A model generated the notes under the pieces. That model was not told the DNA's origin and did no database searches. It was given only the letters and a program-made list of their open reading frames with translations. A program made the translations under genes and the position numbers. A stretch of 26,472 nt of DNA, taken from the NCBI GenBank assembly GCA_947085795.1, contig CAMTXY010000220.1, positions 1 to 26,472 of the forward strand, read 5' to 3'. Below are positions 1-26,472 of this stretch, piece by piece (the first letter of the stretch is position 1; every line of letters begins with the position of its first letter). The stretch comes from an uncultured Actinomycetes bacterium (GTDB lineage: Bacteria > Actinomycetota > Coriobacteriia > Anaerosomatales > UBA912).

Positions 1-2
1 AG

Positions 3-1217
3 AAGTACAAACTTTACAACCTCATCGCACGACGGTTCCTGGCGACATTGTCCGATCCCGCAGTGCTCGAGAGCACCAAGGCGGTGCTCGAGGTCGGCAG
101 CGAGCGGTTCGTCGCGCGCGGTGACGTCGTGGTCGTTCCGGGCTTTCGCGCCGTCTACCCGTACGGTCTCAAGAGAGACGAGCACCTACCCCCGCTCGCC
201 GAAGGTGGTGTGTGCGCGTTCGCCGGCGCCGAACTCGATGCCAAGCAGACGCAACCGCCGGCGCGCTACTCGCAGGGCAAGCTCATCCAGGAGATGGAGA
301 AGCGTGGGTTGGGCACGAAGGCCACTCGGCACGACATCATCCAGACGCTCTACGACCGCAAGTACATCACCGGCGACCCTACCGAGCCGACATGCAAGGG
401 CCGGTCGGTCATCGACGCCCTCGTGTTACGGGCCGAACGCATCACCGACCCCGGGATGACCGCCGAACTCGAACGCGAGATGGATGACATCGCGAACGCC
501 CGTGACACGCGCGAGCAGGTCGTCGGCCACTCGCGTCGGATCCTCGCCGACGTGATGAGCGTGTTGCTCGAGAGCGTGCCTGACGTCGGCGAGGCGCTCA
601 AGGCCGCCGCTGACGAGGATGCGAAGGTCGGCACGTGCCCGAAGTCCGGCGACGACCTGCTCGTCAAGTACTCGCCCAAGACCCGCGCGTTCTTCGTGGG
701 CTGCCAGGGCTACCCGAAGTGTTCGGTCACCTATCCACTGCCGAAGAACGCGAGATTCGCGGCGGTCGAGGAGTTGTGCGCCGAGTGCGGTTCACCGCAG
801 GTCAGGGTCTTGCAGTTCAAGCGTCCGACGCGCGTGATGTGCCTGGCGCCCGACTGCCGGACCAAGAAGGGTCCCGAGATCGAGGTGGGTCGCTGCGTGC
901 AGTGCGGCGGCGGGCTGCGCGTGCAGTACTCGCAGGTGGGCAGCCGCTACGTCCGTTGCGAGAACTACGAGGCTAAGACGCACCCGGTGTCCTACCCGCT
1001 GCCGCAATCGGGCGAGCTCGAGCCGACGGACGAGACGTGCGAGCCGTGCGGCGCCCCCAAGATCATCGTCCACACCAAGAAAGGTCCGTGGAAGATCTGC
1101 ATCGACCCGGATTGTCCGGAGCGCGCCGAGTCCAAGAAGAAGGCTGTCGCACGCAGGGGCGCGAAACGCGCCGGGACGGTCAAGAAAGCCCCTGCAACAC
1201 GCAAGAAGGCGGGCTAG
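3..1217 (+). CDS. topA: DNA topoisomerase I (type IA), 5'-partial, with C-terminal zinc ribbons and basic tail
   Basis: Frame is open from the window edge (KYKLYNLIARRFLAT...). Type IA motifs PPARYSQGKLIQEMEKRGLGTKATRHDII and TDPGMTAELEREMD are present, followed by four zinc-ribbon-like units and a Lys/Arg-rich tail. Confidence 0.93.
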   Translation, partial: KYKLYNLIARRFLATLSDPAVLESTKAVLEVGSERFVARGDVVVVPGFRAVYPYGLKRDEHLPPLAEGGVCAFAGAELDAKQTQPPARYSQGKLIQEMEKRGLGTKATRHDIIQTLYDRKYITGDPTEPTCKGRSVIDALVLRAERITDPGMTAELEREMDDIANARDTREQVVGHSRRILADVMSVLLESVPDVGEALKAAADEDAKVGTCPKSGDDLLVKYSPKTRAFFVGCQGYPKCSVTYPLPKNARFAAVEELCAECGSPQVRVLQFKRPTRVMCLAPDCRTKKGPEIEVGRCVQCGGGLRVQYSQVGSRYVRCENYEAKTHPVSYPLPQSGELEPTDETCEPCGAPKIIVHTKKGPWKICIDPDCPERAESKKKAVARRGAKRAGTVKKAPATRKKAG

Positions 1218-1240
1218 ACCCCTTACTGCGGAGGTGCCCC

Positions 1241-1927
1241 GTGAAGATCGCTGTGATCCAGCATCGCATACGCCCGACACTCGCCGAGGACGCCGACGCG
1301 CTCTCCTCGGGTGTGATGCACGCATGCGACGAGGGGGCCCGCGTGGTCGTGTGCCCGTGGGTGCCGTCGATCGCCGCAGCCGACGTCGCACAACGCGCGT
1401 CGATGATCGAGACGTTCTCGAGTTGCGGAGAGGGCACGACGCTCCTGCTCGCCTTCAGAACCCCTGAGCCTACGTCCAGTGCCCGCATCAAACAGACGCC
1501 GCTCGGTCCGACGGCGCTCATGCTCGGCGACGAATGCATCATGCTTTCCTCGTACGAGGCGGCTGAAGCGGCCGGCGCGCGCGCCTGGGTGTGGCGTCCG
1601 CTTTCCGAGAGCGACCTGCAGGCCGAAGCGGTGCTCGAACACGCGATCGCAGCGAGCGCCTCATATGTCGGCCTGATTCTCGTCTCGGAGTCGACGGGCG
1701 CGGATCCGGGCGAGATAGGCCACGGCTCGAGCGCGGTGCTCTACCTCGGCGACGTCATCGCAGAGGCGTTCGCTGCCGACGACATGATCATGGTCGACAT
1801 CGACGCCCCGGTCCCTGCTCCCGAGCCTCGGGAACCGCTTCCCGCGCTGCCTCCCATCCTCGAGCAACGTCTCGCGGTGCACGAAGGGCGCAAGGCGAGT
1901 TTCGGATATCTCGCCGACCTGTCGTGA
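1241..1927 (+). CDS. Carbon-nitrogen hydrolase (nitrilase)-fold protein, catalytic residues apparently lost
   Basis: GTG start at 1241 with GGAGG RBS at 1230-1234. MKIAVIQ N-terminus, ARVVVCPW and C-terminal GHGSSAVLYLGDVIAEA...MVDID resemble the CN-hydrolase fold. Confidence 0.6.
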   Translation: MKIAVIQHRIRPTLAEDADALSSGVMHACDEGARVVVCPWVPSIAAADVAQRASMIETFSSCGEGTTLLLAFRTPEPTSSARIKQTPLGPTALMLGDECIMLSSYEAAEAAGARAWVWRPLSESDLQAEAVLEHAIAASASYVGLILVSESTGADPGEIGHGSSAVLYLGDVIAEAFAADDMIMVDIDAPVPAPEPREPLPALPPILEQRLAVHEGRKASFGYLADLS

Positions 1928-1963
1928 ACAGATCCGGACGTCTCCTTCGACCGGAGGTGGGCG

Positions 1964-1972
1964 TGGTAGAAT
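1964..1972 (+). promoter_or_regulatory. Putative extended -10 promoter (TGgTAGAAT) for the mdh operon
   Basis: TG-N-TAGAAT about 100 nt upstream of the mdh ATG. No convincing -35. Confidence 0.5.
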
Positions 1973-2073
1973 CCTCGGCGTGACGCGTTCGCGGCGACGC
2001 ATCGGCGGCATGCGCCGTCGCTTCACGCTGCCGGGTGTGACGGCAGGCGCGCACCCGGTCGGGAGGGGAGAGG

Positions 2074-3009
2074 ATGTCGTTTCCGAGAGTGACCGTCGTC
2101 GGGGCGGGCCAGGTCGGCGCCACTACGGCGTTCCTGCTGCTCGAGAAGGGTCTGGCAGACGTCGTACTCATCGATGTCGCCGAGGGTCTGCCGCAAGGCA
2201 AGGCGCTCGACATGATGCACAGCCGCTCGGTCGAGCAGTTCGGGCCCGTGGTCACAGGTACGAACGACTACGCAAAGACCGCCGGTTCCGATGTGGTGGT
2301 CGTGACCGCCGGACTGCCGCGCAAGCCCGGGATGACTCGCGACGATCTGATCGCTGCGAACTCGGCTATCGTGCGTTCTGTGGTCGAGCAGGCGACGGCG
2401 GTTTCCCCCGACGCGCTGTTGCTGCTGGTCACCAATCCGCTCGATGTGATGACATACCTGGCCAGACGGGTCTCGGGCTTTCCGGCCGAGCGCGTGATAG
2501 GTATGGGGGGCGTGCTCGACTCGGCCCGCTTCGCCTACGCGATCGCCGATCGCCTCGATGTGCCGGTCACGAGCGTCGACGCGCTTGCGTGCGGGGCGCA
2601 CGGGGACGCGATGGTGCCTCTGCCCGCTCACTCGCTCGTGGCGGGGACGCCGCTTACCGAGATGCTTCCAGCCGCCGAGGTCGACGAACTCGTCCGCTGC
2701 ACTGTGTTCGGCGGGGCCGAGGTGGTCGGTCTGCTCAGAACCGGCAGCGCCTTCTACGCGCCGGCGGCCAGCGTCGTACGCATGATCTCGGCGATGCTCG
2801 GCGGAGAGTGCGCTCCGCTGTCGAGCTGCGTGTACCTCACCGGTCAGTACGGCATCTCCGACGTATATCTCTCCGTCCCGGCCGTGTTGGACCGCTGCGG
2901 CGTGCGGGAGATTCCCGAGATCGATCTGAGCCCGGCCGAACTGACAGCGCTCCGGGCCTCGGCCGCTAGCGTCGTCGAATCGCTGCAGGCGCTCGGGTTG
3001 CGGAACTGA
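2074..3009 (+). CDS. mdh: Malate dehydrogenase (LDH-like)
   Basis: Rossmann motif VTVVGAGQVG, PQGKALD, TAGLPRKPGMTRDDL (MDH specificity Arg), VTNPLD, GVLDSARF, GAHGD. Confidence 0.95.
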   Translation: MSFPRVTVVGAGQVGATTAFLLLEKGLADVVLIDVAEGLPQGKALDMMHSRSVEQFGPVVTGTNDYAKTAGSDVVVVTAGLPRKPGMTRDDLIAANSAIVRSVVEQATAVSPDALLLLVTNPLDVMTYLARRVSGFPAERVIGMGGVLDSARFAYAIADRLDVPVTSVDALACGAHGDAMVPLPAHSLVAGTPLTEMLPAAEVDELVRCTVFGGAEVVGLLRTGSAFYAPAASVVRMISAMLGGECAPLSSCVYLTGQYGISDVYLSVPAVLDRCGVREIPEIDLSPAELTALRASAASVVESLQALGLRN

Positions 3010-3014
3010 ACACG

Positions 3015-3854
3015 GTGGTCGATGTCGGCCGGATATCCGCAGCGGTCCACGACGCGGTCCTGCGCGCCGCGTGCGAGCTGCGTCCCGACGTGCGGGCCGC
3101 ACTCGCTCTCGCGGCTGTCGCGGAGCGCTCGCCCCGGGGCAGGCGGGTGCTCGAACAGCTCGTGCGCAACGCCGAGATCGCCGCTTCCGACCGTGTGCCG
3201 CTGTGCCAGGACACCGGCACCGTATGGGTCTGGGTCGAACTCGGCGCCGAGGAGTGTCCCGGCGAGCCGCTGCAGCCTGTGGTCGACGCCGCGATCGCCT
3301 CGGCGTACGCGAGCGGGGGGCTGCGCACGAGCGTGGCTCGCGACGCGCTGTTCGACCGCTCGAACACAGGGGACAACACTCCGGCGCTCCTCGATGTGAC
3401 GCTACGCCCCGGCAAGGGAGCGACGGTGCACGTCATGCTCAAGGGTGGGGGTTCCGACAACGCGTCGGCGCTTCGCATGCTGCCGCCCGGCGCCGGGGCC
3501 GATGGCGTACGACAGGTGGTTATCGAGTCCGTCGAGGCCCAAGCGAGTTTCGCATGTCCGCCGCTGCTCGTCGGCGTCGGCGTGGGAGGCGGGTTTGACA
3601 AGGCCGGCTGTTTGTCGAAGCGAGCGCTGTTGCGGCGCATCGGCGATCCGGCGCCCGACGCGGGTCATGCCGCGTTCGAGGCTACGCTGTTGCGCGAGAT
3701 CAACGCGACCGGTATCGGGCCTGCGGGGTTCGGCGGGGACACGACGGCGCTGGCCGTTCACGTGCAGACCGCCCCGTGTCACATCGCATCGCTTCCCGTC
3801 GCCGTCAACATGGGTTGCTGCGCGATCAGGTCGGTGAGCGTGGATGTCGCCTGA
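3015..3854 (+). CDS. fumA: Class I Fe-S fumarate hydratase / tartrate dehydratase family, alpha subunit
   Basis: Motifs PLCQDTG, KGGGSDN, ACPP, GIGPAGFGG and TAPCHIASLPVAVN. Adjacent to mdh. Confidence 0.88.
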   Translation: MVDVGRISAAVHDAVLRAACELRPDVRAALALAAVAERSPRGRRVLEQLVRNAEIAASDRVPLCQDTGTVWVWVELGAEECPGEPLQPVVDAAIASAYASGGLRTSVARDALFDRSNTGDNTPALLDVTLRPGKGATVHVMLKGGGSDNASALRMLPPGAGADGVRQVVIESVEAQASFACPPLLVGVGVGGGFDKAGCLSKRALLRRIGDPAPDAGHAAFEATLLREINATGIGPAGFGGDTTALAVHVQTAPCHIASLPVAVNMGCCAIRSVSVDVA

Positions 3855-5316
3855 GGCGACCGGCGGCGCGCACCTACAGACGCATGAAGCAGTCGAGCTG
3901 TCGCGGGGCGCGTACCGTCGTCTGGCGGCCAACACGCGATTCCGGCGGCTGTGGTTCAGCCAGTTCGTGAGCGGGGTCGGCGACTGGCTCGTGATAGGTT
4001 TTCTTCTGCCGCTGGTCACCACGCTCTCAGGCGGTTCGGCGTTCGCGGTCGCCGGAATCCTCATTGCCAAGATCATCCCGGCGCTCGTGTTCTCCTCGGT
4101 CATCGGGGTGTTCGTCGACCGCTTCGACCGCCGCCGGACGATGATCGCGGCTGATCTCGTCCGCGCGCTACTCACTCTGGGGCTGCTTCTTACCAACAGC
4201 CTCGTGCTGATCTATCTCGTGGTGCTGCTCATGGAGATCGCGTCGCTGTTCTTCTTCCCGGCGAAAAGCGCGCTCATCCCTTATCTGGTCGACGAGAACG
4301 ACGTGACGGCGGCCAACGGGCTCTCGTATATGACGCAGCAGGCGAGCATGCTCGTGGGGCTCGTTGCATCCGGTGCGATCCTGGCAGGATTCGAGGCTAT
4401 TGTCCGCAGCGTTTTAGCCGCTGAACTCCCGATCGTGACAAGTCTGGCGGGCCTGTTTGCGCCCGCCCTGCTCGGGCCGCGGGCAGGTGTGTTCATCAAC
4501 ACGCTTTCATTTCTCGTCTCGGGCGCCATGATCGCCGGTATCGGCGTAGCGGCTCGCGCATCCCGTGCCGACGGGCGTCTCGATCTGCGTCTCATCGGCA
4601 GTGATGTGCGCGAGTCCTACCGTTTTCTGCGCGAACATGACGAGCTCCGCGGGTTCCTCTTGACCATCGGACTCGCGATCCTCGGCGGCGGGACGATCAT
4701 CCCGGTAGGACTCGTCCACGTGCAACAGAACCTGAGTGGCGGGGGCGCGCCGATCCTTGACCGCCTCGAGTTTCTAGAGCGTCTCACCGCCGCACCGCAG
4801 ACGTTCATGCTAGTGTTCCTCGCGCTTGGGATGCTTTCCGGCGCACTGCTCGTGCCGAGGCTCGTGCACCGCATGTCGCTGCAGATGCTGTTCCTCGGCG
4901 GCGTGGGCGGGTTCGGCCTGATGATGCTTGGGTTCGCGAGCGTGTCGACGTATGCGGTGGCCGGGGTGTTCGGCGCCGCGGCCGGGTTCTGCATCGCCAT
5001 CGTGACGGTCGCCGGCAACTCGTATGTGACCAGCACGGTCGCCGACGAGATCCGCGGGCGGGTGTTCACGGCGATGGAGTCGCTCATCCGGGTGGCGCTC
5101 CTGCTATCGATGATCGTCATGGCGCCGCTCGGCGACTTCGCCGCAGGTCTCATCAAGCGATTCGTCGAGGCACGCGACATCGCGCCGACGGATCTCGTGA
5201 TCACGGGATCCCAGGTCGCGCTGCAGCTCGCCTCGCTCGTGGTGCTCGTCGCCGCGGTGTATGCTGTTCGGACGTTGAACTGGCGCCGCTGCAGGGAGGA
5301 GTGCGCTGATGTCTGA
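3844..5316 (+). CDS. MFS transporter (H+ antiporter-like)
   Basis: About 12 hydrophobic segments, MFS motif A GVFVDRFDRRRTMIAAD, and C-half motif DEIRGRVF. Confidence 0.9.
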   Translation: MSPEATGGAHLQTHEAVELSRGAYRRLAANTRFRRLWFSQFVSGVGDWLVIGFLLPLVTTLSGGSAFAVAGILIAKIIPALVFSSVIGVFVDRFDRRRTMIAADLVRALLTLGLLLTNSLVLIYLVVLLMEIASLFFFPAKSALIPYLVDENDVTAANGLSYMTQQASMLVGLVASGAILAGFEAIVRSVLAAELPIVTSLAGLFAPALLGPRAGVFINTLSFLVSGAMIAGIGVAARASRADGRLDLRLIGSDVRESYRFLREHDELRGFLLTIGLAILGGGTIIPVGLVHVQQNLSGGGAPILDRLEFLERLTAAPQTFMLVFLALGMLSGALLVPRLVHRMSLQMLFLGGVGGFGLMMLGFASVSTYAVAGVFGAAAGFCIAIVTVAGNSYVTSTVADEIRGRVFTAMESLIRVALLLSMIVMAPLGDFAAGLIKRFVEARDIAPTDLVITGSQVALQLASLVVLVAAVYAVRTLNWRRCREECADV

Positions 5317-5884
5317 GCCGCTCGCCATCACGCTGCCTGTCTCGCGCGACGAACTGGCATCGCTGCGCGTCGGCGACGAGGTGCTGCTGTCCGGCCCCGT
5401 CTACACGGCGCGCGACGCGACCCACGAGCGTCTTGTCGCGCAGCTCGACGCGACCGCCGGCTTGCTGCCGTTCGGTCTCGAGGGGCAGGTGCTCTTCTAC
5501 GCCGGTCCGACACCGCCCGCCGCAGGACGTCCGGCCGGTTCGGTTGGTCCGACCACCGCGTCGCGCATGGATCCGTTCACGTCACGTTTGTTGGCGGCCG
5601 GAATCGTTGCCACCATCGGCAAGGGCGCTCGTTCCGACGCGGTCCGGCGGGCATGCGCGAAGATCGGCGCGGTGTACTTCGCCGCGGTCGGCGGCTCGGC
5701 GGCGTTCCTCGCCACGCGAGTCGCGGCAGCCCAACCGGTGGCGTACGCGGACCTCGGCGTCGAGGCTCTCGTGCGCCTCACGCTCATCGACTTCCCTGTT
5801 GTCGTGGCCATCGATACCGAGGGCGGAGACCTGTACGCCACCGTCGCCGGACAATGGCGGGAGAAGACGGGAGCGGTGACGTGA
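5309..5884 (+). CDS. fumB: Class I Fe-S fumarate hydratase / tartrate dehydratase family, beta subunit
   Basis: LRVGDEVLLSGPVYTARDATHERL, FYAGPTP, GPTTASRMD, IGKG, DLGVEA, VVAIDTEGGDLY. Confidence 0.88.
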   Translation: MSEPLAITLPVSRDELASLRVGDEVLLSGPVYTARDATHERLVAQLDATAGLLPFGLEGQVLFYAGPTPPAAGRPAGSVGPTTASRMDPFTSRLLAAGIVATIGKGARSDAVRRACAKIGAVYFAAVGGSAAFLATRVAAAQPVAYADLGVEALVRLTLIDFPVVVAIDTEGGDLYATVAGQWREKTGAVT

Positions 5885-6534
5885 GCGCACGCGGCGTCTT
5901 CATCACGTTCGAGGGCGGTGAGGGCTGCGGCAAGTCGACGCAGATCGGCCTGCTCGAAGCGGTGCTCGCCGGTTTGGGTCTCGGCGTCGTGGTGCTGCGC
6001 GAGCCCGGCGGGACCGACCTCGGCGAAGTTGTCCGCGCCATCCTGCTCGATCGTGCCCACGACGCGATGAGCGCGCGCGCAGAGCTGTTGCTCTACGAGG
6101 CCTCACGCGCGCAACTCATCGTAGAGCGCATCAGGCCGGCGCTTGCGATCGGCGAGGTCGTGGTCTGCGACCGCTTCACCGATTCAACGCTCGCCTACCA
6201 GGGGTACGGGCGCGGTCTGCTGCTCGAGGAGATCGCGCAGCTCAACCGTATGACCACCGGCGGGCTGACCCCCGACCTCACGGTCATGCTCGACATCGCA
6301 CCTGTGATCGGCCTCGCGCGCGCCACGCATGGCGGGACCGACCGCCTCGAGGCCGAGGACGTCGGGTTCCACGAGCGGGTCCGACGCGGTTTCCTCGAGC
6401 TTGCCGCAGCCGACCCGGCGCGGTGTGTCGTGATCGACGCGTCCGGTACGGCCGAAGAGGTGCACGCCCATGTCATCGACGCCCTGCGTCGCATCCCCGT
6501 GATCGAGGTCCTGCTGGAACGGAGCCGCAGGTGA
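5881..6534 (+). CDS. tmk: Thymidylate kinase
   Basis: GTG at 5881 overlaps the fumB stop. FITFEGGEGCGKSTQ, REPGGT, CDRFTDSTLAYQGYGRG, PDLTVMLD, FHERVRRGF. Confidence 0.96.
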   Translation: MSARGVFITFEGGEGCGKSTQIGLLEAVLAGLGLGVVVLREPGGTDLGEVVRAILLDRAHDAMSARAELLLYEASRAQLIVERIRPALAIGEVVVCDRFTDSTLAYQGYGRGLLLEEIAQLNRMTTGGLTPDLTVMLDIAPVIGLARATHGGTDRLEAEDVGFHERVRRGFLELAAADPARCVVIDASGTAEEVHAHVIDALRRIPVIEVLLERSRR

Positions 6535-7661
6535 ACCGAGCCTGCGTCTGGGACGACCTTATCGGGCAGCACCGCGCCGCCGACTACCTGCGTGCCGCGG
6601 TCATCGGCGGCTCGGTCGCCCATGCCTACCTGTTCGTTGGCCCACCCGGCGCCGGAAAGAAGACGGCTGCCAAGGCACTCGCGTGCGCGATGTTCTGTGA
6701 CGACGACGGCTGCGGGTCGTGTCGTACGTGCTACCGGATCAAGCGGGGCCTACATCCCGACGTGCGCGTCTTCGAGCCCGAGGGCACGGCGAGCTACCTG
6801 CTCGACGAACAGATCCGCCCACTCATCCATGACGTCCACCTCAAGCCGGTCGAGGCCTCCCGCAAGGTCTACGTGCTGGCCCAGGCCGACCTGATGCGCG
6901 ACGCCACCGCAAACGCGTTCCTCAAGACGCTCGAGGAGCCGCCTTTGAGCGTCGTGATCGTCTTGCTGGCGCCGAGTTACGACTCGGTGCTGCCCACGGT
7001 CGCATCGCGCTGTCTCGTCGTGCGGTTCGCGCAGATTCCTCCGGTCACAGCCGAACGTCTACTCGCCGAGCGCACCGGCGCGTCACCGGACGAGACCCGC
7101 GCGGCGTTGGCGGCCACAGGTGGCGTGCTCGTGCGCGCGGTCGAGTTCCTCGATTCGCCCACGCGTCGAGAGGCCCGCACCCGGGTGCTCGCGATTCTCA
7201 AAGACCTCGCAGCGTACGATGAACTCGACGTGTTGGAGGCCGCCCGGGAGCTGCTCGTGCTTGTCAAGGTGCCGCTCGAGGAGCTCAAGGCCGTACATGC
7301 CGAGGAGATCCGCGAGCGCGAGGAGTTTCTCGGCGTGTCCGCAGGCAAGTCGGTCGAGGACCGGCACAAACGCGAACTCACCGCTCGGGAGCGTGAAGGT
7401 GTGACCGAGGTACTGAACATCGCCGACAGTTGGCTGAGGGATTGCTTGGCACTGTCGCAGGGTATCGACGATCTCGTGGCCAACCCAGACGTAGCCGACG
7501 CCATGTGCGAGGTCGCTGCGGTCATCACGCTGACCGCCGCGACCCGTGCGCTCGACGCCGTGCGCGAGGCGCGGCGGCGCATCTCGTATAATGTGAGTCC
7601 CCAGCTGGCCGTCGAGGCCATGCTCTTCGATATCAGGGAGGTTCTTCTGTGCCCACGGTAG
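6531..7661 (+). CDS. holB: DNA polymerase III subunit delta'
   Basis: GTGA overlap with tmk. HAYLFVGPPGAGK, zinc module C..CGSCRTC, HPDV, NAFLKTLEEPP, LPTVASRC. Confidence 0.93.
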   Translation: MNRACVWDDLIGQHRAADYLRAAVIGGSVAHAYLFVGPPGAGKKTAAKALACAMFCDDDGCGSCRTCYRIKRGLHPDVRVFEPEGTASYLLDEQIRPLIHDVHLKPVEASRKVYVLAQADLMRDATANAFLKTLEEPPLSVVIVLLAPSYDSVLPTVASRCLVVRFAQIPPVTAERLLAERTGASPDETRAALAATGGVLVRAVEFLDSPTRREARTRVLAILKDLAAYDELDVLEAARELLVLVKVPLEELKAVHAEEIREREEFLGVSAGKSVEDRHKRELTAREREGVTEVLNIADSWLRDCLALSQGIDDLVANPDVADAMCEVAAVITLTAATRALDAVREARRRISYNVSPQLAVEAMLFDIREVLLCPR

Positions 7662-8830
7662 TGGGAGTCAAACTCCGCTCAGTTCCAAAGACGCTTTGGT
7701 TCGATCCCGCAGGCAGCGAGCCGGTTGCCGGAGACTCGGTGATCGTCGAGACCGAGCGCGGCACCGAGATGGGCTCGGTCATCGAGGCGTGCCACGAGGT
7801 GGCCCTCCGCGATCTGTCGGCACCCCTAAAACCCGTCAAGCGTATCGCCACCGGCGCGGACCTCGAAATGGCGGCAAGGTTCGCCGATAGGGAGGTTGCC
7901 GCGCGACGGCGATTCCGTGAGCTCGTCAAGGCGCACAAGCTCGACATGAAGCCGGTAGATGTGGAGTTCCTCTTCGGCGGGGACAAGGTCGTCTTCTACT
8001 TCTCCGCCGAGGAACGCGTCGACTTCCGCGAACTCGTCCGCGAGCTGGCGGGCGAGTTCAAGATGCGCATCGACATGCGGCAGATCGGCGTGCGCGACGA
8101 GGCCCGCATGGTCGGCGGACTCGGGCACTGTGGCGAACAGCTATGCTGCGTGCGCTTCGGCGGTGATTTTCAGCCTGTGTCCATCAGGATGGCCAAAGAG
8201 CAGGATCTGCCGCTGAACCCCTTGAAAATCAGTGGGTTGTGCGGGAGACTCATGTGCTGTCTGCGCTACGAGTTCGACGCCTACAAGGACTTCAAGTCCC
8301 GCGCTCCCAAACGCGGGACGATGGTCGAGACGCCTCTTGGCGAGGGTAAGGTCGTCGAACTCAACACGCCCCGTGAGACCGTGACGGTGCGTGTTCCGCA
8401 GGCAGGTGCGATGACCGTGCCGCTCTCCGCGATGGAGTGTTGCTCGGGCAAAGGGTGTCCGTGTTCGATCACGCGCGAGGCGCTCGACGAAGCCGGTGTC
8501 TCGCTTCCCATGCTCGTCTCGGCGGCGCTGGAGCGGGACCGCCCCGAGACCGGAGGCGACAAGCGCGGGTCGCGCGAGCGCGGCGGTGGACGGCAATCGG
8601 GCGATCGATCGCGGGATCCGGAGCCGAAGGTGGCTTCGGGCACCACACAGGAACGACGCTTCGGGAGCGGACGACCCAAGAAGGACCGGTCCTCGGGAGA
8701 GCAGCCGAAACCAGGCGAAGCGTCAGCGGATCGGTCCGGTGAGGGCCAGGCGCCTCAGGCCCCGAAGTCCTCGGGGCGTCGCAGGCGCAGACGTCGCTCC
8801 GGCGGTGGGGGAGCGGGTAAGACGGAGTGA
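7649..8830 (+). CDS. ricT: PSP1-domain protein (RicT/YaaT family) with long low-complexity C-terminal tail
   Basis: YFSAEERVDFRELVRELA, RIDMRQIGVRDEA, CGEQLCC, MAKEQDLPLNPLKISGLCGRLMCCLRYE. Usual position after holB. Confidence 0.9.
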   Translation: MPTVVGVKLRSVPKTLWFDPAGSEPVAGDSVIVETERGTEMGSVIEACHEVALRDLSAPLKPVKRIATGADLEMAARFADREVAARRRFRELVKAHKLDMKPVDVEFLFGGDKVVFYFSAEERVDFRELVRELAGEFKMRIDMRQIGVRDEARMVGGLGHCGEQLCCVRFGGDFQPVSIRMAKEQDLPLNPLKISGLCGRLMCCLRYEFDAYKDFKSRAPKRGTMVETPLGEGKVVELNTPRETVTVRVPQAGAMTVPLSAMECCSGKGCPCSITREALDEAGVSLPMLVSAALERDRPETGGDKRGSRERGGGRQSGDRSRDPEPKVASGTTQERRFGSGRPKKDRSSGEQPKPGEASADRSGEGQAPQAPKSSGRRRRRRRSGGGGAGKTE

Positions 8831-8846
8831 GGTAGCACGTGCACGC

Positions 8847-8922
8847 GCCGACGTAGCTCAGCTGGTAGAGCAACGCACTCGTAATGCGTAGGTCAGCGGT
8901 TCGAATCCGCTCGTCGGCTCCA
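8847..8922 (+). tRNA. tRNA-Thr (anticodon CGT)
   Basis: 76-nt cloverleaf: acceptor GCCGACG/CGTCGGC, D-arm GCTC/GAGC, anticodon arm ACGCA-CTCGTAA-TGCGT, T-arm AGCGG-TTCGAAT-CCGCT, encoded CCA. Confidence 0.98.
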
Positions 8923-8937
8923 AAAAACCTCACGATA

Positions 8938-8979
8938 GCAAGGCTTTCGAGGCTGGAAAACCTTGCCATAAGTTTTTTT
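8938..8979 (+). terminator. Hairpin plus T-run downstream of the tRNA (possible intrinsic terminator or att-arm palindrome)
   Basis: GCAAGGCTTTC (8938-8948) pairs with GAAAACCTTGC (8956-8966) at 10 of 11 positions. T7 run at 8973-8979, six bases after the stem. Confidence 0.45.
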
Positions 8980-8987
8980 GAGGCGTT

Positions 8988-9009
8988 TTTGGGAGCAATT
9001 TGGGAGCAA
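8988..9009 (+). repeat. Tandem direct repeat (TTTGGGAGCAA)x2, likely integrase arm-type binding sites
   Basis: Perfect 11-bp tandem in an AT-rich patch between the tRNA 3' end and the integrase tail. Confidence 0.65.
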
Positions 9010-9045
9010 ACACAAAAAAATGGCCTGTCAACAAAGCAAGGGCGG

Positions 9046-9159
9046 CTATTTAGCCTGCCCCTTTTTTGTCCCCCTGGCGAATATGTGATCCAGCTTTGCT
9101 GCCGCTTCCTGGTCCACGCTCCTGAGGGCATGGGCGTAGATGTTGGCGGTGGTGCGGGT
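9046..9159 (-). pseudogene. 3' remnant of a tyrosine integrase
   Basis: Manual translation TRTTANIYAHALRSVDQEAAAKLDHIFARGTKKGQAK*. TTxNIYAH is the catalytic-Tyr box of phage/ICE integrases. It points toward the tRNA and has an upstream in-frame stop at 9178-9180. Confidence 0.8.
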
Positions 9160-9274
9160 CACTCTCGAGATCGCAGTCTATCTGCCGGATGGCGCCTCGG
9201 ATCAGACCGTGCGTACCGTGACGGAGAACAGCCGGACGCTGAAGTTCACGAACCACGGGTTCGAGAGCGAGTAA
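9152..9274 (+). pseudogene. 3' remnant of a probable DUF499-family AAA+ ATPase
   Basis: Manual translation VRVTLEIAVYLPDGASDQTVRTVTENSRTLKFTNHGFESE* matches my recollection of DUF499 C-termini (VTLEI...PDG...VRTVTEN.RTLKF...GFE). Needs an HMM check. Confidence 0.65.
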
Positions 9275-9443
9275 CGGGATGATGGTGACCAGGCTGATGG
9301 CTGTGCCGCCCCTTGTTCGTTCAGACGTGCAAGCCCCTGAGCGACCGCTCCAGAATTGCCGCTGCTTCGCTTGAGGATGTTTTCCACAGCGCTTTCGACC
9401 TCGTGGGCCGCAAAAGCGTGGCGGTCATTCTCGCAGCGATCGT

Positions 9444-9469
9444 CACCGCCGCTTCGTGGAGCGGCGGTG
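9444..9469. terminator. Perfect GC-rich inverted repeat (possible terminator or island boundary hairpin)
   Basis: CACCGCCGCT-TCGTGG-AGCGGCGGTG, 10-bp perfect stem, no U-tract. Confidence 0.4.
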
Positions 9470-9582
9470 GAGAGCCTATAGGGGTTCTCTTAAGATGCGG
9501 CCGTGGGGCTTTCGCGTCCGCTGCGCGCGGGTACACTTACGGGAGTGAACGCCGCAGTCCCGCCGAACTCGGAGGGTGACCC

Positions 9583-10884
9583 GTGTACGACCCCGACCCC
9601 GACCGTCCTGACGACGTTCCCGCCGACCTGCGGCTCCGCGAAGGCGAGCTTCCGGGCTACGAGGTCGTGAGCGGCCCGCTGCCGGTGTGCGAGTACACGG
9701 GAGACGACGCCGAGGAGCCGTGCGAGGAACCGGCGACCGTCAAGCGGTGGTCGGGCGCAGCTGTGATCACAGCTGCTGCGCTCGGCGCACTCGCGGGCGG
9801 CTTGCTCGTCGCGACTGCGCTCGCATGGGTGTTCGGCGCGTGGCCGGGCGCTCAGCGGTACGTACCCCGCCCGGTGGGCACGGTGACTTCCGCACCGATC
9901 ACCATCGAGCCCAACGCGAACACCGACACGGCGGTCGCCGTGGCGGCCAAGGTGACACCCAGTGTGGTCAACGTTCGGGTCGAGCGGCGGTTCTTCGACC
10001 CGTTCACAGGATCGAGCGGACTTCGCGAGGCGGGCAATGGCAGCGGCGTGATGATACGTCCGGACGGGCACATCTTGACTAGCTACCATGTCATCACAGG
10101 CGCTGACCGTGTTGTCGTGACCGTCGGAGTGGACGATGTCGAGGCCGAGGTCGTCGGTGTCGACCCGTCGACCGATCTGGCGGTGCTCACGATCCCTGGC
10201 GGTCCGTACCCTGCTGCGGAGGTCGGTTCCTCGGCGGACCTGAAGGTCGGGCAGTTCGTGGCTGCGGTCGGAAGTCCCTTCGGTCTCGAGAAGACGGTCA
10301 CCACTGGCATCATCTCGGCGCTGCAGCGCTCGAGTTTCGCCCAGGGGTCACGGGACATCACCGCGTACACGAACCTCATCCAGACCGACGCCGCGATCAA
10401 CCCCGGCAACTCCGGGGGAGCGCTAGTCGATGCGCAAGGCCGCCTGATCGGCATCAACGCGCTCATCCAGTCGCCGTCGGGTACCGTCGGGGCGCCGCAA
10501 TCGGCTGGCATAGGGTTCGCCATCCCGGTCGACTCGGCGATGGATGTGGCCTTGCAGCTCATCGAGACGGGCCGCGTCGAACACCCCTTCATGGGCGTCT
10601 CGTCGACGACCATCGACCAGGCGACCGCCTCGCAGTTCGGTCTGCCGGTATCACGCGGCGCGCTCGTGCAGTTCGTCGAACCGGGGTCGCCTGCGGATCG
10701 CGCTGGCATCCAGCGCAGCGACATAATCATCGAGATGGACGGTCGTGACATCAGGGGTGTGGAGGACGTTTTCGCTGGGGTGCGGGCCCGCAAAGTGGGC
10801 GAGACCGCGAAGCTGACCGTCGTGCGCGCAGATATGGAGCGCGTCATCGAGGTCGTGCTCGGTTCCGATGCGGATCGCCGCTAG
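9583..10884 (+). CDS. htrA: Membrane-anchored HtrA/DegP-family serine protease with PDZ domain
   Basis: Acidic N-terminus, one TM segment, triad TSYHV / DLAV / QTDAAINPGNSGG, C-terminal PDZ (SPADRAGIQRSDII). Confidence 0.92.
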   Translation: MYDPDPDRPDDVPADLRLREGELPGYEVVSGPLPVCEYTGDDAEEPCEEPATVKRWSGAAVITAAALGALAGGLLVATALAWVFGAWPGAQRYVPRPVGTVTSAPITIEPNANTDTAVAVAAKVTPSVVNVRVERRFFDPFTGSSGLREAGNGSGVMIRPDGHILTSYHVITGADRVVVTVGVDDVEAEVVGVDPSTDLAVLTIPGGPYPAAEVGSSADLKVGQFVAAVGSPFGLEKTVTTGIISALQRSSFAQGSRDITAYTNLIQTDAAINPGNSGGALVDAQGRLIGINALIQSPSGTVGAPQSAGIGFAIPVDSAMDVALQLIETGRVEHPFMGVSSTTIDQATASQFGLPVSRGALVQFVEPGSPADRAGIQRSDIIIEMDGRDIRGVEDVFAGVRARKVGETAKLTVVRADMERVIEVVLGSDADRR

Positions 10885-11348
10885 TGCACCTGACGATCAT
10901 CGCAGTGGGCCGTCTCAAAGAAGCCTACTTCCGCGACGCGGTCGCCGAATACCTCAAGCGCCTCACGCCGTACGCCGTAGTCGAGGTCGTCGAAGTCCCG
11001 GATCGCGACGTGTCGCGCGACGAACCCCGCGCACTTGCCGAGGAAGGTGCCGCGGTTCTGCGTGCGCTTCCGGATGGGGACCACGTGATCGCATTGGACA
11101 TACGCGGCCGGCAGCGCGACAGCGAGTCGCTCGCCGTGCACCTGGCCGACCTTGGGCTGGGCGGTCGCAGCTCGGTCGCGTTCGTCGTCGGAGGCGCCGC
11201 CGGTCTGTCCGACGACGTGCTCGTCCGGGCCGACGAGCGTCTCTCGCTCGGCCCGATGACCCTGCCGCACCAGCTCGCGCGCGTGGTACTGCTCGAGCAG
11301 ATCTACCGGGCGTTCCGCATCAACCGCGGCGAGCCGTACCACCGGTAG
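10884..11348 (+). CDS. rlmH: 23S rRNA (pseudouridine-1915-N3)-methyltransferase
   Basis: IIAVGRLKE, EYLKRL, FVVGGAAGL, SLGPMTLPHQLARVVLLEQIYRAFRINRGEPYHR. Confidence 0.97.
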   Translation: MHLTIIAVGRLKEAYFRDAVAEYLKRLTPYAVVEVVEVPDRDVSRDEPRALAEEGAAVLRALPDGDHVIALDIRGRQRDSESLAVHLADLGLGGRSSVAFVVGGAAGLSDDVLVRADERLSLGPMTLPHQLARVVLLEQIYRAFRINRGEPYHR

Positions 11349-11456
11349 AGGTCTGCGGTCCCTGGGTGGTGATGCCGCTGATGATGTACCTGTGCACTAC
11401 GCGGTTGCGCGCATCCAGCTCGATCGCTTCTCGGTATCGAGGTGCTGCCACGATCC

Positions 11457-11516
11457 CTGGACGGCGCGAATGTCATAGCCGTTTTCGAGCAGGTGAGTCG
11501 CGAAGGAGTGCCTGAG
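11457..11516 (-). pseudogene. 60-bp fragment of a tyrosine recombinase (integron-integrase-like)
   Basis: LRHSFATHLLENGYDIRAVQ, box II through the YDIR motif. The expected ELLGH...TT.IY continuation is absent. Confidence 0.8.
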
Positions 11517-11542
11517 TTCGGGATGCTTCCGTTGGACACAAA

Positions 11543-11571
11543 TTGCCGCATGCTCGCGGGGACGGTATCCT
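11543..11571 (+). promoter_or_regulatory. Putative sigma-A promoter of argS-lysA
   Basis: TTGCCG (11543-11548), 17-nt spacer, TATCCT (11566-11571). Confidence 0.55.
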
Positions 11572-11616
11572 TCAGTGTCTGCATCCGACACCCGCCCGTG
11601 CGAGGAGATTCGACGA

Positions 11617-13326
11617 GTGATCGAGACCCTGAGCAGCCTGGTGCACGACGCCTTGAGATCCGCGTGCGACGACGGCGACGTGGCACTCGATGAGATTCCC
11701 TTCCCGTGTTTCGAACGGCCACGAGACCCCTTGCACGGAGACTGGTCGACCAACGTGGCCCTGCAGTCCGCCAAAGCCGCCGGCGTGCCGCCGCGGGTGA
11801 TCGCCGAGGCGATCGCGGACAGGATGGCCGGACATCCGGACATCGACGCGGTGGAGGTGGCGGGTCCGGGCTTCCTCAACATCCGGCTTTCCGCAGCGGC
11901 CCTACAGCGTGTGCTCAGGGAGGCCCGTGAGCAAGGCGCGCGGTTCGGATCGGTTGCGCTAGGCGCAGGTCGACGGGTGCAAGTCGAGTTCGTCTCGGCA
12001 AACCCGGTCGGGCCGATGCACGTGGGTCACGGTCGGTGGGCGGCTCTCGGCGACAGCATGGCACGCGTGCTCACGCATGCAGGCTGGGAAGTCCAGCGCG
12101 AGTTCTACATCAACGATGCCGGTGTCCAGATGGACACCTTCGCCAAATCCGTCGCCGCGCGCTACCTCGAGCTGTCTGGACGGAGTGTCGAGTTCGCACC
12201 CGATTGGTACCAGGGCGCCTACATCGCCGACATCGCACAGGAGATCCTCGATGCCGAGGGCACTGTGTGGGCCGACGCCGATCCCTCCCAGCGAGAAGCG
12301 CACTTCAGGGAGACCGCCTACCGGCAGGTGCTCGACCATCTCAAGCGCGTGCTGCACGGCATAGGCGTGGACTTCGACGTGTGGTTCTCCGAGTGCACAC
12401 TGCACGAGGTCGATGTCGACGGGGACACCGCCATCGAGCGCACGATCGCGCGGTTGCGTGAGGGCGGCTACATCTTCGAGCTCGACGGAGCGTTGTGGTT
12501 CCGCGCGACGGACTTCGGCGATGACAAGGATCGCGTGCTCAAGAAGGCCGACGGCGACTACACGTACTTCGCCGCCGACATCGCGTATCACGCGGACAAG
12601 TTCGACCGCGGCTTCGACCGCGTCATCGACATCTGGGGTGCGGACCATCACGGTTACGTCAAGCGTATGGAAGCGGCGGTCGCGGCGCTCGGGCACGAGG
12701 GTAAGCTCGACGTCGTCATCGGTCAGCTCGTCAACCTCTTTCGGGGCGGCGAAGTGGTGCGCATGTCGAAACGCACCGGCGAGATGGTGACGTTCGAGGA
12801 CCTGCTCGACGAGGTCGGCAGCGATGCAGCGCGCTACTTCTTCCTGCGCCGCTCGACCGATCAGCCGCTCGACTTCGATATCGAGCTCGCGCAGCAACAG
12901 AGCAGCGAGAACCCCGTGTACTACGTGCAGTACGCCCATGCGCGCATCTGCGCGATTCTTCGCAAGGGCGTCGGAGCTGGCACCGACGACACGAGCGTCG
13001 ATATCGCCGCCACCGTCGCCCATATCGTGCGCGACGACGCGCCTCTGCACCTGCTCGACGCACCGGCCGAGCTCGTGCTGATGCGCAAACTCGCCGAGTT
13101 CGAGGAGGTCGTCGAGCTCACAGCGCGACAACTGGCGCCGCACAAGCTCACGCGGTACGCCGAGGACCTCGCGGCGACGTTCCACCAGTTCTACACGCAG
13201 TGCCGCGTGGTCGATCCGGACAATGCCGAGCTTACCTCGGCCAGGCTCTATGCGGTCGACGCCACGCGCATCGCGCTCGCCACCGTGCTCGGACTCATCG
13301 GCGTCAGTGCGCCGGACCGGATGTAG
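11617..13326 (+). CDS. argS: Arginine--tRNA ligase
   Basis: GTG at 11617 with GAGGAG RBS. VEFVSANPVGPMHVGHGR, YTYFAADIAYH, WGADHHGY, RMSKRTG, NPVYYVQYAHARI. Confidence 0.97.
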   Translation: MIETLSSLVHDALRSACDDGDVALDEIPFPCFERPRDPLHGDWSTNVALQSAKAAGVPPRVIAEAIADRMAGHPDIDAVEVAGPGFLNIRLSAAALQRVLREAREQGARFGSVALGAGRRVQVEFVSANPVGPMHVGHGRWAALGDSMARVLTHAGWEVQREFYINDAGVQMDTFAKSVAARYLELSGRSVEFAPDWYQGAYIADIAQEILDAEGTVWADADPSQREAHFRETAYRQVLDHLKRVLHGIGVDFDVWFSECTLHEVDVDGDTAIERTIARLREGGYIFELDGALWFRATDFGDDKDRVLKKADGDYTYFAADIAYHADKFDRGFDRVIDIWGADHHGYVKRMEAAVAALGHEGKLDVVIGQLVNLFRGGEVVRMSKRTGEMVTFEDLLDEVGSDAARYFFLRRSTDQPLDFDIELAQQQSSENPVYYVQYAHARICAILRKGVGAGTDDTSVDIAATVAHIVRDDAPLHLLDAPAELVLMRKLAEFEEVVELTARQLAPHKLTRYAEDLAATFHQFYTQCRVVDPDNAELTSARLYAVDATRIALATVLGLIGVSAPDRM

Positions 13327-13336
13327 GAGGATACGT

Positions 13337-14698
13337 ATGGGAAAGCCGTCCGCCCCCAGACCGCCCGCGGTCGCCGACCACAAGACCGGCCACGACCTGG
13401 CTGCGGTGCTCCCGCTGACCGCCGAGATTCGTGACGGGCACCTGTGGATCGGCGGCGTGGACACCGTGAAGCTCGCCCGCGAGGCTGGGACGGCTCTCTA
13501 CATCATGGACGAGGCGACCATCCGTCACCAGCTCGCCGAGTACGTGAAGTGGACGCGGTTCCATTGGCCCGAGGTCGATGTGGTTTACGCCGGCAAGGCG
13601 TTCATGTCGCTGGCGATGGTACGCATCGTCGCCGAGGAGGACTGCTGCCTCGACGTTTCGAGCGGCGGTGAGCTCGCGTTCGCTCGTCGCGCAGGCTTCC
13701 CGATGGAGCGTGTCTACGTCCACGGCAACAACAAGACGCCGGCCGAACTTGCAGAGTGCCTCGATGCGGGCGTCGGACGCATCGTGGTCGACAACTTCGA
13801 GGAAATGGAGAGGCTCAGTGCGCTTGCGGTGGAACGCGACGTCACCCAGAAGGTGCTCATCCGCGTGACGCCGGGTGTCGAGGCCGACACGCACGACTTC
13901 ATCATGACCGGCGCCGAGGACTCCAAGTTCGGCTTCGGCCTGAACGATGGGCTGGCGATGGATGCGGTCAAGCGCGCCATCGCGCTGCCGGGCCTGGACT
14001 TCGACGGATTACACATGCATATCGGCTCGCAGATATTCGCGTTGCATAGCTTCGCGAAGGCCATCGAGGTCATCGTGGAGTTCATGTGCGAGATCCAGGC
14101 CGAGACCTGTGTGGCTGTTCGCATGCTCGATGTGGGCGGTGGCCTCGGTGTGGCCTATGGCGCCCCCGACGAACCTTCGACGGTCAAGGAGTTCGGCAAA
14201 GTGGTCGTCGACGGCATCAAAGAGGAGTGCGAGAAGCACGACATCGCTGTGCCGAGGATGGCCGTCGAACCCGGTCGCTCGATCGTGGCGAACGCAGGTG
14301 TGACGCTCTACACGGTGGGCTCGATCAAGGAGATCCCCGGCATCCGCACGTATGTCGCCGTGGACGGCGGCATGAGCGACAACATCCGAACATCGCTGTA
14401 CGACGCGCACTACGAGGCGCTGATCGTCAACAAGGCCGACCGCCCGCGCGAGATGGTCGCCACCGTGGCCGGCAAGCACTGCGAGAGCGGTGACATCGTC
14501 GTCAACGACGCGCCGCTGCAATGTCCCGAGGTCGGCGACGTGTTGTGCGTGTGCGCCACCGGTGCATACTGCCAGTCGATGAGCAGCAACTACAACAAGC
14601 AGGTCCGGCCTGGCGTCGTGTTCGTGCGTGACGGTCAGTGGCGCTGGTCCGTGCACCGCGAAACCTACGACGATCTCATGAGGAGCGACGCCGGGTAG
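13337..14698 (+). CDS. lysA: Diaminopimelate decarboxylase
   Basis: ATG at 13337 with AGGAGG RBS. PLP Lys motif YAGKAF, HGNNK, HMHIGSQ, EPGRS, GKHCESGD, TGAY. Confidence 0.96.
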   Translation: MGKPSAPRPPAVADHKTGHDLAAVLPLTAEIRDGHLWIGGVDTVKLAREAGTALYIMDEATIRHQLAEYVKWTRFHWPEVDVVYAGKAFMSLAMVRIVAEEDCCLDVSSGGELAFARRAGFPMERVYVHGNNKTPAELAECLDAGVGRIVVDNFEEMERLSALAVERDVTQKVLIRVTPGVEADTHDFIMTGAEDSKFGFGLNDGLAMDAVKRAIALPGLDFDGLHMHIGSQIFALHSFAKAIEVIVEFMCEIQAETCVAVRMLDVGGGLGVAYGAPDEPSTVKEFGKVVVDGIKEECEKHDIAVPRMAVEPGRSIVANAGVTLYTVGSIKEIPGIRTYVAVDGGMSDNIRTSLYDAHYEALIVNKADRPREMVATVAGKHCESGDIVVNDAPLQCPEVGDVLCVCATGAYCQSMSSNYNKQVRPGVVFVRDGQWRWSVHRETYDDLMRSDAG

Positions 14699-14722
14699 GA
14701 CACCCCGCGCCGCTCCTCGACC

Positions 14723-14749
14723 TGTGGAAAGTGTGGATACTGTGGAAAA
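14723..14749. promoter_or_regulatory. Three abutting DnaA-box-like 9-mers
   Basis: TGTGGAAAG, TGTGGATAC, TGTGGAAAA. Reverse complements CTTTCCACA and GTATCCACA each have one mismatch to TTWTNCACA; TTTTCCACA matches exactly. Confidence 0.65.
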
Positions 14750-14803
14750 CCCCAGGTCAGATACCGTTTATCGCACCAAAGTCCCGTTGGTCAGGTAGTT
14801 CGA

Positions 14804-14839
14804 AAAACCCCTTGCGTTTCGCGCTGGGACGTCTAGTAT
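14804..14839 (+). promoter_or_regulatory. Putative sigma-A promoter with A-tract
   Basis: AAAAA tract, TTGCGT (14812-14817), 16-nt spacer, TAGTAT (14834-14839). Confidence 0.6.
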
Positions 14840-14845
14840 GTGACA

Positions 14846-14934
14846 TGCGAGGTCGTTGAAGAATCCGGATGGGTCGCAGCCGCAAGGTGAAGATTCGCTC
14901 GGAGGGAGCAGCGGCCTCGCACTTTTGTGTGGGG
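14846..14934 (+). ncRNA. Candidate structured leader or small RNA, family not recognised
   Basis: 13-bp closing stem 14846-14858/14909-14921, inner GAATC/GATTC helix, and a competing hairpin 14915-14922/14927-14934. Begins at the expected transcription start. Confidence 0.4.
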
Positions 14935-15895
14935 AATCCCTACCAGGTGGACCTGCGGCCTGCGCCGCACACCCTACGTCCTCGCCGGTCTCGCGTTGTG
15001 CAGCTTCGGAGTCGCGGCCGCCCCGCACGCGGTGTTCCTCATGGATCGCTCGTTTCTGCCAGGCTTGTTCGCCGCCGCGCTTGTGTTCTTGCTCTACGGC
15101 ATCGGCTTCAACATCTCGACCGTGTCTTACTTCGCGTTGGCCGCCGAAGTCTCCGGCGAGCAGGGTCGCGGCCGGACGATGGCGGTCATGTTCGCCATGA
15201 TGATCTCGGGCATCATCGTCACCGCGCTCTTTGTTGGTCAGCTCGTCGAACCCTATTCACCGGCGGCGGTCAACGTGGCGTTCGCGTACGTGGGTCTGGC
15301 TGCGTTCGTGCTCGGTACGCTCGCCATCCTCGGGCTCGAGCGGCGCGATACCGCACAGTCCGTGCCCGCCGAGGAACGGCACACGTGGCTCGTGCTCGCC
15401 CGCGCGATGGGGGAGAACCCGCAGGTGAGGCTGTTCTTCGTGTACCTCATCGTGCTACTCATCGCTCTGCTCGGCCAGGACATCCTGCTTGAGCCGTACG
15501 GCGGACAGGTCTTCGACCTGAGCGTGCGGCAGACCACGCGGATCTCGTCGCTGTGGGGTGTGTTCGTCTTGGTCTCGTTGCCTGTGGCCGCGCTGCTCGA
15601 GGGGTGCTTCTCGCGGCGCGCGCTTGCGGCGGCTGGCGGTTTGACGGCCCTGGCGGGTTTCGGCGGCATCATCGGCGGGGGGCTCGTCGGTTCGCTTTCG
15701 AGCGGCGCGGTGTATGACGTGGCGACTTCTGTCACCCAGAATCCGCTGGTAGGCTACGTCACGGCGTTCGGCATGCTCGCCGTGTGCATGATCGTCTCGC
15801 TCATGCTGCTGCGGCGCATCGACGTGACCGCGTTCCGTCGCCGGGCGGACGAGGAGCATTCGGTCCTCGAGCGGGCGGCGCTCGCCGGCGAGTGA
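14927..15895 (+). pseudogene. PucC-like BCD-family MFS transporter, N-terminally truncated and internally deleted
   Basis: Family-like motifs GLRRTPYVLAG, GQDILLEPYGGQVFDLSVRQTTR and LRRIDV. Similarity starts at about TM3, and only 8-9 TM segments are visible. Confidence 0.62.
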
Positions 15896-15935
15896 GGCGC
15901 GCGGGCGCTCCCCGTTCCCGCGCGTGCCGCTCGGG

Positions 15936-15941
15936 TACAAT
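15936..15941 (+). promoter_or_regulatory. Putative -10 element (TACAAT) for hom-thrB
   Basis: Near-consensus TACAAT about 60 nt upstream of the hom ATG. -35 is weak. Confidence 0.45.
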
Positions 15942-16000
15942 ACTCGCCATCCGGATCTCCTTGTCGTACGGGACCGGCGACCCCTATCGGAGGGTACCGC

Positions 16001-17287
16001 ATGCGCACCGTGAAAGTCGGCCTCATCGGCCTGGGAACCGTAGGCGCCGGAGTCGTGGAGATTTTCAACCGCCACCGGCAAGACTTCGTCCGCCGGGCCG
16101 GCGTCGACATCGAGCTGACCCGCTTCGCCGACCGCGAGGAGTCGCGCGCGGCCGAACTGGGCCTGCCCGCAGGCTCGTTCACCACTGATGCGTTCGACAT
16201 CATCAGCGATCCGGACGTCGACGTCGTCATCGAGCTCATCGGCGGTACCGGTGTCGCCCGCGAGATCGTGCTGGCGGCGCTCGCCGAAGGCAAGTCGGTC
16301 GTAACGGCCAACAAGGCGCTCATGGCCACGCATGGTCAGGAGGTGATGGATGCGGCGGCACGCCAGGGCGTCGACGTCATGTTCGAAGCCAGCGTCGGCG
16401 GCGGGATTCCGATCATCAGCCCGCTCAAGCACTGTCTCGTCTCCAACCAGATCGGGACGGTGATGGGCATCGTCAACGGCACGACCAACTACATGCTCAC
16501 CCGTATGGCCGCAGACGGCCTGGACTACGGCACCGCACTCGCCGAGGCACAGGAGCGCGGGTTCGCCGAGGCCGACCCGACCGCCGATGTCGACGGCCAC
16601 GACGCTGCGGCGAAGATCGCGATCCTCGCCAGCATCGCGTTCAATTCGCGCATCACGATCGACCAGGTGCCTGCCGAGGGCATCCGATCGCTCTCGCCAG
16701 CCGACATCGCGTACGCCCGCGAGATGGGCTACACCATCAAGCTGCTCGCCATCGCACGTCGCATCGATGGCGCGGTCGACATTCGCGTGCACCCCACGAT
16801 GATCCCGGTCGCCCACCCGCTTGCCGGCGTCAACGGCGTGTACAACGCGATCTACGTCATCGGCGACGCGGTCGGCGAGACGATGTTCTTCGGCGAGGGG
16901 GCCGGTTCGTTGCCGGCGGCCAGTGCGGTGGTCGGCGACGTGATCGAGGTGGCGCGCCACATCCGAAGCGGGTGCCTGAACCTGGTCGGCTGCACGTGCA
17001 ACGAGCAGCTGCCGGTCCGCGACATCGCCGACCTGACCTCGAGCTACTACGTGCGCCTGCGCGTCGCGGACAAGCCGGGCGTGCTCGCCGCGGTCGCCGG
17101 CGTGTTCGGCGCTCACGGCGTGTCGATCGGCTCGGTCATCCAGAAGACCGCCGATGAGACCGGTGCCGAGATCGTCTACGTCACCCATCGCGCCTCGGAG
17201 CGGGCGGTGCGCTTCGCGCTCGCCGAGATCGAGGCGCTCGACGTCGTGGCGACGCTCGGGACGGTCCTGCGCGTCGAGGATCTCTAG
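16001..17287 (+). CDS. hom: Homoserine dehydrogenase with C-terminal ACT domain
   Basis: GLIGLGTVG, VVTANKAL, FEASVGGGIPII, GIVNGTTNY, AEADPTADVDGHDAAAK, GAGSLPAASAV, ACT domain DKPGVLA. Confidence 0.96.
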   Translation: MRTVKVGLIGLGTVGAGVVEIFNRHRQDFVRRAGVDIELTRFADREESRAAELGLPAGSFTTDAFDIISDPDVDVVIELIGGTGVAREIVLAALAEGKSVVTANKALMATHGQEVMDAAARQGVDVMFEASVGGGIPIISPLKHCLVSNQIGTVMGIVNGTTNYMLTRMAADGLDYGTALAEAQERGFAEADPTADVDGHDAAAKIAILASIAFNSRITIDQVPAEGIRSLSPADIAYAREMGYTIKLLAIARRIDGAVDIRVHPTMIPVAHPLAGVNGVYNAIYVIGDAVGETMFFGEGAGSLPAASAVVGDVIEVARHIRSGCLNLVGCTCNEQLPVRDIADLTSSYYVRLRVADKPGVLAAVAGVFGAHGVSIGSVIQKTADETGAEIVYVTHRASERAVRFALAEIEALDVVATLGTVLRVEDL

Positions 17288-17292
17288 GGCGC

Positions 17293-18210
17293 ATGGCTGA
17301 CGTCACGATACGCGTGCCGGCGAGCGCGGCGAACCTCGGGCCGGGCTACGACGCCTTCGGGCTTGCGCTCGGGCTGTACAACACGTTTCGTGCTCAGCCC
17401 GCCGACACGTGGAGAGTGGAGGTGCGCGGCGAAGGGGAGGGACGTTTCGCCCGCGACGGTCGCAACCAGGTAGCCCGCGCGATGGCGCGTGCGTTCGCCG
17501 AGATCGACGGCGCGCATGCGGCTGCGCGCGTGGTTTGCGACAACGAGATCCCCACGAGTCGCGGGCTCGGTTCCTCGGCGGCGGCGATCGTGGGCGGCGT
17601 CGTGCTCGCCGACGCTCTGTGCGGCGGTGTCCTCGGCCGCGACCGGCTCTTCGGGATCGCGGCCGAGATGGAGGGTCATCCCGACAACGTGGCTGCGGCG
17701 CTCTTTGGCGGTTTCACCATCGGCTGGTCCGGCGAGGGCGCCCCCGGGGTCGCGGCTGTGTCGCCCGCAGACGGACTCGCCGCCGTTGTCGTCGTCGCGG
17801 ACGAATCTCTGCCGACCCGGACTTCGCGCGGTCTGCTGCCGAGGCAGGTGCCGCATGCCGACGCCGCGTTCAACGCCGGTCGCTCGGGTCTGCTCGCCGC
17901 AGGCATCGCGCTCGGCCGAGGAGACCTCATCGCCGCCGGACTGCATGACCGGCTCCACGAACCGTACCGCGTATCGGCTGTGCCGGACCTGGCCGAGGTA
18001 GCCCGGGCGCTCGTCGAGGCTGGAGCGCTCGGTGCTGTGCTCTCCGGTGCGGGGCCGACCGTGATCGGGCTCGTGAGCGCGGACGACGATGACGCGGCTT
18101 TCGAGGCGGCGACCCGGATCGCCGGCCGAGTCGGCGGACTCGACCCGGGGCGTCGGACCCCGCAGGCGCTGCGCATCGACCGGACGGGAGCCGCGGTCCT
18201 TACGGGCTGA
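17293..18210 (+). CDS. thrB: Homoserine kinase
   Basis: VPASAANLGPGYD, GHMP motif PTSRGLGSSAAA, EGHPDNVAAA, DRLHEPYR, SGAGPT. Confidence 0.95.
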   Translation: MADVTIRVPASAANLGPGYDAFGLALGLYNTFRAQPADTWRVEVRGEGEGRFARDGRNQVARAMARAFAEIDGAHAAARVVCDNEIPTSRGLGSSAAAIVGGVVLADALCGGVLGRDRLFGIAAEMEGHPDNVAAALFGGFTIGWSGEGAPGVAAVSPADGLAAVVVVADESLPTRTSRGLLPRQVPHADAAFNAGRSGLLAAGIALGRGDLIAAGLHDRLHEPYRVSAVPDLAEVARALVEAGALGAVLSGAGPTVIGLVSADDDDAAFEAATRIAGRVGGLDPGRRTPQALRIDRTGAAVLTG

Positions 18211-18320
18211 GTGCGCGAGCTGAGGGCGTGTATTGACCGCGCCCGCCTCCGTCGGGGAATATAGACTGTACCGCACCCGCCCGTCACCTCGTGCGACGGC
18301 CCTATCCGCGGAGGAACCCC

Positions 18321-19385
18321 ATGGATCAACCAGGCCCCGAGAGCCGTCCCGGCATCGAGCCGCCCGTCTCACAAGGATACGCCGTCCCGACGGCACCCCC
18401 CGCGACCGCACCTTCGTCCGTCGCGCCCCCCGCGAACGCGCCGGTGCAGCCCGCGCCGCGCACTTCCTCGGCGTGGAAATGGTTCATCGGCGTAGTGGCC
18501 GTGCTGCTCATCGGAGCGATGGCCTTCTGTGGCCTGGCCGTGCTCGCCGTCGCCCCGATCTCAGGGCCGTCGTTCTCGATCGACGAGAACATCGCGCTCA
18601 TCCACGTCGACGGCGTGATCGCCGGCACGGGAAGCGAGTTCGACGGCGTCATCACGCCCGAAGCGATAATCGACAAGCTCGGCAAGGCGCTCGCCGACCC
18701 GACTGTCAAGGCGATTCTGCTGCGCATCGATTCGCCGGGTGGGACGGTGGCCGCCTCGCAGGAGATCGCCACCGAGATCGCTCGTGCCGCCGAGGAGAAG
18801 CCGGTCGTCGCGAGCGTCGGCGATGTCGCGGCGAGCGGCGGATACATGATCGCCTCGCAGTGCGACGAGATCGTCGCGAACCCGACCTCGGCGGTCGGCA
18901 GCATCGGCGTCATCACCCAGATTCCCAACGTCGCCGGCCTGCTCGAGAAGCTCGGTATCGAGTTCACCGTGTTCACCGCAGGCGATCACAAAGACGCCGG
19001 CAGCCCGTTCCGTTCGATGACCGCGACCGAGACCGCGCTCATCCAGACCGAGGTCGACGTCGCCTACGATGAGTTCATCCGCATCGTCGCCGAGGGCCGC
19101 GACCTGCCTGAGGACAAAGTGCGCGAGATGGCGACGGGCTTCGCCTGGTCGGCGCTCGTGGCCAAGGAGATGGGGCTCGTCGACACGCTGGGCACCTACA
19201 ACGACGCGGTGGACCGCGCCGCCGAACTCGGCGGGATCGAGGGTGAACCGGGCATCGTGACCTACGACGAATACGACTACGGCACGTTCCTGCGCTTCTT
19301 ACTCGGCGCGTCGGCGCGCCTCGACCGGCTTGAGGTGCTCACCCGTACGCTGACGGGACCTGCCGCACCGGCGCTGCCGAGATAG
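18321..19385 (+). CDS. sppA: Signal peptide peptidase SppA (S49, short form)
   Basis: ATG at 18321 with GGAGGA RBS. Pro-rich N-terminus, TM segment, RIDSPGG, AASGGYMIA, GSIGVI, KDAGSPFR. Confidence 0.93.
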   Translation: MDQPGPESRPGIEPPVSQGYAVPTAPPATAPSSVAPPANAPVQPAPRTSSAWKWFIGVVAVLLIGAMAFCGLAVLAVAPISGPSFSIDENIALIHVDGVIAGTGSEFDGVITPEAIIDKLGKALADPTVKAILLRIDSPGGTVAASQEIATEIARAAEEKPVVASVGDVAASGGYMIASQCDEIVANPTSAVGSIGVITQIPNVAGLLEKLGIEFTVFTAGDHKDAGSPFRSMTATETALIQTEVDVAYDEFIRIVAEGRDLPEDKVREMATGFAWSALVAKEMGLVDTLGTYNDAVDRAAELGGIEGEPGIVTYDEYDYGTFLRFLLGASARLDRLEVLTRTLTGPAAPALPR

Positions 19386-19420
19386 ACACGCGAACACCGT
19401 CCGCGACCCACGGAGGATCT

Positions 19421-20257
19421 GTGACCACAGAGGCTCTCATCCGCATCGCACACATCTCCGACCTGCACTGCGGGTCGCAATACCACATCCCCTCGCTGGC
19501 CACTCGCGTCATCGACGAGCTCAACGAACTCAAGCCCGACATGGTGGTGGTGACCGGCGACCTGACCGACATGGGGTTCCGCCAGGAGTTCAAGCAGGCT
19601 CATCGGCTGCTCTCGCGCCTCCAGTGTCAGGAGCGCATGGTACTCCTCGGCAATCACGACGCGCGCAACGTCGGCGACGAGCATTTCAGCGAGATGTTCG
19701 GCACGCGCAGTAAGGTGCTGCTGCACGGGTGCGTGCGGATCCTCGGAATCGATTCGAGCGAACCGGACCTCGACGCCGGACGCGTGGGCCGTAACCGCTA
19801 CAAGTGGATCGAGGAGCGCTTCAGCGACCCTGACGAGTTCAAGGTGCTCGCGATGCACCACCACCTCGTGCCGGTGCCGGGCACCGGTCGCGAGCGCAAC
19901 GTCGTCTACGACGCAGGCGACATGCTGCGCGTGCTCTCGCATTGCGGTGCCGACCTCGTGTTGTGCGGCCACAAGCACGTCCCGAACGTCTGGCGTCTCG
20001 AGGATATGCTCATCGTCAACGCCGGCACCGCGTGCTCGCACCGCCTGCGCGGGCGCGTGCGGCCCTGCTACAACATCATCGAGGTCATCGGCGGTTCGCG
20101 CGTGCGCGTGCTGCTCAAGGAGCCATACGTCGATCCCGAGGTCGTCGCCGACTACCACGAGCTCCACAAGCGCTACTGCAGCTGGCGTCCGAAGAGCGAG
20201 CCGGCCGACGCCGAGATCGTGCCCACTCCTGAATCTGCCGAGGAGACCGCCTCATGA
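19421..20257 (+). CDS. Calcineurin-like metallophosphoesterase (CpdA/Icc-like)
   Basis: All five metal-binding motifs: HISDLH, TGDLT, GNHD, MHHH, GHKH. Confidence 0.92.
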   Translation: MTTEALIRIAHISDLHCGSQYHIPSLATRVIDELNELKPDMVVVTGDLTDMGFRQEFKQAHRLLSRLQCQERMVLLGNHDARNVGDEHFSEMFGTRSKVLLHGCVRILGIDSSEPDLDAGRVGRNRYKWIEERFSDPDEFKVLAMHHHLVPVPGTGRERNVVYDAGDMLRVLSHCGADLVLCGHKHVPNVWRLEDMLIVNAGTACSHRLRGRVRPCYNIIEVIGGSRVRVLLKEPYVDPEVVADYHELHKRYCSWRPKSEPADAEIVPTPESAEETAS

Positions 20258-21600
20258 CCCGTATCGTCGCGCTCATCGACGGGGAGCACTACCCGCCTGT
20301 CGTCCGCTTCGCGCTCGAGAGTCTCGCGCGCGAACACGAAGTGGCCGCCGCGGCGTTCATCGGCGGGACCGAGAAGGTCGACCTCGAGAGGGGGATGGAC
20401 ACCTACGGCGTACCGGTCGTCACCGCCGCCACGCCCGAAGACGCGGTCCGTGAGGTGATAGTCCGCTATGAGCCTGTCACCGTGATCGACCTCTCCGACG
20501 AGCCGGTAGTCTCGAGCGCCGACCGTTTCCGGCTCGCCGGTATCGCGCTGTCATGCGGCGTGGAGTACCGCGGCGCCGACTTCACGTTCACGCCGCCGCG
20601 CGCGCAGCTGGCCACCAGCACGCCGACGCTCGGACTCATCGGTACCGGCAAGCGAGTGGGCAAGACCGCCGTTTCAGGCTACGTCGCGCGCGAGCTGACC
20701 GCTGCTGGGCGTGATATCTGCGTTCTGGCGATGGGCCGAGGCGGCCCCTCCGAACCAGAGATAATCCACGGAGAGAAGGTCAGGCTGACCACGCCCGACC
20801 TGCTCGAACTCGCCCGTCAGGGAAAGCATGCGAGCAGCGACAACTACGAGGACGCGGTCATGAGTCGCGTGACCACCGTGGGCTGTCGGCGCTGCGGCGG
20901 AGGCATGGCGGGCGAGACGTTCTTCTCCAACGTCCCGGAGGGCGCGCGCCTCGCCGACACGCTCGGCAAGGAGCTCATCGTGCTCGAGGGTTCCGGGGCC
21001 GCGATCCCGCCCGTGCACGCCGACGCGAGCATCCTCGTGGTGGGTGCCGGTCGCGGTCTGGACTACGTGCGCGGGTATTTCGGGCCTTATCGCCTCGGTC
21101 TGGCCGATCTCATCGTGATCGCCACTGCCGAGGAACCCGTCGCATCGCCTGACGACATCGCCTCCATCCGCAAGGCCGTGGCCGAACTGGCGCCCGGCGT
21201 GCCGTGTCTGGCCACGACGTTCCGCCCGTGCCCGGTCGAACCGGTGGAAGGGGCCAAGGTGTTCTTCGCCACCACCGCGCCCGCACAGGTGCTGCCCAAG
21301 CTAGTCGAGCACCTCGAACGCGACCACGGGTGCGAGGTGGTGGGTTCGAGCGCGAACCTGTCGAACCGCGCCAAGCTGCGCGAGGACATGCGCGCGGCGC
21401 AGGGCCGTTACGACCTGCTGCTCACCGAGCTCAAGGCGGCCGCGATCGACGTCGTGGCGGCGGCTGGCGAGGAGAGCGGCGTCCCGACGGTTCTCTGTGA
21501 CAACGTGCCCGTGCCGCTCGACGACAGTGCCGACCTGTCTTCGGCGGTGCTGGCGGCGGCGCATATCGCGCTCGAGCGCGGGTCGGCGAGAGGGGTGTGA
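20254..21600 (+). CDS. cpgS: Cyclic 2,3-diphosphoglycerate synthetase
   Basis: ALIDGEHYPPVV, P-loop GTGKRVGKTAVS, AMGRGGPSEPE, SDNYEDA, GCRRCGGGMAG, LEGSGAAIPP, LLTELKAAAIDVV. Directly upstream of a 2-phosphoglycerate kinase. Confidence 0.9.
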   Translation: MTRIVALIDGEHYPPVVRFALESLAREHEVAAAAFIGGTEKVDLERGMDTYGVPVVTAATPEDAVREVIVRYEPVTVIDLSDEPVVSSADRFRLAGIALSCGVEYRGADFTFTPPRAQLATSTPTLGLIGTGKRVGKTAVSGYVARELTAAGRDICVLAMGRGGPSEPEIIHGEKVRLTTPDLLELARQGKHASSDNYEDAVMSRVTTVGCRRCGGGMAGETFFSNVPEGARLADTLGKELIVLEGSGAAIPPVHADASILVVGAGRGLDYVRGYFGPYRLGLADLIVIATAEEPVASPDDIASIRKAVAELAPGVPCLATTFRPCPVEPVEGAKVFFATTAPAQVLPKLVEHLERDHGCEVVGSSANLSNRAKLREDMRAAQGRYDLLLTELKAAAIDVVAAAGEESGVPTVLCDNVPVPLDDSADLSSAVLAAAHIALERGSARGV

Positions 21601-21604
21601 TCCG

Positions 21605-22528
21605 GTGAAGCCGCACCCCAAGACGATCATCCTGTCCGACAAGCGTCACGGTCTGCCGTTCTCCAAGGGGCTACTCGCCCAGTCGTTCATGGCCACGGGC
21701 CTCGGTCCGGGGCGTGCGTACGAGATCGCCCAGGCGATCCAGGACGATCTGCGAGACAACGACGAGCTGTCGATCACGATCAAGCGGCTGAGGATGCTTG
21801 CGCAGGAGTACCTCGAGCGGATGGCTGGCGAGCAGTACGCGGTACGCTATCTGCGACTTCACGAGGTCTCGAAACTCGACAAGCCGCTCATCGTAATGCT
21901 CGGCGGTACGACCGGCGTGGGCAAGTCGACCATCGCAACGGAGGTGGCCCACCGTCTCGGAATCACGCGCATCGTGTCGACGGATTCCATTAGGGAGGTC
22001 ATGCGTGGTATCTTCACAAGAGACCTCATGCCCGCGATCCACGAGAGCGCGTTCAACGCATGGCAGGGTCTGCGAGTCCCGGTGCCGCACGGCACCGACC
22101 CCGTGATCGTCGGTTTCCGCGAGCAGACCGCCGTGGTGACGACCGGAGTGCAAGCGCTGATCGACCGCTCGGTGCTCGAGGGGGACAGCCTCGTTCTGGA
22201 AGGCATCCACCTCGTGCCCGGATACATCGAGCCGCAGCACTTCAAGAACGCGCGGGTCGCGCAACTTGTCATCGCCGTGGAAGACGAAGACGCTCATCGC
22301 AGCCACTTCTACATCCGAGAGGTCCAGACCGACGGGATGCGCCCGTTCGAGCGCTACCGCACGAACTTCGGCAACATCCGCTTACTCGGTCATTACATAG
22401 AGGATCTGGCCCGCGAACACGGGACCCCCGTGCTCGTGAGTCACCAGCTCGACCTGACCGTGTCCGACGTGCTCGAACGTATCGTGAATTCGGCCATCGA
22501 AGACGAGTGCGACGCGCACCGTGAGTAG
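21605..22528 (+). CDS. pgk2: 2-phosphoglycerate kinase with N-terminal ATP-cone
   Basis: GTG at 21605. ATP-cone PFSKGLLAQSFMATG, P-loop LGGTTGVGKSTIATEVAHRLGI, STDSIREVMR, IHESAF, LEGIHLVPG. Confidence 0.9.
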   Translation: MKPHPKTIILSDKRHGLPFSKGLLAQSFMATGLGPGRAYEIAQAIQDDLRDNDELSITIKRLRMLAQEYLERMAGEQYAVRYLRLHEVSKLDKPLIVMLGGTTGVGKSTIATEVAHRLGITRIVSTDSIREVMRGIFTRDLMPAIHESAFNAWQGLRVPVPHGTDPVIVGFREQTAVVTTGVQALIDRSVLEGDSLVLEGIHLVPGYIEPQHFKNARVAQLVIAVEDEDAHRSHFYIREVQTDGMRPFERYRTNFGNIRLLGHYIEDLAREHGTPVLVSHQLDLTVSDVLERIVNSAIEDECDAHRE

Positions 22529-22561
22529 GGTGCGCACCGGCTACAAAGGAGGTAGCGATCT

Positions 22562-23224
22562 GTGAAGTTCTTCTTAGACACCGCCAATCTCGACGAGATT
22601 CGCGAAGCCGCGAGTTGGGGCGTGCTCTCGGGCGTGACCACCAACCCGACGCTCTATGCCCGCGAAGGCGGTAGACTCGCCGACTTCCACGACCACATCG
22701 TGCGGATCTGCGAGATCGCCGGCGGCCCCGTCTCGGCCGAGACCGTCTCGCTGTCGCGCGACGAGATCGTCGCCGAGGGCATGGAGCTCGCGGCACTGCA
22801 TCCCGACGTCGTCGTCAAGGTGCCGACCATGCCCGAGGGCCTGGCTGCGACCCGCGCTCTTGCCGAGAAGGGTGTCAAGGTCAACATGACGTTGTGTTTC
22901 ACGGTGCCGCAGGCGCTGCTCGCCGCGCGTTCGGGTGCCGCGTATGTCTCGCCGTTCATCGGTCGGTTCGACGACATCTCCGAGGACGGTTCGGAGCATC
23001 TCGCGAACGTGGTGCACGCGTTGAACAACTACGATTTCGGTCACACGGTCGAAGTGATCGCGGCATCGGTGCGCCATCCCGGGCACGTGCTTCAGGCCGC
23101 TCTCATCGGCGCCGATATCGCAACTGTGCCGATGGCCACGCTTGAGAAGTGCATCAAGCACCCCCTCACTGACCGGGGTCTCGAATCGTTCCTCGCCGAC
23201 TGGGAGAAGGTCGAGAACTCATGA
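22562..23224 (+). CDS. tal: Transaldolase (TalC/FSA family)
   Basis: MKFFLDTAN, GVTTNPTL, VKVP, VNMTLCF. Glu in VSAETVS and Phe in SPFIGR fit transaldolase rather than FSA. Confidence 0.9.
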   Translation: MKFFLDTANLDEIREAASWGVLSGVTTNPTLYAREGGRLADFHDHIVRICEIAGGPVSAETVSLSRDEIVAEGMELAALHPDVVVKVPTMPEGLAATRALAEKGVKVNMTLCFTVPQALLAARSGAAYVSPFIGRFDDISEDGSEHLANVVHALNNYDFGHTVEVIAASVRHPGHVLQAALIGADIATVPMATLEKCIKHPLTDRGLESFLADWEKVENS

Positions 23225-24573
23225 GCGCCAGACCCCGTAAACGCGGCCGTCGCGGTAGTAGCGGACAGCCGCAGGAGCCAAGACCCTCCGTCACCAGACC
23301 CGAACTCGAAGCTAAGACGGTAGCCGAGCTCAAGGTCATAGCTACCGAGCTGTCGCTCGACATCAAAGTGTTGAAGAAGAAGGACGAGCTCATCGACGCT
23401 GTGCTTGAGGCCAAGGTCAAGTCCGAGGGTTTCATCGAGATCAGCGGCATCCTCGATATCCTACCCGAAGGCTACGGCTTCATCCGCACGAGCGGATACC
23501 TGCCTGGCGACCGGGACGTGTACTGCTCGATGTCGCAGATCCGCAAGTTCGACCTGCGCCGCGGCGACATGCTCATCGGCCAGGTCCGCCCGCCCAAGGA
23601 CAACGAGAAGTACTCGGCGCTCCAGCGCGTCGATTCGGTCAACAGCGTGCCGACCGAACAGGCGCGCGGCCGCAAGCGCTTCGGCGATCTCACACCGGTC
23701 TACCCTGACGAACGCCTGCGTCTGGAGCATGGAGCCGAGACCATCACGGCCCGCGTCATGGATCTCGTCGCGCCAATCGGCAAGGGCCAGCGCGGACTGA
23801 TCGTCTCGCCGCCCAGAGCCGGCAAGACCACCGTGCTCAAGGACATCGCCGCGTCGATCACGGCGAACAGCCCCGAGGTCTACCTCATGTGCCTGCTCGT
23901 GGACGAGCGGCCTGAGGAAGTCACCGATATGGAGCGCTCGATTCATGGAGAGGTCGTCTCCTCGACGTTGGACATGCCCAGCGAGAACCACATCGCCGTG
24001 GCCGAGCTGGTGATGGAACGCGCCAAGCGTCTCGTGGAGTCCGGCTTCGACGTCTTGATCCTGCTCGACTCGATCACTCGTCTCGCGCGCGCGTACAACC
24101 TCGCCACACCGGCGTCGGGCCGCATCCTGTCCGGCGGTGTCGACTCGACCGCGCTCTACCCGCCCAAGAAGTTCTTCGGCGCGGCGCGCAACATCGAGAA
24201 CGGCGGCTCGCTCACCATTCTGGCGACTGCGCTTGTCGACACCGGCTCGAAGATGGACGAGGTCATCTTCGAGGAGTTCAAGGGTACCGGCAACATGGAG
24301 CTGCGCCTCGACCGTTCGATGGCCGACCGCCGCATCTTCCCGGCGATCGACGTTATCACGTCGGGCACGCGCAAAGAGGAACTGCTGCTCGAGCCGGTCG
24401 AGGCGCCGTTCGTGTGGGGTCTGCGCCGCATCCTGCACGGTGTGGACTCGGCCGAGCGCGCCATGGACATGCTCATCAAGGGCCTCAGGCAGACGAAAAG
24501 CAACCAGGAGTTCCTCTCCAAGATGGCCAAACGCGCCGATGAGAAGCGCCACACCAACGGCATCGACCTGTGA
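23221..24573 (+). CDS. rho: Transcription termination factor Rho
   Basis: GILDILPEGYGFIR, APIGKGQRGLIVSPPRAGKT, LVDERPEEVTD, LDSITRLARAYN, FEEFKGTGNME. ATGA overlap with tal. Confidence 0.98.
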   Translation: MSARPRKRGRRGSSGQPQEPRPSVTRPELEAKTVAELKVIATELSLDIKVLKKKDELIDAVLEAKVKSEGFIEISGILDILPEGYGFIRTSGYLPGDRDVYCSMSQIRKFDLRRGDMLIGQVRPPKDNEKYSALQRVDSVNSVPTEQARGRKRFGDLTPVYPDERLRLEHGAETITARVMDLVAPIGKGQRGLIVSPPRAGKTTVLKDIAASITANSPEVYLMCLLVDERPEEVTDMERSIHGEVVSSTLDMPSENHIAVAELVMERAKRLVESGFDVLILLDSITRLARAYNLATPASGRILSGGVDSTALYPPKKFFGAARNIENGGSLTILATALVDTGSKMDEVIFEEFKGTGNMELRLDRSMADRRIFPAIDVITSGTRKEELLLEPVEAPFVWGLRRILHGVDSAERAMDMLIKGLRQTKSNQEFLSKMAKRADEKRHTNGIDL

Positions 24574-24692
24574 AGTCCGCAGGTCGAATCGGACAGGTCG
24601 GATCGGGGCGGCTGTAGCTCTACGTATCGTCGCCAGCCTCGCGTACACTGATACGCTACACAAGGTGGAACGGTCGGGAAGGGGTGCGGGAG

Positions 24693-25607
24693 ATGGCGCT
24701 GCCCACAGTGGGCAAGATCTGGATGGACGGCGAGTTCGTCGACTGGGACATGGCCCAGGTCCACGTCCTGACGCACGCGCTTCACTACGGCTCCGGCGTC
24801 TTCGAGGGCATCCGCTGCTACAAGACCCCTGACGGACCTGCCGTCTTCCGGCTGACCGAGCATATGGAGCGCCTGAAGCGCAGCGCGTCGATGCTGCTCA
24901 TGGACCTCGGCTACACCGTGGAAGAGACGGTTGCAGCGGTCAAGGAGACCATCCGCGTCAACGGACTCAACTCCTGTTACGTCCGGCCGCTTGTGTTCCG
25001 CGGTTACGGCGTCATGGGCCTCGACCCGCTGCCCGCTCCCGTCAACGTGGTCATCGCGGCGTGGCCGTGGGACACCTATCTTGGCGAAGACGCCCTCAAG
25101 CATGGCGTCGCCGTCGGTGTCTCGAGCTGGCGCCAGCGCGGCATCAACGCAACCCCGCCGGCGATCAAGGCGACCGGCCAGTACATCAACTCCTCACTCG
25201 CGCGCATGGAGGCCAACAAGCATGGTTACGCCGAAGCCGTCCTCCTCAACGAGGAAGGCAAGGTCTGCGAAGGCACCGGCGAGAACCTGTTCATAGTCAA
25301 GAAGGGCGTCATCCACACCCCGCCGGTCTCTGACGGCATCCTTGAGGGCATCACTCGCGACAGTATCATGACGCTCGCCGACGACAAGGGCTATCGGGTC
25401 CGCGAGACCTCGCTCGTGCGCACCGATCTGTACACCGCCGACGAGATGTTCATGACGGGTTCGGCCGCCGAGGTCGTCCCCGTTCACTCGGTCGACGGCC
25501 GCGAGATCGGCGATCCCGGTCCGATCACGCTAGATCTGCAGGAGACGTTCTTCCGCGTCGTCGAGGGTGGCGAGCCGGCCTACGCCGCGTGGCTCGAGCA
25601 CGTGTAG
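24693..25607 (+). CDS. ilvE: Branched-chain amino acid aminotransferase
   Basis: LHYGSGVFEGIRCY, YVRPLVFRG, KATGQYINS, EGTGENLF, LEGITRDS, DEMFMTGSAAEV. Confidence 0.96.
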   Translation: MALPTVGKIWMDGEFVDWDMAQVHVLTHALHYGSGVFEGIRCYKTPDGPAVFRLTEHMERLKRSASMLLMDLGYTVEETVAAVKETIRVNGLNSCYVRPLVFRGYGVMGLDPLPAPVNVVIAAWPWDTYLGEDALKHGVAVGVSSWRQRGINATPPAIKATGQYINSSLARMEANKHGYAEAVLLNEEGKVCEGTGENLFIVKKGVIHTPPVSDGILEGITRDSIMTLADDKGYRVRETSLVRTDLYTADEMFMTGSAAEVVPVHSVDGREIGDPGPITLDLQETFFRVVEGGEPAYAAWLEHV

Positions 25608-25637
25608 CACCCGCCCTGCCAAGGAGGTCACGCCATC

Positions 25638-26471
25638 GTGGTCACCCTCTACGACACGACTCTGAGAGACGGCACGCAGCGCGAGGGGTTGTCGCTGTCC
25701 GTCGACGACAAGGTGCGCATCGCGCAACGGCTCGACGTGCTCGGCATCCACTACATCGAGGGTGGTTTCCCCGGTTCGAACCCCAAAGACGTCGAGTTCT
25801 TCGAGCGTGCGCGTGACCTGGAGCTGGAGCATGCGGTCATCACCGCGTTCGGCTCGACGTGCCGCAAGGACACTGCGGCCGACGCCGACCCCGGGCTCGC
25901 CGCGCTGCTGGAGGCGGGCTGTGCGGCGCTGTGCATCTTCGGCAAGGCGTGGGACATCCACGTGACCGAGACGCTGCATACCTCGCTTCAGGAGAACGTG
26001 CGAATGGTCCACGACAGCGTCGCGTTCCTCAAGGCGACCGGACGCACCGTGTTCTTCGACGCAGAGCACTTCTTCGACGGTTACGCGCACAATGCGGGTT
26101 ACGCGATCGAGGTCTGCCAGGCGGCCGCTGCGGGTGGGGCGGATGCCATCGTACTATGCGACACGAACGGCGGCGCCATGCCGCACGAGGTCCTGCGGGT
26201 TGTGAACGCCGTCGCGCTTGTGGTCGACGCGCCGCTGGGCATCCACGCGCACAACGACGCGGGCTGCGCGGTCGCCAACTCGCTCATCGCCGTGGACGCC
26301 GGGTGCGTCCACGTCCAGGGCACGGCCAACGGGTACGGCGAGCGTGCCGGTAACGCCGACCTGCTCACGATCATCCCGTCACTCGTGCTCAAGATGGGCA
26401 GGGAGTGCCTTACCCTCGATCGACTCAAGCTGCTCACCGAGGTGAGCCACTTCGTCGCCGAGACGGCCAAT
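25638..26471 (+). CDS. cimA: Citramalate synthase (LeuA/CimA family), 3'-partial
   Basis: Not in the ORF track because it has no stop in the window. Manual translation MVTLYDTTLRDGTQREG...YIEGGFPGSNPKD...FFDAEHFFDG...GIHAHNDAGCAVANS...QGTANGYGERAGNADL. AGGAGG RBS. Confidence 0.88.
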   Translation, partial: MVTLYDTTLRDGTQREGLSLSVDDKVRIAQRLDVLGIHYIEGGFPGSNPKDVEFFERARDLELEHAVITAFGSTCRKDTAADADPGLAALLEAGCAALCIFGKAWDIHVTETLHTSLQENVRMVHDSVAFLKATGRTVFFDAEHFFDGYAHNAGYAIEVCQAAAAGGADAIVLCDTNGGAMPHEVLRVVNAVALVVDAPLGIHAHNDAGCAVANSLIAVDAGCVHVQGTANGYGERAGNADLLTIIPSLVLKMGRECLTLDRLKLLTEVSHFVAETAN

Positions 26472-26472
26472 C

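What the first reader, a model, noticed from the sequence alone, without database searches (positions are those of the whole stretch)
19421..20257. Candidate cDPG hydrolase: phosphodiesterase coupled to cpgS
Seen: an intact binuclear metallophosphoesterase whose stop overlaps the cpgS start (ATGA at 20254-20257). Known: CpdA-like enzymes open cyclic phosphoesters. cDPG-hydrolysing activity has been described in methanogens, but to my knowledge its gene is unassigned. Inference: this protein hydrolyses cDPG to 2,3-DPG (or dephosphorylates 2,3-DPG), completing a synthesis-and-turnover module.
Basis: partly seen in the sequence, partly recalled or inferred. Interest (0 to 1): 0.82.

Follow-up and report, generated by a model that had tools for sequence, protein, structure and literature searches.

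The report
Phosphoesterase coupled to bacterial cDPG genes

Summary
Window 19421-20257 (+) is an intact calcineurin-type metallophosphoesterase (MPE) with all metal-binding motifs. Its TGA overlaps the ATG of a genuine cpgS (E 2e-129 to the Methanothermus fervidus enzyme). cpgS in turn overlaps pgk2 (2-phosphoglycerate kinase).

- **Linkage.** MPE-cpgS-pgk2 lies between sppA and fsa inside an old hom-thrB...rho block. Seven same-order genomes without cpgS lack exactly these three genes and keep both flanks.
- **Phyletic pattern.** In 201 class genomes, 81 have the cpgS-linked MPE clade with cpgS, 5 have cpgS only, and none has that clade without cpgS.
- **Coupling.** The 4-nt stop/start overlap is the commonest junction, in 49 of 80 partly redundant loci from five actinomycetotal classes.

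Limits:
- The link is essentially one inherited actinomycetotal event.
- Archaeal cpgS is never adjacent to an MPE in 21 loci with room upstream.
- A roughly 50%-identical paralogue with nearly the same conserved residues occurs in cpgS-less genomes.
- No close characterised relative exists, and no assay has been done.

The cDPG ring is a pyrophosphate anhydride, so MPE pyrophosphatases are a better precedent than CpdA.

My odds: tied to the cDPG pathway about 0.8; cDPG hydrolase specifically about 0.45. The scan had already noted this operon in at least 22 other genomes.

The parts
19412..19416 (+). Shine-Dalgarno-like GGAGG, 4 nt before the GTG start of the MPE gene
   Evidence: Read directly from the sequence.
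19421..20257 (+). Metallophosphoesterase gene (278 aa, 31.5 kDa, soluble), a member of the cpgS-linked clade A. Residues 1-250 form the catalytic domain; residues 250-278 are a low-confidence acidic tail.
   Evidence: Pfam Metallophos E 7.7e-20. All metal-ligand motifs present. AF2 model has mean pLDDT 92.1. No hydrophobic segment: maximum Kyte-Doolittle 19-residue value 0.92. Placed in clade A of the tree with SH-aLRT 98.
20254..20257 (+). ATGA overlap: the MPE stop codon overlaps the cpgS start codon (translational coupling)
   Evidence: Read from the sequence. The same 4-nt overlap is the commonest junction, in 49 of 80 partly redundant MPE-cpgS loci.
20254..21600 (+). cpgS, cyclic 2,3-diphosphoglycerate synthetase (448 aa)
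   Evidence: E 2e-129 to M. fervidus cDPGS chains 8ORU/8ORK over residues 3-440. P-loop GTGKRVGKT is conserved.
21596..22528 (+). pgk2, 2-phosphoglycerate kinase. Start revised from the ORF-list GTG 21497 to GTG 21596, which overlaps the cpgS stop as GTGA (GTG 21605 is the alternative).
   Evidence: NCBIfam NF008994 E 5.3e-97 and NF003259 E 8.5e-90, both below their equivalog cut-offs. Homology to relatives begins at ORF residue 33-44. Junction read from the sequence.
18291..19385 (+). sppA (signal peptide peptidase), the upstream boundary of the cassette and not part of it
   Evidence: TIGR00706 E 8.7e-68. Retained next to fsa in seven same-order genomes that lack the cassette.
22562..23224 (+). 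fsa (fructose-6-phosphate aldolase family), the downstream boundary of the cassette
   Evidence: TIGR00875 E 4.9e-76, above its cut-off. Retained next to sppA where the cassette is missing.

Best explanation
The gene encodes a soluble, binuclear-metal phosphoesterase that is the first, accessory gene of a bacterial cDPG cassette (MPE-cpgS-pgk2) and is co-translated with the synthetase.

Shown here:
- The active site is intact.
- The gene is translationally coupled to cpgS.
- The three genes are gained or lost together.
- This clade has not been found without cpgS in the class sample.

Inferred: its substrate is a metabolite of the pathway. Most likely it hydrolyses the P-O-P anhydride of cDPG to give 2,3-DPG, using a metal-bridged hydroxide as in other MPE pyrophosphatases. 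Pgk2 and CpgS build cDPG from 2-phosphoglycerate with two ATP, and the MPE returns it to 2,3-DPG. This would give a synthesis/breakdown cycle whose net direction is set after translation, for example by K+ and phosphate, which inhibit the archaeal hydrolase activity. The cell could then release stored carbon, phosphate or osmotic load quickly.

My odds are about 0.8 that it acts in cDPG metabolism at all and about 0.45 that it is a cDPG hydrolase specifically. The confidence given here is for the specific claim.
For: 1. The catalytic machinery is intact and under strong constraint. All MPE motifs are present. Orthologues are as conserved as cpgS itself, for example 86% against 81% identity in G002 and 67% against 57% in G010.

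2. Cassette behaviour. In 34 same-order loci the order is sppA/thrB-MPE-cpgS-pgk2-fsa-rho. Seven same-order genomes without cpgS, from three families, keep sppA-fsa-rho; six of them also show hom upstream, and five of those show thrB too (the seventh contig ends after sppA). All seven lack exactly MPE, cpgS and pgk2.

3. Asymmetric phyletic pattern in 201 class genomes. There are 81 with clade A plus cpgS, 5 with cpgS only (one of these at a contig end), 0 with clade A only, and 115 with neither.

4. Adjacency persists over deep divergence (cpgS 45-52% identical) in Coriobacteriia, Aquicultoria, Rubrobacteria, Acidimicrobiia and 'Actinomycetes'-labelled MAGs. It also holds where pgk2 is not adjacent (Rubrobacteraceae L108, L118) and in a different context with glpX (L161, L172).

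5. The 4-nt stop/start overlap is the modal junction: 49 of 80 loci, median -4.

6. All cpgS-adjacent MPEs fall in one clade (SH-aLRT 98). Of nine further representatives of that clade, seven were next to cpgS.

7. Chemistry, from established knowledge: the MPE superfamily includes pyrophosphate-bond hydrolases (LpxH/LpxG, ApaH, ADPRibase-Mn). The last of these appears among the structural neighbours (rank 20).

8. A cDPG-to-2,3-DPG hydrolase activity exists in Methanothermobacter (Sastry 1992; van Alebeek 1994, as cited in PMC1224877). I found no gene assigned to it. Homologues 40-49% identical are present in 138 of 151 Methanobacteriota genomes.
Against: - No assay, docking or ligand-bound relative exists. 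The nearest characterised enzymes are about 20% identical.
- The whole hom...rho block is equally syntenic, so adjacency within Actinomycetota is largely a single inherited event.
- cpgS works without the MPE in several lineages: G016, G035, G024, G028, L047, L048, L081, L084 and all archaea sampled.
- The paralogous clade B shares nearly all conserved residues (R96, D116, HHH, GRERN, W191). It occurs in the cpgS-less genomes G023 and G026, beside pdtaS/pdtaR, so the active-site design is not cDPG-specific.
- In Methanobacteriota the homologue and cpgS are never adjacent and co-occur only loosely: both 132, MPE only 6, cpgS only 8, neither 5.
- The archaeal hydrolase is described as membrane-bound (PMC1224877), whereas this protein has no hydrophobic segment.
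- Co-translating a synthetase with its antagonist is unusual and would need post-translational control.
Confidence: 0.45

Rival explanations
1. It is a 2,3-diphosphoglycerate phosphatase. The MPE would remove one phosphate from 2,3-DPG, the Pgk2 product and CpgS substrate, returning 2-PG or 3-PG to glycolysis/gluconeogenesis. It would act as an overflow or exit valve of the pathway rather than opening the ring.
For: The linkage evidence is the same as for the best explanation. Many MPEs are phosphomonoesterases; purple acid phosphatases are among the structural neighbours. Conserved arginines (R96, R157, R159) would suit a highly anionic substrate. The neighbours fsa and glpX tie the cassette to sugar-phosphate metabolism.
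Against: In Rubrobacteraceae the MPE stays coupled to cpgS while pgk2 is not adjacent (L108, L118), and the conserved overlap is with cpgS. This points to the CpgS product more than to its substrate. A 2,3-DPG phosphatase placed ahead of CpgS would drain the synthetase's substrate. No sequence feature tells the two reactions apart.
Confidence: 0.2
2. It is a general phosphodiesterase (cyclic nucleotide, 2',3'-cNMP, glycerophosphodiester or nucleotide-signal turnover). It would sit beside cpgS only because an ancestor of Actinomycetota had that gene order, with no role in cDPG metabolism.
For: The best sequence and fold matches are class III PDEs and GpdQ. The hom-thrB-sppA...fsa-rho neighbours are conserved just as well without sharing a function. 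Clade B, with nearly the same conserved residues, is independent of cpgS and lies beside a pdtaS/pdtaR two-component system. Archaea do not link the genes.
Against: The cassette is excised precisely as MPE+cpgS+pgk2 in three families while both flanks stay. Clade A was never found without cpgS in 201 genomes. The 4-nt overlap with cpgS is kept across five classes. The trio recurs in a second genomic context with glpX. All matches to named PDE equivalogs are far below cut-off, for example CpdA at 38.9 bits against 225.
Confidence: 0.15
3. It has another pathway-linked role. It might be a metabolite-repair or proofreading hydrolase for a side-product of Pgk2/CpgS, or a biosynthetic step giving a different end product in bacteria, so that bacterial 'cDPG' cassettes would make something other than cDPG.
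For: cDPG itself has not been reported from any bacterium. The literature describes it as exclusive to hyperthermophilic methanogens (PMC10690619 abstract). In other compatible-solute pathways a dedicated phosphatase completes biosynthesis (established knowledge: mannosylglycerate, glucosylglycerate). Being first in the operon and co-translated fits a biosynthetic partner better than an antagonist.
Against: The MPE is dispensable in several cpgS+pgk2 lineages, so it is not an obligatory biosynthetic step. CpgS is about 50% identical to the archaeal enzyme with its motifs kept. No candidate alternative product is known.
Confidence: 0.1

Closest known systems
cDPG hydrolase activity of Methanothermobacter thermautotrophicus (Sastry et al. 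1992, Biochemistry 31:2926; van Alebeek et al. 1994, Arch Microbiol 161:514; both as summarised in PMC1224877)
   Same: This is the reaction proposed here, cDPG to 2,3-DPG, in an organism with cpgS. The gene is unassigned as far as I could find. Methanobacteriota genomes carry 40-49% identical homologues of this MPE.
   Different: The activity is described as membrane-bound and inhibited by K+ and phosphate. The window protein is soluble. In archaea the homologue is not adjacent to cpgS. No sequence exists for the archaeal enzyme, so homology cannot be tested.
Class III cyclic-nucleotide phosphodiesterases and GpdQ (Rv0805, PDB 3IB7/2HY1; CpdA; GpdQ, PDB 2ZO9/3D03)
   Same: Same fold and the same binuclear-metal motifs. 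These are the best PDB and Swiss-Prot structural matches, with TM about 0.64-0.75.
   Different: Only 17-22% identical. NCBIfam CpdA scores 38.9 bits against a 225-bit cut-off, and SpdA 39.9 against 400. This subfamily has its own conserved R96, D116, HHH, G-R-E-R-N and W191 set. The proposed substrate is a cyclic pyrophosphate, not a phosphodiester.
MPE-superfamily pyrophosphatases (LpxH/LpxG, ApaH, Mn-dependent ADP-ribose/CDP-alcohol diphosphatase)
   Same: Same superfamily and the same chemistry as proposed: hydrolysis of a P-O-P anhydride at a dimetal centre. ADPRibase-Mn is a structural neighbour (rank 20), and LpxG gives a weak NCBIfam hit.
   Different: Homology is remote (13% identity to ADPRibase-Mn), and their substrates are nucleotide-linked.
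Archaeal cDPG biosynthesis (2-phosphoglycerate kinase plus cDPG synthetase of Methanothermus fervidus; PDB 8ORK/8ORU, PMC10690619)
   Same: The two downstream genes are clear homologues.
   Different: In the archaeal loci sampled, cpgS stands alone, with neither pgk2 nor an MPE within 8 kb. The bacterial version is a tight three-gene operon.

Membership tests
Calcineurin-like metallophosphoesterase superfamily (Pfam PF00149) | Score above the Pfam gathering threshold over the full domain | tested here: met
   72.6 bits against 21.5, covering profile positions 1-191 of 191.
Calcineurin-like metallophosphoesterase superfamily (Pfam PF00149) | Five metal-ligand motifs: DxH, GD, GNH(D/E), H, GHxH | tested here: met
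   D14/H16, D47, N78-H79-D80, H146-148 and H184/H186 are all present. They are at least 94% conserved in clade A.
Calcineurin-like metallophosphoesterase superfamily (Pfam PF00149) | Alpha/beta sandwich MPE fold | tested here: met
   AF2 model has mean pLDDT 92.1. Foldseek probability is 1.00 to Rv0805, GpdQ and purple acid phosphatases.
3',5'-cAMP phosphodiesterase CpdA / class III PDE (NCBIfam NF008359) | Score at or above the curated equivalog cut-off | tested here: not met
   38.9 bits against a 225-bit cut-off. Identity to CpdA/Rv0805 models is 17-20%.
Glycerophosphodiesterase GpdQ | Close sequence relationship to characterised GpdQ | tested here: not met
   E 4e-10 and about 21% identity to PDB 2ZO9/3D03. 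This is superfamily-level similarity only.
Bacterial cDPG cassette (MPE-cpgS-pgk2) | Immediately upstream of, and translationally coupled to, a bona fide cpgS that is followed by pgk2 | tested here: met
   ATGA overlap at 20254-20257. cpgS matches 8ORU at E 2e-129. pgk2 matches the 2PGK models at E about 1e-90 to 1e-97.
Bacterial cDPG cassette (MPE-cpgS-pgk2) | Orthology with the cpgS-linked MPE clade rather than with the unlinked paralogue | tested here: met
   The window protein lies inside clade A (SH-aLRT 98). Clade A holds all 28 other cpgS-adjacent MPEs placed in the tree. Clade B forms a separate group.
cDPG hydrolase (biochemical activity of M. thermautotrophicus) | Hydrolyses cDPG to 2,3-DPG | not testable with these tools
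   This needs an enzyme assay. No ligand docking or solved relative is available.
cDPG hydrolase (biochemical activity of M. thermautotrophicus) | Membrane-bound (as summarised in PMC1224877) | tested here: not met
   No hydrophobic segment (maximum Kyte-Doolittle 19-residue value 0.92, GRAVY -0.34). The model is globular. Peripheral association cannot be excluded.
cDPG hydrolase (biochemical activity of M. thermautotrophicus) | A homologue is present in cDPG-making methanogens | tested here: inconclusive
   Homologues 40-49% identical occur in 138 of 151 Methanobacteriota genomes, against 140 of 151 for cpgS. Co-occurrence is loose and the genes are never adjacent.

The most novel reading that the evidence does not exclude
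Clade-A MPEs, and perhaps their homologues in methanogens, are the cDPG hydrolase that has lacked a gene since 1992. On this reading, many mesophilic, anaerobic, deep-branching Actinomycetota make and actively cycle cDPG, a solute that the literature confines to hyperthermophilic methanogens. Synthetase and hydrolase would be co-translated as a built-in substrate cycle, comparable in logic to PFK-2/FBPase-2, that lets the cell switch a phosphate/carbon/osmotic store on and off.
Probability: 0.4. Interest if true: 0.75.

Novelty: new variant of a known kind. Interest (0 to 1): 0.6.

Why it matters
cDPG is studied as an extremolyte with commercial interest, and its synthesis genes are known. Its breakdown enzyme has been an orphan activity since the early 1990s. 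A specific, easily expressed 31-kDa candidate makes that question directly testable, now that cDPG can be made enzymatically in one step (PMC12136491). If the candidate is right, two things follow. First, cDPG metabolism exists in widespread subsurface and sediment Actinomycetota, and also in mesophilic Methanobacteriales, where cpgS was found in 140 of 151 genomes sampled. That would overturn the 'hyperthermophile-only' view. Second, it would add a cyclic-pyrophosphate hydrolase to the MPE repertoire. If the candidate is wrong, the finding still marks a well-defined, uncharacterised MPE subfamily tied to a specific pathway.

Tried and rejected
- **Predicted MPE-CpgS complex.** The job returned no verdict (score 0.00) and is not evidence either way.
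- **Apparent MPE-cpgS fusion proteins.** Eight cluster representatives look like fusions (P0134, P0172, P0184, P0199, P0203, P0209, P0242, P0243). I rejected them as Rosetta-stone evidence. Their cpgS parts are patchy or truncated, and an equally odd sppA-MPE 'fusion' (P0142) appears. They are most likely frameshift or gene-calling artefacts, and I use them only as evidence of adjacency.
- **Promoter and terminator scan of 15500-24800.** Nothing useful: 2 weak promoter-like sites against 0.8 expected, and 0 terminators.
- **Expression.** Six DNA runs from two studies hold the stretch. No RNA run does, so co-transcription could not be checked.
- **Archaeal adjacency.** None in 21 Methanobacteria/Methanopyri cpgS loci with room upstream. 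In whole genomes the nearest homologue lies 25-50 kb from cpgS. Archaea outside Methanobacteriota were not sampled.
- **Solved structures and Swiss-Prot models.** No relative above about 22% identity, so the substrate cannot be inferred.
- **ESM Atlas.** Only generic 'metallophosphoesterase' clusters.
- **PADLOC-type reading.** The best NCBIfam hit is an 'anti-phage phosphoesterase' at 65.7 bits against a 420-bit cut-off. I rejected it as superfamily noise.
- **Model coordinates.** They were not available to scripts, so pocket geometry and electrostatics could not be computed.
- **Original papers.** Sastry 1992 and Matussek 1998 are not held. The properties of the archaeal hydrolase are therefore taken from the review PMC1224877 only.

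Full report
**What is there.**
The window is a contig of an 80%-complete MAG of 1.48 Mb. Close protein matches are labelled Coriobacteriia or Actinomycetota.

On the + strand the genes run in this order:

| Gene | Coordinates |
|---|---|
| hom | 16001-17287 |
| thrB | 17293-18210 |
| sppA | 18291-19385 |
| MPE (the finding) | 19421-20257 |
| cpgS | 20254-21600 |
| pgk2 | 21596-22528 |
| fsa | 22562-23224 |
| rho | 23221-24573 |
| ilvE | 24684-25607 |
| cimA-like gene | 25638 to the window end |

The MPE ORF begins at GTG 19421, four bases after a GGAGG. It encodes 278 residues with every canonical metallophosphoesterase motif: D14-x-H16, G46-D47, GNHD 77-80, HHH 146-148 and GHKH 183-186. Its TGA overlaps the ATG of the next gene (ATGA, 20254-20257). 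That gene matches the solved cDPG synthetase of Methanothermus fervidus at E 2e-129 over nearly its full length. It is followed by a 2-phosphoglycerate kinase homologue (E about 1e-90 to 1e-97). The likely GTG start of pgk2 at 21596 overlaps the cpgS stop.

**How the MPE relates to cpgS in relatives.**
In 34 loci from the same order the arrangement is hom-thrB-(sppA)-MPE-cpgS-pgk2-fsa-rho. The whole block is syntenic, so adjacency alone says little: hom, thrB, sppA, fsa and rho are just as constant.

The informative cases are the exceptions.
- Seven same-order genomes without cpgS come from three families: G019 and G037; G130, G140, G159 and G180; and G134. All keep sppA-fsa-rho and lack exactly MPE, cpgS and pgk2. 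Six of them also show hom upstream, and five of those show thrB as well; the G037 contig ends after sppA.
- Four genomes in three families (G016, G035, G024, G028), and two more loci (L047, L048), lack only the MPE. In these, sppA abuts cpgS with 24-89 bp between them.
- The reverse case, clade-A MPE kept with cpgS lost, was not seen.

A sample of 201 genomes of the class gives these counts:

| Clade-A MPE | cpgS | Genomes |
|---|---|---|
| present | present | 81 |
| absent | present | 5 (one of these at a contig end) |
| present | absent | 0 |
| absent | absent | 115 |

The three genes therefore behave as a cassette in which the MPE is the dispensable member and depends on the other two.

**Beyond the order.**
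A scan of one genome per species found more than 583 cpgS relatives, and I examined the best 80. All actinomycetotal classes represented keep MPE directly upstream of cpgS: Coriobacteriia, Ca. Aquicultoria, Rubrobacteria, Acidimicrobiia and 'Actinomycetes'-labelled MAGs. This holds even at 45-52% cpgS identity. It also holds in Rubrobacteraceae, where pgk2 is not adjacent.

The stop/start overlap of 4 nt is the commonest junction, in 49 of 80 loci with a median of -4. About eleven of these loci are duplicates between my two sets.

By contrast, none of the 21 archaeal cpgS loci with room upstream (Methanobacteria, Methanopyri) has an MPE or pgk2 within 8 kb. The one Anaerolineae locus also has neither.

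**Family structure.**
An exhaustive HMMER search found only 184 clusters at E no greater than 1e-30, so this is a compact subfamily. A tree of 152 sequences puts all 29 cpgS-adjacent MPEs in one clade, here called clade A (SH-aLRT 98).

I looked up nine further representatives of that clade.
- Seven lie next to cpgS. One of these is separated from cpgS by a SnoaL-like gene. Two sit in a different context, MPE-cpgS-pgk2-glpX.
- Two short contigs (P0168, P0223) show no cpgS immediately downstream.

The sister clade B is about 50% identical, with alignment ending near residue 222. In three Coriobacteriia loci annotated it lies beside a pdtaS/pdtaR two-component system and a CCG/Fe-S protein, and it occurs in the cpgS-less genomes G023 and G026.

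Homologues of 40-49% identity are nearly universal in Methanobacteriota, in 138 of 151 genomes with 1-3 copies each. cpgS is found in 140 of 151. Co-occurrence is only loose: both 132, MPE only 6, cpgS only 8, neither 5. The genes lie 25-50 kb apart.

**What the sequence and model say about function.**
The AF2 model is confident (mean pLDDT 92.1) apart from the acidic tail at 250-278. Its nearest solved or reviewed neighbours are Rv0805, GpdQ and CpdA at 17-22% identity, followed by purple acid phosphatases and ADPRibase-Mn. All named NCBIfam equivalogs are far below cut-off.

The subfamily has its own conserved set beyond the metal ligands: R96, D111-S112, D116, G156-R-E-R-N160, D164, W191, T203 and N218. 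Clades A, B and the archaeal group share this set. Only about nine positions are A-specific. At six of these (E114, P151, E194, N200, A201, L209) the commonest residue in the methanogen homologues is the same as in clade A, and clade B differs. The arginine-rich loops suit a small polyanionic substrate, but they do not single out cDPG.

The protein is soluble: 31.5 kDa, with a maximum Kyte-Doolittle 19-residue value of 0.92.

**Interpretation.**
cDPG is a cyclic pyrophosphate, and its ring opening is hydrolysis of an anhydride (PMC12136491). The right precedents within the MPE superfamily are therefore pyrophosphatases (LpxH/LpxG, ApaH, ADPRibase-Mn; established knowledge) and not CpdA.

A cDPG-to-2,3-DPG hydrolase activity was described in Methanothermobacter: Sastry 1992, and van Alebeek 1994, who found it membrane-bound and inhibited by K+ and phosphate. 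Both are known to me through PMC1224877. I found no paper that assigns a gene to it or that mentions cDPG together with a metallophosphoesterase or with Coriobacteriia.

The supporting evidence is the cassette behaviour, the one-sided dependence on cpgS, the conserved translational coupling, and the tighter link to cpgS than to pgk2. On that basis my odds are:

| Reading | Odds |
|---|---|
| Acts in cDPG metabolism at all | about 0.8 |
| cDPG hydrolase | about 0.45 |
| 2,3-DPG phosphatase | about 0.2 |
| Other pathway-linked role | about 0.1 |
| Unrelated phosphodiesterase carried along by synteny | about 0.15 |

**Main weaknesses.**
- The link is essentially one evolutionary event in Actinomycetota.
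- Archaea do not link the genes.
- Clade B shows that the same active-site design exists without cpgS.
- The archaeal enzyme was membrane-bound.
- There is no biochemical evidence.

**Status.**
The scan's notebook holds 23 earlier notes of this operon in at least 22 other genomes, including Gaiellaceae and a Coriobacteriia-type MAG, and they reach the same candidate assignment. This window is one more instance.

The new elements here are:
- the precise three-gene deletion footprints;
- the zero count of clade A without cpgS;
- the A/B paralogue split with its residue comparison;
- the junction statistics;
- the negative result for adjacency in Methanobacteriota.

Noticed in passing
G024:C13, G028:C12, G016:C1, G035:C5 (loci L143, L145, L148, L149); also G023 and G026: A paralogous MPE (clade B, about 50% identical) lies beside a pdtaS-like histidine kinase, a pdtaR-like ANTAR response regulator and a CCG/Fer4 protein in the three loci annotated (L143, L145, L148). 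All four genomes that have cpgS but lost the clade-A MPE carry clade B, against 10 of 32 genomes that keep clade A. This may be compensation, but only three families are involved. Clade B also occurs in genomes without cpgS.
   Followed up: partly
Representative proteins P0128-P0133, P0135, P0136, P0138, P0141 and others: There is a sizeable group of proteins of about 500 aa made of two tandem MPE domains of this subfamily (30-43% and 24-34% identical to the query). In the tree they cluster near the archaeal homologues. Their function and taxonomy are unknown.
   Followed up: no
Methanobacteriota genome sample G217-G363: cpgS was found in 140 of 151 genomes of the phylum sample, and cpgS loci from the scan carry Methanobrevibacter and Methanobacterium labels. 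This sits badly with the statement that cDPG is exclusive to hyperthermophilic methanogens (PMC10690619 abstract).
   Followed up: partly
window 16001-24573 and loci L011-L124: The cDPG cassette, with sppA and fsa, sits inside the hom-thrB...rho arrangement. That arrangement is conserved across Coriobacteriia and Aquicultoria, and more loosely in other deep Actinomycetota. In other lineages (L161, L172) the cassette is instead followed by glpX (class II fructose-1,6-bisphosphatase). Both contexts are sugar-phosphate metabolism.
   Followed up: partly
L056, L057, L076 ('uncultured Eubacteriales'), L100 ('uncultured Reyranella sp.'): These MAGs are labelled Bacillota or Alphaproteobacteria at NCBI. 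They nevertheless carry the Coriobacteriia-type hom...rho block at 63-71% cpgS identity, so the labels look wrong or the bins are contaminated.
   Followed up: no
window 21497-21600: The mechanical ORF for pgk2 starts at GTG 21497, 104 nt inside cpgS. Homology begins only at ORF residue 33-44, and GTG 21596 overlaps the cpgS stop (GTGA). The gene start should be placed there, or at GTG 21605.
   Followed up: yes
PDB 9SXB chain A: A third solved cDPG synthetase chain (436 aa, E 5e-113 to the window CpgS) is in the PDB besides 8ORK and 8ORU. I did not determine its source organism.
   Followed up: no
G014:C2:89939-93088: In this 51%-complete three-contig genome, MPE, cpgS and pgk2 all appear split into several frames with internal stops. 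This is either a decaying cassette or a long-read assembly with frameshift errors.
   Followed up: no

Follow-up and report, generated by a model that had tools for sequence, protein, structure and literature searches.

Cyclic 2,3-diphosphoglycerate (cDPG) has been described as exclusive to hyperthermophilic methanogens, and it was reported from Methanobacterium/Methanothermobacter-type and Methanopyrus methanogens, the particular genomes sampled in the present study not being among them (PMC10690619). Structures of the cDPG synthetase (cDPGS) of Methanothermus fervidus are available for the apo enzyme (8ORK) and for the complex with ADP, Mg and 2,3-diphosphoglycerate (2,3-DPG) (8ORU). In this enzyme K145 and R146, plus E45 and K46 in trans from the other subunit, are the ligands of 2,3-DPG, and T150 and D208 are ligands of Mg (PMC10690619). 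The reaction of the M. fervidus enzyme is reversible (PMC1224877). A cDPG hydrolase activity is known from Methanothermobacter thermautotrophicus; it is membrane-bound and is inhibited by K+ and phosphate (PMC1224877). No gene for this activity is named in that paper or in the other literature examined. An earlier first-pass annotation of the DNA studied here had stated that no chemical demonstration of cDPG in bacteria is known to it, and indeed no report of cDPG in any bacterium was found in the searchable literature. On the other hand, NCBI and JGI attach the label '2,3-diphosphoglycerate synthetase' to these genes in many bacterial MAGs. The module described below is a known, already machine-annotated gene set in Actinomycetota, from which production of cDPG by bacteria is predicted.

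The window, that is the whole stretch of DNA analysed, is 26,472 nucleotides long and comes from an uncultured actinobacterium of the class Coriobacteriia. The genes that concern us are the following.

19421..20257, + strand, calcineurin-like metallophosphoesterase (278 aa, GTG start; Pfam Metallophos, E 7.7e-20)
20254..21600, + strand, cpgS, cyclic 2,3-diphosphoglycerate synthetase homologue (448 aa, ATG start; M. fervidus cDPGS, 8ORU/8ORK, E 2e-129)
21605..22528, + strand, pgk2, 2-phosphoglycerate kinase (2PGK) homologue (307 aa, GTG start; NCBIfam PRK04220, E 5.7e-90)
22562..23224, + strand, fsa/talC-type fructose-6-phosphate aldolase or transaldolase (220 aa; TIGR00875, E 4.9e-76)
23221..24573, + strand, rho, a conserved gene that bounds the array on its downstream side (Pfam Rho_RNA_bind, E 1.7e-30; also ATP-synt_ab)

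Our data point to a native, vertically inherited three-gene module for the synthesis and turnover of cDPG in this Coriobacteriia-type actinobacterium, a reading to which we give a probability of about 0.7 on the strength of sequence comparison. The metallophosphoesterase is part of one unit with cpgS and pgk2. Its stop codon overlaps the start of cpgS in an ATGA, and a Shine-Dalgarno-like GAGGAG run lies 5' of cpgS at 20240-20245. The TGA stop of cpgS at 21598-21600 is separated by 4 nt (tccg) from the GTG of pgk2 at 21605, and a second Shine-Dalgarno-like run, GAGAGGGG, is found 9 nt upstream of that GTG. The start at 21605 was preferred to 21497, the position of the mechanically called ORF start, because the alignments of orthologues begin at 21605. 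A promoter and terminator scan gave 0 terminator-like sites from hom to rho and was otherwise without useful result; an Rfam search of the window returned one tRNA only, which lies outside the module. Given the overlap, the short gap and the lack of a terminator-like site, the three genes are probably co-transcribed. The sequencing runs in which the locus was traced are DNA metagenomes, with no RNA run among them. The first-pass annotation had proposed a pathway of two adjacent genes, cpgS and pgk2, with a 4-nt gap and intact P-loops. Both ORFs were found as it described them, and the P-loops are G130-T-G-K-R-V-G-K137-T138 in CpgS and GGTTGVGKST (residues 100-109) in 2PGK. Thus both enzymes are present, intact and linked, and what that proposal left out is the conserved phosphoesterase. 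The fsa product scores 254.9 against TIGR00875, above the cut-off of 245.95. It is treated here as a conserved downstream neighbour, a context gene for which pathway membership is not claimed.

CpgS was identified by its match to the PDB because the search of Pfam and NCBIfam with this protein gave no matching model; the precomputed family label for its bacterial homologues is PF27272. By phmmer, residues 3-440 align with residues 5-452 of 8ORU/8ORK (E 2e-129). The match is full-length, including the unique N-terminal domain, and identity to the characterised M. fervidus enzyme is about 46%. Ligand residues were mapped onto the solved structure (PMC10690619), leaving out P335, whose placement is ambiguous, and conservation was followed in two alignments of 49 sequences (A1) and 12 sequences (A2). 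E40, K41, K133, R134, K137 and T138 of the window protein correspond to E45, K46, K145, R146, K149 and T150 of the archaeal enzyme, and D196, E293, T341, E392 and K394 to D208, E305, T353, E404 and K406. Most of the mapped residues are invariant in A1 and A2. The Walker A residues K137 and T138 are invariant in the 49 sequences of A1, as are K133 and R134, which bind 2,3-DPG, and the Mg ligand D196 is nearly so. E40 and K41, the counterparts of the partner-subunit pair of M. fervidus, are invariant in A2, and the adenosine and phosphate ligands E293, T341, E392 and K394 are conserved. As judged from these alignments, every mapped residue with which the solved archaeal enzyme binds ATP, Mg and 2,3-DPG is kept in the window CpgS.

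The 2PGK matches PRK04220 over residues 7-299 of 307 with 301.8 bits, the curated cut-off being 343 (NCBIfam), and PRK12337 with 325.9 bits against a cut-off of 603. In the family search proposed in the first-pass annotation, 2PGK thus matched PRK04220 below the cut-off, and CpgS was identified through the PDB and not through a model. In a one-directional search the best matches of 2PGK in five of five methanogen genomes covered residues ~11-300 at 36-39% identity, and a shorter methanogen paralogue scored much lower. By sequence, the window kinase corresponds to archaeal 2PGK over its full length. In an alignment of 28 rows (23 bacterial and 5 archaeal) the methanogen orthologues match it from one end to the other, and 35 columns are invariant. 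The layout is an ATP-cone-like N-terminus (~residues 1-90) followed by a P-loop kinase domain. The label of ATP-cone, which the kinase had been given earlier, is weak for the window protein alone (PF03477, E 0.011) and better founded for the family, as 22 of the 28 aligned orthologues match PF03477 (best E 1.5e-12). The bacterial and archaeal enzymes differ at the catalytic loop because the archaeal Walker A lacks the lysine; the loop reads GVGKST in all 23 bacterial rows and GVG[ST]S[ST] in all 5 archaeal rows.

The phosphoesterase carries all the metal-binding motifs (DLH, GD, GNHD, HHH and GHKH). The nearest solved structures are GpdQ and Rv0805 (E ~1e-10), and orthologues were found in each of the five methanogens tested, at 41-49% identity. 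It is a candidate for the cDPG hydrolase.

The genes are widespread. Of 41 genomes from the order to which the window belongs, 37 carry CpgS, and a sample of 301 Actinomycetota genomes contained CpgS in 176, 2PGK in 174 and the metallophosphoesterase in 174. The tallies of the three by family match one another, and the same families are at zero for all three. Both enzymes of the cDPG route are encoded together in one genome and are co-inherited. Related loci were searched for with A2. Among 48 non-archaeal loci the phosphoesterase is directly upstream of cpgS in 39 and pgk2 is directly downstream in 39; the order phosphoesterase-cpgS-pgk2 is seen in 39 of the 48, in Coriobacteriia, Aquicultor, Thermoleophilia and Acidimicrobiia. 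The gene fsa follows pgk2 in most loci of Coriobacteriia, Aquicultor and Thermoleophilia, and a class II FBPase gene (glpX) takes its place in one Rubrobacteraceae locus. A neighbouring fsa or glpX fits with the link to gluconeogenesis in PMC1224877. Downstream of the module rho is found in nearly all actinobacterial loci. In methanogens the phosphoesterase, cpgS and pgk2 are scattered.

The GC content of the module equals that of its flanks, and in the CpgS tree the window protein is nested in a Coriobacteriia clade with 100% support; the module is therefore considered native. On these observations and the order-wide presence of cpgS, a recent transfer from methanogens was rejected. The comparison with archaeal enzymes, which the first-pass annotation had suggested, placed the bacterial CpgS in a clade separate from that of Methanobacteriota, so that its description of the pathway as archaeal-type is not supported. 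The rarity that it implied is likewise at odds with 176 carriers among 301 sampled Actinomycetota genomes and with the existing annotation of many bacterial MAGs.

In the proposed pathway, 2PGK would use ATP to phosphorylate 2-phosphoglycerate (2-PG) to 2,3-DPG, and CpgS would spend a second ATP to join both phosphates into the cyclic pyrophosphate of cDPG. The co-translated metallophosphoesterase may then reopen or dephosphorylate cDPG, or its precursor 2,3-DPG, and its products would bring carbon and phosphate back to lower glycolysis and gluconeogenesis. Entry into the pathway is probably tied to the adenylate pool through the ATP-cone of 2PGK. The first-pass annotation had considered cDPG as a stress solute, a store or a signal. 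Metagenomes of peat, groundwater, soil and sediment are the source of this lineage and its relatives, and the module is thus likely to serve as a reserve of phosphate, carbon or energy, or as a modest anionic solute, rather than in protection against heat.

Another interpretation concerns the end product. The physiologically relevant compound that the module forms and degrades could be 2,3-DPG and not cDPG. The kinase and the phosphoesterase, which could be a 2,3-DPG phosphatase, would then constitute a shunt or regulator from 2-PG through 2,3-DPG to 3-PG (or 2-PG), with CpgS in a minor, a reverse (ATP-yielding) or some other role. In its favour, the distribution of the phosphoesterase follows that of 2PGK no less closely than that of CpgS. 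In the phylum sample of Methanobacteriota 112 of 121 genomes carry CpgS, so the archaeal control offers few CpgS-negative genomes; three of the five examined have both the phosphoesterase and 2PGK. Conversely, of four genomes of Bacillota or Chloroflexota that have a CpgS homologue, all four are devoid of both. As the phosphoesterase also accompanies 2PGK in genomes in which no CpgS was detected, its strict identification with the cDPG hydrolase is weakened, and the reversibility of M. fervidus cDPGS would also suit an ATP-yielding role. However, almost every actinobacterial genome with 2PGK has retained an intact cpgS next to it, and the 2,3-DPG ligands of CpgS are invariant, which makes a module without cDPG unlikely.

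In a second alternative the homology would indicate the enzyme family and not the same substrate. Kinase and synthetase could have as their substrate another, though related, phosphorylated acid and form a different cyclic or linear pyrophosphate. The score of 2PGK under the curated cut-off and the difference between bacterial and archaeal Walker A are compatible with this, as are the distance of CpgS from the characterised enzyme and the other substrates of relatives of 2PGK, such as mevalonate-3-phosphate 5-kinase (PRK12339) and plant LPA1. We nevertheless give it a slim chance, for all mapped 2,3-DPG contacts of the solved complex are conserved and methanogen genomes, too, possess all three genes. 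The last alternative takes the CpgS homologue for an ArcE-type arginine synthetase, an enzyme that interconverts arginine and citrulline with ADP/ATP. ArcE (TK2200), known to us here by its description in PMC11032458, is a distant relative of cDPGS that occurs across bacteria, Actinomycetota included. In the same paper cDPGS homologues serve as outgroup, and their similarity to ArcE is described as low. Over its whole length the window protein matches cDPGS, and it keeps the ligands of 2,3-DPG; its operon contains 2PGK and not arcB or arcC. On homology, ligand residues and context this identification was rejected as extremely improbable.

Over half of the Actinomycetota genomes sampled across the phylum, mostly non-thermophiles, have the genes for cDPG synthesis whole and linked in an operon, while reviews and the structural paper of 2023 still treat the compound as exclusive to hyperthermophilic methanogens. 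Production of cDPG by bacteria, if real, would call for a revision of its assumed role in heat protection, towards storage of phosphate, carbon or energy, or towards signalling. The linked phosphoesterase offers a concrete candidate for the step of cDPG degradation, for which the literature examined names no gene. A broader and speculative view, which we hold to be possible but on the doubtful side, is that the three-enzyme cycle of cDPG (or 2,3-DPG) could be ancient and almost universal in those classes of Actinomycetota that branch early and are mostly mesophilic. There it would act as an ATP-gated buffer of phosphate and energy and not as a thermoprotectant, the phosphoesterase would be the gene of the cDPG-degrading activity, and cDPG would be a common, overlooked bacterial metabolite.

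Among known systems, cDPGS of M. fervidus shares with the window CpgS the N-terminal dimerisation/substrate domain and the P-loop core, as well as the Walker A GTGKRxGKT, the Mg-ligand Asp, the Lys/Arg pair for 2,3-DPG, the trans-subunit Glu-Lys and the adenosine ligands. The window protein differs in belonging to a lineage of non-thermal habitats and in sharing an operon with 2PGK and the phosphoesterase; in the archaeon cpgS is a solitary gene. ArcE of Thermococcus kodakarensis belongs to the same P-loop superfamily as cDPGS but is distant from it, and it departs from the window CpgS in its low similarity, its different reaction and its arcB/arcC context in place of 2PGK (PMC11032458). Archaeal 2PGK (PRK04220; COG2074) and the window kinase both combine an ATP-cone-like N-terminus with a P-loop kinase; they are set apart by an identity of 36-39%, the sub-cut-off score and the canonical GVGKST Walker A of the window protein. 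GpdQ of Enterobacter aerogenes and Rv0805 of Mycobacterium tuberculosis, class III phosphodiesterases, have the binuclear metallophosphoesterase fold and motifs in common with the window phosphoesterase, but the similarity is remote and their substrates are glycerophosphodiesters and cyclic nucleotides. The cDPG hydrolase of M. thermautotrophicus is membrane-bound, whereas inspection of the sequence by eye revealed no obvious hydrophobic stretch in the window phosphoesterase. What likens the latter to the Methanothermobacter hydrolase is that it is the sole hydrolase-type gene travelling with cpgS and pgk2.

The CpgS homologue of the window (448 aa) aligns with the cyclic 2,3-diphosphoglycerate (cDPG) synthetase, cDPGS, of M. 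fervidus (PDB 8ORU, 8ORK) over residues 3-440 with an E value of 2e-129. The ligand residues of the complex with ADP, Mg and the cDPG precursor 2,3-diphosphoglycerate (2,3-DPG) (PMC10690619) were mapped through this alignment. It was found that E45, K46, K145, R146, K149, T150, D208, E305, T353, E404 and K406 of the M. fervidus enzyme correspond to E40, K41, K133, R134, K137, T138, D196, E293, T341, E392 and K394 of window CpgS, respectively; P335 had no unambiguous counterpart in this mapping. In an alignment of 49 family representatives K133, R134, K137, T138, E392 and K394 are invariant, and D196 and K41 nearly so. A third solved chain, PDB 9sxb_A (436 aa), named cyclic 2,3-diphosphoglycerate synthetase, matches CpgS at E 5e-113. 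The arginine synthetase ArcE is a distant relative of cDPGS which catalyses a different reaction, the similarity being termed low (PMC11032458). An ArcE-like function is opposed by the full-length cDPGS match, the kept 2,3-DPG ligands and the 2-phosphoglycerate kinase (2PGK) neighbour.

The 2PGK homologue (307 aa) matches NCBIfam PRK04220 (2-phosphoglycerate kinase) over nearly its full length at E 5.7e-90, with a score of 301.8 bits, below the curated cut-off of 343. In each of five methanogen genomes the best match extends over the entire protein with an identity of 36-39%, whereas a shorter paralogue scores far lower. The ATP-cone model matches the N-terminal 90 residues of the window protein weakly (E 0.011); it is matched by 22 of 28 aligned orthologues, at best with E 1.5e-12.

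The first-pass annotation had placed cpgS and pgk2 next to each other with a 4-nt gap, and this is borne out, coordinates included, by their open reading frames. Between 16.0 and 24.6 kb every gene lies on the + strand in tight packing:

16001-17287, +, hom
17293-18210, +, thrB
18291-19385, +, SppA-type peptidase gene
19421-20257, +, calcineurin-like metallophosphoesterase gene
20254-21600, +, cpgS
21605-22528, +, pgk2
22562-23224, +, fsa/talC-type aldolase gene
23221-24573, +, rho

The start of cpgS overlaps the phosphoesterase stop in an ATGA at 20254-20257, pgk2 begins with GTG 4 nt past the cpgS stop, and Shine-Dalgarno-like runs stand 8-9 nt 5' of both starts. A scan of the whole stretch gave no terminator-like sites between hom and rho. 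The GC content of the three-gene module (phosphoesterase, cpgS, pgk2) is 0.67-0.68, the same as that of its flanks. It should be noted that thrB follows hom directly (16001-18210) with no thrC between them, that the SppA-type peptidase gene between thrB and the module occurs in Coriobacteriia loci only, and that a tRNA gene at 8847-8919 is the sole Rfam match in the window. The source genome bin has 1.48 Mb in 334 contigs, is an estimated ~80% complete and contains the window as contig CAMTXY010000220.1; the nearest relatives are MAG records named 'Coriobacteriia bacterium' or 'Actinomycetota bacterium'.

Where the flank of a non-archaeal locus was long enough, the phosphoesterase gene is directly upstream of cpgS in 39 of 48 cases, and pgk2 is directly downstream in 39 of 48. 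Rubrobacter MAGs have phosphoesterase-cpgS without an adjacent pgk2; the Rubrobacter-type loci L090, L083 and L085 have no pgk2 between cpgS and rho, and in L090 (6376-7479), the sole one checked for this, a class II FBPase gene (glpX) occupies that interval. The 2PGK match in G574, a genome with a Rubrobacter-type locus, is split over two frames. In four loci of close relatives of the window (L004, L008, L013, L019) the phosphoesterase gene is absent from its usual place, and sppA adjoins cpgS directly.

A CpgS homologue was found in 37 of 41 genomes of the window's own order and in none of the sampled genomes of other orders of the class (families f26-f32). The first-pass annotation had read the gene pair as an archaeal-type cDPG route in a bacterium. 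This interpretation is supported in part: the sequence evidence for such a putative route in the window is strong, but the implied rarity does not hold, as CpgS occurs in 176 of 301 genomes of a phylum-wide Actinomycetota sample. In the same sample 2PGK was found in 174 and the phosphoesterase (E <= 1e-30) in 174, and the family-by-family pattern is alike for all three, the same families being fully positive and the same families zero. The sample includes four unpublished genomes (G169, G213, G250, G280), all carrying the three genes; without them the counts are 172, 170 and 170 of 297 for CpgS, 2PGK and phosphoesterase. In family f43 the 2PGK is divergent, its matches being markedly weaker than in the rest of the phylum. 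The module is present in MAGs named as Coriobacteriia, Candidatus Aquicultor, Thermoleophilia and Acidimicrobiia, and the sources of module-bearing and Rubrobacter MAGs include peat (palsa), groundwater and soil surveys.

The CpgS family forms ~222 clusters at 50% identity (E <= 1e-30) and extends to Bipolaricaulota, Cloacimonadota, Eremiobacterota, Bacillota, Chloroflexota and several archaeal groups. For the comparison with archaeal CpgS proposed earlier, 88 sequences were placed in a quick maximum-likelihood tree. The 37 Methanobacteriota rows fall together in a single clade (97% SH-aLRT), and window CpgS lies apart from them, inside a Coriobacteriia clade (support 100%); Rubrobacter, Thermoleophilia and Aquicultor are each recovered as a group with 100%. 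Recent import from methanogens is opposed by this topology, which has the pattern of old, largely vertical inheritance within Actinomycetota; the tree is unrooted and therefore gives no direction of transfer.

The CpgS homologue of a clade from Bacillota and Chloroflexota is encoded with a GntR-family regulator on one side and a 2-aminoethylphosphonate-type ABC transporter (PhnS2/PhnU2-like) on the other, as in L067:4041-9140 and in the cpgS-bearing loci L052, L058 and L060. No 2PGK and no phosphoesterase orthologue was found in these genomes, and another substrate is therefore conceivable; this branch may act on a different, perhaps imported, compound.

The window phosphoesterase has a complete set of binuclear metal motifs; among solved structures GpdQ and Rv0805 come closest to it (E ~1e-10). 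Orthologues with 41-49% identity occur in all five methanogens tested. Among 121 Methanobacteriota genomes the phosphoesterase was found in 109 and CpgS in 112; 105 have both, seven CpgS only, four phosphoesterase only and five neither. Many methanogen genomes (G450, G458, G479 and others) carry 2-3 phosphoesterase paralogues, each ~40-49% identical to the window protein. Three of five CpgS-negative archaeal genomes have both phosphoesterase and 2PGK, and neither was found in four Bacillota/Chloroflexota genomes with a CpgS homologue; by these counts the phosphoesterase is tied to 2PGK no less closely than to CpgS. The enzyme may hydrolyse cDPG or, alternatively, dephosphorylate 2,3-DPG. The cDPG pathway has been linked to gluconeogenesis (PMC1224877), and the fsa and glpX neighbours are consistent with such a link.

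Unlike in the non-archaeal loci, the phosphoesterase gene is directly upstream of cpgS in 0 of 34 Methanobacteriota loci and pgk2 directly downstream in 0 of 32. The Walker A motif of 2PGK (residues 100-109 of the window protein and of the alignment) reads GVGKST in all 23 bacterial rows, whereas the five methanogen rows have GVG[ST]S[ST], without the lysine. The cDPG hydrolase of Methanothermobacter is membrane-bound and inhibited by K+ and phosphate (PMC1224877), whereas no obvious hydrophobic stretch was seen on inspecting the window phosphoesterase. In the literature that could be searched, neither cDPG nor a characterised pathway for it was found to be reported from a bacterium. PMC3505630 counts only weakly against a bulk-solute role in its subject, because its HPAEC method was targeted at other compounds. 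Bacterial CpgS proteins are already labelled '2,3-diphosphoglycerate synthetase' by NCBI and JGI, and the window module is a further instance of an already machine-annotated kind. cDPG has been stated to be exclusive to hyperthermophilic methanogens (PMC10690619); here, a three-gene module that includes a candidate for the degradation step is conserved among predominantly non-thermophilic Actinomycetota, and this pattern poses a worthwhile and easily testable question.
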